From a virus: a stretch of 64,000 nt of DNA. The translations under genes and the position numbers were made by a program. Positions 1-64,000 of the stretch are shown here, piece by piece. Location of the stretch: IMG/VR virus record IMGVR_UViG_3300044510_000078; one strand, given 5' to 3'. The number at the start of each line of letters is the position of its first letter. Positions within the stretch are counted from its first letter, which is position 1. The notes under the pieces were generated by a model. The model was not told the origin of the DNA. It saw nothing but the letters and a program-made list of their open reading frames with translations, and searched no databases.

Positions 1-935
1 TTATGAGCTTCTTTTTCAGATTCATATTGCTTGGAAGCTTCCTTAATTTGTTCGGCAAGGAATTCTGTTATAGCGGACGCGTTGATTTGTTTTAAAGTCT
101 CGTCGGTAATATCTTGAACTTTAGTGATTTTCATATCTCGTCTGTTTTGATTTACATTAAAATCTTGGGATTGTGAAATATTTTTTTGAGGTAATTGTGT
201 ATTTTGAGAAGAAATTCCCTTCACCTCTGCGGCGGGAGATTCTGTTAGACCTATACCCAAAGGCAGCACTTCTCCGACTGGTTGACGATAAACTTTTTGA
301 CCATTTATCTCTCCAGAGCCTCCAAATGATTTTAAATGTTTAGATATTTCGTCACAATCTCCAAGTAGGGGAACGCAATCCTCCAAGTTCTTAGAGGAAG
401 AGCCTGCGCTTGTGCTTACAATTTTAAAATCATCAAAACCAAGCTCCCAACTCGCGGAAATTGACTGAAAACTCTCATTAGCTGGGTCTGTAGAATCTTC
501 TATTTTCGTCACCACGTCAGGATTTACAATTCTCCATAAAACACCGCCCAAAGTGATATTAAAGGGCTTCTTTGAATCTTTAATATCTTCAGCTTTAAGA
601 GGTAAATCGGAACCAAATTCACTAAAACCGACATTCAAGATAACACCAATAACATTTTTTCTATTATGTTCTATGTTAATTGGTTTATTCACAAAATAGT
701 TTGCTATTGAAAGGGCTGTCTCAGTGTCAATTACGTCTCCATTTTTATTTATACGATTGACTACAAAGGCGTTAAATGCAATTGGCAATAAATCATAATT
801 TTTTGACACATCAACGTCTGGAATAAAATTAGCAACATCAAGGAATGATGCCATAGCTAAGTATTTATCTTTTTCTTCTGAAACCAATGGTCTAAGTAAA
901 GAGCTGAACGAAATTTTAAATCTAAAATCTTTCAT
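1..935 (-). CDS. Putative prohead/maturation protease-scaffold protein (runs off the window, 3' incomplete)
   Basis: Read manually: ATG at 935 opens a frame (ends inspected) that runs off base 1: MKDFRFKISFSS...NRINKNGDVIDTETALSIANYFVNKPINIEHNRKNVIGVI..., with a charged helical end. The NxNGD...KPINxEH pattern and the position in the head cluster fit phage prohead proteases. Absent from the ORF track because no stop lies in the window. Confidence 0.6.
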   Translation of the reverse strand, partial: MKDFRFKISFSSLLRPLVSEEKDKYLAMASFLDVANFIPDVDVSKNYDLLPIAFNAFVVNRINKNGDVIDTETALSIANYFVNKPINIEHNRKNVIGVILNVGFSEFGSDLPLKAEDIKDSKKPFNITLGGVLWRIVNPDVVTKIEDSTDPANESFQSISASWELGFDDFKIVSTSAGSSSKNLEDCVPLLGDCDEISKHLKSFGGSGEINGQKVYRQPVGEVLPLGIGLTESPAAEVKGISSQNTQLPQKNISQSQDFNVNQNRRDMKITKVQDITDETLKQINASAITEFLAEQIKEASKQYESEKEAH

Positions 936-943
936 ATATTATA

Positions 944-1459
944 TTATATTAACGAATCAAGCCTTGCTAAAATTTGCTTTTTTAATTCTTGTTCGTCATC
1001 AAGATAAAGGTTTAGAAAAGTTTTACAACTATTATCTAATTTAAAAGCAACAATATCTCTTTTAGCAGAAGCAAAGTCTTCGTCTAAGATTTGGAGCCTC
1101 ATTTCTGAGAGGGGTAATGAAGTTTTGTTCAGTCTTTTGGCAATACCAGTTAGATTATTTTCTATAGCTTTTAGATAAGAGTTTAGGTATGCCAATGAAT
1201 ACTCTAACAATGGAATAGTAGAATTTACTTCATTTTTCCAAAGCTCTTCCGCACGAATTAAAAGAGATTTTAATTGAGCAAGACTGACCCTTTTATTGTT
1301 TTCAGAATTATGGGATTTAACCTTTGCGTCCAAGCAAGCGACAATTTTAGAAGATAATGATATTGCCGAACATTGACATTTATCTTTTAAAGTAGAACAA
1401 TTCACACACAGGTCAATCTGTGACGCCTTTGTATATTCAAATTCAAAAAGATTGTTCAT
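944..1459 (-). CDS. Hypothetical protein (171 aa)
   Basis: ORF in operon orientation, with a GTGTAA motif 13 nt upstream of ATG. Confidence 0.7.
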   Translation of the reverse strand: MNNLFEFEYTKASQIDLCVNCSTLKDKCQCSAISLSSKIVACLDAKVKSHNSENNKRVSLAQLKSLLIRAEELWKNEVNSTIPLLEYSLAYLNSYLKAIENNLTGIAKRLNKTSLPLSEMRLQILDEDFASAKRDIVAFKLDNSCKTFLNLYLDDEQELKKQILARLDSLI

Positions 1460-1500
1460 GGCTCATTAAATATTACACGCAAATAATATAAAAAATACGA

Positions 1501-4224
1501 CTAATTAATGAAAACGAACTCATTCCCCAACAACAGGGTTTGCGAGTATTTTGTCCAAGCATTTAGTTTATTTTTAAAATCTTTTAAAGGCTCATTTACG
1601 AATGCTGTTCCTAACTTAATTTCTAATTCTGCTGGTAAGCGTTGATAGACGATTTTATATAGATAAATTATTTTTTCCTTATCTGTCTTGAGAGCTTCAA
1701 AATCTTTTGAGCTTGTGATTGCTACGGAACTTTGGATAACCAAATCTCCGTTCATTAAAAACAGCGCTTGTTTAGGAACTATCGTGCTAAAACGTTTTCC
1801 AGTTGGCATTTCTGGGGTTGCCATATCAAAAGTTGTAAAAAGGTCAGGTAAACGGCCCCTATCTATCAAACCATAAACGCTTCTTTTATACACGTCTGGA
1901 CGCATCAAATCTACTGATTGTCCGCCGCCAACGAAGTCTAGCCTTCTACTAACCATCAATAAAGAGTCCCTCATTGATTCAAAATCCAATCTAATCATAT
2001 TCATTTTCCAATACAGGGAATTTTCTTGGTCTTGAATTGCGTATTTTGTATTGTTTTTTGATGATTGTTGATAAGTGCTAGACATTACTATAAGTTTGTG
2101 AACATATTTCGTTGACCAGCCGTGCTTGATAAAGTCATTAGCTAACCAATTTAATAGATTCAAATGTTTAGGCTTTTCAGATTGAGTTCCAAAATCGTCA
2201 GGAGAATTGACAAGTCCCACCCCGAAATGATGTTGCCATAATCTGTTTACATAGACCCTCGAAGTTAATGGATTTTTTGGGTCTGCTATTGATTTTGCCA
2301 ACTCTAATCTACCGCTGCCATTTGTATAAATATTATTTGTCGGAGAAAGGACTTCGAGAAAACGTCTTGGAACAATAGACCCACGAGAATTAGGGTCGCC
2401 CTTTATAAAAACTGGCGAATTTTGCGCCGTCGGCTTATCATAAATGGCCATTGCTCTAGGGGTAGCTGCTGGATGTGATAATTCGAGGGTGACTAATTTA
2501 CCTTTTTCTCTTCTTAAATCATTGTCATATCTCATTGTCTGATTATTGTCAGACAGAAAACGAGCAAAATTTTCTCTTGTAAATTCAAGGGGTCCACTAT
2601 TCTCAAAAATTATTTCATAAAATTTCTTTTCTTCGGAGTCGGAACTTTTTTGATAGCGTTTTTGAGAATCTAAAACCGCAGCTTGATACCCATTGCATAC
2701 TTCTAAAAGAGTATTGGCATTTTTTGTATATCTAAAAATATATGAATGAATTGTTTTTTCATTTTCTTCTATGTATTTTTTGAATTCAACTCTAAAGTCA
2801 TTCGTTATTTTAATAGCTTTAAGATATGGAGAATAAATTGACGCCTCAATTTCTTGTTTTTTCGTTGTCCTCATGGCGTCAGTCCATTTTTTAATCATTC
2901 GAGGATTTAGGGAATTAGTTCTTATAAAATCTTGCTTTCCGTCTTGCTTTACTAAATCTAGCAAATAGTTGCCGTATAACCATTTTGAGGTATTGGTTAT
3001 GAAACTTAAAAATGCCTCATTATATCTTTTGGTGATAAAATCTTCAACTTCTTTTTCTATTTTTGATTTTTGGGCTACATAGTCTGGAAATAGATTTGGG
3101 AATCTGCTTTCTGAAATTATTGGTTTTTCTTCAGGAATTGTGCAACTGTTTAATATGCCATGCAGCGCATAGTAATCTTTAATAGTGATAGCGTCAAATT
3201 TATGGTCGTGGCATCTGGCGCAAACAACAGTTGAGCCAAGAAAACCCTTTGTGATTACATCAATTCTATCATCTATAACATCATTATTGTTGTTGGAATT
3301 TTTTCCCAGAGTCAAGAATCCAAGCGCCGCCAAAGATTTTTTGTCATTTGGTTTATATAAATCGGCAGCAAGTTGTTCTATAACAAATTCATTAAATGGT
3401 TTATCCTCATTAAAAGAAGAAATTACATAATCTCTATAAGTATAAGAATAAGTATATCTTCCTTCGGTGTTTGCTCTAATTGAACCAGAGGTGTCTGCAT
3501 ACCTAGCGACATCTAACCAATGTCTCGCCCATCTTTCTCCATAAAGAGGAGATTTTAGTAGTTCATCAACAAGATTTTCGTAAGCCTTTGGAGATTTGTT
3601 TTTAACAAAAGATTCCACTTCTTCATAAGTCGGAGGAATGCCTAACAAATCAAAATATAATCTTCTAATCAAAACTTCTTTGGGGGCCGATAAAGAGGGT
3701 CGCAGATTCTTCTCTTCTAGTTCTTTTAGTATAAAATTATCAATAGGGTTACTAATCCATCTGGATGACTTTACTTTTGGAATTTGCGCGTCTGGAACCG
3801 GTTGATATGCCCAGTGATTTTTCCTGTCTTCAACGACTGAAAAGATTAAATTCGTGCCGCTTCTTGGGTCTGGAGCGCCATTCTTAATCCATTTCTCAAA
3901 ATCAGCTAAAACATAATCTGGAAGCTTTTCATTTGGAGGCATCTGCAAAGAATTATCCTTATAAGATAAAGCTTTTAAAATTAAAGATTTACTCAAATCA
4001 TTCGGGACTATGGCTGGGCCAGTATCGCCGCCCTTAATCAAACCATCCTTTGTATCTAATAAAAGCCCACCTTTTATTTTTTCAGCAGTTTTGCTGTGGC
4101 AGCGATAGCAATTAGAAGATAAAATTGGTCTAATTTTTTGCTCGAAAAAAGAATAATCTTCTTTCTGAGCGCCGAACAAATTAATACTTAAAAAGATTAA
4201 AAATGTAAATATCCATCTTGCCAT
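1501..4224 (-). CDS. Planctomycete-type cytochrome c (PSCyt1) + DUF1549 + DUF1553 protein
   Basis: N-terminal signal peptide, CxxCH motifs (CYRCH, CARCHDH), NPIDNFI, LIRRLYFDLLGIPPT, GERWARHWLDVARYADT, NPLTSRVYVNRLWQHHFGVGLV. Start moved to MARWIF at 4224, 1 nt after the DUF1501 stop. Confidence 0.9.
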   Translation of the reverse strand: MARWIFTFLIFLSINLFGAQKEDYSFFEQKIRPILSSNCYRCHSKTAEKIKGGLLLDTKDGLIKGGDTGPAIVPNDLSKSLILKALSYKDNSLQMPPNEKLPDYVLADFEKWIKNGAPDPRSGTNLIFSVVEDRKNHWAYQPVPDAQIPKVKSSRWISNPIDNFILKELEEKNLRPSLSAPKEVLIRRLYFDLLGIPPTYEEVESFVKNKSPKAYENLVDELLKSPLYGERWARHWLDVARYADTSGSIRANTEGRYTYSYTYRDYVISSFNEDKPFNEFVIEQLAADLYKPNDKKSLAALGFLTLGKNSNNNNDVIDDRIDVITKGFLGSTVVCARCHDHKFDAITIKDYYALHGILNSCTIPEEKPIISESRFPNLFPDYVAQKSKIEKEVEDFITKRYNEAFLSFITNTSKWLYGNYLLDLVKQDGKQDFIRTNSLNPRMIKKWTDAMRTTKKQEIEASIYSPYLKAIKITNDFRVEFKKYIEENEKTIHSYIFRYTKNANTLLEVCNGYQAAVLDSQKRYQKSSDSEEKKFYEIIFENSGPLEFTRENFARFLSDNNQTMRYDNDLRREKGKLVTLELSHPAATPRAMAIYDKPTAQNSPVFIKGDPNSRGSIVPRRFLEVLSPTNNIYTNGSGRLELAKSIADPKNPLTSRVYVNRLWQHHFGVGLVNSPDDFGTQSEKPKHLNLLNWLANDFIKHGWSTKYVHKLIVMSSTYQQSSKNNTKYAIQDQENSLYWKMNMIRLDFESMRDSLLMVSRRLDFVGGGQSVDLMRPDVYKRSVYGLIDRGRLPDLFTTFDMATPEMPTGKRFSTIVPKQALFLMNGDLVIQSSVAITSSKDFEALKTDKEKIIYLYKIVYQRLPAELEIKLGTAFVNEPLKDFKNKLNAWTKYSQTLLLGNEFVFIN

Positions 4225-4225
4225 A

Positions 4226-5617
4226 TTATGCGATGATGTCTTTGACAACATTGCCGTGAACGTCTGTTAGACGGAATTCGCGGCCATTGTAATTATATAC
4301 AAGTTGAGTATGGTCAAATCCAAGTAGCGCTAATATTGTAGCGTGCAAGTCGTGAACGTGGACTTTATTTTTTACAATTTTAGCTCCAAAATCGTCAGTT
4401 TGTCCATAGACAGTTCCCCCCTTTATTCCTCCACCAATTAAAACAGAGCTAAAAGCCTGACTCCAGTGGCCTCTTCCAAATCCATCTTTCCCACCCTGAC
4501 CATCTCTTTGAGGAGTTCTTCCAAATTCGCCACTCATAACAATAAGAGTGCTATCAAGTAGTCCTTTTTCTTTTAAGTCTGCAAGAAGAGCGGCAATTGG
4601 CTTATCAACCTGATTCGCCGCGCTTCTTAAAGAGCGAGAAAGTCCATCGTGCGTGTCCCATCCACCCGTGAACACTTGAACAAATCTTACGCCTCTTTCT
4701 ACAAGCCTTCTTGCTAGCAGCATTTGCTTGCCTTGAGCCGTGTCTCCAAATTTTTCTCTTGTTTCTTTTGACTCTTTTGAAATATCAAAGGCGTCGGTCG
4801 CTTCAGACTGCATCCTAAATGCGACTTCAAAAGATTCTAGTCTTGCTTCCAAATCGGCCTCTTTTTGTAGGTTTTGGCCATGAATAGTATTTAGTTTTTG
4901 CAGCAAATCTAATTGCTTTCTTTGTTCTTCGATGGAAACATATTGAGATTTAATATTTTCAATCATTTTATCTACAGAATTCAAAGTCGTATTTACCGAA
5001 GTTCCTTGATAAACGCCCGGTAAGAAAGCTGAACCAAAATTTTGCGTGCCTCCAAGCGGAATCCCCCCCGGCCTTAAAGAAACAAAGGCTGGCATATTTT
5101 GATTAATTCCGCCTAATCCATAACAAACCCATGCGCCCAAACTTGGTCTTACGAATCTGGCTGACCCAGTATTCATAATCAATGTTGCTAATTCATGGGC
5201 TGGAATATCGGTGTTCATTGACCTAATAACAACAGCATCATCAATAAATTTACCAATATTTTCAAAAACTTCACTAACTTCAATGCCACTTTTACCCATC
5301 TTATTAAACTTGAATGGAGAACCACAAGCCAAGCCATTCATTCCAGAACCAAGTTGTGAACCGTCAAGTTTTATGAGTTCTGGTTTATTATCCCAAGTAT
5401 CAATATGAGATTGTCCGCCTCCGAAAAAGATATGAATAACCCTCTTGGCTTTGGCAGGAAAATGTGAAGATTTTGGTGAAAGTCCGTCGGCCTGAGCAAG
5501 AAGCGGTGCAAGACCCAACATTCCCATTCCCATACCCATTGTTTGCAAAAATTCCCGGCGAGTTTTTAGAAAGTCTTTTGCAGATAATTCGTTTTGGTTG
5601 CAAAATAATTGTTTCAT
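4226..5617 (-). CDS. DUF1501 family protein with Tat-type signal
   Basis: TRREFL twin-arginine motif, AKRVIHIFFGGGQSHIDTWDNKP, LLARRLVERGVRFVQV, GWDTH, SGEFGRTP, GRGHW, VHDLHATILALLG, RLTDVHG. Start moved to MKQLF at 5617. Confidence 0.92.
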   Translation of the reverse strand: MKQLFCNQNELSAKDFLKTRREFLQTMGMGMGMLGLAPLLAQADGLSPKSSHFPAKAKRVIHIFFGGGQSHIDTWDNKPELIKLDGSQLGSGMNGLACGSPFKFNKMGKSGIEVSEVFENIGKFIDDAVVIRSMNTDIPAHELATLIMNTGSARFVRPSLGAWVCYGLGGINQNMPAFVSLRPGGIPLGGTQNFGSAFLPGVYQGTSVNTTLNSVDKMIENIKSQYVSIEEQRKQLDLLQKLNTIHGQNLQKEADLEARLESFEVAFRMQSEATDAFDISKESKETREKFGDTAQGKQMLLARRLVERGVRFVQVFTGGWDTHDGLSRSLRSAANQVDKPIAALLADLKEKGLLDSTLIVMSGEFGRTPQRDGQGGKDGFGRGHWSQAFSSVLIGGGIKGGTVYGQTDDFGAKIVKNKVHVHDLHATILALLGFDHTQLVYNYNGREFRLTDVHGNVVKDIIA

Positions 5618-5630
5618 ATCTTTAAAGATG

Positions 5631-6092
5631 TTACACTCCATTCAAGAAGACAAGTTCTGTGTCTTCGACGATTGGTTGAGAAATCTCAAATAAGTTATTT
5701 ACTGCATCCACATCTCCAACCGGAGTTTCTCTCATCACAAAATCTGCCCCAATACCTGATGAACCAGACGAACCGCTGGTTCCAGACGTTCCATCTACTC
5801 CACTGGTTCCCGAACTGCCACTTGAACCAGACGAACCGCTAGAACCTGATGAGCCACTTGAACCAGACGAACCGCTGGTTCCGTTTATGCCACTTGTCCC
5901 ATTTACTCCAGATGAACCACTAGACCCAGAGGTTGAATCTGACCCATTAATTTTATTTGCAAGCTCAAAAATAGTTACTTTTTTATTTTTTTGGCCAGAA
6001 TTGGCAGAAACATCAACAATTGGTATCAAATCTGTATCCGCCATCTCAGACGCAGAGATACTTAGAGATTTGCTTATCTTTAGACCTTGCAT
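5631..6092 (-). CDS. Ser/Gly-repeat virion-type protein, possibly C-terminally truncated
   Basis: GSSGSSG/GTSG repeats followed by RETPVGDVDAVNNLF...VFLNGV and a stop. Confidence 0.65.
   Translation of the reverse strand: MQGLKISKSLSISASEMADTDLIPIVDVSANSGQKNKKVTIFELANKINGSDSTSGSSGSSGVNGTSGINGTSGSSGSSGSSGSSGSSGSSGSSGTSGVDGTSGTSGSSGSSGIGADFVMRETPVGDVDAVNNLFEISQPIVEDTELVFLNGV
5755..5945 (-). repeat. Coding Gly-Ser-Ser/Gly-Thr-Ser tandem repeat (9-bp period)
   Basis: Repeated gaaccagacgaaccgct/gagccactt units. Confidence 0.85.
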
Positions 6093-6111
6093 AATATGTA
6101 AATTCTAATAA

Positions 6112-7458
6112 TTAGTTACACCCAGAAACATCAGAAGGACAATCCGAAGACCAAATCATTTTGAATGTCATTGTCAAGTTGTCAAATAGGTCAACATAAG
6201 GATATTGCCCAGTAATCGAGCCAGTATTATATGTATATGCTCCCGTATTAATAGAAGGCAAAAGCTCCCTTGCTTGTGTGGCAAACAGCATATCAACCAA
6301 AGGATAATAGCTGTTAAGTCCTTGGTTGTAAGCCAAAACTAAAGATTTGAGTCTCTGAGGAAGCCCTTCTGCATCTACAAAGTTATTTTGAACACTGTTC
6401 CAACTAACTTCTCTTACCAGAGAGCGAGTTCTTCCAGTAACAACAAAACTTAAAGGGGTTATTGTAATATTTTCAGCTTCATGTTCAAAAACTTCTGTAT
6501 TCGTTTCTTGCCGAAAATCGTCCTGATTTGGAATTGGAACAAAATCTTTGCGAATATTAAGAATGGACTGTTCTACAGCAGAATTATCCTGAGAAAATAA
6601 ATCGTAATGATAAGTGCAGATACCACTTCCAAATGGCTTGGCTCCAACCCCGTTATAGTATGGCTTAAATTGGGATGTAAGAATTTTCCCGCCCGAAAAG
6701 CTATTCACTAAAAATTGATAGCCGTCGGTTGATAAATAACAAACAAGCTTATCCTTTGTTGTAGATGGTTCCATCGGAGCCCCATATGGTTCTGGAATAA
6801 AACTTTCTCCATCCTCTTCTTCAGCGCCACCAACGAACATATCTTCTCCAACAATTAATTTAAGACCATGATGGACTTGAGAATATCTTCCAGACAACTT
6901 TCCCCATAAACGACAGGTAGAAGGGTCTTGATTTACTTGACTTGCATCTATAACGTTTGCGAAGTGTCTTATTCCAGTTGGAACAGTAATACCCAAACGA
7001 TAAGATATAACAGAATAGTCTCCAGATGGGATTATAAAAGATTTCAATATCCTAGAAAAAGCATATTTACTATTCGTTCCAGAAGTATCTGGGGAAACCA
7101 TAAGCTCTTCAATATCTAAAGGCTCAGTTAAATAGCTTACATCTGGAACTCTCCAACCTCTGAAAAGCCTTAACCCGCTTGTTAACTCATTGTATCCACA
7201 AGCGCCTCCAACATAATTATTTAAATAAGAATATTCTGGATATGGATATTCAAGTCCAGTTGTGTATAAAGTATTTTGTCCAGTTCCACTTCCAATGGAC
7301 AAAAACTTAAAAGTATCAGCAAATCCAGTGCTATAAATGTAACTAAGTCCGGTTGAAGTTATGAAATTATCAAAAAAATCCGTAGTTGAGACTAATTCAT
7401 CTTTAGAATTAAATACATCAATTTTAAATTGCCCGCGAAGTTTTATGTCTAGTGCCAT
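6112..7458 (-). CDS. Putative virion structural protein (448 aa), paralog of 7470-10130
   Basis: Shares GxFKxDxF...TTDxFxNFITxTGL N-terminus, KYAFSR, ISYxL and IWSxxC...GC C-terminus with its neighbour. Confidence 0.7.
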   Translation of the reverse strand: MALDIKLRGQFKIDVFNSKDELVSTTDFFDNFITSTGLSYIYSTGFADTFKFLSIGSGTGQNTLYTTGLEYPYPEYSYLNNYVGGACGYNELTSGLRLFRGWRVPDVSYLTEPLDIEELMVSPDTSGTNSKYAFSRILKSFIIPSGDYSVISYRLGITVPTGIRHFANVIDASQVNQDPSTCRLWGKLSGRYSQVHHGLKLIVGEDMFVGGAEEEDGESFIPEPYGAPMEPSTTKDKLVCYLSTDGYQFLVNSFSGGKILTSQFKPYYNGVGAKPFGSGICTYHYDLFSQDNSAVEQSILNIRKDFVPIPNQDDFRQETNTEVFEHEAENITITPLSFVVTGRTRSLVREVSWNSVQNNFVDAEGLPQRLKSLVLAYNQGLNSYYPLVDMLFATQARELLPSINTGAYTYNTGSITGQYPYVDLFDNLTMTFKMIWSSDCPSDVSGCN

Positions 7459-7469
7459 AGCTCATTTTA

Positions 7470-10130
7470 TTAAGGGTCTATACAACCCGCTACTCCTCCA
7501 CAATTTGCGGACCAAATTAAATCCATATACATTTCCAATGTGTTATCAAAACTTAAAGCTGGATACGTTCCTCCGAAATTGACCGGATAATTTTCTCCAA
7601 TTTGAGGATAACCATGATTAGGTAACAAACGAAATGCCTCTGTATGTAGTAATACTCCAGTAGGAGCAAGGAAGTCGGTCATTTCAACAACGCCCGTCAA
7701 ATAAGAATGTGCGTGCCAATTATATCCACCGGCTTGTGCTCCAGACATATATGTTAAATATAGAGGTAATCCAGTTCCATAAGAACCAGAAAAGAAAACT
7801 CCAAATTTTTCTCCAGAAGAAGTATTAAATCCAAGACCAGATAATCTTTCCGTTACATTAGCGAACAAACTATTTGCTCTAACGACATTGCAAGAGGTTT
7901 CGTTTAAACCACTAATATATGTAACATTTAATAATCCAGTGTTTACTGTAAATGGATAATATGTAGTTGGAAATCCACTCGTAATAGTAACTCCTTCTAT
8001 AAGGCCATTAAATCCAGTTAAAGGATAAATATATCCAGAAATTTTTCCGCTAACAAAAATGTCAGCAGAGATTTCGTTAATAAAATTATCTTCATTTAAG
8101 TTTTCTGAAGCGTCTTTTGTTCCTGTATATTTTTTATTTGTTAGAAAATACCCATCATAAATTATTGGAGAACTATTTCCAGTAAAAGCAAGCGGAGAAT
8201 CTACAGTATTTAAAAACCAATCAAGACCAGTTGGTAACAAAGTTCCAGACGCTATTGGAGAAAATATAATGTTATTGACCATCTGCCTGCTTGTTGTAAA
8301 ATACAAAGCCGGGTCCGAAATAACTCCAATACCAGTTTTTAAATACTTTAGACCGCTTACACAAAATCCTAATTGTATTTTATCCCTAGTTGTTGGCCAA
8401 TATAAAGCTCCAGACGGAGATGGAGGAGTATTGGCTGTCAAAGAATGGTCAACTATACCATATTCTATTCCGCTAAATTGTTTGTGTCCATAAACTGCGC
8501 CCCAACCATTTGAATATCCAGTAAAAGCCGTTCCAGTAGAACCATATACACCGCTATTTAGATTAACGCCACTACTAAAAGCCCCATAAGCAGGATTTCC
8601 AGAAAAGAGAATATGGTCAAACGCGCCAGAATAAGGCCCATTTACAAATCTGGCCGCAAACTCTCCAGAACCAACGGGAGAAGACGTAAAATATCCATCT
8701 ATGATTCCTGTTCCACGCTCAGTTAAATAAACGGCATTTACATTTCTATAATGCTGCATCAAAGCCCGACCAGAATTGTCATAAAGAAGACAATCTATCA
8801 TTGGCCAATAAGAGTTTCCGTTTTTAAAAGCAAAAACGAAAGAGCCAAATCGAGAATTTTTGCCTAAATTATTTACTGGAGGGAAAAATAATTTTCTCGT
8901 TAAGGTTTTCTTTCTTCCCGTAGTAAGAGAACCATAATTAAAAGGTAAATTAATTGTTAGAGACGACATGACTCTTCTATTGCCCAAATCTATAACTGAA
9001 TCATCTATACCTGTTGCTCCCGGCGTAGCGATAGAAATTGGCGTTGCCCTAGTTAGGTAATCATAAACGGTATTGTTATAATTAATTCCAGCGACAGACT
9101 GGGCATAATTAGACGTTTTAGGAACTGCAACGCCATTTAGTCTTATATCAACTTTTAATGCATTTGGGTCTGCATCATCAGGAATATCAGATGGTGTTAA
9201 ATTAAAGTTATTATAAAATTCAGCTTCAGAGAGTCCGGCGCTTTGTCTTAGATTATGTCCAACGGACAGTTGATAAAGTCCATCAGCCGCGTATGCTTTA
9301 GTAATATTATTTTGAAGTCCCCCAGTTTTAGAAACATCAAATTGACTGTTATCTGGAGAAAAATACATCTTAATCAACGACAAATCTCTTTTACCGGGCT
9401 CCATTCCGTCTCCGTATTTAGGAACAAACGTGGCCCCATCAATATCTACGCATCTTAATCCGTGATAAACTTGTCTATAATATCCAGATAAATTTTCCCA
9501 TTCTTTAACAATCGAAAGGTCATTTTCAACATTTGCGTTTCCAGTAATAAACGTTCCAGAAGTAAAATGAGTTATGCCAGTGTTTAGAAGTTTAATTTGT
9601 AGCTGATAAGAAATAATCGAACGAGTGTTAGCAGGAATAGTCACCGATTTAACGACTCTGCTAAAAGCGTATTTCCCACTTGGGTCTGTGCCAGAGCTAG
9701 GAGATACCATAAATTCATTGATATTTACTGCCGCTGTTGTTAACGCCCCACCACTAGGGATATTCCATCCTCTATACATGATTGGGCCGCTACGAGAAAC
9801 AATCGTTCCACAAGCCCCATCTACGCTGCCATGATATGAATTTTTATTTAAATAGCGTCCATCTTGGACAGATGGAGAGCCGTTTGTTTGAATTGTTGTA
9901 ATTGGAGAAACTAACCCAGTTGTATTTAATGTATTAGCTGAAGAGGAACTCCCAACCGAAAGAAAGCGAAAACAATCAGCAAATCCATAAGTTAATGGAT
10001 ACAAAAGTCCCGTTTGCGTGATAAAATTGGAAAAATAATCAGTTGTTTCCAACAACTTCCCATCCTTGTCGAAAATATCTACCTTAAAAGCTCCTTCGAG
10101 CCCATATTCCAATTGCGTTCGCATATCCAT
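7470..10130 (-). CDS. Putative virion structural protein (886 aa) with Ser/Gly-rich insertions
   Basis: Paralogous termini to 6112-7458; GTGTAA 9 nt upstream of ATG. Confidence 0.7.
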   Translation of the reverse strand: MDMRTQLEYGLEGAFKVDIFDKDGKLLETTDYFSNFITQTGLLYPLTYGFADCFRFLSVGSSSSANTLNTTGLVSPITTIQTNGSPSVQDGRYLNKNSYHGSVDGACGTIVSRSGPIMYRGWNIPSGGALTTAAVNINEFMVSPSSGTDPSGKYAFSRVVKSVTIPANTRSIISYQLQIKLLNTGITHFTSGTFITGNANVENDLSIVKEWENLSGYYRQVYHGLRCVDIDGATFVPKYGDGMEPGKRDLSLIKMYFSPDNSQFDVSKTGGLQNNITKAYAADGLYQLSVGHNLRQSAGLSEAEFYNNFNLTPSDIPDDADPNALKVDIRLNGVAVPKTSNYAQSVAGINYNNTVYDYLTRATPISIATPGATGIDDSVIDLGNRRVMSSLTINLPFNYGSLTTGRKKTLTRKLFFPPVNNLGKNSRFGSFVFAFKNGNSYWPMIDCLLYDNSGRALMQHYRNVNAVYLTERGTGIIDGYFTSSPVGSGEFAARFVNGPYSGAFDHILFSGNPAYGAFSSGVNLNSGVYGSTGTAFTGYSNGWGAVYGHKQFSGIEYGIVDHSLTANTPPSPSGALYWPTTRDKIQLGFCVSGLKYLKTGIGVISDPALYFTTSRQMVNNIIFSPIASGTLLPTGLDWFLNTVDSPLAFTGNSSPIIYDGYFLTNKKYTGTKDASENLNEDNFINEISADIFVSGKISGYIYPLTGFNGLIEGVTITSGFPTTYYPFTVNTGLLNVTYISGLNETSCNVVRANSLFANVTERLSGLGFNTSSGEKFGVFFSGSYGTGLPLYLTYMSGAQAGGYNWHAHSYLTGVVEMTDFLAPTGVLLHTEAFRLLPNHGYPQIGENYPVNFGGTYPALSFDNTLEMYMDLIWSANCGGVAGCIDP

Positions 10131-10185
10131 ATATTTTATTTACACCTAATTTTATTACAGTTTCTTTTGGGTTTTTAAGAGATAA

Positions 10186-10803
10186 TTAACCCTGATAAGA
10201 GCCAGTAAATAAAAATAAATTTAAGTCCACTAAATCTTCTCCAGTAATCGGCCTATTAAATGACATAAATCCAGATACATACGTTCCCGTAAATAAAAAT
10301 AAATCAACATCACAATTATCTCCCAAGACTCCTAATATATTGCCAGATGGAAACGTAACTGAAAAATTTCCAGTCTCCCTTAGCTCTTCTAACCAATTAC
10401 CACTAAAAGCAAAATTGACCTCATTTATGTCAGAGATAACCCCCGACCATTCTCCACTTATAATAACACTTAATCCAGATACAACATCATAAGGGGGCTC
10501 AACAATATCGCCACTTAGAATAAAATTATATATATTCGCATCTCCATCAGAAGGGAAAAAATCTCCAGTCAAATTAAAAGAAAAAATTCCACTATCTTTG
10601 GGGTTCCCAAAAAAAGAGCCGCTTTTAAAGACCAAATCTAATTTTCCAGAATCCCTTGGTCCGCCATATAAAATACCACTAAGAGAAAAATTTGAAGAAG
10701 TTACTTCACTTCCAAACGTATATGGATGGAATTTATCTACGCCAATTTCTCTTGAAGAAATATCAACAGATATTTGTTGGAGCTGGTTAAAGGGAGCGCC
10801 CAT
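10186..10803 (-). CDS. Hypothetical SG/TG-rich virion-type protein (205 aa)
   Basis: Low-complexity FSG/LSG/FTG pattern; directly downstream of the portal. Confidence 0.65.
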   Translation of the reverse strand: MGAPFNQLQQISVDISSREIGVDKFHPYTFGSEVTSSNFSLSGILYGGPRDSGKLDLVFKSGSFFGNPKDSGIFSFNLTGDFFPSDGDANIYNFILSGDIVEPPYDVVSGLSVIISGEWSGVISDINEVNFAFSGNWLEELRETGNFSVTFPSGNILGVLGDNCDVDLFLFTGTYVSGFMSFNRPITGEDLVDLNLFLFTGSYQG

Positions 10804-10812
10804 ACCTTCATT

Positions 10813-12669
10813 TTAAATTTTACTGTTGAACAAAATCGTCGCCAAGTAAAAATCTAAATTATGAGTCGCAGCAATTTCGTTTATCTCCGATAAGCGAGCT
10901 TTGTTGTTGTCGGTCGGACTTTCGCAATATTTTTCAACATTATCGGCCCACTTTTCCGGAGACTCATTTGCCATGATTGTATGCGTAACCATTTCAATAA
11001 TTTTGGCTTCTGCTTCGCCTATCTTTTTTAGTTTTGATTTTTTCTTAAAAGTTTTTGTTACCTCGTCTTCTAATCGTTGTCCTAAAATAAGATTTTCTCT
11101 AATTTTTTTGACGCTAAAATTTACTTCAGAAGCTCCGATTGGAGAGACTTTATTGGTTGACTTTGGAATACCCTTTGAGCCGGATGGACGACCAGAACTA
11201 TCACCGGGCTTTTTTTCTTCTTTTTGGGAGCCGCCAATTAAAGGAGTATATAATCCTTCGTTTTTTAGTTTTTTAAACTTGTCTTGAGACTCTAACGACT
11301 CTTCATGGTCTGGAAGTCTATTTGTTTCAATAGCTTTAATCGTTTCTTCGGAAGTTAGAATTCCTAATTCAGCTAGACGTGTATAAATTTTAGCATAAAT
11401 TCCGTCATCTTTTAAATCTATTTCTTCAAGATATGGAACTGGATAATTTTTGAATCCCATAGTTTTAGAAATCTTTTTAATTTCGGGAGCGAGAAAATTA
11501 TTTACAAAAGCTGACCTTGCTTGACGTAATCGAGATACGAATATTTCAACTTTTGCCGTTTGATTTGCAAATTTTTCGCCACCAGCGAAAACGTTATTTA
11601 ACCCAACATTTATATCGTTGTTAATTACTTCGTATTTTTTGGCGTCAAGCAGCTCTCCTATCTTTGGGATAATAAACTCAGCCTTTGTTGTATAATCTGC
11701 AATTAATACCCTTCCAACTGATTGATTTTCAAATAATTTTTGTAAAGCGGCAACGTTTTTAGGATTTACTCCTCCTTTTTCTGGCTCAGTCCCGCAAGTT
11801 ACTAATAATATGACTTGTTGCATTGTCCTCGCAAGAGCCATATCTATTTTTTTCATTTCATATTTTGCATTTAAGTCCTCAAGAACTGGAAAACCCATTG
11901 GCACTGCGAAAGGCTCATAATCCTGTTTTTTGTAAAATACAGAAACGACATTGTCAGCGGTCAAAGGAATCAATACTGTCAAATTTATATTTTTTTGTAT
12001 TGCTTGCTTGACATCTTTAGGAAGAGAAGATAAAAACTCTTCGTCTTCTTCTGTTTGCGGTTTTCTTAATCTTGCTAATTCATAATCAGACAAAATCTTA
12101 GAATAAATTCCAGAACTAAAATTAATAGTGCCAGTTAGAGCTATATCTGCTGGGTTTAAGATGACGTATTTTATCGGCAAAACTTTTTGCGATTCTTCAG
12201 CGCCGTAAACTTGAGTAATTCTGTTTACGTCTTCTGTTTTTAGAGTAGCTTCAAATCTATAAACAAAAACATTACCAGAACGATAATATTCTCTGTAAAA
12301 CCTATCTTGCAAGTCCCAACTGTTAATTTTTTTAAAAAAAGCATGGAAAAAACTACGAGATTTTTCATTTCCACCTTTAAAAAATATATCCGTAGTAGAT
12401 AATTCGGTCATCAAATCAATCACATTTCTGAAAACTGAAAAATTATAATAGGCTTTTTGACACAATACAACCGCATCTCTGACTGTTATTGTTGACGAGC
12501 CCTGTTTGGAGCTTTCTTTAAAAGGAACAAGACCATCCTGAATATTGCTAAATCTATCGGTTCTTTCTATGACACCGGCGACATTTCTCCTTGTCTTGTC
12601 AGATGCCTCAGTCATCAAGACTAAAGATTCAATATTTTTTTCTTTTTTGGCTGCTTTGTTTTTTTTCAT
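10813..12669 (-). CDS. Portal protein (putative)
   Basis: 618 aa, near TerL. AYYNFSVFRNVIDLM, FYREYYRSGNVFVY and a charged C-terminal tail with GRP are typical of large-phage portals. Confidence 0.75.
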   Translation of the reverse strand: MKKNKAAKKEKNIESLVLMTEASDKTRRNVAGVIERTDRFSNIQDGLVPFKESSKQGSSTITVRDAVVLCQKAYYNFSVFRNVIDLMTELSTTDIFFKGGNEKSRSFFHAFFKKINSWDLQDRFYREYYRSGNVFVYRFEATLKTEDVNRITQVYGAEESQKVLPIKYVILNPADIALTGTINFSSGIYSKILSDYELARLRKPQTEEDEEFLSSLPKDVKQAIQKNINLTVLIPLTADNVVSVFYKKQDYEPFAVPMGFPVLEDLNAKYEMKKIDMALARTMQQVILLVTCGTEPEKGGVNPKNVAALQKLFENQSVGRVLIADYTTKAEFIIPKIGELLDAKKYEVINNDINVGLNNVFAGGEKFANQTAKVEIFVSRLRQARSAFVNNFLAPEIKKISKTMGFKNYPVPYLEEIDLKDDGIYAKIYTRLAELGILTSEETIKAIETNRLPDHEESLESQDKFKKLKNEGLYTPLIGGSQKEEKKPGDSSGRPSGSKGIPKSTNKVSPIGASEVNFSVKKIRENLILGQRLEDEVTKTFKKKSKLKKIGEAEAKIIEMVTHTIMANESPEKWADNVEKYCESPTDNNKARLSEINEIAATHNLDFYLATILFNSKI

Positions 12670-12679
12670 ACGACTACCA

Positions 12680-14518
<1,839 letters not shown>

Positions 14519-14552
14519 TTCCCTTTTTCCAATATATAGGTATTACACATTT

Positions 14553-16403
14553 TTAAATCATCGTGGGAACAAAGGTTTCCTGTTCTTCAACTTGCGCGTT
14601 TTGCATATCAAAATAAATTTTGGTGGCCCAGTTTCCTAGTAAAAGCGCCGTATAATTGTCTTTTCTTGCCCTGTTTTCAGTAGTTTCTCTATTTAAATGA
14701 GCTGGTAAATCAAAAGTCTGCATACCTCTAGCATTAGTTCCGACTTCAATTAAAGCGCACTCTGATTTAGTTAAATCTATCATAGAATCCAAATGCTCAA
14801 TAAAATCCCCAACTGTATTTACATCATCAATAACGCCTTTAATCAAATCGAAATTAATTCCAGAAGTGATAGCTTTATCGAAGGCCATCGCGCTGCCAGC
14901 GCTTTTCGATGCAAACCAAATTCTCTTAAAGTCAATATTTCCCTGTAAATGTTCGTTAGACTTTCTTATAAATTCATTACTACCAAATACTTGCTTAAAT
15001 ACAATCCTTTTGTGTTCCAGATTGTGCTGGCGTTTGGCTGTTTTTAATTCTTTGGAATAATCTGGTTCGTCTAGGCTACTCTCAAATGTCATCCATTTTA
15101 AATTTAATTTATTTTTAACAAATAATTCATGCTCATTTGCTGCGTCAATAAAGTTATAACCAGCGTTATCAATGACAATAAAAACAATATTAAAATGTGT
15201 CAACAAATAATAAAAATATCTGATATGTTCTTTTAAATCTTTACCATGTTCTCCGTAAGCGTGGACTAGAGTTGATTGTTTATTTTCTTCGTCAAGTTCT
15301 AAGAGGGCCATACCAAAGTCGTCAGAAGTTGGGCTGTTGGAGAAGCTTGGGTCTATCGCCAAAACATATTTTTTGTCAGGAGTTCCCCTTACTAAAGTAT
15401 GTGGGCTTTGAGAATGTGGGACAGTGCAATTAAACATTTTTTTCGCAGCAAAATATCCTTCACTTCCGTCTGTAAATCTAGCACAATATTCTCTAAGGAA
15501 AACCGCATTAGAAGTGCCTCCAGTTTCAGCTTCTTTAATAATACTTTGATTTATCATGTGGGCGGGTAGCGCCTCCCAAGATAATTGGGAAATAAAATAT
15601 TTTGCATTATCTTCTTTTTCTTTTGGTTTATTTATTTTGCTTATCCATTCACAATAGGTTTCGTAAAGATTTTCAAAAGTGTATGACGCAGAAGAGAGGG
15701 CAACAAATCTTGTCGTATTTTCAAAAATGATTCTGTCTTTTTCATTTAACAATCTTTCTTTTATTAAAGAGTCTTCTATATTTCTAATTCTAATTCTTTC
15801 GTCCATATCTTGTGGAGCAGTTAAGAATGGAATAAGAACCGTATCTACAATTTCTTTACTCATTAATAAATATTCGTCAATTAACAAAACATTCGCTCGA
15901 AATCCACGAATTTTCTCTCCGTTCAATGGAATGGCAACAATAGACCCTTCGTTGATTTTTAATTCATGCAAATCATTTCGTTTAATTTTCGCTCCTAAGA
16001 CTTGAAAAAATAAAGCCGCGTCCCTTCTTTCAGATATTTCTTCAATTTTGTTAAAAATAAAACGCGAAGTTCTAAATGTTGGCCCAGCTATAAGAATTTT
16101 TGAACCGGGATAGAATATACATTGCAAAATACAAAAAACAGCAGCTATAAACGTTTTTCCACAGCCACGACCCCAAATACACATACTATAGTTTCTATTT
16201 AACATCCCACGTAAAGTAACCTCTTGGAAAGGGGCGATTTTAATACCAGTTAATAGCTCTACAGTAAAAGTTAAATTATGACGTAAAAATTTAATCAAAG
16301 TTAGCCTAGCTTCGTTATCGCTAAGTTCTCCAACTAAAGTATTTAAATAGACTTCATTTAAATCTTCTAATTCTGTTTCGTATTTTTGAGGACACGTCCA
16401 CAT
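14553..16403 (-). CDS. terL: Terminase large subunit
   Basis: Walker A GRGCGKT, Walker B LLIDE, motif III ALSSA, RNase-H-like LAIDP and C-terminal RKDNYTAL. Start moved to MWTCPQ at 16403, abutting the upstream stop. Confidence 0.9.
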   Translation of the reverse strand: MWTCPQKYETELEDLNEVYLNTLVGELSDNEARLTLIKFLRHNLTFTVELLTGIKIAPFQEVTLRGMLNRNYSMCIWGRGCGKTFIAAVFCILQCIFYPGSKILIAGPTFRTSRFIFNKIEEISERRDAALFFQVLGAKIKRNDLHELKINEGSIVAIPLNGEKIRGFRANVLLIDEYLLMSKEIVDTVLIPFLTAPQDMDERIRIRNIEDSLIKERLLNEKDRIIFENTTRFVALSSASYTFENLYETYCEWISKINKPKEKEDNAKYFISQLSWEALPAHMINQSIIKEAETGGTSNAVFLREYCARFTDGSEGYFAAKKMFNCTVPHSQSPHTLVRGTPDKKYVLAIDPSFSNSPTSDDFGMALLELDEENKQSTLVHAYGEHGKDLKEHIRYFYYLLTHFNIVFIVIDNAGYNFIDAANEHELFVKNKLNLKWMTFESSLDEPDYSKELKTAKRQHNLEHKRIVFKQVFGSNEFIRKSNEHLQGNIDFKRIWFASKSAGSAMAFDKAITSGINFDLIKGVIDDVNTVGDFIEHLDSMIDLTKSECALIEVGTNARGMQTFDLPAHLNRETTENRARKDNYTALLLGNWATKIYFDMQNAQVEEQETFVPTMI

Positions 16404-16405
16404 AC

Positions 16406-17350
16406 TTATAATAAATTTGTATCGTATAATAGCTGTAAATCGGCTTTTTTCCATAAGCCCTTGCTTGTTAATACAATTTCAGCTATTCTTGCGGCCTCGG
16501 TTCTACCATCAACGAATAAAAATTGTATATCTTTAAATTGATAAATTAATTCTCTCATATTTCGTAGGACAAATTCGGGAGAGGCTTTTACATTAGAATA
16601 TGCTGGTCTTAGGTATTTGAACCTTGCTACATTATTAAAGTCACTTTCTACGAGAATAAGCATTCCCGCGCCAACTTCTTCTGCTTTTTTTAATTCTTTT
16701 TTAAATCTTTCGAGCCCGCCGCTCATTGTCCCATAAAAATCTGCTAATGATTTTCTTTCTATAAAACTATTTTCACAAAGCTCTTTATTATCCAAAGTAT
16801 AATCTCCAAATTTAAGCGCGGCTTTAATGATTGGTAAATTATTGAAGCAGAGTGGGGCTTGTTCTCTTGTGTCTATATAAATAGAAGAATTATTTATTGC
16901 TGGACTTTTAGGTAATTCTATTTTTTTATATTTTGCGGGAACACCAATCTGTTCGCATAAATCATAATAGCTCCCAAATAGTTCGTCGAAATAATTAATA
17001 GATGGAATAAGTAATGACCGTAATTCTACTTGACAAGGGGCGAACTTTAATTGTTTTTTTTGTATTCTTCTTTCCAGTAAATTTTTACAATATGTTTTTG
17101 CAATTTCTTTATCTTGCTTTCTAAGCCAGTAGCGCAAGTTATTTTTATTGTTAAAATCATCGTTAAAATATTGGTCTTTAGTTTTGAAAGCGATAATTTT
17201 TTTATCATGTAAATCATATCTCGGAAAGTAAGTTTGATAGTAAGAAACAATCCTATGTTTGTGGACTCTTATATGTTTGTGTAAAGATTCTTCATTTGTA
17301 AATACCTCTTTACAAATTTGACAAACTAGAGTTGTGCATACATTATCCAT
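16406..17350 (-). CDS. C2H2 zinc-finger + ERCC4/XPF-type nuclease
   Basis: CQICKE...HKHIRVH; IYIDTREQ, LKFGDY, IERKSLAD nuclease motifs. Confidence 0.8.
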   Translation of the reverse strand: MDNVCTTLVCQICKEVFTNEESLHKHIRVHKHRIVSYYQTYFPRYDLHDKKIIAFKTKDQYFNDDFNNKNNLRYWLRKQDKEIAKTYCKNLLERRIQKKQLKFAPCQVELRSLLIPSINYFDELFGSYYDLCEQIGVPAKYKKIELPKSPAINNSSIYIDTREQAPLCFNNLPIIKAALKFGDYTLDNKELCENSFIERKSLADFYGTMSGGLERFKKELKKAEEVGAGMLILVESDFNNVARFKYLRPAYSNVKASPEFVLRNMRELIYQFKDIQFLFVDGRTEAARIAEIVLTSKGLWKKADLQLLYDTNLL

Positions 17351-18446
17351 TTAGAGCTTCATTTCTTGAAAGACCCATAATTTTTCCTTTAAGCTCGTCC
17401 ATAGTCATTAGTCTTTCCACTTCTTCTTTAATTGATACTTTTTGTAATTGGGCAAGTTTTATCATTTTGTTTCTTGTTTCTTCTAATTTCCAAAGCTGCA
17501 CAAGATTTAAAATACTTGCGTTATCTTTGAGCTGTTTACTTAGTCTATCACTTCTTTTTTCTTTTAGGCTGTTTGTTAAGTCTTGCTGTCTTTTAACGCA
17601 CGCATTATATTCTACTTGAGCTTTTCCGATTGCTTCCACAAGAGACATCGCAATTCTTACATTATCTTCTCCAGACTGTGAGGATTCGTCCAATAATACT
17701 TGCAATCGCTCTGACCTTCTTTGAATTGTCGAGGCCATAACAATTTCATTAGCTAAAAGAATATATTGGTCAACCTCTTCTTGAGTTAAATCAGATTTAT
17801 CATAAGTATAACGAATAAAAGTAGATTCAAATAATTTTCTATCAGTTTCGGTTTCAAAACTATTAATCTGATGATTAAATCTAAATGTGTGTAAATATCC
17901 AATCAATGATTCTAAATCTTTTTTTTGTTTTGCGGTAATTTTATCTTTGTCAATACCCTCGTGGATGTATCTATTGACCCTAGCTAATGCGGTGACAATT
18001 GTTTTTGGAGGATTCCAATTTTCTTCCGGAACTTCATTGGTGTCTCCATAAACTATTTTTTTATCTAATGTTTTTACATATTCATTAACCGTTCTTGTCT
18101 CTTGGTTTAGATTTGTTAGAGATGGATTATTAAATAATACCTTTGCCATATCTAAAGAAGTCATAGATGACGCATTCTTTGAGACGTATTCCATTTGCTC
18201 TAAAGTTAAGGTAATTTTATCTTTCGTTAATCGTTCTTGAGAAGGTCTTGGCTTCAAGCTGTGTGTGGCTAAAAAAGCTTTGACAGCCCTGCCCTCGACT
18301 GAACGACCGTCTATTTCTTTCCCAAAAACCGCCACCGTTAAATCTTTTAGCGCTGGAGGAATTTCAGACGAATTCCATAAATTAAGTAATTTAAGTTTTT
18401 GTTCGTCAGTTAATTGTATGTCGCTTTCCATATTAAATGATGTCAA
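17343..18446 (-). CDS. Hypothetical helical protein in the packaging operon (367 aa)
   Basis: Overlapping start/stop with both neighbours; coiled-coil C-terminus. Confidence 0.75.
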   Translation of the reverse strand: MTSFNMESDIQLTDEQKLKLLNLWNSSEIPPALKDLTVAVFGKEIDGRSVEGRAVKAFLATHSLKPRPSQERLTKDKITLTLEQMEYVSKNASSMTSLDMAKVLFNNPSLTNLNQETRTVNEYVKTLDKKIVYGDTNEVPEENWNPPKTIVTALARVNRYIHEGIDKDKITAKQKKDLESLIGYLHTFRFNHQINSFETETDRKLFESTFIRYTYDKSDLTQEEVDQYILLANEIVMASTIQRRSERLQVLLDESSQSGEDNVRIAMSLVEAIGKAQVEYNACVKRQQDLTNSLKEKRSDRLSKQLKDNASILNLVQLWKLEETRNKMIKLAQLQKVSIKEEVERLMTMDELKGKIMGLSRNEALNG

Positions 18447-19113
18447 TTTGTCCTTCTGATATGATTTTTTTGGCTTTTTCTATAATATTTTTTCTAATAT
18501 TTTTTATTTGTTTGTAGCCGGGATGTCTATTCTTTTCGTTTGTTGTATAGCCTAATTTTTCTGCGACTTTCTTTTCGTCTTCATTATTTATGAACAGCGC
18601 TTCATACACTTTCCATTCTAACGGTTTGAGCGCGGCTTTCATTTTCTGATGCAAGCGTTCGGCACAATGTTCTATATTTATATTATCATCCCAAGCCTCT
18701 TTGACTTCATGCTCGTGCGTTGCCATTGGAACTGTAATTTTGATATTGTAGGCATTTTTCTTTTTTTTCTCCCAGTCTTTGTAAAGCGGACATTTTTCAC
18801 ATTGTTCTCCATAAATAGAACAACCATTGTCAGGTTGAGAGGCGGCACATTTTAGACAGGGGCGAACAAAATTGCTATAAGAATTTCGAATTATATTTCT
18901 AGTTTGATTTGTGATAATTCTATTTAGCCAAGGCTGTATTGGTTTAGAAGAGTCATACTGATTCCATTTTTTAAATATATGAATTCTAATAATTTGAGCT
19001 ACGTCTTGGAAATCCAACCATTGTAAAGAAGTTAATGTCCACTTATTTTTTCTTTTGTTTATTTCTTGGTCAATGACTGCGATATAATCATCAAACTTAG
19101 GTTTAGTCTCCAT
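18433..19113 (-). CDS. Phage-encoded sigma70/ECF-like sigma factor with Cys-rich insert
   Basis: Region-2-like DFQDVAQIIRIHIFKKWNQYD..PIQPWLNRIITNQ, CLKC...C...CEKCP insert, region-4-like LKPLEWKVY...EKKVAEKLGY. Confidence 0.75.
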   Translation of the reverse strand: METKPKFDDYIAVIDQEINKRKNKWTLTSLQWLDFQDVAQIIRIHIFKKWNQYDSSKPIQPWLNRIITNQTRNIIRNSYSNFVRPCLKCAASQPDNGCSIYGEQCEKCPLYKDWEKKKKNAYNIKITVPMATHEHEVKEAWDDNINIEHCAERLHQKMKAALKPLEWKVYEALFINNEDEKKVAEKLGYTTNEKNRHPGYKQIKNIRKNIIEKAKKIISEGQIDII

Positions 19114-19546
19114 TTATATCCTTTGAATCTCTTGTTGTCCCGGCTTCTTTTAGAAATTCAGCCCTGAAAGTTTTTTCATCATATTCAAATTTTTGCGGTT
19201 CTGTTGGATAAGCTTGAGACGTAGGGCAAGGAGATGCCATAATTTGTTTTAGAGTCTCTTTTATCGGTGGCGAAGAATTTATATCTGTTTCAAATTCTAG
19301 GCCGGTGAGTTCTGTTGTGAATTGCTCCACGCTTTCTCCATCGTCTGCATCAATTTCTTCGTATTGTTTTCCCTTATTATTAAAGGCTAAAATTTTTGGC
19401 GCGAATGTTTTTAATTTTTTTAGCTTTTCTTCTGGTTTGGGAGGCGAAGAGGACAATGAAGCTAAATTTGTGCCGCACTCTGGACAAAATTTACAGGATA
19501 CACTTGGAGCTTTTTTACCGCAATTGTGACAATAATTAACTGGCAT
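19103..19546 (-). CDS. Zinc-ribbon protein
   Basis: N-terminal YCHNCG...FCPECGT; acidic C-terminus. Confidence 0.75.
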   Translation of the reverse strand: MPVNYCHNCGKKAPSVSCKFCPECGTNLASLSSSPPKPEEKLKKLKTFAPKILAFNNKGKQYEEIDADDGESVEQFTTELTGLEFETDINSSPPIKETLKQIMASPCPTSQAYPTEPQKFEYDEKTFRAEFLKEAGTTRDSKDINGD

Positions 19547-19612
19547 ATATCCATAATAATAAAAAACTCATCATTTTTATAAACAAAACAAAAAAAACAA
19601 ACTACAATATAC

Positions 19613-19777
19613 ATGGAAGAAGATAATAAAATTCAAACCTTAAAAGAAATCTTACGTCTTTCATTTGAATACTGTGAAGACGATAATCCAAAAATTGCCG
19701 AAGAATTTTCAAAAATTAACTTGGCAGCTTATCAACTACTTAAAAATATAGAACACAAAAAATTTAAAATTGAATAA
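19613..19777 (+). CDS. Small hypothetical protein (54 aa)
   Basis: Read manually: MEEDNKIQTLKEIL...KFKIE; stop overlaps the next start. Confidence 0.55.
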   Translation: MEEDNKIQTLKEILRLSFEYCEDDNPKIAEEFSKINLAAYQLLKNIEHKKFKIE

Positions 19778-20675
19778 CGAAAATACAATTGCATTATACC
19801 GACCGGGGGCGTTAGGTGATATAATGATGACTTTAAACTGCTGTAAAAAATTAAAAAAACAATACCCAGAAATTCATTACTTTTGTCACACTTCATACAA
19901 AAATATAATTGAAAATTTTGTTAAAAACAATGATATTGTCACAGAAATATACGATTTAGCACAATTCAATCATTTAAATTATAAAAATTGGGTAAGATTG
20001 GTCGGCTACCCAATCAAAGAGGGTTATCCAATGACTCCAATGAAAAAACATCTTGTGGAGTATTTTTTTGATGAATTAAAATTAAAATGTTCTTTTGATG
20101 ATTTTGAATTAACGACCGGCGAAATTCCGGAAAAAATTGGAAGAAAAAACTATCCTTATTTTATTACTGTTCAAACAAACGCCGGATGGTCAATCTATAA
20201 AGAATGGTCTGGATGGCAAGAACTAATTAATAAAATAAAAAAAGAAAGACCCGATATTTCTATATATCAAATCGGAGGTGCGAAAGATAAAAAACTTGAT
20301 GACATTGACGGCGATTTTTTGGGAGATTCATTTGAAACAAATTTAGCCGCACAAGCTTGGTCTTTGTGTCATTTAGGTATTGATTCTGTTTTTAATCACA
20401 CTTCCAATATCTTTTGGCGGAACATAAACAAAAAAACAAAATCAATCATATTGTTTGGTTCGACACAAGCTTCCGCTTCTGGATATAAACATAACATAAA
20501 TATAACAAAAAACATCCATTGCCAGCCGTGTTTCAAAGAAAATCCGTGGATTTCCCAAAATACAAAAGGAATATGCGAAAACCCCCCAAACCAAACATAC
20601 CAAAATCCAAAACATGAATGCATGGCAAAAATTCAGGTTGAAGATGTATATAGCTTATTACTAGAAATTATATAA
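19770..20675 (+). CDS. Glycosyltransferase family 9-like (heptosyltransferase-like)
   Basis: RPGALGDIMMT, YQIGG, HLGIDSVFNH, SIILFGST, CQPCF. Confidence 0.8.
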   Translation: MNNENTIALYRPGALGDIMMTLNCCKKLKKQYPEIHYFCHTSYKNIIENFVKNNDIVTEIYDLAQFNHLNYKNWVRLVGYPIKEGYPMTPMKKHLVEYFFDELKLKCSFDDFELTTGEIPEKIGRKNYPYFITVQTNAGWSIYKEWSGWQELINKIKKERPDISIYQIGGAKDKKLDDIDGDFLGDSFETNLAAQAWSLCHLGIDSVFNHTSNIFWRNINKKTKSIILFGSTQASASGYKHNINITKNIHCQPCFKENPWISQNTKGICENPPNQTYQNPKHECMAKIQVEDVYSLLLEII

Positions 20676-21791
20676 ATGAAAAAAATAGCTTTAGGAATGA
20701 TAGTTAAAAATGAGGCCCACGTTATCGAGAGATGCTTGGATAGTGTTAAAAACCTTATTGACATGGTTGTTATAGCCGATACTGGCTCATCAGATAATAC
20801 AATTGAAACAACAAAAAAATGGCTTATTAAAAATAATATCCCCGGCGAAATATTTCTCGAAGAATGGAAAGATTTTGCCCACAATAGAAGCTCCGTTCTT
20901 GCAAAAATAAGAAACATAAAAGAAATAGATTATGTATTAATGATAGACGCTGATGAAGTTTTGGTTTTTGAAGAAAATTTTGATTTCAAAAAATTTAAAA
21001 ATGAACTTACGGACGAAGTTTATCATATAACAACAGATTTTGGAGCTACCCAATATTCTCGACCACAAATATCCAGCAACAAAAAACCATTCATATATCG
21101 TGGTGTTGTGCATGAATTTTTAGATTGTTTAGAGTCTATTAATTCTCATGGAAAAGCTATAGGATTTGTGAATCGCCCCTTTCAAGATAGCAATAGAAAT
21201 AAAATAGGTCAAAAATTTGAGAAAGACGCAGAAATTCTAAAATGCGCGCTTGAAGTTGAGAAAGATGAATTTTTAATTTCTAGGTATTCTTTTTATCTTG
21301 CCCAATCTTTAAAGGACTGTGGAAAGCGTGGAGAAGCAATAAAGTATTATACAAAAAGAATCTCCTTGGGATTTTGGGAAGAGGAAAGGTTCTGGGCCGC
21401 ATATCAAATCGCTCAACTCAAAGAAAGTTTAAAACACCCAATAGACGACATAATCCAGTCATTCCTTTATGCACACGAAATATGCCCAAAAAGGATAGAG
21501 GCTTTACATGGTGCCATGCGAATTTGTAGATTAAATAGTAAAAATAATCAAGCATATATGCTTGGTAAATATGCCATTTCATTACCCAAAATAAATGACG
21601 GACTTTTTGTAGAAAAATGGATATATGATTATGGTCTATTAGACGAATTTTCAATAGCCGCTTATTGGGCGGGTTACTATGAAGAATCTCGTAACGCTTG
21701 TTTAAATCTATTATCAACGAATACTTTGCCAGAATCATACAGGAAAAGAGTAAAACAAAATCTGCAATTCTCTCTTAATAAATTAAAATAA
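20676..21791 (+). CDS. Glycosyltransferase family 2 + TPR domain protein
   Basis: LGMIVKNEAHVIERCL, DTGSSDNT, IDADE, YRGVVHE; C-terminal TPR-like RYSFYLAQSL...AIKYY. Confidence 0.85.
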   Translation: MKKIALGMIVKNEAHVIERCLDSVKNLIDMVVIADTGSSDNTIETTKKWLIKNNIPGEIFLEEWKDFAHNRSSVLAKIRNIKEIDYVLMIDADEVLVFEENFDFKKFKNELTDEVYHITTDFGATQYSRPQISSNKKPFIYRGVVHEFLDCLESINSHGKAIGFVNRPFQDSNRNKIGQKFEKDAEILKCALEVEKDEFLISRYSFYLAQSLKDCGKRGEAIKYYTKRISLGFWEEERFWAAYQIAQLKESLKHPIDDIIQSFLYAHEICPKRIEALHGAMRICRLNSKNNQAYMLGKYAISLPKINDGLFVEKWIYDYGLLDEFSIAAYWAGYYEESRNACLNLLSTNTLPESYRKRVKQNLQFSLNKLK

Positions 21792-21793
21792 TT

Positions 21794-22261
21794 ATGCTAT
21801 TCGGACCATTAATGACCAAACAAAAAATTGATTTTTTTGCAAAATGTCAATATCTGCTTTTAAAATACCATCCCAAAAGCCGTTTTATAGTCACTTATGA
21901 AAAAATAGAAGAAAAATTATCTTTTTTTAAGTCTTTGATAGAAACATATAGTGGAGCTTTTCTCGAAACGGATTCAATGTGCCTGCTTTATAATAGAGTA
22001 AGCATCCAAAATCCAAACGATGTAATAGAAGAATACAAAAATGCAAAAAATTCTTGCTATATACAAGAAGGCAATTGTATCTCAATAAGCTTTTTAGTCG
22101 CTGACTCAACTCCAGAAAATTTTAAAGAATTTATAAAAATCTTTGAAAACATAGAATATGTAATGTTTTTACGAGGAGAAAAAGTCGCAATTCTTCCGCG
22201 CGATTTATTTCTATCTAAAGCTAATGAAGTTGTTTCAAAGCGGGATTATTTACTTTCTTAA
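21794..22261 (+). CDS. Hypothetical protein (155 aa)
   Basis: ORF continuing the glycosyltransferase operon. Confidence 0.6.
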   Translation: MLFGPLMTKQKIDFFAKCQYLLLKYHPKSRFIVTYEKIEEKLSFFKSLIETYSGAFLETDSMCLLYNRVSIQNPNDVIEEYKNAKNSCYIQEGNCISISFLVADSTPENFKEFIKIFENIEYVMFLRGEKVAILPRDLFLSKANEVVSKRDYLLS

Positions 22262-22952
22262 CTATAAATTTAACCAATTCAGAACGCTTAATGTCCTCTT
22301 CTCCAAAATTGAAAGAATATATTCCCATTTTAGCACTGAGTTCATCATTAAATAATCCTTGTAATCTCTCAAATCCGCCAACCTTTCCATTTGTTAAGTC
22401 TGTTTGCATTGGGTCAGCTAAAATAAAACATTTGGAAAAATGTCCCAATCTTGTTAATATTGTTATGATTTCCTTATAAGTGGAATTTTGGGCCTCGTCA
22501 AGAATAATTGTTTTTGCGTTCCAATTAAGTCCTCTTGCATAATTAATCGGAAATGCAGAAATTCTTTTTTCTTTTTCTAGTATTTGGAGTTGAGATTGTG
22601 GTAGTAATTCTTCTAGTTTTTCATAAAATGGCAGATTATAAAAATGCAATTTCTCTTCTGCTGTGCCGGGTAAAAATCCCAATTTCGTGTCCGCGCTTTC
22701 CACGGCAGACCTAAGATATACAATATCTGAAACTTTTTTATCTGATAAGAGCTTCAAACTTGCATATACCGCCATCAAGGTTTTGCTTGTTCCCGCTGGA
22801 CCACCTAAGAAAATTAGTTTGGCTTCTTTGTTTAGGGCAATTCTTAGAAATTCTTTTTGTTTATCTGACCAATTGAGTTCTTTTATCAGAAGTTGGTTTT
22901 TAAGCTTATCTCTTTGATGCACATGGAGAGAAACATCTTTGTGAATTTTCAT
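22221..22952 (-). CDS. phoH: PhoH-like ATPase
   Basis: GPAGTSKT, LGFLPG, YARG, IILDEAQN, LTRLG, ADPMQTD, DIKRSELVK. Confidence 0.92.
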   Translation of the reverse strand: MKIHKDVSLHVHQRDKLKNQLLIKELNWSDKQKEFLRIALNKEAKLIFLGGPAGTSKTLMAVYASLKLLSDKKVSDIVYLRSAVESADTKLGFLPGTAEEKLHFYNLPFYEKLEELLPQSQLQILEKEKRISAFPINYARGLNWNAKTIILDEAQNSTYKEIITILTRLGHFSKCFILADPMQTDLTNGKVGGFERLQGLFNDELSAKMGIYSFNFGEEDIKRSELVKFIVKKVNNPALKQLH

Positions 22953-22962
22953 ATCTTAATTA

Positions 22963-22993
22963 TAAAAAACAAAAGAGCCTATTAATAGGCTCT
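22963..22993 (-). terminator. Intrinsic terminator
   Basis: Perfect palindrome AGAGCCTATTAATAGGCTCT (22974-22993) followed on the minus strand by TTTGTTTTTT. Confidence 0.75.
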
Positions 22994-23040
22994 CAGCATT
23001 TATTATTTTTTCCCACAATAATATTTACACTAGAAAAGAT

Positions 23041-23688
23041 TTAGAATCCGAAGATTTTTGTGTTAAATTTATGCTTCTCTTCTCCCATAGCTTGATGACA
23101 ATTTAATTTTAATCCAGCAGCATAGAGAATAAATAATAAACAAGTATGAAAAGCCATGCCATTAGAAATTTTCTCAAAATGTCCATAAAAGTAAGGAGAA
23201 CTAAATACATATCCAAATAATCCAGATAATCCAACAAAATAAATTAAAGAACCTATTAACTCAAGCCTTTTATATTTTTTTTCTGTATTAAAACACACTA
23301 CTAATCCACTCAAACCTATCAAGAGAAATCCAATAAGGGTAAACAAAGACGGGAACCCGGCCCTTATTGTCTTTTCTAAATTTTCACCAAAATTAAAAAT
23401 AGAAAGTGACGCCAATCCTCCAACCATCAATAAAATCCAATTTGAGCAAATTGAAACAACAATATCACAAAACTTATTTTTAGACTGAGCAATTCCACTA
23501 GAAGCTATAAGCATTATAGCGCTTAAAACAAAAGACACGGCTGTAAATATTTTCATGCTTTCGCCCCACTCTATCCATTTTGTATAAATGTCCTGATTGG
23601 TTTCCCAGCCATATAGCGTCACTAATGCGGTAATAAGAATAGCAAAAGGGATACTTTGGGCGCAAAATTTGATTAACTTTTCTTTCAT
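23041..23688 (-). CDS. Multi-pass membrane protein (about 6 TM)
   Basis: Alternating hydrophobic segments; GYVF...MAFHTCLLF resembles membrane sensor domains of signalling proteins. Confidence 0.75.
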   Translation of the reverse strand: MKEKLIKFCAQSIPFAILITALVTLYGWETNQDIYTKWIEWGESMKIFTAVSFVLSAIMLIASSGIAQSKNKFCDIVVSICSNWILLMVGGLASLSIFNFGENLEKTIRAGFPSLFTLIGFLLIGLSGLVVCFNTEKKYKRLELIGSLIYFVGLSGLFGYVFSSPYFYGHFEKISNGMAFHTCLLFILYAAGLKLNCHQAMGEEKHKFNTKIFGF

Positions 23689-23689
23689 A

Positions 23690-23944
23690 TTAAGGAGTCG
23701 GAAGTTGAGGAGTTTTCATAATCAATAAAATTAAAGAACTCATCACCGCAAGAAGAATTGTCCCAACCATGCCGTAAACAATTGTTTTTACGGGTTTGAA
23801 TTCGTCTTGTTTGACGTAATGAAGTTCGAGCATTTCTTTAATCTGTTTGACATCATTCAAAACGGTATCGAGTTTCGCAGTGTTAATGGCTTGAGATTTG
23901 GCTTCTTCTAGTTCTTCTTTTGTATATTTTTTTGTTTCGTCCAT
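23690..23944 (-). CDS. Holin-like small protein (coiled coil + C-terminal TM)
   Basis: Charged helical N-terminus and a single TM IVYGMVGTILLAVMSSLILLIM. Confidence 0.55.
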   Translation of the reverse strand: MDETKKYTKEELEEAKSQAINTAKLDTVLNDVKQIKEMLELHYVKQDEFKPVKTIVYGMVGTILLAVMSSLILLIMKTPQLPTP

Positions 23945-23975
23945 AAGTCATTAGTTATATATTATATACTTAGAA

Positions 23976-24491
23976 TTATTTTTTAGAAAATTCAAGAAGA
24001 TTTTTAAGAAGTTCTGGGCTTCCTTTGATTCTTTTATATATTTCGGCGTCGGTTTTTAGTTGAGTTTCTAGGTCAATAGAATTATGAAAGTAATGGTGAA
24101 GTTCATGCGAAAGAACCGCTCCAAAAAATAACATTTGATTAACGTCATTCGTTTCTTTTGGGCGAGAATGGCCAATATCTAAAAGAATAATTTTGTTTGT
24201 ATAAAAAGGCGTGACATCTTTTGTAACTGTTAGTCCATAAAACGCTGGCATATCTGACCAATAAATTTGTTGGGGAAGATACGGATACACCTGAGAATGG
24301 TCAACAATTGCGACCATTTTTAGGGCTTGTTCGGCTAACTTACGTTCGGATTCATTAAATTCGCGCCCTATTTTAATTTCAATTGCTTTTTCTTTAGGTA
24401 AAAATGGAGCCAAATTTTTTGGATTTAATAGGCATCCAGACCCACACGCTCCAACGAGCGACATCATTAAGGCCAGAATCAAAGCTTTCAT
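23976..24491 (-). CDS. Putative lipoprotein with HExxH zincin motif
   Basis: Signal peptide ending LVGAC, motif HELHH; GTGTAA 9 nt upstream of ATG. Confidence 0.65.
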   Translation of the reverse strand: MKALILALMMSLVGACGSGCLLNPKNLAPFLPKEKAIEIKIGREFNESERKLAEQALKMVAIVDHSQVYPYLPQQIYWSDMPAFYGLTVTKDVTPFYTNKIILLDIGHSRPKETNDVNQMLFFGAVLSHELHHYFHNSIDLETQLKTDAEIYKRIKGSPELLKNLLEFSKK

Positions 24492-24838
24492 CTAAAGGAA
24501 TTACACTTCTTTTTAAATAAAATTTTTTATATTTTTTGATGAGATTCTTTTATTTATCTAAACAGGACTAATTTTCGGTGGGGGGGAGACAGTATAAGGG
24601 ATAATGTTTTTAGTTTTGGATTTTTTTATTTTTGTTTGTTTGGGTTTTGGAGGTTTGGGGAGACTGAACACAACCACCCTACTCGGTTTTTTGAACTGGA
24701 TTTTCGTAATTTTTTCAAAAATAGGCATACCCCCCCCCGATGTAGTGGTTTGAATTTTAGACTGCTACAATAGGTTGTGTTATCTTTTTTTAATAAAAAT
24801 CTGTTGACTTTTCTGCCGTCATAGGCTAATCTTCTCAC

Positions 24839-25042
24839 ATGGAAAAGAAAGTCATTCAATACATCGTCAGAGAGTCCTACGGAAACTCCCTCGAATACAT
24901 CGCCAATCCTGCTGACGCTCGCCTTGTCGAGCTGCTTACGGGCAGGAAAACCATCAACTCTGTCATCCGCGAGCTGATTCGTGACCTGAGTGGCGGACGT
25001 ATCCAGTTTGAGGAAGTCTGGTATCGGCACGCGAACAACTAA
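24839..25042 (+). CDS. Hypothetical protein (67 aa), leaderless unit
   Basis: Preceded by TTGACT and a -10-like box; ATG close behind. Confidence 0.75.
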   Translation: MEKKVIQYIVRESYGNSLEYIANPADARLVELLTGRKTINSVIRELIRDLSGGRIQFEEVWYRHANN

Positions 25043-25198
25043 GCGCGTCTAAGACCTTCTCTGGCAAGGAGATAGGTCGTCAAGGGGCGGACGCTCTAAG
25101 GCTTTAGCTTTCAAGGGTTTGGGACTTAATAAATCTCATGTTTTTTTGAAAATTGTTCTTGCATTTAGCGGAAAACCTACTACAATTTCCCCTAGAAA

Positions 25199-25396
25199 AT
25201 GAAAAACGAAATGAATCCAAATTCCAATCCTCAGTCTCCCTCAAATCCAGTCCCGGTTGTCAAGACCGATGCTAACCAGTTTTCCAGCCTGTTCGACGAC
25301 CCGAAGTTCAGGGCGTCGTATATCGTGATGGAAAAGCGTCGCGGAAGATTGCGTGTCAGGGCTTGGCAACGTCGCAATGGACACGACTGGCCGTAA
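25199..25396 (+). CDS. Hypothetical protein (65 aa)
   Basis: Own promoter (TTGCAT at 25159); stop TAA is the start of a dyad. Confidence 0.7.
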   Translation: MKNEMNPNSNPQSPSNPVPVVKTDANQFSSLFDDPKFRASYIVMEKRRGRLRVRAWQRRNGHDWP

Positions 25397-25464
25397 TCGC
25401 TTGAGTATCAAAGACTTGCGTTTGCGCCCGTCGCTTTTGTAAGTGTTTGCATATCAGGGTTTTG
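25393..25464. repeat. Paired-dyad element
   Basis: TAATCGCTTGAGTATCAAAGACTTG - 21 bp - TAAGTGTTTGCATATCAGGGTTTTG. Confidence 0.8.
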
Positions 25465-25527
25465 TAGCTTCACAAAAAATGTAAAATTTTTCTTGCTTTT
25501 TTGGGTAAATTACACAATAATTTAGCC

Positions 25528-25833
25528 ATGAAAACAAACACGACATTCAAAGAGATGAACACAAACCACTATGCCGTCGCTGACCCTGCTATGGTGGGCG
25601 CACTTGGAGCGTTGGTTGACGCTTACAATGATGAACTCAAAGCGTTGGAAGGCAGGTTTAATGCTCGCGCCAACGATATTCTTGTCAACGCCATTGTTCC
25701 GCGCAGGGAAGGAACTTGCAAGAAAGCAACCATTTTGAACGTAGCAGCAATCCACGGCGACACCGTTTTCGTGACAACCGCTGATGCCCGTGGAGTTCTT
25801 ACAGAAGCCTATATCCATGCTGGCATAGAGTAG
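25528..25833 (+). CDS. Hypothetical protein (101 aa)
   Basis: ATG at 25528 follows TTGCTT...ACAATAAT promoter. Confidence 0.75.
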   Translation: MKTNTTFKEMNTNHYAVADPAMVGALGALVDAYNDELKALEGRFNARANDILVNAIVPRREGTCKKATILNVAAIHGDTVFVTTADARGVLTEAYIHAGIE

Positions 25834-25996
25834 AGGGAAACATCAGTCTTTTACGTAACCCCCTTAATCCCGAATGGGTTACGTGGCGGCTGGGCGCTTT
25901 TATAAACGCTTCTGCATTAGGGTGTTACATATATGAAGACTTTACTTTAGAAAAAGATTTGACAATTCGCGCTTCTAGTGATAGACTTCTCCAATC

Positions 25997-26200
25997 ATGC
26001 GTTGCGAAGATTATCCTTGCTGTGGTCACGAGGACGGCGGTTGCCCGAACTCTGACGGAACCTTTAACTGCTGCACTTGCGGAGCCAAGCTCCCAATTGA
26101 TAGCACTAGCGCGATGTGCCGTCGTTGCCATCGTGAGATGGACAGGCGAGAGGACGGTTATGAGATGGGCGGCGATTATGATTACTCGATGAACTACTAA
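25997..26200 (+). CDS. Small Cys-rich protein (MRCEDYPCCGH...)
   Basis: TTGACA promoter at 25959; CxxC pairs; stop TAA begins a dyad. Confidence 0.8.
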   Translation: MRCEDYPCCGHEDGGCPNSDGTFNCCTCGAKLPIDSTSAMCRRCHREMDRREDGYEMGGDYDYSMNY

Positions 26201-26268
26201 ACCCTTCGGGAATAAGTAGTTACAGGCCCGCCCGCCGCCCTTGTAAGTCCTTGATATTCAACGTAATG
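26198..26268. repeat. Paired-dyad element
   Basis: TAAACCCTTCGGGAATAAGTAGTTA - 21 bp GC-rich - TAAGTCCTTGATATTCAACGTAATG, 16 bp before TTGCAA. Confidence 0.85.
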
Positions 26269-26320
26269 TAATTGAAGATTTTTCTTGCAATCCCTGATAA
26301 ATGTGGTAAAGTCTTAACTA

Positions 26321-26476
26321 ATGAAACTCTACACGCTCACTTTCGAGAACAATGGTCAAACCCGCAAAGAGCAAGCTGCGGCAACTTCGCTTCTTCACGC
26401 TCTTGACAGGCTTTACACTTTCAACAGAATCACTGCAACGGACAAACTTCTCGATTTTTCGATGGAAACGCTTTGA
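26321..26476 (+). CDS. Hypothetical protein (51 aa)
   Basis: Read manually: MKLYTLTFENNGQ...; own promoter. Confidence 0.7.
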   Translation: MKLYTLTFENNGQTRKEQAAATSLLHALDRLYTFNRITATDKLLDFSMETL

Positions 26477-26483
26477 CTGGTTT

Positions 26484-26557
26484 TGGCCCTTAGCTTAATT
26501 GGTTAAAGCAGCGAACTCATAATTCGCCGAGTGTCGGTTCAAATCCGACAGGGCCAA
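26484..26557 (+). tRNA. tRNA with CAT anticodon (Ile2-like)
   Basis: TGGCCCT/AGGGCCA acceptor, GCGAA-CTCATAA-TTCGC, GTCGG-TTCAAAT-CCGAC; resembles bacterial tRNA-Ile(CAU). Confidence 0.9.
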
Positions 26558-26624
26558 CCCTCTCATATTCAACAACTTACAAACGTCGCGGCCCGCACCT
26601 AAGTCTTTGATAATCAACTAAATA
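26555..26624. repeat. Paired-dyad element
   Basis: ...ATTCAACAACTTA - 20 bp - TAAGTCTTTGATAATCAACTAAATA, 17 bp before TTGAAA. Confidence 0.85.
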
Positions 26625-26675
26625 AACTTTAGTTTTTTTTCTTGAAATTTTGGACGTTTGTGGTATCTTCTATTC

Positions 26676-26813
26676 ATGGACGACAGATTCGAGCAACAGG
26701 ACAACGAGCAACCTTACGACGGCGCGGGCTTTCCCGGCTGTGGCGATGGTTCCGATGACTTCGCAGACTGCAACGCGAATGAGGCGGACGACTATCGCAA
26801 CGAAGGCGAGTAG
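26676..26813 (+). CDS. Very acidic microprotein (45 aa)
   Basis: Read manually: MDDRFEQQDNEQPYDGAGFPGCGDGSDDFADCNANEADDYRNEGE; leaderless promoter. Confidence 0.7.
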   Translation: MDDRFEQQDNEQPYDGAGFPGCGDGSDDFADCNANEADDYRNEGE

Positions 26814-26940
26814 TAGCCTCGGTTGAGGCGCATACTACCTGTAGTAGTCGGCGGGGCGGCGCTGTAAGTCTTTGATTATCAAGTAAATTGAAATGAAGAT
26901 TTTTCTTGTAAATTCCTGAAAATATGATACTCTTTTGAGT

Positions 26941-27186
26941 ATGGAAAAGACAATGACTCACGTTGAAGCCAATCAACTCGCAGAACGCGGCTTGACGGTT
27001 TCTGACAATCTTCTTTACGCAACGGCTCGCAAAGGCCCATTTACCTATGGCGTGAGCTACATCGAAGGGGCAAACCTTCCGTGGCGTTTCACAATGAAGG
27101 GGCCAAAAATTCACAACGTCAAGACTTGGGATTTTTCCCATTTCTGGAAGATTCTAAACCACATGGAAAAGTTTTACATTCTGTGA
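26941..27186 (+). CDS. Hypothetical protein (81 aa)
   Basis: TTGTAA...TGATACT promoter; ATG at 26941. Confidence 0.75.
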   Translation: MEKTMTHVEANQLAERGLTVSDNLLYATARKGPFTYGVSYIEGANLPWRFTMKGPKIHNVKTWDFSHFWKILNHMEKFYIL

Positions 27187-27341
27187 GCGCAAAAGTTATC
27201 AAAATCACCATCCTTTATGTCGTCACGTTGACGGACGGGCGCGTTATCCAATTCCAAAGCAAGGACGACGCCGAGCGATTCATCAACACTATGAAAAACA
27301 ACGTGGAAAGTTTTCATTTTAGGGCTTTCGAGTCCGTGTAA
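27183..27341 (+). CDS. Hypothetical protein (52 aa)
   Basis: GTGA start/stop overlap; stop TAA begins a dyad. Confidence 0.65.
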   Translation: MSAKVIKITILYVVTLTDGRVIQFQSKDDAERFINTMKNNVESFHFRAFESV

Positions 27342-27409
27342 GCCTTTACCGCTTAGGGACTTATAAATGCGCCCGCCGTCTCTGTAAGTGCTTGATAATC
27401 AAACAAATT
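27339..27409. repeat. Paired-dyad element
   Basis: TAAGCCTTTACCGCTTAGGGACTTA - 21 bp - TAAGTGCTTGATAATCAAACAAATT, 27 bp before TTGCTT. Confidence 0.85.
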
Positions 27410-27476
27410 CAATTAAAGATTTCCCAAAAATACTTCTTGCTTTTTTAGGAAAATGTGATACACTTCTTTTAAGAAA

Positions 27477-27701
27477 ATGAAGATGAAAAACACAATCTCC
27501 GAAGTGATGAACGAAATCGAAACCTCAATCGGCATAAAGCTGGATTGGGCGCGGGTGACAAACCCGAAGTGCGACAACCGCACTTTCGAGGAATGGGTCG
27601 CCAAGTGCGAACTCGAAAAGAAGTTCCCGCGAACACCGCGAATCTGCGCGGTGACGGGTTACGTTGAGCCTCGCTTCCGTTGTCCTTCCGTTCTCGCATA
27701 G
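27477..27701 (+). CDS. Hypothetical protein (74 aa)
   Basis: Own promoter; ORF track. Confidence 0.7.
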   Translation: MKMKNTISEVMNEIETSIGIKLDWARVTNPKCDNRTFEEWVAKCELEKKFPRTPRICAVTGYVEPRFRCPSVLA

Positions 27702-27732
27702 TTCCCAAAAACCAACAAACCCAAAAATCAAA

Positions 27733-27927
27733 ATGACGAAAAAACACTTCATCGCCATCGCCGCCATCATCAGTCAGACTCCAATGCCGCCGCAAACTCG
27801 CAATGAGTTGGTGGCGAAAATTTCCAAAGTCTGCAAAACCGAGAATCCGCGCTTCGACGTTGCGCGATTTACGGTCGCCTGCCTACCTACGGGGAAAAGT
27901 TTGACTTTGAGCCATAAGTGGCTCTAG
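27733..27927 (+). CDS. Hypothetical protein (64 aa, MTKKHFIAIA...NPRFDVARF..AC)
   Basis: ATG at 27733; motif pattern of small phage proteins. Confidence 0.75.
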   Translation: MTKKHFIAIAAIISQTPMPPQTRNELVAKISKVCKTENPRFDVARFTVACLPTGKSLTLSHKWL

Positions 27928-27991
27928 TCTAACGGGTTGGAAAGGGCGGGCCGCGCTCTGTATGTCCTTGATGCTGAGAGTCTTAGACAAC

Positions 27992-28267
27992 TCAGCAATA
28001 CAAACTCAACGAATTCAGTCTCCCCATGTGGTTGTCAATGGTGCAATGCAGTTTTCCACCGTTGCGCGACAACCGAAGGAAAGAGTAGCTCCCGCAATAT
28101 TCGCAGGAATCGTATCCATAGGATTCGACGCGAAAAGCGCGGAGCTTCCATCGCTTTCCCTTTTTGAAAGAGAAAGAAACCTTGTCACCGGGATTAACGC
28201 CCTTTTGCTCAAGGATGCGGCAAATGGCGGAAGTGTAGTTGTTTGATTCGGTAATTTTGATGACCAT
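27992..28267 (-). CDS. Hypothetical protein with CxxC (91 aa)
   Basis: TTGACA-17-TAGTGT-6-ATG promoter on the minus strand. Confidence 0.75.
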   Translation of the reverse strand: MVIKITESNNYTSAICRILEQKGVNPGDKVSFSFKKGKRWKLRAFRVESYGYDSCEYCGSYSFLRLSRNGGKLHCTIDNHMGRLNSLSLYC

Positions 28268-28318
28268 AGAGAAACACTATCACGACTACTGAAAAATGTC
28301 AAACTTTTTTTACAAATA

Positions 28319-28384
28319 AATCTCATTGATATACAAAGCTTTACAAAACCCCCCACCCGCAAGTCTTTGAAAGCGAGCGACTTA
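28319..28384. repeat. Paired-dyad element
   Basis: Left dyad 16 bp from the minus-strand -35; right dyad begins with the minus-strand TAA of 28382-28576. Confidence 0.8.
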
Positions 28385-28576
28385 ACGCCACGCCAATTCG
28401 GGCATTGACTCTACGCGCACGATTGCCGAGCGTCCAACCTGCCGCTTCAGCATCTCAATCTGCACGGTGGCGAGAGATTCCGCCCGAATGACGGCGGCGT
28501 AATTCACGCCGTCTTTGGCGTAAATGACACGGCGAAGGGTAGAGTTGCGGTGACGTGGGTTGATGTGGACTTGCAT
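28382..28576 (-). CDS. Hypothetical protein (64 aa)
   Basis: TTGCCT...TGATACT promoter; leaderless ATG. Confidence 0.75.
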   Translation of the reverse strand: MQVHINPRHRNSTLRRVIYAKDGVNYAAVIRAESLATVQIEMLKRQVGRSAIVRVESMPELAWR

Positions 28577-28679
28577 GGTGTAAAAGTATCACAAGAATTC
28601 CCCAAAGGCAAGAACTTTTTGAAGTTTTTTTACAAATAAATCTTTGACTTTTCAGGACAATTGTGATAGGATTTCTCCT

Positions 28680-28850
28680 ATGCGAATCAAAATCACATAC
28701 TTAAAAACCGGCAACGAATATATTCAACAGGCCGAGGAGGTTCATTTCAACAAGGGTAGTATCGCTCTTTTTGGGGAAAAGTATGCCACTTTTTTCCGTC
28801 CGCAAGACGAAGTGAAAGTCGAAATTCTGGACGATACACGGCAGTCGTAA
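28680..28850 (+). CDS. Hypothetical protein (56 aa)
   Basis: TTGACT promoter; ATG at 28680; stop begins a dyad. Confidence 0.7.
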   Translation: MRIKITYLKTGNEYIQQAEEVHFNKGSIALFGEKYATFFRPQDEVKVEILDDTRQS

Positions 28851-28919
28851 AGCTTTCTTTCTGAAGGACTTGAGGAGTCCGCAGAGCCAGTTTGTAAATC
28901 TTTGATATTCAGGTTTTAG
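28848..28919. repeat. Paired-dyad element
   Basis: TAAAGCTTTCTTTCTGAAGGACTTG - 22 bp - TAAATCTTTGATATTCAGGTTTTAG. Confidence 0.75.
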
Positions 28920-29017
28920 CCTAATCCCATGTCACGCCCCAAAGAAGTCCCCTGAGTGGAACGAAAAGTGACTGAAATTGTTTGACTTTTATTGAGTTTT
29001 CGGCTATCATCATTTTA

Positions 29018-29224
29018 ATGAATACCTCCCTCAAATCCGCGCAATATAGACTCCGTTCGACTCTCGAAGCTAACGGAATCAAAGTCGGCACGAAGAAAGC
29101 TCAAATGGCCGAATTCTTTTTCCTTCAGGGAGCATTGGCTGCCGCTGATAAGGAGTTTCCGTCCACTTCCGCAGCAATTTGTATGCTCTCTGGTCGTTCG
29201 ATTCTGACTCTCAAAAATGAGTAA
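29018..29224 (+). CDS. Hypothetical protein (68 aa)
   Basis: TTGACT-17-TATCAT promoter; ATG at 29018. Confidence 0.75.
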   Translation: MNTSLKSAQYRLRSTLEANGIKVGTKKAQMAEFFFLQGALAAADKEFPSTSAAICMLSGRSILTLKNE

Positions 29225-29294
29225 GAGGCTGTAAATCAGATACTTACAAAGCCCGCCCCGCCGCCCCCGTAAATCCTTCTCCACCAACGAAATA
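29222..29294. repeat. Paired-dyad element
   Basis: TAAGAGGCTGTAAATCAGATACTTA - 23 bp - TAAATCCTTCTCCACCAACGAAATA, 16 bp before TTGCCA. Confidence 0.8.
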
Positions 29295-29344
29295 AAAATA
29301 AGGAAAATCCTTGCCATTCCTGCAAAGTCTGGTAATATCTTTGC

Positions 29345-29977
29345 ATGATGAATCGTGCAACCGCCCTTGAAATTGTTGGCGGACTTTCCACTCCCTCAAA
29401 AATGCCGTGTCACTCTTTTTCCATTCCGGCGCGACATTGCCTTGTCGGGCAAAAGTTGCGTGATGTCGAGGGGTCAATTTGTTCCAAGTGTTACGCTTTG
29501 AAGGGGCGTTATGGATTCAAAAATGTTCAAACCGCGCTAGACCGTAGGTTTGAAAATTTGAATCACCCACTTTGGGTTACGGCAATGGCTTGGCTTTTGA
29601 ATAACGTCGAGAAAAGCGGCTTTTTCCGTTGGCACGATTCCGGCGACTTGCAAAGCGTTGAACACTTGGGGCGAATCGTTGAAGTGTGCAAACTGACTCC
29701 CGGCGTGAAGCATTGGCTTCCCACCCGTGAGTTTGGGATTGTTGGGGACTTCATCCGTGGCGGTGGTATCATTCCTGATAATCTCACAGTCCGTTTTTCC
29801 GCTTTGATGTTTGACGGTCAACCGCCCGTGACTGCGGCTCGCAATCTTGGCGTGCAAGTGTCGAGCGCAAGCAAAGAAAACTTTACTTGCCCCGCCTCAA
29901 AACAGCAAAACCAGTGCGGCGACTGTCGCGCTTGTTGGGATAAGTCGCGGTTTGACATTTCCTATAAGAAACACTAA
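29345..29977 (+). CDS. GP88-like Cys-rich protein (radical-SAM-like)
   Basis: SKMPCHSFSIPARHC...SICSKCYALKGRY, FRWHDSGD, HWLPTRE, CGDCRACW. Confidence 0.75.
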   Translation: MMNRATALEIVGGLSTPSKMPCHSFSIPARHCLVGQKLRDVEGSICSKCYALKGRYGFKNVQTALDRRFENLNHPLWVTAMAWLLNNVEKSGFFRWHDSGDLQSVEHLGRIVEVCKLTPGVKHWLPTREFGIVGDFIRGGGIIPDNLTVRFSALMFDGQPPVTAARNLGVQVSSASKENFTCPASKQQNQCGDCRACWDKSRFDISYKKH

Positions 29978-30057
29978 AAAATATGGCCATTCTAATCACG
30001 GCATTAGTTTTCGGCGTGTTTGTTTCTTTGTTTGTTGGAGCAATAGTCAATCCGCCA

Positions 30058-30129
30058 TAAGTCATTGGCTGCTAAGGACTTAGAAGGGCGGGCGGCGAAA
30101 TCCGTAACCAATTGAAATTCAATTGATTA
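30058..30129. repeat. Paired-dyad element
   Basis: TAAGTCATTGGCTGCTAAGGACTTA - 22 bp - TAACCAATTGAAATTCAATTGATTA. Confidence 0.85.
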
Positions 30130-30593
30130 CAAATTATCAGCAAGCATGGTCAACCACTCGCATCCCACCATCGTATCGCTCAGTCCGTTTGCGCGGAAGG
30201 TTCGCCCGACGCCTTAGCCTTGTCCGTTGTTGCTTGCTAAAAATGTGACGGCAGGCGGACATCGCACCCGCTTGGAGACTCGCCAACAGCTACCCTTGCT
30301 GCCGTCAGAAATTTAATGGGGCGCGTATCGCTCTCCCCCTCGCGCTAACCTTATATTGTTTGAGCGGTGGTTACAGCACCCGCTTTTGCCTCACTTTACT
30401 TGGCTCTCGGCTTCAGCTACTCGATACGAGGTCAGCTTTCGCTGGTGGTGTCGCACTTTGGGTTCTGCCACTGGCCGTTTAGTAAAGGCTCTTTGATATG
30501 TTCCGTGACTTTTGAGAGTTTAGCGTCAAACATTTTGCGAATGACGCCGCGAAGTAAGTCTCGCTCTACGTAACACACCAAAGAACCTTCAAC
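30130..30593 (-). ncRNA. Candidate large structured ncRNA (about 460 nt)
   Basis: TTGCAT-17-TATTCT promoter (30629-30601) with no nearby start codon; GC-rich, multiple inverted repeats. Confidence 0.55.
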
Positions 30594-30655
30594 TGTTAAT
30601 AGAATACCATAAAACGAAAAAAAATGCAAGCACTTTTTTGAACTTTTTTCCATTT

Positions 30656-30726
30656 TAAGCCATTGAAACTCAAGAACTTACGAGGCGAACGGGCGGCGGC
30701 GTAAATCCTTGATAGATAACAGTTTG
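30656..30726. repeat. Paired-dyad element between divergent promoters
   Basis: TAAGCCATTGAAACTCAAGAACTTA - 21 bp - TAAATCCTTGATAGATAACAGTTTG. Confidence 0.85.
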
Positions 30727-30791
30727 TAAAATCTCACTTTTTTCAGAAAGAAAGTTGTTGACCTTTTGCGGCTTTGTGATACTCTTTTTAC

Positions 30792-31034
30792 ATGATGAAC
30801 GACTTCACCGCCCTAAACGCAGAAACCGAAACGTCCGCCTTCGCCAAGTTCACTACCGAGGAACACGCCGAATATCAGGCGTGGCTCGACGAGCGTGAGC
30901 AGGAAACACTTGAAGAAAAGCAGCAGCGTAAGCTCGACGCATGGCGCAAGTGGGGCGAAAAAATGGCATTTCTCCGTCAAATTCACGAGGAAATTGCGCC
31001 CCTCATCGCAGCGCGCAAGGCCGCACTCGAATAA
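30792..31034 (+). CDS. Hypothetical protein (80 aa)
   Basis: TTGACC...TGATACT promoter. Confidence 0.75.
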   Translation: MMNDFTALNAETETSAFAKFTTEEHAEYQAWLDEREQETLEEKQQRKLDAWRKWGEKMAFLRQIHEEIAPLIAARKAALE

Positions 31035-31050
31035 TAGTTCAGTTCTCGCG

Positions 31051-31121
31051 CAAGTCTTTGGGCAATAGGGGCTTACGCTGGGCGGGGGCGTTTTTGCAAG
31101 TCCTTGTTAGTGAATAACTTA
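31051..31121. repeat. Paired-dyad element
   Basis: CAAGTCTTTGGGCAATAGGGGCTTA - 21 bp - CAAGTCCTTGTTAGTGAATAACTTA, 7 bp before TTGACT. Confidence 0.8.
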
Positions 31122-31165
31122 AAAATTCTTGACTTTTGAAATTTTTATGCTACAATAAGAAACAA

Positions 31166-31324
31166 GTGGATAAATCATTTTCAAACCTATCTCTTGACTC
31201 TGCCGCCGATGCTGTTGACATTCTCAGGGCAATGCAATCTCTTGATAATCAAGAACTTACGCAGTTTGAAACTTGGCTTGAGGCAATAATGGTTCCAACT
31301 GAGCGACCTATTTGCCACGAATAG
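31166..31324 (+). CDS. Hypothetical protein (52 aa, GTG start)
   Basis: TTGACT-17-TACAAT promoter. Confidence 0.6.
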   Translation: MDKSFSNLSLDSAADAVDILRAMQSLDNQELTQFETWLEAIMVPTERPICHE

Positions 31325-31428
31325 GAGGGCTATTTAGCGAAGTGGGTGTTCGTTTTTGGAATGCTATTTCGAGTGCCAGATGTTCATTTTTAAGTTGACT
31401 TTTTAGAGTTTTCTGATAATATCTTTTC

Positions 31429-31683
31429 ATGCTTAGTGAATACGATAAGACTCACCTCGACGAAATCCTCTGTGGTCATGGAGATTGGTTCACAGCGCAG
31501 CTTTTGCGTTTGATTGCGAAGTCTGACTTGAGCAATCGAGCGCGGCTGACGAAGGGTTTTCCTGAAGAAGTCGCCCTTGTCAACAAATATCAGTTTGGCG
31601 AGCCAGAAGATTCAACAGTCATGTGCGAAAATTGCCATTCTGCCGTGCATCACACGAACGAGTGCATTTATTCCCGACGCTAA
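31429..31683 (+). CDS. Hypothetical protein (84 aa; DWFTAQLLRLIAKSD..NRARL..GFPEEV)
   Basis: TTGACT-17-TAATAT promoter; leaderless ATG. Confidence 0.8.
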   Translation: MLSEYDKTHLDEILCGHGDWFTAQLLRLIAKSDLSNRARLTKGFPEEVALVNKYQFGEPEDSTVMCENCHSAVHHTNECIYSRR

Positions 31684-31690
31684 CAACATT

Positions 31691-31897
31691 ATGAATGACG
31701 AAACAAAGTATTTTCAGTGTCCAGCTTGCGAACAAGAAAGTGGTATGCCACTGCGTCAACTTCATCAATACATTCTTTGCCGTTGCACTTCTTGTAATTG
31801 GGAATGGGTATTGAGTGAAATTGAAGATTTACGCACTCCTCGTTTGGGAGTCGGTGATTTCGTTGAGTCTCGGGGCTATCGGAAGGGCTTTCGATAG
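31691..31897 (+). CDS. Zinc-ribbon protein (68 aa)
   Basis: CPAC...CTSC; ATG at 31691. Confidence 0.7.
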   Translation: MNDETKYFQCPACEQESGMPLRQLHQYILCRCTSCNWEWVLSEIEDLRTPRLGVGDFVESRGYRKGFR

Positions 31898-31978
31898 CGT
31901 TCTCTATTTTGAATAGAGCTTTCGGCCTAAAACCTTTCTAACTAGGGAGTTATGCAAATCGGGGACCGAAATTAAAAA

Positions 31979-32299
31979 TCACCCGCGAAGATAAATAACA
32001 TGGCCGCTCTTGCCAATACCTTCCATCCCGAATAAAGGAGATTTCACGTTTCCCCTTGCGTGTTTCGCTGGCGCATTAAAACTTGCGGGCTTGAAAATGT
32101 CTCCAGTTAAAATCTCGACAAAAGCCACAAGTCGGCGGTTGTTTTCAGAGCCATCGTGATTGATTTCAATACTAAAAACTTTCACGAACCTACGTCCAAC
32201 GGTCATTTTAACTATTGACTCTTTGAAGTAAGTGTAGCCCATTTCATTCTTATATTCATTCAAGCGTTTAGTAAGGGCAGTTGCAAAGTCGCAAATCAT
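31979..32299 (-). CDS. Conserved phage protein (GDIFKPASFNAPAKHARGNV), 5' end abuts a dyad
   Basis: Motif seen in small phage proteins; ATG overlaps the end of the dyad TAAGCCTTAATAATCAACGCCTTA. Confidence 0.7.
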   Translation of the reverse strand: MICDFATALTKRLNEYKNEMGYTYFKESIVKMTVGRRFVKVFSIEINHDGSENNRRLVAFVEILTGDIFKPASFNAPAKHARGNVKSPLFGMEGIGKSGHVIYLRG

Positions 32300-32330
32300 A
32301 AGGCGTTGATTATTAAGGCTTACCAAGATG

Positions 32331-32696
32331 TCACACGGTAAATTTGCACATTTCGTCTCGCACAACAGGGTCAAGACGAAAACACGGCGGCGGAAATTTG
32401 ACTCGTGCCGCCAAATTTTCAGGAGAAATGACTGCGCTGCGAGATTCACCCGTATCCTCATCGCAGCCAAGCACAAGACCATTGCCCATCAGCAAACGCC
32501 CATCGAAAAAAAACGCCTTCTCCGTGCCGTTAATCAAACCCTCATCGTCAACATAAAGGGTGTCGCCGTCCTCAAGATACCCACCCACGCAGAACAAATC
32601 GCAGCCAATCAACTTCCTAATTTCTCCGTCCGAAACGGAGACTTTGGAAATGGTTCGGTCAGTTGCGTTGATGAGAAAACCAGCGTTCGATTTCAT
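32331..32696 (-). CDS. DUF3846-like protein
   Basis: LIGC...DTLYVDDEGLI...LMGNGLVLG. Confidence 0.7.
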   Translation of the reverse strand: MKSNAGFLINATDRTISKVSVSDGEIRKLIGCDLFCVGGYLEDGDTLYVDDEGLINGTEKAFFFDGRLLMGNGLVLGCDEDTGESRSAVISPENLAARVKFPPPCFRLDPVVRDEMCKFTV

Positions 32697-32737
32697 AAAA
32701 GAATCTTATCAGAAGTTTGTGCAGGCGTCAAGATTTT

Positions 32738-33010
32738 TTAATCACTCGAATCGGTTTCCGTGTCCACGTTATACACGAAAAACTTATTGTGAGAGTCCAC
32801 GCTCTCGACCGTGCTGGACACAATCCTCATTGACTGCCCAAAGAACCCAGCCATTTTGACCAAAGTGAGAATTTCCTCCAAGGCTAGAGGAGCGTTGAAA
32901 CGCTTCACTGTCCAACCATGAGAAGTTACACACCCAAACGGAGAGTGGCCGGAATTCAGGGTCACAGAAATTCGAGGATTCGTTGGGCCATTAGAAAGTT
33001 GATTTGCCAT
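32738..33010 (-). CDS. Hypothetical protein (90 aa)
   Basis: TTGCGT...TAGTAT-6-ATG promoter; dyad 16 bp upstream of the -35. Confidence 0.7.
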   Translation of the reverse strand: MANQLSNGPTNPRISVTLNSGHSPFGCVTSHGWTVKRFNAPLALEEILTLVKMAGFFGQSMRIVSSTVESVDSHNKFFVYNVDTETDSSD

Positions 33011-33108
33011 GTCCAAATACTATCACAACAAACAAAAAACGCAAGAAATTTCTACATCTTTATGTTCTTTAGGCTCAAGGATTTATAAATCCGGCCCCCC
33101 CCGATTTT

Positions 33109-33306
33109 TTAATCGGACTCTTGCTCTGGATGAGGAACTGGCTTACCAGAGTAATGAGGATTTCTTTCCCACGTATCGTAATCAGTTAAAATCCAAGCTC
33201 GGTTGGGTCGTGTGGAACCATAATTGCGGGTGAACTCTCGACAGGCTTCTTGTTTGGTCGCAATTTGGTCTTCTCGTTCGTAGAAATGATTAGCAAGAGC
33301 ATCCAT
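33109..33306 (-). CDS. Hypothetical protein (65 aa; WILTDYDTWERNPHYSGKPVPHPE)
   Basis: Conserved-looking small phage protein motif. Confidence 0.75.
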   Translation of the reverse strand: MDALANHFYEREDQIATKQEACREFTRNYGSTRPNRAWILTDYDTWERNPHYSGKPVPHPEQESD

Positions 33307-33856
33307 AATTAAAATCGTCCAAAGTAACCTTTTTGCCAAGCACGACCGATAAGTGGAACATCAGTTCTTCCGCGCTATCCAGTTCGTCAATGGAGTGTAA
33401 ATCGTGACCCTGATAAACAATATCGCCATTATAGGCATTGTCAATCAGAGTTTCGTATGCGACTCGCGGACTATTGTAATTGTCATGGCGTCTTGCATAA
33501 TCCCATAGCCAGTTTTGAGAGATTTCTTTTTGCGTAGATTTATTAACAAAATTTTCTTTGTCAAGGTCTGGATGACTCCAATCATGGCGTAAATTTGTGA
33601 CTGTCTTTGGATACAGAAATAACCAACACGCTGAATTTTTGGAAGTGTATAGCTCCTTCAAAAACGGGTCAATGATACCGATTTTTGTTTTGGCGTTTCT
33701 ACTGACTTTGACCCCCATGCTCGACATTGACACAACTCCAACGTGCGCTCCTGCGCTCAAAACTTCATCAGAAATAACCGGAATTATAGCAACGTGAATT
33801 GCGTCACGGTTGGCGTTTGGAGTGGTGAGTTGTCCGATGTTTGGTTCATTTTTCAT
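33290..33856 (-). CDS. Hypothetical protein (188 aa), paralog of 57848-58393
   Basis: RDAIHVAIIPV, GIIDPFL, WLFLYPKTVTNLRHDWSHP, YGCSC. Confidence 0.85.
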   Translation of the reverse strand: MKNEPNIGQLTTPNANRDAIHVAIIPVISDEVLSAGAHVGVVSMSSMGVKVSRNAKTKIGIIDPFLKELYTSKNSACWLFLYPKTVTNLRHDWSHPDLDKENFVNKSTQKEISQNWLWDYARRHDNYNSPRVAYETLIDNAYNGDIVYQGHDLHSIDELDSAEELMFHLSVVLGKKVTLDDFNYGCSC

Positions 33857-33859
33857 GTT

Positions 33860-34100
33860 TTAGATTTCAAAGTTTTTGAGCATACGGTCAACAGTTTCCT
33901 TTGGGACATTATGGACGCTACCAAAGTTTCCTTTGACGATGATTTCCTGAATTTGATAACCGTGATGTTCGGCAAATTCAACGTATGGCTCCATTTTCCC
34001 ACTTTTTGACGCTTGTGTTAGAAACAATTACCTGTTCGACTCCCTTAGCCATCGCTTCTTTGGCGTCCTGAATACAGCGGATGTGGCTCATCGGGATATG
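33860..34100 (-). pseudogene. 5'-truncated, frameshifted AAA_33/polynucleotide-kinase-like remnant
   Basis: VIVSNTSVKKWE (+1 in the A4 run at 33994-33997) MEPYVEFAEHHGY...SVHNVPKETVDRM; no P-loop upstream. Confidence 0.6.
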
Positions 34101-34123
34101 GGAAAATCATTGCTGATGAAAAA

Positions 34124-34618
34124 ATGTGCGCCTACAAGAAAAAACAATCAATCAATAATTCTGGACAAAAAAATAAAATGTTCGGTAAACCGTCTCCCAA
34201 TGGCTCTGGGAATGGGTGGAAAGGATGGATTGACGGAAAACATTTCAGAAGTTTAAGAGAGTTAGTGATTCTTATAGAACTAATAGATACGAAGTCTATT
34301 TTTGAATCTGGAGAACAGGCAAAATATGCTATAAACTATATTGATTGTCTTGGGGTAAAAAGGACATATTTTCCAGATTATATTGTTTTTTCATCAAAAC
34401 AAATCATAGAAATCAAACCTAAAAGACTCTGGGGAACTCCGAGTGTAAAAAGAAAAAGCTCGGTTGGAAAAATTTTTGCTGAATCTATGGGATTTAATTA
34501 CGTCTTAAAAGACCCAATTATAGAGTCCAATAAAATTAAAGCCATAATACACAGAATAAAATTTTATCCAAAATATGAAAAAAAGTTTTGGGAATGGCAA
34601 ACTATGCCCGTTCGCTAG
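34124..34618 (+). CDS. TnsA-like PD-(D/E)xK free-standing endonuclease, probably 5'-truncated
   Basis: NKMFGKP, HFRSLRE, RTYFPDYIV...IIEIKP; the frame extends upstream without a start to about 34091. Confidence 0.65.
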   Translation: MCAYKKKQSINNSGQKNKMFGKPSPNGSGNGWKGWIDGKHFRSLRELVILIELIDTKSIFESGEQAKYAINYIDCLGVKRTYFPDYIVFSSKQIIEIKPKRLWGTPSVKRKSSVGKIFAESMGFNYVLKDPIIESNKIKAIIHRIKFYPKYEKKFWEWQTMPVR

Positions 34619-35003
34619 TTGTCGGCCTAAACCAAATGCCGCGCTCCAAAGTCAAGTTTCCCAAAACAGGAAAACGCACAAATAGCTGCTTGAAAGCCCA
34701 TCCAGAATTAGCCGCGAACATTTTCAGAAGTTCTTCTCGAATCCGTTCCGTTGACACTCCAGAAAAAGAATTCAAAGAAAACTTATGAATTGCATTACTG
34801 GTTTCCCAAAGTAAGTGCATCTTCTTGGTGGCGGCAAAACGCAAAGCACGTAAAATTCTCAGCTTATCTTCGTTGAAGCGGTGAACCGGATTGCCAACGC
34901 AACGAACAACTCTCGCACAAATATCTCCCCTGCCATTATGCGGGTCAATTAGCTCATTGGTTGAGATATTCCTTGCGATGGCGTTCATGGTGAAGCGCGA
35001 GCA
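34602..35003 (-). pseudogene. C-terminal half of a CCA-adding/poly(A) polymerase nucleotidyltransferase
   Basis: (R)FTMNAIA, LIDPHNGRGD, RFNEDKLRILRALRF, VSTERIREEL. The N-terminal GGxVRD/DxD half is missing and replaced by a dyad at 35004-35028. Confidence 0.8.
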
Positions 35004-35083
35004 TAAACCCTTCATAATCATAGACTTACAAGGTAATAAAAAATGTATTGACTTTTTAATAGCCGTCTGATAATATATCCAAA

Positions 35084-36169
35084 ATGAAAATCAACCTCCA
35101 ATCTATTGACCGCTCTCAATTCCTAGTCCAAGAGCGTCTAGTGAATGGTGAGACAATGGTATTGGTTAATCCTCAACACGTTGGAGTAAAGTGGACGCCT
35201 GAAAACCTTCATTATCGTTCTTCTCTGTGGACTCTCGAAGGAGAGTTGGTTTCTGCGTCTTTCAAAAAGTTTTTTAATTGGGGAGAGCAACCAAATCTTG
35301 CACCGATTCCAAATTCTCTTGCCGGACATTCTTTGATTGAAAAGTTGGACGGTTCAACGCTAATCGTTTCCCGTTACAAGGGTAATCTCATTATACGCAC
35401 GCGAGGCACGGCAGACGCAACTGGACTTGAAAATGGCCACGAAATTGCTCTCTTGCGAAAATGCTATCCATACGCATTTAATCACGTTGACGTGAATTGT
35501 GAAAATTATTCAGTAATTTTTGAGTGGCTTTCTCCGACGAACAAAATCGTCATTGATTATGGCGCGGAGCCAGAGATTCGACTTATCGGCCAAATCAGTC
35601 ATCGGAACTATGCGCTGACTTCTCAAAAGGAGCTTGACGTGATTGCGGAAGAAATGGGAGTCAAGCGTCCAAAGCGTTTCTCGTTTGATACCGTTGAAGA
35701 AATGATTGGTTCTGTCGAAAAGCTACAAGGACAAGAGGGGCTTTGCTGCTATTCACCAGATGGACAAAACATCCGTAAGGTTAAGTCTGCTTGGTATCTT
35801 GCGCTCCACCGTTTCAAGGAAAACGCTACCCTAGACAATACCGTGGATTTGTTTTTTGAGTATGGTTGTCCGAATTTTCTGGGCTTTCAAGGTAAGTTGG
35901 TGCAAACTTTTGATTATGAATGTTGGAACATGGTTCAGGGCTTTGCGTCTTGTGTGGTTGACGCTTACGAGCAAGCAACCCGAATCGCGTCGGGTATGGT
36001 TCGATTTGTAGAACCTCTGAAGTCTGTCTCGCGTAAGGAAGCGGCGCAAAAGATTCTCGCCTCTTATGGACAAACGAATCGGGCGTCGTTTTGTTTTCAA
36101 ATCTTGGACGGTAAGACTTTGGACATTGACGCACAAAAGAAGCTCCTTTGGCAATGCCTGAAAAAGTGA
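35084..36169 (+). CDS. RNA ligase, T4 Rnl1-like
   Basis: FKKFFNWGE, motif I EKLDGST, IFEW, EGLCC, KVKSAWY. Confidence 0.85.
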   Translation: MKINLQSIDRSQFLVQERLVNGETMVLVNPQHVGVKWTPENLHYRSSLWTLEGELVSASFKKFFNWGEQPNLAPIPNSLAGHSLIEKLDGSTLIVSRYKGNLIIRTRGTADATGLENGHEIALLRKCYPYAFNHVDVNCENYSVIFEWLSPTNKIVIDYGAEPEIRLIGQISHRNYALTSQKELDVIAEEMGVKRPKRFSFDTVEEMIGSVEKLQGQEGLCCYSPDGQNIRKVKSAWYLALHRFKENATLDNTVDLFFEYGCPNFLGFQGKLVQTFDYECWNMVQGFASCVVDAYEQATRIASGMVRFVEPLKSVSRKEAAQKILASYGQTNRASFCFQILDGKTLDIDAQKKLLWQCLKK

Positions 36170-36292
36170 ACTCCTATAAGTATTACAACAACAAAGCGGG
36201 TCGCGCGCTTCATAAGTGGTTGATTAATAAAGGGTTATGTTTTTTTAATTTTTGGGATTGACATTACAATAAAGTAATGGTAATCTATTCTT

Positions 36293-36410
36293 ACCTGAAA
36301 TCCTCAAGGGGTTGGAAAGAGTTGAATAAAGCATTGCCCCTAAGAAGCCTGACGGTAAATCTTTAGAGAACGTAAAACTGGGCTGAAAAACTTAATGCAA
36401 GTCAAGGGGC
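36293..36410 (+). ncRNA. Candidate small RNA
   Basis: TTGACA-17-TAATCT promoter; no ORF; AGGGG/CCCCT and AGCC/GGCT stems. Confidence 0.4.
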
Positions 36411-36454
36411 GAGGACGACTTGACATTCTTTTGAATGTGCGATAGTATAGTTTC

Positions 36455-36525
36455 AGCGTAAGGTTCGGGGTCGTCGGCGGTTTTACGCGACGTTAATAAC
36501 CTGTTCCCAAAACCCCATTGACAGG
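36455..36525 (+). ncRNA. Candidate small pseudoknotted RNA
   Basis: TTGACA-17-TAGTAT promoter; no ORF; CGTCG/CGACG, GGTTTT/AAAACC and CCTGT/ACAGG pairings. Confidence 0.45.
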
Positions 36526-36551
36526 CAGAAAATTTACTGTAAAATCTAATC

Positions 36552-36707
36552 ATGGCTAATGAACAAAAAACTGGGAATTGTCCAAAGTGCGGACGCCGTT
36601 ATCCTTTGAACGAAAACGGCCTTTTGCCCCTTCACAAAGTTCTAAAAGGAAACGGAAGTCGAAGTATCCTTTCCTGTAAGGGCAAGGGAGCAAAACCAGT
36701 TTCTTAA
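36552..36707 (+). CDS. Small zinc-binding protein (51 aa), paralog of 54048-54224
   Basis: Read manually: GNCPKCG...LHKVLKGNGSRSILSCKGKG. Confidence 0.75.
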   Translation: MANEQKTGNCPKCGRRYPLNENGLLPLHKVLKGNGSRSILSCKGKGAKPVS

Positions 36708-36710
36708 AGT

Positions 36711-36932
36711 ATGGTCGTCAGACAATGTTACTACTGCGAAAAGGAATTTGATATTCCAAACTCTCAAGGAGTATCTCATGGAGTTTGTAAAAGACATTCG
36801 ATAATGTTGTTTGATGACCCTTCCACAATTGCAATTGTAGGGAAAGTGGTTGCGGAGGAAACAAAGGGCTTACTTTTATCTCACCCAGATAGATACTTTT
36901 GCCCAGATATGTCTCAAATCTTTGATGGCTGA
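36711..36932 (+). CDS. Small CxxC...HGxCxxH protein (73 aa)
   Basis: CYYC, SHGVCKRH. Confidence 0.7.
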   Translation: MVVRQCYYCEKEFDIPNSQGVSHGVCKRHSIMLFDDPSTIAIVGKVVAEETKGLLLSHPDRYFCPDMSQIFDG

Positions 36933-36934
36933 TT

Positions 36935-37114
36935 ATGCCAATGCTTCTTAAAACTTTTAAGTCCATTAAAGCATACGCCAATTTTAATGGCGTCAACGTA
37001 GAAAAAGTTGGTCGTAAGTATCATTCTTGGCGTAAAGATGACCACTCAGTTATAGCAGAGTCAAAGACTTTGATGGAACTTTTGTGCGATATTGACGATT
37101 TAATTGCGGGCTGA
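36935..37114 (+). CDS. Hypothetical protein (59 aa)
   Basis: Read manually; continues the operon. Confidence 0.55.
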   Translation: MPMLLKTFKSIKAYANFNGVNVEKVGRKYHSWRKDDHSVIAESKTLMELLCDIDDLIAG

Positions 37115-37168
37115 AATTTTCGGCCCACCGGAACCGCAAGCCCCTAAACCGCAGGAGCTTGCGAAGTT

Positions 37169-37468
37169 TTAGCTGTTCGGATAAACCCAGCCCTTTTCGG
37201 GAGTGTAGTAAGGCCGACCCTTATAAATCGGCTCATGGACAGTGCGAGAATCGCCGGGATTGCGAAGAACGCGCATCTGCATATTCTTCTTCTCGTTGCA
37301 CGACACAACTCCGTCCTTGTTCATCTGAGAAACGGGAACGGAAATAGCCTGACTCTTTGCGTCGGAATAGTAGTTGGGAGAGTTGACAACACGAACAACG
37401 AAGCTGTCGCCATTCTTAATTGCACGCGCAACCGCAATCCGAAACCGCTTGGTGTTTTTGTTTGCCAT
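37169..37468 (-). CDS. Basic hypothetical protein (99 aa)
   Basis: TTGACA promoter upstream; ORF track. Confidence 0.7.
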   Translation of the reverse strand: MANKNTKRFRIAVARAIKNGDSFVVRVVNSPNYYSDAKSQAISVPVSQMNKDGVVSCNEKKNMQMRVLRNPGDSRTVHEPIYKGRPYYTPEKGWVYPNS

Positions 37469-37527
37469 AGTTTTGAGTTGTTTGATTGTTACGAGACTAC
37501 TTTAGCACGGAAAACTGCATTTGTCAA

Positions 37528-38544
37528 TCACTTTTTGACGCCGAAATTCGGATTGATTACCTTGACCGATTGACGCTTGCCGAGTTCGGATGAATAAGCC
37601 CCGTCCAGAGAACGGATAACGATTCCCTCTGCGGGAGAACCATTCGCATACTTTTGCTGACTGGCAAAGTCAATGAGTTGTTCAATAGACTGCTCGCATT
37701 TGCCAGAATACAAAATCGGCACAGACTTCAATCCCGTCGCGTCACAGAACATCTTGACCCGAATCGGCGAAAAATACACTCCAAGTTTCGAGTCATAGAC
37801 ATCAAACACAAACAAATCTTCTTCCGTGAGTCCGAGTTTGTTGCCATTGAATTTTGGCCCGACAATCTCTCCCTGAACAATGAGTCCAGAGTTTGCAATC
37901 GTAGTTGCGAGTTTATACTTCGCGGCCATTCGATTCCAGCCGTTATCTGCATCTGACTTCAAGCATTGTCCGCGAGAACAAGCGCGAAAGCCTACGTTTT
38001 CCTTTTCAAAGAACGTGCCGCTAGAGCCGTCCATTTTCAAGGTAATAACAATATCCTTGCCACGCAATTCCTCCAAAACTTTCGGATAGCTCAAAAGATT
38101 CAATTCATCTGTGCGAGAAATCAAATGAGCCGGGAAACCGCTTTCAGCTTGCGGATTATTCGTAAGTTCTTCGGGCCGGACATACTTTTGCGTCTTAGTG
38201 AATACGGAAACGTCCATTCCCTGAAAGATGGGAGGCACTTCACCCCAATAGGCGAGACTTTGCACTGGCATTAAAAGACCCTGAGAAAGCTGCTTCTTAA
38301 ATCGGCAAGGCCAAACGTAACTTTTTCGCTCTGCCATAAATGCCAAAGCGGGATTGCTTGAATCAACAATGGTGTCTGGACAGATATAGACGGCAAGGCT
38401 ACCAACCTGAAATTCGTCCTTTTTGACAACGACTTGCCAAGCGTTATCTTCCATTTTAGCAACAACAATCCTGTCCGCGCCTTCAATTGGAAGGATTTCC
38501 TTAATGCGGACAATCGTTGCAAGCCTATCGCTTTGAGTCGTCAT
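37528..38544 (-). CDS. RNA ligase, DRB0094/Rnl2-like with N-terminal OB-type domain
   Basis: ILPIEGADRIV, QLSQGLL, motif I TLKMDGSS, VQGEIVGP, FVFDV, EGIVIR, SVKVIN; ATG at 38544. Confidence 0.88.
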   Translation of the reverse strand: MTTQSDRLATIVRIKEILPIEGADRIVVAKMEDNAWQVVVKKDEFQVGSLAVYICPDTIVDSSNPALAFMAERKSYVWPCRFKKQLSQGLLMPVQSLAYWGEVPPIFQGMDVSVFTKTQKYVRPEELTNNPQAESGFPAHLISRTDELNLLSYPKVLEELRGKDIVITLKMDGSSGTFFEKENVGFRACSRGQCLKSDADNGWNRMAAKYKLATTIANSGLIVQGEIVGPKFNGNKLGLTEEDLFVFDVYDSKLGVYFSPIRVKMFCDATGLKSVPILYSGKCEQSIEQLIDFASQQKYANGSPAEGIVIRSLDGAYSSELGKRQSVKVINPNFGVKK

Positions 38545-38549
38545 ACTTT

Positions 38550-38966
38550 TTAAATAGTAGCAGATTTTTGAGGTTTCGTCAAGCAAAGACTTGAAAGTTT
38601 TCGCACTTCCTTGCGGTTTTGCAGGACGTGTTCTTCGTCGAGAATGACGGCTTGCGAACTACCAACCAAAACGTCGGCGTCGTAAATTGCAAGCTTAAAT
38701 CCTAACGCCTCAAGAGCCAAAAGGATTTTATCATCATAAAACCACGCCCTAAGCTGTTCAATGCTCTTGAACCCAAATCGAAAGCGAGGAAAATAAGGCT
38801 CCGAAAATCCATCCTTCCTCAATGACTCCATCAAAAGAGAATCGTCTTGCGGGACAGGATGGCGGGGGCTAGACGAACTCTTACCTTTCAACCACTGACG
38901 GATTGCATCATACCCATTTTTATATGGGCCGTATCGCTTTTTATCTTCAATCCTGTAAAACAGCAC
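38550..38966 (-). CDS. Hypothetical protein (138 aa; YRIE..GPY..HP.P..D...FGF.S..QL..WF)
   Basis: TTGACT...TATATT-6-GTG promoter; dyad 17 bp upstream of the -35. Confidence 0.8.
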   Translation of the reverse strand: MLFYRIEDKKRYGPYKNGYDAIRQWLKGKSSSSPRHPVPQDDSLLMESLRKDGFSEPYFPRFRFGFKSIEQLRAWFYDDKILLALEALGFKLAIYDADVLVGSSQAVILDEEHVLQNRKEVRKLSSLCLTKPQKSATI

Positions 38967-39078
38967 GCGACAAATATACCAGAAAACCCTTCAAAGTCAA
39001 CAAAAAAAATAAATTTATAATTCCTTTATAGGCAAAGACTTACGTAGCCCGGGCCGCGCTCGACGTGCTCGACGACCC

Positions 39079-39380
39079 TTAATCGTCATACGCTCGAACA
39101 ACTTTTATGCGCCACTTACCTTCGCCGATTTTTTGAATAGACTCAAGATAAGGTTCGTGCCAAGCTGGATTTTCATTTTTTTCTTTGAATGGACAAAGAC
39201 CTTTGGCGTGGTTCAAAATTACAGACTCAATCCATTTTACAGGTCGGAAATCGTTTCCCTCAAGGCTACTATACGGAATTTCCTCGGCGGTTAAAATAAA
39301 CTGATAAACCGTATCAGAGTAAGGGCGAATTTGCCCCCAAATTTCTCGTTCGACAGTTAATCGGAAATCTCCTTTTTCAT
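39079..39380 (-). pseudogene. Frameshifted hypothetical gene (about 100 aa)
   Basis: ATG AAAAA GG gives MKKEISD*; one more A would give MKKGDFRLTVEREIWGQ...VVRAYDD*. Confidence 0.55.
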
Positions 39381-39381
39381 T

Positions 39382-39789
39382 TTAGGGTTTGATATTTTTC
39401 TGGACTTTCATCCAATAGGATTGAGTTGACGATTTGGACGCGCCTTTTGGCCCGCCATTCCAAATTTTAGCGAGCGTTTCGTAATCCTTTGAGACGATTG
39501 CAGGCTTGCCATAGCGATTCAAATAAGCAGACATGATTTTCTTTGAGTAGTCAAGTTTGGAACAATCCGAATAGCTACCGCCAATTGACTTGTCAAACTC
39601 TACTGCATCGCGCCAACAACCATGATGAATTTGGAAAGGCCCAAGAGCCTTACCGCCATCTCCATAAATTGTTCCTGTTTTGCCGCCGGTTTCTACTTGA
39701 TGAATCGCCGTGACAAATTTAGAGTCAAGCTCTGCCGCATAAAAAGAAAACGGCAACATCACCAAAAGGATGATTAGTTTTTTCATCAT
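39382..39789 (-). CDS. Secreted lysozyme-like (destabilase/transglycosylase fold) protein
   Basis: Signal peptide; AIHQVETGG, GDGGKALGPFQIH, WRDA, KIWNGGP, YW. Confidence 0.8.
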   Translation of the reverse strand: MMKKLIILLVMLPFSFYAAELDSKFVTAIHQVETGGKTGTIYGDGGKALGPFQIHHGCWRDAVEFDKSIGGSYSDCSKLDYSKKIMSAYLNRYGKPAIVSKDYETLAKIWNGGPKGASKSSTQSYWMKVQKNIKP

Positions 39790-39935
39790 CGAACGCCAGA
39801 AACATCTACATTGTCGAGGAAAGCCTCGAATTCATTTTTAGGAACTCCAAGAGCTTCGGCGAATTGCTCGACCATTTCTTCGTCTGCCGCAATAGTTTGG
39901 AGTAAATCCTCAAGAATTGTTGCGTTGTCGTTCAT
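39786..39935 (-). CDS. Acidic microprotein (49 aa)
   Basis: Read manually; ATGA overlaps with both neighbours. Confidence 0.65.
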   Translation of the reverse strand: MNDNATILEDLLQTIAADEEMVEQFAEALGVPKNEFEAFLDNVDVSGVR

Positions 39936-40672
39936 TGTTTGTTTTCGTTTGTGTTACGTTCGATAGTTAAGACTTTACCAAACTCTTTGGAAGGAGTCAA
40001 CTCCAAAACGTCGAGTTTGCCATTTTCAATGATTCCGCAAAGTCTTTGATTTGCGTCAAGACAGACGCCAGAGCCGTTAATTCGCAACTTGTTTCCCTGA
40101 GTGTGACCACAAATTTGTGGAAAGCTAGGCGGACTCACAAACTCAGACTCAAAATCGCACCATGTCAAACCACCGATTCCTTTTCCGCCTCGCGCCGTTC
40201 CGATGTTGAACATCCAATGATGCTTTTGTGCTAAAATTGCAGAGTAAGCCTTGTCTGCTTCATCCTTTAAGCGATGGACGTTACCGCCAATCTGCAAAAA
40301 ATAAGACAAGTCAAGCCCCGCATGGCTCAAAAACCAGCCGTCAACCTCAGTATAGAACTGAAACTTTTCCCAATGACGTAGCGTAATGAACTCGCTGATT
40401 TGCTCATTGTTCCAAGCAGAATAACCAGATGCCCTCAAATACTTGAATCCAAAGGCATAATGAATATCATGGTTTCCCCACAAAAACGTGAAACGATTGT
40501 CATTTATCTTTGAACGCAGCCACATTGCGGTTTCCCTTGCACCGCAAAGCCGTCCCGAAAAAGAGTCAAAAAAATCGCCCAAAAAGACAACCCTATCAAA
40601 CGTCACAGACTTCAAAAGGAAGTCAACCCTTTGAATCTTATCGTGAACGTCTGCGATAACCAATGTTCTCAT
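39932..40672 (-). CDS. Calcineurin-like metallophosphoesterase
   Basis: DVH, LGDFFD, GNHD, SHAG, GHT motifs; ATG at 40672. Confidence 0.9.
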   Translation of the reverse strand: MRTLVIADVHDKIQRVDFLLKSVTFDRVVFLGDFFDSFSGRLCGARETAMWLRSKINDNRFTFLWGNHDIHYAFGFKYLRASGYSAWNNEQISEFITLRHWEKFQFYTEVDGWFLSHAGLDLSYFLQIGGNVHRLKDEADKAYSAILAQKHHWMFNIGTARGGKGIGGLTWCDFESEFVSPPSFPQICGHTQGNKLRINGSGVCLDANQRLCGIIENGKLDVLELTPSKEFGKVLTIERNTNENKQ

Positions 40673-41034
40673 GGCTTTAATACTACCATAAAAACTTAAA
40701 AAGTCAACAACTTTATCTTGTTGATAGTTAAGGACTTGAAGAGGCGGGGGCCCATTTTTTATTTGCCGAGAAGTTTGGTCAGACAATTCTTGTGAAAAAC
40801 AGCCCAATTTCCACCGGGGATATTTTCTTGAACTAAAACTGAATCTTCAACTAAATTTATTAGTTCGTTACATCGCAAGCATTTACATGGAAGCATACTA
40901 GCTAATGGAACAAAATATTTAAGTTCTCTCATTTTTTACTTATGATTTTTGCCAATGAAATGCGTCGTAAAAACCGCAATGAACAATCCCGCTGTGATAA
41001 TTAAAATCCACATTAGTTTTCACAAGTAAGGAAG

Positions 41035-41301
41035 TTAAATCTTTACGCCAAGCTCTGATGCCAAGACAGCGGCCCTAGCCTGCATTTGTTTCTGACGGTC
41101 AACTGGCGGAGAGTCGGCCAACTTCTTAACAAGACGCTTCAAACGATTGCGTTTCGCGTGCAGTTCTCGCCACTTTCCGCGATTTGGATTTTTTAACGCA
41201 GCATTACGCTTTGCAAGTCTGCGAGCCTTGTTCGCGGCTGTGTGGGCTTTACGGATTACTTTTTCTGCCGGTTTGCGGAGGTTTTTGGTTTTGTTAGGCA
41301 T
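41035..41301 (-). CDS. Highly basic small protein (88 aa)
   Basis: MPNKTKNLRKPAEKVIRKAH...; Lys/Arg-rich. Confidence 0.7.
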   Translation of the reverse strand: MPNKTKNLRKPAEKVIRKAHTAANKARRLAKRNAALKNPNRGKWRELHAKRNRLKRLVKKLADSPPVDRQKQMQARAAVLASELGVKI

Positions 41302-41338
41302 AGTATCACCACTAATATACCAAGTTTTTAGAAAAAGT

Positions 41339-41968
41339 TCAATGCTTTTTGTAGGAAATGGAAAAAACTTCTTTAGACCAACAGGAGCGACAAGTTCCGC
41401 ACTTGTTTCCCTGATTTGAAGCCGGACAAGTGAACGAGTCTTTTGACGCTCCTGAAACTTGCAAACCAAAACGATTCGCAATTGTAACCGGCGCAGGGCC
41501 ATCAAACATCAGAGCCGACAAGCGAACGCAAAGGTTTTCGGGAATTGAATTTCCGGCATTGACATATTCTGCTACAATGGAAAATTCACGAGTCGGCAAC
41601 CAATGTTTGACTTGCGGAGTATGTTCCGCAATGGCGCAAATTCTCGAAAGATGCTCAACGCTTTGAATGTCGCCGCTGTCGTGCCAGCGAAAAAAGCCAC
41701 TTTTCTCCATTGTGTTCAAAAGGAAAATCATAGCCTCTACCCATTTAGGATGATTCAACGCGACGAATCGCTTCTCTAGTGCGGTTTGAACATTCTTAAA
41801 AACATAACGCCCCTTTAGAGCGTAGCACTTTGAGCAAATAGAATTTTCCACAGCACGAAGTTTTTGCCCCGTGATACAATACCGCGCAGGGATTGAATAC
41901 CCATAACACGGCATCTTAGATGGGGAAGAAAGTCCGCCGACAATTTCCCATGCGAGGTTTTTATTCAT
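41339..41968 (-). CDS. GP88-like Cys-rich protein, paralog of 29345-29977
   Basis: SKMPCYGYSIPARYC...SICSKCYALKGRY, FRWHDSGD, HWLPTRE. Confidence 0.8.
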   Translation of the reverse strand: MNKNLAWEIVGGLSSPSKMPCYGYSIPARYCITGQKLRAVENSICSKCYALKGRYVFKNVQTALEKRFVALNHPKWVEAMIFLLNTMEKSGFFRWHDSGDIQSVEHLSRICAIAEHTPQVKHWLPTREFSIVAEYVNAGNSIPENLCVRLSALMFDGPAPVTIANRFGLQVSGASKDSFTCPASNQGNKCGTCRSCWSKEVFSISYKKH

Positions 41969-42454
41969 TTACGCCTCTCGCGCTTTCAGTCCATTAGAAA
42001 TGAACATATCTTTCAGACTTTCATCAGGCTTCTCTGCCTTGTCGGACGCAAGAGAAAACGTCTCAGCAAAGCCGCCAAACTTGACTTTGTTGACTTTGAA
42101 ATCAGTCTTGAAATTCGCCTTGAAATTGTCGAATTGCTCAGAACCAACCTTGTCTGCAATCTCAAAAATGCGATTAACCTTTTGAGCGCGAGTCATTCGG
42201 GCCTTGTTTTTGATTGCCTGCCAGATTCGAGAATCTTCTGCGGTGAGGATGAACTTGGCACGATTCACGAAATACTTTTTGAGCTTGTAAGCGGAAGTCC
42301 AAAATTGTGCCGTTGTATCAGAAATCCAGTCAAGCTCGCCATTCGTCGCGCCGTGATTCCAAAAAGAATTGAACGCAAGATTGATTTCCTCTGCCTTGCC
42401 AGTGAGAATCACGAGCCAACCAGAGCCAGCATTTTGATAGGAGACTTTAAGCAT
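41969..42454 (-). CDS. Hypothetical protein (161 aa)
   Basis: TTGACG-17-TACACT-7-ATG promoter. Confidence 0.75.
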   Translation of the reverse strand: MLKVSYQNAGSGWLVILTGKAEEINLAFNSFWNHGATNGELDWISDTTAQFWTSAYKLKKYFVNRAKFILTAEDSRIWQAIKNKARMTRAQKVNRIFEIADKVGSEQFDNFKANFKTDFKVNKVKFGGFAETFSLASDKAEKPDESLKDMFISNGLKAREA

Positions 42455-42467
42455 GAGAAGAAGTGTA

Positions 42468-42620
42468 TCAGTTCGCGCCCGATTCGTCAAGAAAATTCTT
42501 ACGGAACTTGTCGCGGCGACGATAACCGTTTCGAGGCGATTCAATGCGTCCGCAAGTGAGGTTTGAAGGCAACATCTTGCGAACTTTGACCTTGCGAGGA
42601 GGTTTCACAGAAAATTTCAT
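42468..42620 (-). CDS. Basic microprotein (50 aa)
   Basis: Read manually: MKFSVKPPRKVKVRK...GYRRRDKFRKNF; TTGACT promoter with a dyad 16 bp upstream. Confidence 0.6.
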   Translation of the reverse strand: MKFSVKPPRKVKVRKMLPSNLTCGRIESPRNGYRRRDKFRKNFLDESGAN

Positions 42621-42673
42621 GTTGGTAAATCTTACTCCTTTTACCTTACAAAGTCAAATAAAAAATCAAAAAA

Positions 42674-42744
42674 TATCTCCTTCACTATCAAGGACTTACG
42701 AGACGGACGGGCGCTTTTATAAATCCCTCTGGCAAAACCTATTG
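42674..42744. repeat. Paired-dyad element
   Basis: ...CTATCAAGGACTTA - 21 bp - TAAATCCCTCTGGCAAAACCTATTG. Confidence 0.8.
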
Positions 42745-42810
42745 GAACTTATTTAACTTTAAAGATTATTTGCGGGTATTTGATGTATTTTATACTTATT
42801 TTGGGAAAGG

Positions 42811-42888
42811 TGGGGTGCTAGACGGGACTTGAACCCGTATAAACCAGACTCACAATCTGGAGCATTCGCCAATTATGCTACTAACACC
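42811..42888 (-). tRNA. tRNA-His(GTG)
   Basis: G-1:C73 eight-bp acceptor, CCAGA-TTGTGAG-TCTGG, encoded CCA. Confidence 0.93.
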
Positions 42889-42897
42889 ATTAAAAAA

Positions 42898-42973
42898 TGG
42901 CGAGCCATGCCGGAATCGAACCGAGCCTTTCTCGATAGACAGTCGAGACGATACGCCTGCTTTTCTATGGCCC
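42898..42973 (-). tRNA. tRNA-Asp(GTC), weak D-arm
   Basis: CTCGA-CTGTCTA-TCGAG, T-loop TTCGATT, G73, CCA. Confidence 0.8.
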
Positions 42974-43087
42974 AAGCGTCTTATATTACACTAGCCTTGT
43001 AAAAATGTCAATCAGATTCTCCGAAGATTGCGATTCCAAAAATGACACCAAAGAGGGCAACTACAATTAGTGCAATCATCATAAAAA

Positions 43088-43165
43088 TGGCACGAGGAGT
43101 CAGAATCGAACCGACCACACAGAGATTTGGAGTTTCCGTCGCCTATCCTTGGAACATTCCCCCGT
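43088..43165 (-). tRNA. tRNA-Trp(CCA)
   Basis: CTCCAAA loop, T-arm, CCA; acceptor has G-T pairs and possibly one extra G. Confidence 0.75.
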
Positions 43166-43169
43166 ATTT

Positions 43170-43244
43170 TGGTGCGCTCGGCAGGACTTGAACCTGCAAC
43201 TAACTGGTTAAAAGCCAGCTACTCTGCCATTGAGTTACGAACGC
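43170..43244 (-). tRNA. tRNA-Lys(TTT)
   Basis: GCTGG-CTTTTAA-CCAGT, canonical cloverleaf, CCA. Confidence 0.93.
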
Positions 43245-43290
43245 AACTACCCTTATCTTACACAAAAACCCTACGTCCGTCAAGCAGAAG

Positions 43291-43614
43291 TTAGAAAGGA
43301 ACAGATTTGTGGTAAAGCTCGTAAGCCCTCATCAAATCTTCGACAAGATACTTCGCTTCTATCAAACCAAGACCGGGGCAAATTTCCCGCGCCCGCTTGA
43401 TATAAAGAATCTTTTGAGAAGAATTGCAGCGTCCATTACGAATGTCTTTGGCGAATTGAGCAAAATGCGACGCATTGAAAGTTCCCGGCACAGGAACTTG
43501 AGACTCGGCCTTATCCAGCAGTTCCGTCAAAATAACCATTCCAAGCCCCGTCTTAGGATTTGAAAGGATTGTCGTGATAATTTGCTGGCGGCTCATGTCG
43601 AGAGTGATTTTCAT
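43291..43614 (-). CDS. Protein with ribosomal L7/L12 C-terminal-like motif
   Basis: QKILYIKRAREICPGLGLIEAKYLVE matches the KIxxIKxxRExxGLGLxEAKxLVE pattern. Confidence 0.65.
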   Translation of the reverse strand: MKITLDMSRQQIITTILSNPKTGLGMVILTELLDKAESQVPVPGTFNASHFAQFAKDIRNGRCNSSQKILYIKRAREICPGLGLIEAKYLVEDLMRAYELYHKSVPF

Positions 43615-43655
43615 TTTTTAATTATAGGACAGGTTTGACCGCAAAGCAAGTTCGA

Positions 43656-44162
43656 TTACTTGCAAACTTCAAAAACTTTACCACTTTGAATCTTATCCTT
43701 CAGGAAACACCGATAGGCGTTGCGGTCTAGGTCAATTCCAGAAATGTAATTTTCGTCTTCTTCTTTAACAGAAAGTCGTCGTAGTTTCGGAGATTCGCGC
43801 CTCGACGATAGATAAAAAAATTCAACAATACGCTCGCCCGAATCTAGGCTAGTTTGCTCGACCAAAGAAATAACGTGATTCCCGTTGTCACTGTTATCGC
43901 CGTCATTTTCGTCTGCGCCAAGATAGAGGTTAGAAAAAACCCTGTCCATTCCACTTGTCAAGTGACGAATGAAATCAACCATCACGGTTTCCGGCTCCAT
44001 CCTGTCAAGAGGATAAAAAGAATTGTTAAGCCTAGAGCTTTCTCGCAAAGCGCGAACATAATCCTTCGCTTCTGTGACTAGCCCCATTCCGCTCGAATGG
44101 GCAAAAAGAGCAACACTTTTACGTTCGCCGTTTGAGAATTGAATTGAGATTCTATCGCCCAT
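43656..44162 (-). CDS. Hypothetical phage protein (168 aa, MGDRISIQF...LFAHSSG)
   Basis: ORF with conserved-looking N-terminus. Confidence 0.75.
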   Translation of the reverse strand: MGDRISIQFSNGERKSVALFAHSSGMGLVTEAKDYVRALRESSRLNNSFYPLDRMEPETVMVDFIRHLTSGMDRVFSNLYLGADENDGDNSDNGNHVISLVEQTSLDSGERIVEFFYLSSRRESPKLRRLSVKEEDENYISGIDLDRNAYRCFLKDKIQSGKVFEVCK

Positions 44163-44195
44163 AGTTTGTTTTGTTGTGATGATACTAACAGGAAA

Positions 44196-44396
44196 TTAGT
44201 CGTTTGTCAATTTCAAAATCGCCGCAATGTCTTTTTTGTTAATGAAAGCCGGATACACAAAGCCCCTTTCCAAATTAACATAAACATCTTCAAATTTATA
44301 AGAAGATATTTCTCCAGAAGAAAGAGTATCGCCTTTGAAGTTTTTGCAGGAAACCTTAAATTCTACACCGCTTTTGAGGATAACTTTAAGAACCAT
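44196..44396 (-). CDS. Hypothetical protein (66 aa)
   Basis: Promoter-like upstream sequence; ORF track. Confidence 0.7.
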   Translation of the reverse strand: MVLKVILKSGVEFKVSCKNFKGDTLSSGEISSYKFEDVYVNLERGFVYPAFINKKDIAAILKLTND

Positions 44397-44439
44397 AGAA
44401 TTAGTCTATCACGCCTCTGTTAGAAAGTAAAGAAAATTT

Positions 44440-44514
44440 TGGCTGGCCTCAAAGGATTTGAACCTCTAATCTTGACGTTCAGAGCGTCTTATGTTGCCGT
44501 TACACCAGAGGCCA
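44440..44514 (-). tRNA. tRNA-Gln(CTG)
   Basis: TGGCCTC/GAGGCCA acceptor, GACG-CTCTGAA-CGTC, G73, CCA. Confidence 0.88.
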
Positions 44515-44518
44515 AAAT

Positions 44519-44596
44519 TGGTGCAAGCGGTGGGAGTCGAACCCACTTTCTCTCGATTATCAGTCGAGTGCTTGACCGTTAAGCTTCTCCACTGAC
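44519..44596 (-). pseudogene. Degenerate tRNA-Ile(GAT)
   Basis: D, anticodon and T arms intact; 5' acceptor strand mismatched, with about 3 extra nt. Confidence 0.7.
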
Positions 44597-44604
44597 TTAA
44601 AAAG

Positions 44605-44680
44605 TGGTAGAGCTAGGGGGAATTGAACCCGCCATCCCTGAGTTGAAAGCCCAGAGTATTAGCCATTATACGATAGCTCC
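44605..44680 (-). tRNA. tRNA-Glu(TTC)
   Basis: GGAGCTA/TAGCTCT, CTGGG-CTTTCAA-CTCAG, CCA. Confidence 0.88.
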
Positions 44681-44685
44681 ATTCT

Positions 44686-44770
44686 TGGTGGTAGCGGCAG
44701 GAATCGAACCTACTACCTATGCGGGTTAGTTGGGTTACGGCCAACCGAGCACCATTGCACGTCAAACTTT
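44686..44770 (-). pseudogene. tRNA-Tyr(GTA) lacking its 5' acceptor strand
   Basis: GTTGG-CCGTAAC-CCAAC, long variable arm, T-arm and CGCTACC-A-CCA present; no complementary GGTAGCG upstream. Confidence 0.7.
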
Positions 44771-44989
44771 GTAGCTTTTATAGTTAATTATATTTATTTG
44801 AATATATTACACCAAAACCGAACCTATATGTATTTTGTTTTACATTTAGGTTCGGAAAGCCAACTGTATGTTATGTGTTTGTTTTTTTAAAAAAAAAAAA
44901 AAAAGAAGATAAAACAGTCACAGATTTTCAATGGTTATTGTTCCTTTTCAGACCTTTTACCAAAGAAACATATATGTGCCTCTGTCATT

Positions 44990-45394
44990 TTATCTCTAAC
45001 GACACTTTTATGCCGAGTATGTAACTATCAAGCCATGCGCTACTGCCCATTTTTCCAGAGCGGCGTCCAAGCCACGCTTCGCTTCATGCAGGCGATTGCA
45101 TTAGCTCCCGGTTAAGGAGCGGGAATCTTCAAAGAACAACTAAAAATTGGGGCGGGTTTTTGTCGTTTTTCACGAAAAAGTTGACCCGCCAAAACCTCAG
45201 TGTTTCTCGTCGAACACCTAACGAATTTATCTAATTTATTACTCTAATAAAAGACGTTGACTGTCCGTTTGCCAGCCACGGCAGCTATTATTGCCCAGAC
45301 AGCTAGGGAGGAGGCTAATGCCCGATTCGAGCCGTCGCTCTTTTGAATCGTCTGCTTAGGCTTTTCTCGCAGCATCCAATTTAGCACCAACGCC
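44990..45394 (-). ncRNA. Candidate structured ncRNA / tRNA-operon leader with boxA-like site
   Basis: TTGACT-17-TATTAT promoter (45429-45401), no credible ORF, several hairpins, GTTCTTTGAA at 45137-45128. Confidence 0.5.
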
Positions 45395-45500
45395 AAAAAC
45401 ATAATACATCCATTCTACTAGAAAGTCAACAAAAAGTTACGCCTATAATAGCTTGATAATCAAAGACTTGCGACGCGGGCCGACCGAATTTTAAAAATAA

Positions 45501-45605
45501 AGTGCGCGGCAGGATTTGAACCTGCAATAAATAGTCAGACTTAACCCATGCAGGAGATACCTGCCGCTGGGAGTCTCTAGCGTCTTTACATTCCGCCACG
45601 CGCAC
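45501..45605 (-). tRNA. Leu-type tRNA-like gene with a 27-nt hairpin insert in the anticodon loop
   Basis: GTGCGCG/CGCGCAC acceptor, GCG..CGC D-stem, GCAGG-TTCAAAT-CCTGC; insert CCCAGCGGCAGGTATCTCCTGCATGGG (45571-45545). Confidence 0.75.
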
Positions 45606-45738
45606 TCAAACGAAAAACTTTTCAAAACTTCTCGACGGCTTTTATCAGTTTGTGATTAGTTGGCGTTCCAAGCGAGCTTTCGCTCTTTAGTTGTTTGGAC
45701 TCTCTTATGGCTTATTCAGCCACTCGGAACAAATAAAA

Positions 45739-46623
45739 TTAGTTATTCGCCAAAACCACGGCTTTTGCAGGTTGAACAATGACGGGCTTCAAAAGGGCGT
45801 CCATCACATTCTGCGAACGCGCAGCGCGATTCAACTCAAACAAGACACGGCCATTCGTGCGTTGAGCGTATTCAAATCGCTCGCTCTCAACTTGGTGAGT
45901 GAGATAATCAGTCGCCGCATTGTAAAGATTAAACAAGTTTCGAGCCTTGTCCTCGTCGCGCTTAGGAGCAAGCCAAAGACCCTCAACGCCTTCGCGCACA
46001 GAGTCAGAAAGAATGTCCTTCTCCGTCAAATTGCGAAGAACAGTCTTACCCTGCTCGTCGCTCAAAGACTTCTCCGCTAAGAGAGAGAAAATCTCGGCTG
46101 ACTTCTCGAAACCATTAACTGCACGGTCAAGAGCGTCGCCAATGAAGTCGAGAGACATCTTAGTAGAGTGCTTCTTTGTCAAAGAAAACTCCTTTTCCAT
46201 TGTCACCATACCGTTAGAGCAAACAAGACGCAGAAAACCCAACGCCCACGACGCTCGCAATGAACGGTCAAAGGAATTTTGGAGAGTCAGACGGAAACCA
46301 AGTTCGTCGCCGACCTTCGGAACAGGAATGGTCTTGTCCTTGAAGTCAAATGTCGCATAGAATCGCTCGCCGTTACCAGCGACAACCAACTTCTGCGAGG
46401 ACGGAGTGAGGCCGCGAGAAGTCATTGCTTCATTAGCCTTGTCCATCAAATCCTTATTCTGAATCAGACCGTAGTATTCGGTGCAAACACCAAGAGGCGC
46501 ATCAACACCTTCGCGGAAGTTACCAAACCAGCCAGTTGTGCGACCGTCCTTAGTAAAGAGAGGTTGCGTAGAGACGTTGTAATCCCAATTTGCGTTAACG
46601 GATTGAAGTGTGGGGCGAGCCAT
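45739..46623 (-). CDS. DUF932-like protein
   Basis: LGVCTEYYGLIQN, GNGERFYA, LQNSFDRS, LRLVCSNGM, NLFNLYNAATDY. Confidence 0.8.
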   Translation of the reverse strand: MARPTLQSVNANWDYNVSTQPLFTKDGRTTGWFGNFREGVDAPLGVCTEYYGLIQNKDLMDKANEAMTSRGLTPSSQKLVVAGNGERFYATFDFKDKTIPVPKVGDELGFRLTLQNSFDRSLRASWALGFLRLVCSNGMVTMEKEFSLTKKHSTKMSLDFIGDALDRAVNGFEKSAEIFSLLAEKSLSDEQGKTVLRNLTEKDILSDSVREGVEGLWLAPKRDEDKARNLFNLYNAATDYLTHQVESERFEYAQRTNGRVLFELNRAARSQNVMDALLKPVIVQPAKAVVLANN

Positions 46624-46693
46624 AGTTTGTTTGAGTTTGGGTTGTTTTTGTTACTGTGAAAAGTATAGCAAAGACTTGGTTACTTGTCAAGCC

Positions 46694-46936
46694 TTACTTA
46701 ATACGCGACTTCAATTCCGCCTTAATCGCACGAGCGACATCGCCGCGCCAGCTTGACGCATTGCAAAGAAAGTAACTTACGATTGAGCGTCCATCGTCAA
46801 GTCCGTAGTTGTCATCCACGGAATTCAGACAGTGCATCGCCAAAAGGTAGGGCTTCGCTCCAAAATACACATTGCGCCAGTCACGCGAAATGAGGGCTGC
46901 GATTGACGCGAGGTTCATGCTTTTAATGTCGGGCAT
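46694..46936 (-). CDS. Conserved phage protein (80 aa; DWRNVYFGAKPYL.AM...YFL.NA..WRG)
   Basis: TTGACA promoter; recognisable small phage protein pattern. Confidence 0.85.
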   Translation of the reverse strand: MPDIKSMNLASIAALISRDWRNVYFGAKPYLLAMHCLNSVDDNYGLDDGRSIVSYFLCNASSWRGDVARAIKAELKSRIK

Positions 46937-46978
46937 GATTTAATTCTAGCACGTTTTTCTAAGATGTCAAGCTCTTCG

Positions 46979-47048
46979 TAAGTGCTTAATCATCAAACTC
47001 TTGCGTGGCGTGCCATCGGAATTATAAATCCTTAAAAATCAACAACTT
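46979..47048. repeat. Paired-dyad element
   Basis: TAAGTGCTTAATCATCAAACTCTTG - 20 bp - TAAATCCTTAAAAATCAACAACTTA. Confidence 0.85.
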
Positions 47049-47123
47049 AAAAAACATTTTAATTACTTGAATTGATTATTTGGAAGCTTATTTGATAGGT
47101 ATAGATTCTGAGGGGATTATTTG

Positions 47124-47199
47124 TGGCCGGTCAAGTCCGAATCGAACGGACACCCTCGCTTCTTCAGAGCGTTGTGCAGACCACCTACACCATTGACCG
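47124..47199 (-). tRNA. tRNA-Phe(GAA)
   Basis: CGGTCAA/TTGACCG, CGCT-CTGAAGA-AGCG, CCA. Confidence 0.88.
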
Positions 47200-47205
47200 T
47201 TTATT

Positions 47206-47287
47206 TGGCGCACCGAGAAGGAGTCGAACCTTCATGTAATTCCAATTAGCCTTTCTATCGGTTCGTAGCCGAAGGGCATACCGGCGC
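47206..47287 (-). tRNA. Atypical tRNA-Arg(ACG)-like RNA without a normally placed D-arm
   Basis: Acceptor, TCGG-CTACGAA-CCGA and T-arm present; TAATTGGAATTA hairpin lies 3' of the anticodon arm. Confidence 0.6.
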
Positions 47288-47294
47288 ATATTTC

Positions 47295-47370
47295 TGGTCG
47301 CAACGGCAAGAATCGAACTTGCGGAAGCTTCCTTATGAGAGAAACCTGAGTAACCAACGCTCTCGCTGCG
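47295..47370 (-). tRNA. tRNA-Met(CAT)
   Basis: CGCAGCG/CGTTGCG, CTCATAA loop, GCAAG-TTCGATT-CTTGC, CCA. Confidence 0.8.
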
Positions 47371-47418
47371 CTCTTAGTCGTATTACACTACAAAACATTA
47401 TAGCAGAAAAATAAACAA

Positions 47419-48327
47419 ATGTCAACAAATTATCCATATCGAACCTTAATGCGCGTATTGTCTATTATGAACAGAAAACATTCATTAGAAACCCGTCAAA
47501 AAATTCGTATCGCTAGAAAAGCCTACCTTGCCGGGACAACAAAAAGGTCATGGCAAGTTAAACAAGCTGGCAAATCTATCCCTTGCGAAAAATTTAAAGA
47601 AATCTTAAATAAAAACAAAATTAATTACATTCCAGAATTCGAGCCCCTTCGTGAAATGGGTAGATATTATTCGATTGACGTGTCATTTCCAGACAAGAAA
47701 ATAGGAATAGAAATAAATGGAAGACAACACTACGACTCTTATGGAAACCTCGCTCCTTATTATCAACTCAGACACGACCTAATTGAAGCCTTTGGTTGGA
47801 AACTATACGAAATCCCATATCACATGGCCTTCGACGAAGAAAAAATGATGAATCTTGTATTATTAATCCTTAATTCAGAAAATAAAATTGAATTTAATTA
47901 TAAATGCTACTCTCCACCCAAAAAGAAAACCTACATTGCAAAACGCCCAAATAACATTAAATATAATTACCCACCTTACGAACAGCTTAAAGAAATGGCA
48001 GAGTCTATGTTTTTAAAAGAATTAGTCGTTAAACTAAACATTCCACAAAAGGCTCTGTGGTTGCATTTAGCAAAACGAGGAATAAAAACAAAAAAATACA
48101 CAAAGCCTATCAAATTCAAAAATCCAAACAAAAACAGGCCATCACAAAGAAAAGTCCCAAGACCTTCCCCAGAGGAACTCCAAGAGCTAATAAAAAAACA
48201 TCCAATGACTGTTCTCGGGAGAAAATTCGGAATATCTGACAATGCAATCAGAAAATGGTGTAGGTCTTACAACATAGACCTACGCAAGAAAAAATTGGTA
48301 GTTCCGACGGGACTCGAACCCGTATAA
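47419..48327 (+). CDS. Free-standing homing-type endonuclease (NUMOD3-like + DUF559/Vsr-like + HTH)
   Basis: RKHSLETRQKI, YSIDVSFPDKKIGIEINGRQHY, GWKLYEIPY, C-terminal LGRKFGISDNAIRKWC. Antisense within the tRNA array; true start may be 47467. Confidence 0.75.
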   Translation: MSTNYPYRTLMRVLSIMNRKHSLETRQKIRIARKAYLAGTTKRSWQVKQAGKSIPCEKFKEILNKNKINYIPEFEPLREMGRYYSIDVSFPDKKIGIEINGRQHYDSYGNLAPYYQLRHDLIEAFGWKLYEIPYHMAFDEEKMMNLVLLILNSENKIEFNYKCYSPPKKKTYIAKRPNNIKYNYPPYEQLKEMAESMFLKELVVKLNIPQKALWLHLAKRGIKTKKYTKPIKFKNPNKNRPSQRKVPRPSPEELQELIKKHPMTVLGRKFGISDNAIRKWCRSYNIDLRKKKLVVPTGLEPV

Positions 48328-48398
48328 TTCCCACATCTAGGGAGAGCTTTCGCTTGCTGATTATAAGTCAGCTATGTTACCAATTACATCACGGAACT
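48296..48398 (-). tRNA. tRNA-Ile(TAT) with about 31-nt expanded variable region
   Basis: AGTTCCG/CGGAACT, GCTGA-CTTATAA-TCAGC, then AAGCGAAAGCTCTCCCTAGATGTGGGAATT before the T-arm. Confidence 0.8.
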
Positions 48399-48406
48399 AA
48401 TAAACT

Positions 48407-48480
48407 TGGTAGCGGATTCTGGACTCGAACCAGCCCTTGAGCTTATGAAACTCAAATGCAACCTCTTACACCTTTCCGCA
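48407..48480 (-). tRNA. tRNA-Met(CAT), 1:72 mismatch
   Basis: TGAGT-TTCATAA-GCTCA, T-arm, CCA. Confidence 0.8.
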
Positions 48481-48487
48481 AATCATT

Positions 48488-48561
48488 TGGAGCAGTATGC
48501 CGGAATCGAACCGGCACATAAACTATGGCAAAGTTTCAGGCTTCCACTACATCAATACTGC
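48488..48561 (-). tRNA. tRNA-Gly(GCC)
   Basis: GCAGTAT/ATACTGC, AAACT-TTGCCAT-AGTTT, U73. Confidence 0.88.
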
Positions 48562-48567
48562 ATTATT

Positions 48568-48643
48568 TGGTGGAGCCGTGGAGAGTTGAACTCCAAACCT
48601 TCTCGGTGCAAACGAGACGCTCTGCCAGTTGAGCTACGGCCCC
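48568..48643 (-). tRNA. tRNA-Ala(TGC)
   Basis: G3:U70, TCTCG-TTTGCAC-CGAGA, CCA. Confidence 0.95.
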
Positions 48644-48654
48644 AAAAAAGAACA

Positions 48655-48730
48655 TGGCTGCTAGAGCAGGAGTCGAACCCGCACCGTTTCCGTTAACAGC
48701 GGAAAGGACTACCAATTATCCCACCTAGCA
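48655..48730 (-). tRNA. tRNA-Asn(GTT)
   Basis: TTCCG-CTGTTAA-CGGAA, G73, CCA. Confidence 0.92.
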
Positions 48731-48735
48731 ATCTT

Positions 48736-48810
48736 TGGAGCCAAATGGAGGAATCGAACCCCCGTTTCAAAGATACAAACCTCGCGTAATAGCCACTATA
48801 CGAATTTGGC
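48736..48810 (-). tRNA. tRNA-Thr(TGT)
   Basis: GCCAAAT/ATTTGGC, TTTGTAT loop, CCA. Confidence 0.85.
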
Positions 48811-48889
48811 GTCTGTGAATATACTACACTACCCCTAAACAAAAATCAAGAAAAAACAATCTAATCTCTTTCTTATCTATTCCTTTTCC

Positions 48890-49327
48890 CTATTCACAGA
48901 AGTCAATAATCACAGGTTTTCCATCGTGGAAACGGACATTGGAGCGGCGAATGTCGTCAATCAAATTGTATCCATTTTCTTCGCAAAAAAACTCAATTTC
49001 TTTCAAGGCTTTTGCGCTTGAACCACCGATTCCATTGGCTTTTATTTGAACGAAGAAAAACTTCCGTTCGTAAATTGGCCACAAAAAATACTTTTGAAAT
49101 TTTGGAGATATACTGGCGCGAGCCGTTTTGAAACAGTCAACGTCACGGTCGTTTTCATCCTTCCAAACCTTAAAAACATATTCAGGAAAATCTAGATGAT
49201 AATACACCCACTTGAATGCACCAGAAAACAAAAACTTAAATCCTAATTTTTTACACTGTTGTCTTACCTTAATTGGCGAATCCAAACAAGGAAGACTCAA
49301 CAGAGCAATGGCGGATTTGAATTTCAT
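48890..49327 (-). CDS. Small protein-kinase-like (APH/RIO-type) protein
   Basis: SGAFKWVY, YVFKV, DDIRRSNV...PVIIDF catalytic-loop and DFG-like motifs. Confidence 0.6.
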   Translation of the reverse strand: MKFKSAIALLSLPCLDSPIKVRQQCKKLGFKFLFSGAFKWVYYHLDFPEYVFKVWKDENDRDVDCFKTARASISPKFQKYFLWPIYERKFFFVQIKANGIGGSSAKALKEIEFFCEENGYNLIDDIRRSNVRFHDGKPVIIDFCE

Positions 49328-49404
49328 CTATTTAATAGTATCTTGATTTTTCGGGAAAAGCAAGCTCCAACACTTTAAGCAAAACCGCTGATATTCAAGG
49401 ACTT

Positions 49405-49773
49405 CTACTTCAAAACACAGGAGACACCATTTCTTATGATAGATGGGTTTTTGGGTGTCGTATTTAGATTTATGAAACATACGGTAATATGCAACGGCCA
49501 AAAAGGATTAGAAGAAAGGCCCAATTCGCGTCGTATTTCGGCGACTTCTGGACACTCTATCACAATCCAAAAATACCCGTCGTCATCACACCGTATTACA
49601 CCGTCATAAAAGAATGAGAGTTTTTGTCCCTCAAATTTTCCCCAAGAGGGATGGGAAGAAACATTGTCGTATTTGCCCGCTATTAAGGTAGCGTGTGAAC
49701 CGTGAAGGGGTAGCGTAGCTTTCTTCCAAAGAAATTTCTCCACCCACCATTTATAATACTCGCTTTTTGCCAA
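49405..49773 (-). CDS. 2H phosphoesterase-like protein (N-terminus uncertain)
   Basis: Two HxT motifs (GSHATL, PLHITV), YYKWW, IRRELGL; may be joined to 49683-49964 through a frameshift. Confidence 0.65.
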   Translation of the reverse strand: MAKSEYYKWWVEKFLWKKATLPLHGSHATLIAGKYDNVSSHPSWGKFEGQKLSFFYDGVIRCDDDGYFWIVIECPEVAEIRRELGLSSNPFWPLHITVCFINLNTTPKNPSIIRNGVSCVLK

Positions 49774-50004
49774 AAGATTCTTTTATTGATTTCGTCTTTG
49801 AATTTTCCGGCGTATTGGTTCGGAGCAACCTCTAAGAGAGTCCATTCGCTTAGGACATCAAACTCAGAAATAAGAAGTCTTTTTCTTATTAAATTTTCCC
49901 AATTTGCTTCAATCATAATTAACTTGTAAAAAAATGTGAACCACCAATGATAATCGTTAGCCATAGCGCGTCACGTATAACACTTACATCTTTTACAAAA
50001 CACG

Positions 50005-50283
50005 CTAATTTGTCATGGAAATACCAAAATCCCTGACCTTAAATTCGGGCGAAAGGGAATTGGGTAGATGCACTTCAAATGGAATATTTTCATTGCCAGC
50101 CGCAACATGAGCGTCCCAAGCGTTAGAACAAAGCTCCCGAATGGCTGTTTGGATTTTGTTGGAATATAGCTTGGAACTGAGTAACCCTAAAATGTGCGCC
50201 GTTTCTTCCCGGTCAATGCGAAAAGCGGCGGTATTGATGGTGCCGCTTTGCTCAACCTCGTTGCGACGTTCTTCAATAATCAT
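50005..50283 (-). pseudogene. N-terminal fragment of an rIIA-like HSP90/GHKL ATPase
   Basis: LLSSKLYSNKIQTAIRELCSNAWDAH...EFKVRDFGI, then a stop after 92 aa. Confidence 0.75.
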
Positions 50284-50624
50284 AAATGAAGAATAGAGAA
50301 TTCCCCGTGCGTTGTCAAGGATTTACTTTTCAATTCGTAAAGTGAGATATACTAAAAATCCGAAAAAACCACCGAGCAACACGGGAGAAAGCGTAATGAG
50401 TGTTCGGTTTTTGAAAATCATGGCTAAACCGAGGGTGATTAGCCAACAAATCAACAGCCCAAGCAAAATTTTGTTCTCTTTTGTCATGTAGTATATCCTA
50501 TCAAGATTTTAACCGCCGTCAACTAAAAAAAATCAAGCCCCTTCGCTTATTAAAACTTTCGTGCCGCGTTTCATATCTCTTGATTAGAGTATAGGGGAAT
50601 TCTCTAAGAAAAGCAAGAAAATTT

Positions 50625-50700
50625 TGGAGCAGTATGCGGGACTCGAACCCGCTGTCTTCACGTTGGAAGCGTGATGTGTGGCCAGTTACACCTATACTGC
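50625..50700 (-). tRNA. tRNA-Gly(TCC)
   Basis: TCACG-CTTCCAA-CGTGA, U73, CCA. Confidence 0.93.
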
Positions 50701-50704
50701 ATTT

Positions 50705-50780
50705 TGGTGGGCAAGGCAGGATTTGAACCCGCGACTTCTTCGGTGTAAACGAAGCACTCTGGCCGCTGAGTTACTCGCCC
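50705..50780 (-). tRNA. tRNA-Val(TAC)
   Basis: CTTCG-TTTACAC-CGAAG, CCA. Confidence 0.95.
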
Positions 50781-50783
50781 AAA

Positions 50784-50861
50784 TGGTCTGAATGGAGGGA
50801 TTTGAACCCACGTTATTCTACGCCCCAAACGTAGTGCCATGCCAAGCTAGGCGACACTCAG
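50784..50861 (-). tRNA. tRNA-Pro(TGG)
   Basis: CTACG-TTTGGGG-CGTAG, CCA. Confidence 0.92.
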
Positions 50862-50873
50862 ATAAAAGAACTT

Positions 50874-50959
50874 TGGCGGAAGCAGAAGGAATCGAACCCT
50901 CGACCCACATAGGAGCAACTGTTTTCAAGACAGCATCCTCGACCAGCCGGACTACTTCC
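50874..50959 (-). tRNA. tRNA-Ser(TGA)
   Basis: GCTGT-CTTGAAA-ACAGT, long variable arm, G73, CCA. Confidence 0.93.
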
Positions 50960-51005
50960 AATTGATATATCTTACACAAAATTTTGAGATTTGTCAAGAA
51001 AAACG

Positions 51006-51142
51006 TGCGGGAGGTGGGACTCGAACCCACAAGCCTTTTAAGGGGCGACGGATTTTAATGGTTAGGACTTTCGAGAATCGAACTCTTATGCGCCTTTACG
51101 CTCGCCCTCGTCCATTGTGTCTGCCAATTCCACCACTCCCGC
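51006..51142 (-). tRNA. tRNA-Leu(TAA) interrupted by a 51-nt insert between positions 32 and 33
   Basis: GCGGGAG/CTCCCGC, ATGGA-C[insert 51109-51059]TTAAAA-TCCGT, long variable arm, T-arm. Confidence 0.85.
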
Positions 51143-51145
51143 GAA

Positions 51146-51224
51146 ATTTGGTTTGCGCCAATTTTTAGTTAAAGCATGACAATTACAACAAAGCAATTGT
51201 AAATTTGTCTTTTCATTATTTGTC
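51146..51224 (-). pseudogene. C-terminal remnant of an HNH endonuclease
   Basis: NNEKTNLQLLCCNCHALTKNW matches the HNH N...NL..LC.NCH motif. Confidence 0.7.
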
Positions 51225-51262
51225 CTTAAGGCGTTTGTCTCCTGCCATTGGACTACACAGCC
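51224..51262 (-). pseudogene. 5' half of a tRNA-Leu(TAA)
   Basis: GGCTGTG-TA-GTCCAATGGCAGGAGAC-A-AACGC-CTTAAG, then an abrupt switch to HNH-coding sequence. Confidence 0.8.
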
Positions 51263-51264
51263 AT

Positions 51265-51342
51265 TGGTGGTTCGGGAGGGAGTTGAACCCACACTGTTTT
51301 GCTTCTAAGGCGAACGTCTCCTGCCAGTTGGACTACCGAACC
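51265..51342 (-). tRNA. tRNA-Leu(TAG) with a short variable loop
   Basis: GGTTCGG/CCGAACC, CTTAGAA loop, variable region ACAGT only, CCA. Confidence 0.8.
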
Positions 51343-51429
51343 ATAAACTATACTACAAAAATTTTCTTTTTATGTCAAGAAAAACCATTCTCACCCCAAA
51401 AACTTCATTAAATTCTTAAAAAATAATGG

Positions 51430-51546
51430 GTTTTCAGAACAAAAGTAGCGGATACCCGTTCTCTGGATTACCCTAAACCACCCGACTTTTCGTTGGACGC
51501 CCGCGCAACGAGCAAAAGCCGAAAACCAAGTCCCCGTTCCCACCCC
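51430..51546 (-). ncRNA. Candidate ncRNA of about 115 nt inside the tRNA array
   Basis: TTGACA-17-TAAGAT promoter; starts GGGGTGGG; CGGCTTTT/AAAAGTCG, CGTTG/CAACG and AGAAC/GTTCT stems; no ORF. Confidence 0.5.
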
Positions 51547-51577
51547 AAAAGTATCTTACACGAATTTTTGTTAAGTG

Positions 51578-51820
51578 TCAAGGGTTGAAGTTAAGTTTTT
51601 TAAGGCGTCGCTTGAGCTGAGTCCTAGAACCTAAAGCGTCCCAAGAAGTTTTGCGTCCAAGAATCTTCCTGACGCAAGCCATCGCGTCATAGTTTAGAAA
51701 CTTTTTAACTTGAGTTTTAGAATCAAGCGCATCCAAAATTGTGACCAAATCTTCAATCTTTTGAAGAGTTTCAAGTCGCGCCTTAACTTCTTTTTCAGGT
51801 ATGGTAGAAAGGTCAATCAT
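51578..51820 (-). CDS. Hypothetical protein (80 aa)
   Basis: ATG at 51820; ORF track. Confidence 0.65.
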   Translation of the reverse strand: MIDLSTIPEKEVKARLETLQKIEDLVTILDALDSKTQVKKFLNYDAMACVRKILGRKTSWDALGSRTQLKRRLKKLNFNP

Positions 51821-52048
51821 ATCTTTTAAGGAGATTATCGCTCGATTAGTTCCCAATCTTGGAAATCGTAGTCCATTTCTTTGTCGGTTACTGGATGGAT
51901 AATTGTCAGATTCATGTCTTCCAAAACCTCCAAAGCGGCGTCGTAATTTTCGGCCTCAATTGGGGTGGTTATTGTGATTTTTGCGATGAATTGCATGGGA
52001 ATATCTTAACGGAAACTTGGAAACAAGTCAAGAAAAATCAATTAAAAT

Positions 52049-52124
52049 TGGCGCAGCCGGTAGGATTCAAACCCACATTTATCTCCTTAGAAGGGAGGAG
52101 CCTATTCATTCGAGCCACGACTGC
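52049..52124 (-). tRNA. tRNA-Arg(TCT)
   Basis: CTCC-CTTCTAA-GGAG, CCA. Confidence 0.88.
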
Positions 52125-52133
52125 CTTATTATT

Positions 52134-52212
52134 TGGTGCTTCATTCAAGATTTGAACTTGAAACCTTGTCTTTAGGAAAGACTTGCTCTTAATCCAATTG
52201 AGCTAATGAAGC
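52134..52212 (-). tRNA. tRNA-Arg(CCT)
   Basis: GCTTCAT/ATGAAGC, GTCT-TTCCTAA-AGAC, CCA. Confidence 0.9.
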
Positions 52213-52215
52213 GTT

Positions 52216-52293
52216 TGGCTGGGACGGCAGGACTCGAACCTGCGAATGACGGAGGTTCAAAGCCTCCCGCAATAGCCGCTATGCGACATCCCA
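52216..52293 (-). tRNA. tRNA-Gln(TTG)
   Basis: TGGGATG/CGTCCCA, GGAGG-CTTTGAA-CCTCC, CCA. Confidence 0.93.
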
Positions 52294-52351
52294 ATACTCC
52301 ATTATACACAAAATTCATAAAATGTCAAAGAATTATCTTTCCTTCTTTGAG

Positions 52352-52723
52352 TCAACCCTTGGGTATATCCACCCGCTTCCCCTTGCTATCAAAGCCACAA
52401 ACTACCACCCTATCCCCTTGCTTGCAAACATGATAGGTGAATTCCTCCCAAACATTCTTCGTGTTCGGCGGGTAGAGATAGATATTGCCAATCTCACGCT
52501 TCAATGCCCCGACGATTTGGGCGGCAGCGCAACCCATCCCGTTAGCGTGCGTTCCGGCCCGCGCACCGCTGCCAATACCATTGATAACCTTCATCTTATC
52601 CACAATGGCCCGCAAGTCTGCCCCCATCCCTTCGGGATACCCGTCCATTTGGCGGTAGATGGTAACAATGACGGGCGCATCCATGTCGCCGTCGTGAATG
52701 TGAGTTAGTGAACGTGTTCCCAT
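52352..52723 (-). CDS. Conserved phage protein (MGTRSLT...IYRQMDGYPEGMG)
   Basis: Promoter TTGACA-17-TATTCT-6-ATG. Confidence 0.85.
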   Translation of the reverse strand: MGTRSLTHIHDGDMDAPVIVTIYRQMDGYPEGMGADLRAIVDKMKVINGIGSGARAGTHANGMGCAAAQIVGALKREIGNIYLYPPNTKNVWEEFTYHVCKQGDRVVVCGFDSKGKRVDIPKG

Positions 52724-52754
52724 GTAAAAAGAATAGGTTTTTTTGTTTGGTTTG

Positions 52755-52994
52755 TCAAGCGGGTATCAGATATTTGCTTGGGATTTCAAAGAAGGGCGGT
52801 TGGTTCGGTTTTAGGGTGTAATCCCCCTCTTTGCAAGAGCCGTAGGCGGGGCCACGATAGAGATAAACTGTTTGCCCCTTACGCAAGGGCTTATCAAGCC
52901 AAAACAAAGTCTTGCGCCCCAAGTATTTGCGCGTTTTGTATTTTTCGGGCACGATGGTATTTATGCAAGTTTTAATCTTCGTCGCTCGTATCAT
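52755..52994 (-). CDS. Hypothetical protein (79 aa)
   Basis: ORF in operon. Confidence 0.6.
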   Translation of the reverse strand: MIRATKIKTCINTIVPEKYKTRKYLGRKTLFWLDKPLRKGQTVYLYRGPAYGSCKEGDYTLKPNQPPFFEIPSKYLIPA

Positions 52995-53325
52995 CGCTCA
53001 ATCGCAACGCGCCGGATAGTCCCTTACCGTCCTGCCTTACCATTGTCCACACCGACGCGGTAACGGTTTTCTTTTTCAAATCATACAAAACATCATCACC
53101 ATAACTATTCCCATCGCCCGCGCCAGAATACTCATAAACGCGCCAAACCCAAGATTCAAGGCGCTCGTTAAGGAGTGAATCAAATACACTCCTACCATTG
53201 GCATTACAACACTCAATATCCAAATATCCTTCATCGCTGCCGCCAGAAAAGGAGAGTTGAATGGTGGCAATGTCCAGAGCAAGGGCGGCATCAAACAGGG
53301 CGCGGGGCAGGGGTTGGATTTCCAT
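52972..53325 (-). CDS. DUF6878-like protein
   Basis: IQLSFSGGSDEG motif; typically paired with the DUF6915-like neighbour. Confidence 0.65.
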   Translation of the reverse strand: MEIQPLPRALFDAALALDIATIQLSFSGGSDEGYLDIECCNANGRSVFDSLLNERLESWVWRVYEYSGAGDGNSYGDDVLYDLKKKTVTASVWTMVRQDGKGLSGALRLSDDTSDED

Positions 53326-53352
53326 AGATTTTGTTTGTTTTTTTTGTTGTTT

Positions 53353-53712
53353 TTACTGCGTTTCCAGCGCAAAAACATTGCTTTTCTTACCTACGCGAAG
53401 CATCCAGCTTTTCGGCTTCTCTTTCAAGCATAAAAGCCAATCTTGGGGCGTTGGGACAAAGCCACAATCCTCGGTAACGTGTTCTTCGGCAAGGGTTTTC
53501 GTCGGAATGAGTTGGCCCGAACTATTTTGAATGGAGTGTCCAAAGCGTTCAATAGCCCATTGAATACCCGCTGAATGGTGACGTAAAGCACGGTGCGTCC
53601 AATTTCCAGTAAATTGCTTCGTTTCGTCCAGCCAATCGTGCAGGGCGATATAATCAAGCGGTTTGCCGCCCCACTTGCGAGCCGAGCTTTCGGCGTGTTT
53701 GTAAGGCGTCAT
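53353..53712 (-). CDS. DUF6915-like protein
   Basis: HAESSARKWGG..DYIALHDWLDETK...HRALRHH...EEHVTEDCG..P...DWL. Confidence 0.75.
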   Translation of the reverse strand: MTPYKHAESSARKWGGKPLDYIALHDWLDETKQFTGNWTHRALRHHSAGIQWAIERFGHSIQNSSGQLIPTKTLAEEHVTEDCGFVPTPQDWLLCLKEKPKSWMLRVGKKSNVFALETQ

Positions 53713-53756
53713 AGATGAAGAATAAAAAATTTGCTGGATATTGTCAAGGGCTGGCC

Positions 53757-54008
53757 TTATTTATCCGCGCTATTCCCTTCATCGTTCAAGTTGAAAAATC
53801 CCGGTTCGCTGCCTGCGGCATACAAAAGTTTTGCCATTTTGCGCCCCGATACTGTCTTTTCGTGCGCCTTATTATTCGCCAAAACCAAAGCCCCCTCATT
53901 TACTTCGCGCCACAAGTTTTCCAATCCGATGCCCGTGCCGATAATGGAGGATTCCGAAAGAACGGTGAAGGTGAAGGTATTGATGTAGTATTTTTTTTTG
54001 TTGGGCAT
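53757..54008 (-). CDS. Hypothetical protein (83 aa; GSEPGFF)
   Basis: TTGACA promoter; leaderless. Confidence 0.75.
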   Translation of the reverse strand: MPNKKKYYINTFTFTVLSESSIIGTGIGLENLWREVNEGALVLANNKAHEKTVSGRKMAKLLYAAGSEPGFFNLNDEGNSADK

Positions 54009-54047
54009 GGAATAAGAATAAGGGATTTGCCGGGCGTTGTCAAATGC

Positions 54048-54224
54048 TTACTTACTCGCCTTTTGCCCGCTCCCCTTGCAAATAATCACCACCCGGCTGC
54101 CCGCGCCCTTCATTACCTTATGGCGGGGCATCGTGCCGCCATCCTCGCACTCGTAAGTATGTCCACATTTGGGGCATTGGCCGTGAATGTTTTGGGAGGA
54201 TATTTGGGTTTCGTTTTTTTTCAT
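54048..54224 (-). CDS. Small zinc-binding protein (58 aa), paralog of 36552-36707
   Basis: GQCPKCG...PRHKVMKGAGSR...CKGSG; ATG at 54224. Confidence 0.75.
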   Translation of the reverse strand: MKKNETQISSQNIHGQCPKCGHTYECEDGGTMPRHKVMKGAGSRVVIICKGSGQKASK

Positions 54225-54307
54225 AAAATATAATTCCCCACCTGATTCCGCACCCGATTCCACATCTGATTCCGCACCGTTTGCTGTATTTTGGAAACTT
54301 TCTTCAT
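54221..54307 (-). CDS. xNQV-repeat micropeptide (28 aa)
   Basis: Read manually: MKKVSKIQQTVRNQMWNRVRNQVGNYIL; ATGA overlap. Confidence 0.5.
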   Translation of the reverse strand: MKKVSKIQQTVRNQMWNRVRNQVGNYIL

Positions 54308-54516
54308 CTTAAAGGGGAGCCGCCAGAACCCGCGCTTTTTTAACTTACCTCGTAACGGTGCACTTCCCCTCTGCTATGGTCTTGCTTTGAGAGGCGTTAC
54401 TAGGCGCGCGTGAGGGGGATGTTGGACTTTTGCCAACCTCACCCTTTAGGACAAAACGGAGTTACCCCCGCCCCATCCCTTATCGTCCAGTTTCCCGACG
54501 CTTGGCGGCAAAAGTA

Positions 54517-54705
54517 TTATGCAACGACCAAATTCGCACCCACACCCTCAATGGGCACTTCCCGCACTTGCACTTCTTCCCCCGGCTTCGGGCGTCCGCG
54601 CCCACGGGGAACCCAAGTGCCGTCCCGCAGCACGAAGCTGACTGAACGGGTGAACTTTGTGCGCGGGCGTCCGGGCGGCTTCGGGATTACAAGGGTATCA
54701 CTCAT
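54517..54705 (-). CDS. AT-hook-containing microprotein (62 aa)
   Basis: PGRPR and PRGRGRPK motifs; TTGACA promoter. Confidence 0.7.
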   Translation of the reverse strand: MSDTLVIPKPPGRPRTKFTRSVSFVLRDGTWVPRGRGRPKPGEEVQVREVPIEGVGANLVVA

Positions 54706-54743
54706 GGGATGATGATAGGTGTTTTCAGGGTCTTTGTCAAGGG

Positions 54744-55073
54744 TTAATCACGCACGGGCGTAACCATATCCTTGAGATAATCGAATTCCCGAACGCGGCC
54801 AATCTCCCAAATCCCCGCTTCCAGCTTAATCGGGCCATGTTCTTCATGGACAACTGTTGCGGGCTTGGCGAGCGAGAGAAGCATTTTCTCGCCAATTTGA
54901 ACCAATGCCGCTTCATCATCCTCAACGACGTGAGCGTGGCCGGTGGCCTCACCCTCCGCCAACACGCAACGACGCTTTGAAATCGGCGTTTGCTTGCCTT
55001 CAAGTGCGGTGGCGTCCACCGGGATAAGGAGAACGTCACCTTGCTGTTTCGGGAGTCTATTGATGTTTTTCAT
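54744..55073 (-). CDS. Conserved phage protein (QQGDVLL...LAEGEATGHAH...HEEH)
   Basis: Recognisable motif; leaderless promoter. Confidence 0.85.
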   Translation of the reverse strand: MKNINRLPKQQGDVLLIPVDATALEGKQTPISKRRCVLAEGEATGHAHVVEDDEAALVQIGEKMLLSLAKPATVVHEEHGPIKLEAGIWEIGRVREFDYLKDMVTPVRD

Positions 55074-55104
55074 AAGAAAAGGATAAAGAAAAATTGAATG
55101 TTTG

Positions 55105-55272
55105 TCAAGGGCTTTTTGCGCCCTTAATCCCCGTTTCGCCCGCCCGACCCGCCACCTGATTCCACACCTGATTATCTACCTGATTCATTACCTGATTCTT
55201 CACTTGATACCCCACCTGATTCCACACCCGACCCCGTATCTGATTTTCTACCTGATAAAAAATTGAATTCAT
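55105..55272 (-). CDS. xNQV tetrapeptide-repeat microprotein (55 aa)
   Basis: Read manually: MNSIFYQVENQIRGRVWNQVGYQVKNQVMNQVDNQVWNQVAG...; TAATG coupling. Confidence 0.65.
   Translation of the reverse strand: MNSIFYQVENQIRGRVWNQVGYQVKNQVMNQVDNQVWNQVAGRAGETGIKGAKSP
55155..55258. repeat. 12-bp tandem repeat (CCTGATTCCACA-like, about 8-9 copies)
   Basis: Visible periodicity; encodes the xNQV repeat on the minus strand. Confidence 0.85.
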
Positions 55273-55616
55273 TAGTTCAACCTTACCTTTTCTGCAAATG
55301 CGGGCTGTGTCAAACCAAGTTGTTCCACACGTCTTTGTTCTTGCGCTTTATCAATGGCCGATTGCACGGGGGCGGGGCACTCCTTTTCGAGCTTTCCCAA
55401 CAAATAAGCCGCCTGCACAAGTCCGTGCAGTTCAACCATGCGCCAAGTAAAATTAGGGTCAAAGGAGGAAGCCTGAGCCAAAAGTGTCAAATCATCCACA
55501 ATGGGGTGATTCAAGGGCTTTTGCGCCGACAACGCAATCCATTCGTCGGCGCGGGCCATAGATGCTTGCACCGTGGGCTTAACCTCGTCGGGCCTCAAGG
55601 AAATGAAATACTTCAT
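55272..55616 (-). CDS. Hypothetical protein (114 aa)
   Basis: TTGCTT-17-TATGCT-6-ATG promoter. Confidence 0.75.
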   Translation of the reverse strand: MKYFISLRPDEVKPTVQASMARADEWIALSAQKPLNHPIVDDLTLLAQASSFDPNFTWRMVELHGLVQAAYLLGKLEKECPAPVQSAIDKAQEQRRVEQLGLTQPAFAEKVRLN

Positions 55617-55666
55617 GCTTAGAGCATACGGGAAAGCCAAACCAAAAGCAAGAGAATTTGGCTCGT

Positions 55667-56200
55667 TTATGCGACTTCTTCCTCAGGTTCCCACCCAAAC
55701 ATTTCCGCCAACTCCCTATATTGCTCGGAATCAGCATCTTCCGTATAATCGTCATTCTCCACGCCGTTCTCGGCGGTGAACGTGCCCGCAAAGCCAATAC
55801 CCGGCTCAAAATAATGAAGGGCGAAGCAAGGGGAGGGGAAAAGCCGCGATAGCTTCTGAATTACAGGAATGGGCGGACTCCATGCCGTATCAAAGGCAAT
55901 ATCAAGAGCTTCGGGCGTTCTAGTTTTTACGTTGAAATCACCCTTGGCGGGATTACCAGCATCCCATTTCGTGCCCCAATTCTTTTGCGCCCATTCATAC
56001 CAGTCGGAGGCACCATACTTTGCAAGCATTTGCGCGGCAAGGGCTTCATCATTGACGGGGGAAGGGTGCGCCAACAATTCTTCGGGCATTGGCGTAACCC
56101 GCGCAAAGGAAAAGTGCGGGGTGCAGTATTGAGCGTCAAAGGCGTCCAATGCAGCCTTGTCGCCCGTTACCGTGAGATGATTTGAGCACCAATTTGGCAT
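55667..56200 (-). CDS. DUF1281/Api92-like ferredoxin-fold protein
   Basis: MPNWCSNHL, WYEWAQKNWGTKWD, FDTAWSPP, YFEPG..FAG. Confidence 0.85.
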   Translation of the reverse strand: MPNWCSNHLTVTGDKAALDAFDAQYCTPHFSFARVTPMPEELLAHPSPVNDEALAAQMLAKYGASDWYEWAQKNWGTKWDAGNPAKGDFNVKTRTPEALDIAFDTAWSPPIPVIQKLSRLFPSPCFALHYFEPGIGFAGTFTAENGVENDDYTEDADSEQYRELAEMFGWEPEEEVA

Positions 56201-56224
56201 ACCAGAAGCGTAAATGTTTTTGCT

Positions 56225-56524
56225 TTAATTGTCAAGGGGCTTCAAGCTATAAAGCCCAATATCCACCAACTGCCCTTCATTATCCATCATTTGAAGAAAA
56301 TGGCCTTTGATGCTGGCTTCTTTCATGGCCTTTTCGGTAAAGGCAAACTCAAAAATGTAGCCCTCATCATCCGTATAGGAACATTCAAAAACGACTTCAT
56401 CATCCTCGCCATTCATGGCGTCCAGTTGCCACGAATGAAGCAAATAACCGTTAATCTCAATGATGCTCGCCCGCGCAAGCAAGTCCATCGCGGGGCACAA
56501 AATTTCTTGGGTTTGGGTTGGCAT
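56225..56524 (-). CDS. Acidic hypothetical protein (99 aa)
   Basis: Own promoter. Confidence 0.75.
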   Translation of the reverse strand: MPTQTQEILCPAMDLLARASIIEINGYLLHSWQLDAMNGEDDEVVFECSYTDDEGYIFEFAFTEKAMKEASIKGHFLQMMDNEGQLVDIGLYSLKPLDN

Positions 56525-56571
56525 AAAAGAGAGGATAACTTAAACGGTGAGAAAAGTCAAGCCCTTAAGCC

Positions 56572-57042
56572 TTACCAGCTTGCTTGATACTCAAAATCCC
56601 AATCCTTCAAAAAGGCGGGGCAAGTCAAGATTGCCGTTAATTGCTTGACGGTGGATTCCAAATCGGCCTTGTAGCATTCGCCATAATCGGTATCACCAAA
56701 AAAGAAACCGTTTTGAGTGGGCAAATCTTCCGACCCCCTAACGCCTTTCAAAATATCCTGACAAAGCCCAAGCAAAACCCCCAACTGCTCGCGGCTGACG
56801 TAATAAGGCTTGCAATCGTCCTTACCTTCCTGAACATTATCCACGAACCACTTATGTATGGCGTTGGCCTTGCGCCAGTAGGCAACATTGATGGTGATGG
56901 TGCCGTGGGGATACGGCACGGGAACATCCTCTGCCTTCACACCCGCCAAAGAGCGCAGCTTGGCATACGTTTTGCCGTTGTCACTCGCCCATTTCGCACT
57001 ACTCACATAGCGGCGAGCGTTCAAATAGGAATCGAGGCCCAT
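56572..57042 (-). CDS. Conserved phage protein (MGLDSYL...YWRKANAIHKWF...GFFFG)
   Basis: Recognisable motif; leaderless promoter. Confidence 0.85.
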   Translation of the reverse strand: MGLDSYLNARRYVSSAKWASDNGKTYAKLRSLAGVKAEDVPVPYPHGTITINVAYWRKANAIHKWFVDNVQEGKDDCKPYYVSREQLGVLLGLCQDILKGVRGSEDLPTQNGFFFGDTDYGECYKADLESTVKQLTAILTCPAFLKDWDFEYQASW

Positions 57043-57087
57043 GATGAAAGACTAAGGGTTTTTCAAAGCGTTGTCAAGGCGGGTGTG

Positions 57088-57447
57088 TTAAAAACCGCTG
57101 TTCCACCCGTTATCCACAACCGCACGGGCAAAGTCCGCCCAATCATCAAAAATATATAATTTGACTTCGCCACCCGATTGAAGGGTGCGCTCCATTACCC
57201 TCTGTTTTGTGATAGATGCTGTATGGTATGCTGTTCCACCCTGATAAAAAGCCGCACGTTCGTTACCTTGTGTTTTCTCTTGATAATCAGTTAAGACAGC
57301 AACGCGACGCAGATACACGGCGGCAAAAATTTTGAATGGTTTATTTAGTGCCTGCGCTTCGTGTAGGGTGAGTGTATGGGTTGTTGGGGTAGGAACGATT
57401 CTAAGGGACGCCCCCGTGCGCAACGTGATTATTTGGGGTCGCATCAT
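57088..57447 (-). CDS. Hypothetical protein (119 aa)
   Basis: ATG at 57447. Confidence 0.6.
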   Translation of the reverse strand: MMRPQIITLRTGASLRIVPTPTTHTLTLHEAQALNKPFKIFAAVYLRRVAVLTDYQEKTQGNERAAFYQGGTAYHTASITKQRVMERTLQSGGEVKLYIFDDWADFARAVVDNGWNSGF

Positions 57448-57638
57448 ATATTTCGGGCTTTCGAAACTCGTCCCAAATACACGGCAAAGGCACATCATCA
57501 TCTTTCAGGCAAAACATTGGGGCTACAGCCCCATTCGCCTGCACAATGCCGGGAATGGAAATGCAAATAATGGGTTTATCCCCGTATTTGACATACGCTC
57601 CGTTTGCCGCCGTTTTTCGCAAACGGACGCGCGGCATA

Positions 57639-57809
57639 TCATCGGGAAGCATATTTCTCGTGCGTTTCCTGAATTTGGTGGGCGCAAAGCCAAAGCGCAT
57701 CAGAGGCGTCTAGCATTTCCCTTTGCTTCGCGGCATCCTCAGTATCGTAATTGGCCCTATGCCTCAAGTCGGCAATGAAGTGGAACAATTCGTGAATGGC
57801 CTTGCGCAT
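57639..57809 (-). CDS. Hypothetical protein (56 aa)
   Basis: TTGACA-17-TATCCT-6-ATG promoter. Confidence 0.7.
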   Translation of the reverse strand: MRKAIHELFHFIADLRHRANYDTEDAAKQREMLDASDALWLCAHQIQETHEKYASR

Positions 57810-57847
57810 AGGGAAAGGATAGGATATTTGAAGGCTGGTGTCAAGTA

Positions 57848-58393
57848 TCAGCACGAGCACCCATACTCAAAATCATCCAACGTGACTTTTCTGCCCAACA
57901 CCACGGAAAGATGGTGCATCAAATTTTCCGCGTCGTCCAGTTCATCTCGCCCATGCAAATCGCGCCCGTAAAAGACAATCCGACCATCGCGGATATTATC
58001 AATGAAATTGTCATAAGCTGTCTGGCCATTATGATAGGGATTATGCTTCCGAGCGTAATTACGGAGCCATGCCCGCGAAGCCTCCTTATCCTCCACGACA
58101 ACCTTATCAAATGCCGGGTGACTCCAATCGTGCCGCAAATTCGTCACGGTTTTGGGATACAGGAAAAGCCAGAATTTATCCCCCTTCTTGACGGTATCAA
58201 CACCCTTTAGGAAAGGGTCCACAATGCCCACGGGCTGTAAGCCACCGTGGGGCGTTACGGCCAAACCATCCCTGAGAGCCACCACGTTACCGGGACTCAA
58301 AAGCTCCTTTGCTACAACCGGAATCACAGCAATATGGATTGCATCGCGGGCGGTTTGGGTAGTAAGTTCGCCAATGTTTGGTTCGTGCTTCAT
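57848..58393 (-). CDS. Hypothetical protein (181 aa), paralog of 33290-33856
   Basis: MKHEPNIGELTT...RDAIHIAVIPV...YGCSC; true start 58393 (the track ORF is over-extended). Confidence 0.85.
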   Translation of the reverse strand: MKHEPNIGELTTQTARDAIHIAVIPVVAKELLSPGNVVALRDGLAVTPHGGLQPVGIVDPFLKGVDTVKKGDKFWLFLYPKTVTNLRHDWSHPAFDKVVVEDKEASRAWLRNYARKHNPYHNGQTAYDNFIDNIRDGRIVFYGRDLHGRDELDDAENLMHHLSVVLGRKVTLDDFEYGCSC

Positions 58394-58424
58394 AGGTAGA
58401 AGATAAAGGATTACAAAGCGTGTG

Positions 58425-58750
58425 TCAAGAGCATTGGGACAACAATTCATCCTCTGGAATATCAGAAACATTACTATCCAATTTCCAATGATATTTCTGA
58501 GCATCCTCAAGATGTTTGCGCCCCCTCTCAAGTTCGTCCATATCCCCAATGAGTGTCGCGGAAATACGTTCTCCCTTGGTAATACAAGACAGCATTTCAT
58601 CAATGGCGAAACGCTTATACTGGTAAAGTGGACCGGGGGATTCACCCGTTCGCACAACCGAAAAACGTGAAAACCCAACCACGGACGCCACCACCAAAGG
58701 GTGCCCCGCCATTCCTCACCATTTTTCAGTTTGATATGAGTGGTATGCAA
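58425..58750 (-). pseudogene. Apparently frameshifted hypothetical gene
   Basis: Promoter, then HTTHIKLKNGEEWRGTLWWWRP in one frame and SVVRTGES...DELERGRK in another; the switch is near the T5 run at 58661-58665. Confidence 0.5.
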
Positions 58751-58794
58751 GACGGAAAAAGTATAAAAAATTACAGGGTGCGCGTCAAAGAATC

Positions 58795-59017
58795 TTATGC
58801 ACCCTGCCAATTATACGGCACGGTTAAATCACCCCATTTATCACACGGGATGGTTTCATCCCGTTCCCCATAAGTGGGGGGGACAATATTCATAACATTG
58901 CGGACAATTTTCTCCGCTCGGTGAGGAAACGTCACGGCATGGCTATCGCCATTTATACCCACAATCGGGACAGTCAAAGTGCCGCCAGCCACGACGGATT
59001 TGCGAGGAATTATTCAT
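58795..59017 (-). pseudogene. Zinc-finger gene with internal TAG and +1 frameshift
   Basis: FDCPDCGYKWR*PCRDVSSPSGENCPQC (TAG at 58945-58943), then a C7 run at 58876-58882 shifts into PPTYGERDETIPCDKWG. Confidence 0.65.
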
Positions 59018-59100
59018 CTTCTTTGCCCCTAATTACGGGTGCTTCCGCCATTACCGAAGGGTTTAAGAAGTTTCATAGAAGAAGGATAACTGATTTCCCC

Positions 59101-59376
59101 TCATTCTGCAAGCTTTATTTCATCCGCATATTTCGCCAAAATATCCCCATGACAGGCCAGCGGCGCGCACCAACAGCCCAATGCTTTACCTTTTAATTCA
59201 TGCAGAGCGGCTATCAGCACGGGGGTTGAAAGCAAATACGCTTCATATTTAGCGATAACTTCCTCCCTTGTGCCATCTTTACCAATCACGAAGGGGTTTC
59301 CCCACTTGCCGGGACGCCCAATATAAATGTCGAACGGGGCTTTCTTACAATGAACAACGGTAGTTGGCGCGGACAC
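59101..59376 (-). CDS. DUF4326 protein
   Basis: VVHCKK...IYIGRPGKWGNPF...REEVIAKY...LKGKALGCWCAP..CHGDIL; start approximate. Confidence 0.88.
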   Translation of the reverse strand: MSAPTTVVHCKKAPFDIYIGRPGKWGNPFVIGKDGTREEVIAKYEAYLLSTPVLIAALHELKGKALGCWCAPLACHGDILAKYADEIKLAE

Positions 59377-59444
59377 AATCAAAGCAAGTTGCTGGCGAAT
59401 TATAGGAATAGTATATTCCCTTTGTTCCCACAAGTCAAACAAAA

Positions 59445-59789
59445 TTATTGACTTATGAGATACGCGCCAAAATACGTCAGGGCAAATGCACTCCCCGACA
59501 TGAGCAAAGCGCACCAGACGTAGGCAACCCATTCGCGCCACGACGCGGGCTTTGCACCTGACGTAACGATTCCGTAAGGCGTCAAAAACACCTTATCCAC
59601 CAGTATTTGCAATCCCGCAATCATCAAAAGCAACACGAATGTTCCCACCGTCAGCCCCATCACAAAAGTCCCGACGAAACAAAAGAAGCAAAACTCCCAA
59701 AAATTTACGTCATTCGCGCGATATTTGAGGAAAACGGGGCGAATATCATCGGCGCGCATAGCATAGAGCGTATGATTACGGATAAACAC
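59445..59789 (-). CDS. Small membrane protein (2-3 TM)
   Basis: Hydrophobic segments; start uncertain. Confidence 0.6.
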   Translation of the reverse strand: MFIRNHTLYAMRADDIRPVFLKYRANDVNFWEFCFFCFVGTFVMGLTVGTFVLLLMIAGLQILVDKVFLTPYGIVTSGAKPASWREWVAYVWCALLMSGSAFALTYFGAYLISQ

Positions 59790-59831
59790 ACGTCTCTAAT
59801 CGGTTTTACACGATGCCCTTTATTTGAGAAG

Positions 59832-60170
59832 TCAAGCCTTAGAAATACGCGCATTGGGAAAGGCCAATTTAACCGTTTCCTTATTCAACACAACGCGCCC
59901 GCTCGCCTTATCAACGAACGCTTCCAAAATACCGATGCGTTCCTTCATCATGGCCCGCCTGTCCTCGCCCACTTGCATCATTTTTGCCTTGAGCTTACGT
60001 AAACGGGTGGTTGCATGAGCAGCCAAAAGGCGGATAGGGCGAATCCTAAAGGGTGTGGGAGCATATTTAGCGCGGTTAGCCTCTTTGCGCTTCTGGGTCC
60101 TTGCCTCCTTATAGGCATTATTGCGCGGCGCGGCCACCTTTTGCTTTTTTGCCTGTTTGTCCTTAGCCAT
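59832..60170 (-). CDS. Highly basic protein (112 aa)
   Basis: Lys/Arg-rich; TTGACA promoter. Confidence 0.75.
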   Translation of the reverse strand: MAKDKQAKKQKVAAPRNNAYKEARTQKRKEANRAKYAPTPFRIRPIRLLAAHATTRLRKLKAKMMQVGEDRRAMMKERIGILEAFVDKASGRVVLNKETVKLAFPNARISKA

Positions 60171-60179
60171 AGAAAAAGG

Positions 60180-60920
60180 TTAATGTTTTTGCGGGTTACT
60201 GTCAAGGGCTATATTATACACTTTAACTACAAATCCTGTTTTATCATTCATTGCTCGCCCCAAAGCCCGCAAACCCACGAATACGCCCTTTTTATCCAGA
60301 AAACGCAAATCGTGTTTCGTTCCATCTATTACCTTGCGCCCTAAATATTTAGAGGGTAACTTACATCCCTTTGGAGTATCAAAAACAACCGCGACATTAT
60401 GCCCTAGTGCGCTCAACATTTCGGCTTGCGCGGCATTACTTTCGGAACGGGAAAAGGTTAAATGATAATTTGCGGGGAGAGGCTTAAAGAAGCGGGTTGG
60501 GATTTTTGTATAATCCATGAATTGAACGTCTGGAAAATGTTCAAAAATAGTTTTGCCGCCGAATTGAATGTTTTCATATTGTATGTCGCTTGTTAGGTTC
60601 AGGCGGACGACGCACCCCTTATGTTCGCGGGCGGCTTTCCTTTGCGCCGCCCGAATATCGGCAATTAAGGCATTGCCAAACCCTTCCCTATTCTCAAAAA
60701 AGAAGCGTGTTTTACGGATTCGAGCGTTTTGTGTCCTACTATAACGCCCGTGTCCCGAAGTATTAAGGCAACCCGTCGAGCAGCCTTTACTCGCCATCGG
60801 GCATACATTGTGCCCGCTCAACCTATGCGGGGCCAAGTGTAATCCGACACTCAGGAAACCATATTTTTCTCCCTTGAGAATTTTGGGATTATTCAGGGTA
60901 AGAAGTTGGAATGAAGCCAT
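60180..60920 (-). CDS. GP88-like Cys protein (second subtype)
   Basis: NPKILKG, LHLAP, VCPMASKGCSTGCLNTSG, VRLNLTSDI, FMDYTK, YHLTFS, DGTKHDLRFLD. Confidence 0.8.
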   Translation of the reverse strand: MASFQLLTLNNPKILKGEKYGFLSVGLHLAPHRLSGHNVCPMASKGCSTGCLNTSGHGRYSRTQNARIRKTRFFFENREGFGNALIADIRAAQRKAAREHKGCVVRLNLTSDIQYENIQFGGKTIFEHFPDVQFMDYTKIPTRFFKPLPANYHLTFSRSESNAAQAEMLSALGHNVAVVFDTPKGCKLPSKYLGRKVIDGTKHDLRFLDKKGVFVGLRALGRAMNDKTGFVVKVYNIALDSNPQKH

Positions 60921-61087
60921 GATGAATTTTAGCCCTTTTTACCAGCCTTGTCAACCCATAACCATAAGAGGCACAAAATCAGCCAAGCCAGCAATAGACC
61001 CATGAGAGAAGGATACCGGAAGGTTGAAAAGAAGTCAAAACGAATGTAAGGGCTGGATTATCAAGGATTTAGAGCGTGCAAATAGCT

Positions 61088-61537
61088 CTAAATTCCATCC
61101 GAAGTATTTGTAGTATAGAGAATGATGGTTGGCCGTATATCCTTTAGTGGGATGGAGTTAACCAAATCAACTAAAAATACTCGCCGTGCCGCCAGATTGT
61201 CCTGTTGAGCATTGGTTATTTGCAGCCATTTTAGGTAGCCAATCGGAATCCCAAAGGTATCTTGTATGGCGTGCAGAATCTTGTGTCCATCCCAACCCAT
61301 GAATAGGAAGGACCATATTTGCTGTTCGTTCAAAGGTTTGATTAGGCCGGGCGTATCCCAATGGGGGTGGACATACCTTAATATGCTGAAATCACTTATT
61401 TGAAGCCCCGACGCTAAAGCTAGTTCCCCAATGATATTGCGCGCATATTTATTTCCTATACGTTCAAAATGCTTGTATTGCGATAGGCACCCGCGCCGGA
61501 TTAAACGGATTGCTTTATCTCTTTGGATTGAAGTCAT
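61088..61537 (-). CDS. Hypothetical protein (149 aa)
   Basis: ATGA-coupled ORF. Confidence 0.65.
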   Translation of the reverse strand: MTSIQRDKAIRLIRRGCLSQYKHFERIGNKYARNIIGELALASGLQISDFSILRYVHPHWDTPGLIKPLNEQQIWSFLFMGWDGHKILHAIQDTFGIPIGYLKWLQITNAQQDNLAARRVFLVDLVNSIPLKDIRPTIILYTTNTSDGI

Positions 61538-61746
61538 TGCGCGCCGTTCCGCGTATCATAGTAAGCGTTGATTAACTGGAAAACCTCCCAATACTTAGCC
61601 TTCGCGTCCACATTATTTGCGTATTTAAGTTTTTGTTCGTTCGCGCCACATCTGACTGTCACCATATTGCCATTTAGGAGAATGGACGTAATATGCCGTA
61701 TGACAATCATTATATTCGGGCTGATTTCGAAGCAATGCTCTTTCAC
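61534..61746 (-). CDS. Hypothetical protein (70 aa)
   Basis: ORF track. Confidence 0.6.
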   Translation of the reverse strand: MKEHCFEISPNIMIVIRHITSILLNGNMVTVRCGANEQKLKYANNVDAKAKYWEVFQLINAYYDTRNGAQ

Positions 61747-61785
61747 GGAAGGCGGGCCGACGGGCTTAAAGAATGATTATTTATC

Positions 61786-62001
61786 TTATTTATGAAAAGC
61801 GTTCGGGTGAATCGAAACAAGGCTTATTTCCCAATTCCACCAAAGCCCTATCCTAACTGACGGACTATCAGCCCGCACCGTATCAACCCCAATCAATCCA
61901 TTTTTCCAACGCCGCCACTGAATACCCGTCCCGAAAGGCTTCCCGAAATGGTGCCAAAAAGAAAAACCAATGCAGCGCCTAAAGAGTTTGATGGGTTTCA
62001 T
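61786..62001 (-). CDS. Hypothetical Trp-rich protein (71 aa)
   Basis: ORF in operon. Confidence 0.6.
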   Translation of the reverse strand: MKPIKLFRRCIGFSFWHHFGKPFGTGIQWRRWKNGLIGVDTVRADSPSVRIGLWWNWEISLVSIHPNAFHK

Positions 62002-62011
62002 AAATGGGGTT

Positions 62012-62329
62012 TTATTTGGTGGTAGAAAGGCTTTTAACGTATTTAATCATTTTCGCGCGGCGAACCTCAAGATTAGGGGAAGAATCGTTAATCTGTTGCA
62101 AATCTGATTGGTTTTCACGGCTTAATCCAAATTTCCTCAAAATTGGTTTAGAAATGTAAGGGCGCAACCAGATACTACCATTCGTGTTTTGTAACGTTTT
62201 TTTCTCAACTCCCGCCGCCAACGCCAACCCACCTATCACGCACACCTTATCTCGGAAACAGTAATTCCACCGGATGAAGTCACCCGACCTTATTACCCTT
62301 AACGTGGCTTGTTTTTGAGCTTTTGTCAT
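62012..62329 (-). CDS. Hypothetical protein (105 aa), tandem paralog of 62340-62660
   Basis: MTKAQK..LRVI..G.FIR..Y....CVIG.LAL...LQ.INDSS. Confidence 0.8.
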   Translation of the reverse strand: MTKAQKQATLRVIRSGDFIRWNYCFRDKVCVIGGLALAAGVEKKTLQNTNGSIWLRPYISKPILRKFGLSRENQSDLQQINDSSPNLEVRRAKMIKYVKSLSTTK

Positions 62330-62339
62330 AAAGGTAGGG

Positions 62340-62660
62340 TTATTTACAAGTGGGGAGTTTTTCGATAAATTTCGTCATTCTTTTAAGCCGAATGGGGGCA
62401 TCGGCGCTAGAATCGTTTATTCTTTGTAATTGAAGTTGCTGGTAATCGGTCAACCCAAATACGCTAAAAATGGATTTAAAAATGGACGGGTAGGAGCAAA
62501 TACCGCCGCAATTTGCCCGCTCCAAAGTTCTCCAACTAACATGAGCTTTTAGCGCCAGCGCACCTATAACACACGATTCGCCATCGGAATAGTATTTAAG
62601 TCGAATGAATCCACCCTGCTTTATCACCCTCAACGCCGCCCGCTTTTGCGCCTTAGTCAT
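62340..62660 (-). CDS. Hypothetical protein (106 aa), tandem paralog of 62012-62329
   Basis: Same motifs; TTGACA promoter. Confidence 0.8.
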   Translation of the reverse strand: MTKAQKRAALRVIKQGGFIRLKYYSDGESCVIGALALKAHVSWRTLERANCGGICSYPSIFKSIFSVFGLTDYQQLQLQRINDSSADAPIRLKRMTKFIEKLPTCK

Positions 62661-63463
62661 AGAGGAATCATAATGCTTTTATGGGCGGTTGTCAAGGGCT
62701 GTATGCTCTGAACGCGCATTATTCGCAATGTCCTACCCCTCCAACACCCCTCCACAAAACCCCATTTGGGAAGCCTGAAAAATGAAAAATTGATATAAGT
62801 GGCTTATTTCTAAGCATTTGCACAAAATCTGATTCGAGTCAAAACCCCTGTCTGAAAAGTCATTACCCACTAGACAAAAACGCACCCATCGAGCCTTATT
62901 TTTCACCTTTAATGTCTTACCCCATCCATCCCGCCACCCCCTCGCGGATGGCATTATTTGACCCCCTAGAGGAAGAAAACCACACCATATCCAGCCCCGT
63001 TCCCCTGACCCCCGAAACCCCAAAAATGAAGAAATCCATAGTAGAGAGAACAACAAAAAATCATCAGGGGAATTTCGTATGAATTATTTAGGGGGAGAAA
63101 ATTGTCGCGCAACCCATTTTTGAACATTTCGAGTATGTTTTACAAATTTGACCTACTACTAACCTGTTGTTATTACTCATTCCTATCTATTGTTATATCT
63201 TCTTTATCTGGCACAAAACACCCTTATTATCAGGGGTTTATGTAGCAAAACGCATCAACCACACAACCAGACCGAAGTGGGGATATACCAGCCCATCTAT
63301 CATTATCTGGTATCACGCCAACAGGGGGAGGGAAAGGGGCGTAAAGGGGTCAAAAGTATCAAATCCATCTTATTTCACGAAAAAGGGTAAAAACTTACTC
63401 AAAACACATTAAACAAAGCCCAAAAGCGCGCGGAAAATGATTTAATGTCTTTTTAGAATATCT

Positions 63464-63682
63464 TTATTTGATAGGCTCTTGAACTAGAGCGCCACCTTCA
63501 TACGGATGATTAGCAAATTGAACAGCGAGTTCAATCCATAAGAATTGCGTTCTAAAGCGCAGCCTTGTTTCGGGGGCAATTTGCTCAGACACCGTGGCTT
63601 CAACCTGCGAAATCATATTATGCACCGCATCGTAATATTTTGTCATTCCATTATTTAATAAATATTCTTGAAAGTGGGTCAT
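63464..63682 (-). CDS. Hypothetical protein (72 aa)
   Basis: ORF in operon. Confidence 0.65.
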   Translation of the reverse strand: MTHFQEYLLNNGMTKYYDAVHNMISQVEATVSEQIAPETRLRFRTQFLWIELAVQFANHPYEGGALVQEPIK

Positions 63683-63684
63683 AT

Positions 63685-63945
63685 TTAATGATACATTAAC
63701 TTTACCGTCGAATTAACCCCTAACCGCGCGAGCAAGCGTTCGCCTACTTGCGCCCAAACCGTATTCGCAACCGACAATTCCACTTTATTTCGCACATGAT
63801 ACCATAGTTCATGTCCTACTTGAGCATCCAACGCGCTTCGGAATGGTTCGGCCACCCCAATTAACACCCCTCGACAGTTCTGACTCATCCCGTGATATCC
63901 TACCCAATTTCTAATAATTTGTAGTTGAGTGTCGGTCATTTCCAT
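63685..63945 (-). CDS. Hypothetical protein (86 aa) with xxQV-like periodicity
   Basis: DAQVGHELWYHVRNKVELSVANTVWAQVGERL. Confidence 0.65.
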   Translation of the reverse strand: MEMTDTQLQIIRNWVGYHGMSQNCRGVLIGVAEPFRSALDAQVGHELWYHVRNKVELSVANTVWAQVGERLLARLGVNSTVKLMYH

Positions 63946-64000
63946 CCCTATCTAACTTTTTAGTTCGTTTTGATGCCCCATTTTCCAAATGAAAAGTTGC

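Follow-up and report, generated by a model that had tools for sequence, protein, structure and literature searches.

GOLLD and ROOL RNAs, which run to ~600–800 nt and assemble into multimeric cages, are often found in phages or prophages near tRNA genes. To our knowledge, the non-tRNA structured RNAs of phages are poorly catalogued as a group, with roles known for hardly any of them, and two, RNAC and RNAD of phage T4, are as far as we know still unexplained decades after their discovery. Both GOLLD and ROOL are structured RNAs free of ORFs, and GOLLD was first found in lake metagenomes (bioRxiv 10.1101/2024.12.08.627333). The T4 pair are phage-encoded, ORF-free RNAs of intermediate size, of unknown function, that come from or lie near tRNA genes (PMC3014915).

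In this work, we analyzed a 64,000-nt stretch of DNA (the window) from an uncultured lake-water phage. The window carries 20 tRNA genes by Rfam and ARAGORN, also encodes two RNA ligases and, based on exact protein look-ups, is part of a 197,734-nt phage genome. A first-pass annotation had singled out one ORF-poor slot within it as a candidate large ncRNA of 460 nt, by analogy with GOLLD and ROOL. Our analysis instead indicates that the slot probably holds a stand-alone noncoding RNA gene on the minus strand, in which a conserved core of ~170 nt is embedded in a transcript of ~355 nt. The promoter belongs to a family of this phage, a rod-shaped hairpin follows it, the core is conserved and covaries among its copies, and no ORF is conserved. 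Judged from sequence comparison, the locus probably represents a new family of small structured RNAs, as opposed to a 460-nt giant RNA or a small-protein gene.

Cassette architecture around the RNA slot

A GP88-family gene (29345–29977, plus strand) lies immediately upstream of the RNA slot, and the early region as a whole consists of repeated units in which paired quasi-palindromic sites flanking a GC-rich spacer come first, an A/T tract second and a promoter last. Repeat analysis and direct reading of the sequence indicate that the cassette promoters pair a CTTGC-type −35 element with a TG-extended −10 element, and the repeat families of this promoter/operator cassette comprise D1–D5 and the inverted pairs I6, I17 and I23. 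The paired dyads that had been noted at both ends of the slot are indeed present. One pair of sites with its GC-rich spacer occupies 30655–30730 (minus strand), upstream of the RNA promoter, where it forms a cassette boundary of repeat family I17 and D1/D3 type, and a second pair lies downstream of the slot at 30058–30130. The architecture of the upstream boundary site is also present in related phages. Specifically, L050:5840–5880 and L057:12841–12905 each retain boundary sites of this kind, as paired quasi-palindromes of 25–27 nt around a GC-rich spacer, which suggests that they may be a regulatory or processing signal common to the whole lineage.

The content of the slot is not syntenic, since the nearest GP88 relative (protein 88% identical) shares with the window only the small ORF downstream and the cassette boundary that comes first, with complete divergence beyond that point, while in other relatives small genes occupy the position of the RNA.

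Several additional features of these neighborhoods were observed. A second GP88-family paralog is located at 41342–41968 on the minus strand and is 69% identical to the copy at 29345–29977, and of the four RNA copies or hits, three have a GP88 gene within 5 kb in their own genomes. Directly after GP88, a mini-ORF (29983–30060, plus strand) encodes a hydrophobic 25-aa peptide, and its stop codon doubles as the opening triplet of the cassette-boundary site. The closest relative (L007) retains a diverged version of this ORF, and for this reason the product is probably a genuine small membrane peptide. In several cassettes an ATG falls ~6 nt past the −10 hexamer (29330–29352, 30777–30799 and 31414–31436) with no Shine–Dalgarno sequence visible, and given this spacing these early genes appear to have little or no leader. 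A 2.5-kb interval without called genes in a related phage (L053:1927–4396, from an NCBI MAG assembly) gave no match to the RNA models and is probably a further cluster of tRNA or ncRNA genes.

Promoter, 5′ rod and predicted transcript limits

With respect to initiation, the TTGCAT-17-TATTCT promoter proposed in the first-pass annotation is present on the minus strand at 30629–30601, and it matches the cassette type of the phage itself. The −35-like TTGCAT lies at 30629–30624, followed by a 17-nt spacer and the −10 TATTCT at 30606–30601, which is preceded by TG to give an extended −10 (TG-n-TATTCT, 30609–30601). This promoter resembles the other cassette promoters of the phage (D2, D5 and I23); it fits the generic sigma-70 consensus only weakly, and a generic sigma-70 scan did not report it. 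The +1 predicted for it falls near 30594 (minus strand). The description of the slot as ORF-poor also holds, with no ORF longer than 73 aa in the ORF list. Two further statements about the 5′ end were not borne out. A start codon had been said to be missing there, and an in-frame TTG (30581) and GTG (30578) are found 14–17 nt past the +1; the boxA-like stretch is accounted for by a long hairpin, whose 5′ arm it forms, and is missing from the other copies.

This hairpin is a 116-nt rod (30479–30594, minus strand) that begins at the predicted +1 and is composed of an outer stem of ~21 bp and two inner hairpins. Its minimum free energy is −45.7 kcal/mol (z −6.58), which none of 200 shuffled sequences equaled. 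The plus-strand complement is far less stable (−27.5, z −1.81), indicating that the rod fold is specific to the minus strand, where its stem is rich in G-U pairs. The rod is confined to the window copy of the RNA, and both the orphan ORF discussed below and the boxA-like stretch are located inside it. When the whole 465 nt was folded, the minus strand was slightly better than its shuffles (z −1.93), whereas the plus strand was worse (z +1.38).

At the opposite end, a branched hairpin (30239–30307, minus strand) has a 9-bp stem (30299–30307/30246–30254) followed by five U residues at 30243–30239. No canonical terminator was called at 30239–30307 by the terminator scan, and the folding energy of this element (MFE −25.7, z −0.84) is not significant. 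There is no gene on the minus strand of the window below 30239, where a cassette boundary and then the convergent GP88 operon follow. The branched hairpin and U-run near 30239 are the probable end of the transcript. The inner arm of this hairpin is loosely like a T-arm, and the whole is loosely like an acceptor and T-arm stack; a relationship to the T-arm region downstream of the paralog described below was considered and rejected, as the local alignment score of 28 was not significant against 22.7 ± 3.6.

The remainder of the interval originally assigned to the RNA (30130–30238) lies past the U-run, with a 10-bp inverted repeat closing it. Its folding is not significant (z −0.60), and no match to it was found in any locus compared. 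A size of 460 nt is therefore not supported, given that only ~170 nt is conserved, that neither the 116 nt at the 5′ end nor the 3′ hairpin is shared with other copies, and that 30130–30238 falls beyond the terminator-like hairpin. What stands of the proposed large ncRNA is a novel minus-strand ncRNA gene, without the large size.

A conserved core and its copies

The family is defined by a core of ~170 nt (30308–30478, minus strand) identified with nhmmer and a covariance model, and it comprises three clear members and a possible, weak fourth, with two of the clear members being paralogs in one genome. The sequencing runs found to carry the region include no RNA run and contain lake-water DNA contigs identical to the window, and the other contigs containing the exact ORF are likewise 100% identical and so provide no variation. 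Comparison of lake metagenome contigs with the region returned such identical copies together with one 205-nt contig that matches only 30319–30370 and has different flanks. A pattern built from features common to the window and this contig led to a locus, L036, in JGI metagenomes. The copy found there (L036:727–889, also L044:3317–3503) aligns to window positions 30470–30308 on the minus strand with ~80% identity (nhmmer E 6e-21), and no alignment between the two is found on either side of the core. Exact look-ups placed its neighboring genes on the same 197,734-nt contig as the window, and by sequence index the copy is 126.8 kb before it; the copy is thus a paralog from the same genome. A promoter (TTGACA-16-TATCTT) is present on the same strand ~30 nt upstream of the conserved block of the paralog.

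A covariance model derived from the window copy and the paralog was used to find a third copy, an ortholog at L050:5536–5737 in a related 194-kb phage (E 5.5e-12). The ortholog is positioned directly 3′ of a tRNA-Met gene, with the core starting 10–15 nt past the tRNA, and the window copy is 3.6 kb from its nearest tRNA. The neighboring GP88 protein of the ortholog phage is only 62% identical and all flanks are unalignable; overall, the flanks of the core are unrelated in every copy. A public call for a 136-aa gene (L050:5499–5909) starts inside the T-arm of the tRNA-Met and runs across the RNA core, and it is almost certainly a false gene. A fourth and weaker match, at L057:12651–12716, was obtained with a covariance model of the 3′ domain (E about 0.07–0.18), and by sequence it is a possible member of the family.

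Additional searches did not extend this set. A DNA search of a phage collection with 29900–30800 gave no match, IMG/VR loci anchored on proteins yielded only distant GP88 relatives and none with the RNA, and scans of viral contigs and genome contigs with exact or degenerate patterns returned nothing or chance matches. Covariance-model searches of ~300 kb of GP88 neighborhoods from other related phages likewise produced no further members.

With regard to known RNA families, Rfam 15 at gathering thresholds matched only tRNAs elsewhere in the window, and in permissive mode the best scores across 29900–30850 (19 and 18 bits) fell below their thresholds (70 and 100). On the paralog locus, Rfam detected only a T-arm fragment ~250 nt downstream and no riboswitch family. 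ARAGORN called no tRNA or tmRNA in the slot at normal thresholds, and its relaxed calls were inconsistent. These results agree with the earlier remark that the slot lacks tmRNA, RNase P and SRP hallmarks, as the corresponding Rfam models, like that of 6S, are unmatched. Rfam likewise supported none of the resemblances that had been entertained, to T-box elements, group II intron domain V, RNase P and ZTP.

Other putative RNAs were seen near the copies. Just past the paralog core (L044:3520–3770), a second promoter is followed by two putative RNAs, one rod-like (MFE z −2.25) and the other tRNA-shaped and ~100 nt long. The latter has a canonical T-arm, a 7-bp acceptor-like stem and a U-run at its end; the tmRNA model matches its T-arm only, and ARAGORN makes no call on it. 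The weak fourth match is contained in an ORF-free stretch of ~500 nt (L057:12310–12840) that extends from a promoter to paired dyads, and the transcript of this stretch opens with AUGUCGGG, as do the rod and tRNA-like RNAs beside the paralog.

Secondary structure of the core

The 5′ domain of the core (30402–30476, minus strand) contains the helices P1 (30476–30474/30404–30402), P2 (30470–30467/30411–30408) and P3a (30456–30451/30429–30424), as well as P3b (30433–30444), a 4-bp hairpin with a GNRA tetraloop that has an invariant CACCACC on its 5′ side and GACC on its 3′ side. These four helices occupy the same columns in a tool-made alignment of three sequences. Across P1–P3b, 84% of cells are paired as compared with 65% in shuffles, and nine pairs have changed on both sides where 3.7 would be expected, these counts being made on the same sequences from which the helices were read; neither value was reached in any of 500 shuffles. 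Sliding the partners by 1–3 columns lowered pairing to 21–35%. P1 of the paralog is one column off register and requires a 1-nt realignment, and P3a is half open, in its middle, in the ortholog. The P3b stems (CAGC/GCUG, CAAC/GUUG and CGCA/UGCG) are fully paired in all three sequences with three of the four pairs changed on both sides, and the loops read GAAA, GAAA and GCAA.

In the 3′ domain, P4 (30363–30384, minus strand) is a 7-bp hairpin with one bulged G and a loop of variable sequence. Among the clear members, all three of which are free of disruptive changes, A-U is replaced by C-G at the closing pair and G-C by G-U at a second pair; one P4 pair is broken in the weak fourth match. A near-invariant single-stranded linker (30346–30362, minus strand; CAAACAAUAUAARG plus 3–5 nt) connects P4 to P5 (30321–30345, minus strand), in which a 5-bp GC helix (30341–30345/30321–30325) closes a near-invariant 15-nt loop containing GGGGGAGA. 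The sole change in the P5 helix is C-G to U-G, and this best-conserved block is present in the weak fourth match as well. An H-type pseudoknot in P5 was ruled out by loop-length reasoning. The four helices listed in the first-pass annotation can all be formed where they were placed; the inner GCG/CGC pairing of 30318–30338 is nonetheless opposed by a G-to-A change in the ortholog. P5 is preferred at this site because it tolerates all observed changes, with the G-to-A of the ortholog falling in its loop.

The invariant unpaired elements of the core are CACCACC, the CAAACAAUAUAARG linker and the P5 loop with GGGGGAGA. Within the window, targets complementary to the linker occur in chance numbers only. 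Core folding energies are no better than those of shuffled sequences in the three copies (z −0.5, −0.1 and +0.5). Among these 3–4 sequences, the generic signature of a structured ncRNA is found in the form of conservation between unrelated flanks together with compensatory pair changes.

Alternative explanations

Two of the alternatives to an RNA gene invoke coding. An orphan ORF (30432–30581, minus strand) is found inside the rod with its end overlapping the core, and it would specify 50 aa from the TTG/GTG at 30581/30578, 33 aa from the ATG at 30542 or 73 aa from 30653. In a small-protein gene, the 33-aa or 50-aa product would be the functional unit and the rest an untranslated tail. Consistent with this, a GAAGG is located 7 nt before the GTG, and the last 10 codons fall in the conserved block, where the paralog keeps a similar 14-codon end (sense frame 2). 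However, the 73-aa ORF matched only itself among 5.8 billion clustered proteins, and a full HMMER search of 1.84 billion representatives with the 50-aa version recovered itself and two chance-level fragments. In addition, the paralog promoter sits within the would-be ORF and leaves only 14 codons, the ortholog shifts frame, and the start codons are buried in the −45.7 kcal/mol hairpin. None of the six reading frames is kept across the three copies, each being interrupted by stops in at least one of them, and the paralog has a 1-nt insertion within the best-conserved block. With neither a conserved frame nor protein homologues found, the orphan ORF is probably not a gene, and a small protein is very unlikely to account for the locus. 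The outcome that had been set in advance as telling against an RNA, an ORF conserved as protein without RNA covariation, is the reverse of what is seen here, namely an orphan ORF and an RNA that covaries. A plus-strand protein, represented by a ~20-aa peptide common to the two paralogs within the ORF at 30367–30573, draws on antisense frames that are unusually open and on our own count of the 5′ block, in which six of eight substitutions between the paralogs are synonymous in one antisense frame, a pattern that alone would fit coding. Nonetheless, two stops lie upstream of 30367 in the window, the best-conserved 60 nt are outside the ORF and upstream of its only possible start, a frameshift is required in the paralog, and in the ortholog the frame contains a stop and specifies an unrelated peptide. 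The protein database searched held no candidate homologues of the antisense 68-aa ORF, there is no plus-strand cassette promoter, and the paralog ORF would run antisense through the promoter into the neighboring gene. We give this explanation almost no weight.

The remaining alternatives accept the conserved block and differ as to its meaning. The core could be a nonfunctional remnant, left by duplication of part of a shuffled cassette or mobile element and now decaying, with its recent origin as the only reason for the conservation. The early region does consist of shuffled cassettes, the closest relatives have other contents in the slot, and the folding energy of the core is unremarkable. 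We nevertheless view such a remnant as unlikely: the core is kept in a phage whose GP88 is only 62% identical and whose flanks are unalignable, changes are concentrated in helices with pairing preserved, and each copy has either a same-strand promoter or an upstream tRNA. A cis-acting leader or riboswitch for a downstream gene would fit the further same-strand transcription units found downstream of the paralog and the ortholog. In the window, however, nothing lies downstream on the minus strand, where the cassette boundary and convergent operon come next, which makes a cis-regulatory role unlikely; a separate promoter also intervenes in the paralog, and no riboswitch family is matched. Taken together, we consider a leader function highly improbable, and a stand-alone structured RNA remains our preferred reading.

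A model for the RNA and its significance

In terms of mechanism, we envisage that host RNA polymerase would start at the phage cassette promoter, with +1 near 30594, and transcribe ~355 nt to the branched hairpin and U-run near 30239, both ends being predicted positions. The first 116 nt would fold into the rod, equivalent to about two helical turns, which could serve as a processing or stability stem, for example as an RNase III-type substrate. The functional part would be the core at 30308–30478, in which the 5′ domain (P1–P2–P3) would place its GNRA-capped hairpin beside the invariant CACCACC, and the 3′ domain would join two hairpins through the invariant A/U-rich linker, the second of them presenting the invariant G-rich 15-nt loop. 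The rod, together with the tRNA adjacency of the ortholog, suggests processing from a longer precursor. From the position of the core directly 3′ of a tRNA in the related phage, we infer that it may be released as a stable RNA by tRNA/rRNA-type processing. The core might then act in trans, its invariant unpaired segments binding a protein or another RNA, in the setting of a phage with 20 tRNAs and an RNA-repair toolkit, and might have some role in a tRNA/RNA arms race.

A more specific proposal is that the core is one module of an unusually large stable-RNA repertoire encoded by this phage, one that also includes rods and tRNA-shaped RNAs and that it has a biochemical role of its own. It could be an RNP subunit or guide, or a decoy that uses the invariant, Shine–Dalgarno-like G-rich loop to titrate the ribosome or a host defense nuclease that targets tRNA or other RNA. 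We regard this proposal as doubtful; if it is true, the family would constitute a new functional class of RNA and not another orphan motif. More generally, the locus offers a compact new candidate family, one with clear core boundaries, invariant loops and a secondary structure open to testing, that is duplicated in one tRNA-rich, RNA-repair-equipped lake phage and present in relatives. Its covariance models, coordinates and promoters provide a handle on how phages use stable RNAs other than tRNAs. Annotation is corrected as well, since gene callers have placed a 73-aa or a 136-aa ORF over the RNA in different genomes.

Comparison with known phage RNAs

Relative to the systems described at the outset, the closest likeness is to T4 RNAC and RNAD, in that the ortholog is likewise located directly 3′ of a tRNA; the two are not known to be related to it in sequence or structure. 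The window copy differs from them in having its own promoter and no adjoining tRNA, and the host and phage lineage are unrelated. The analogy with GOLLD and ROOL drawn in the first-pass annotation does not carry over, as the conserved core here is ~170 nt as compared with ~600–800 nt, and the Rfam models of both families are unmatched. A resemblance to the tmRNAs and tRNA-like RNAs that large phages encode is seen in the ortholog, where the core is followed by a T-arm-like hairpin, whereas the core itself is without tRNA-like features.
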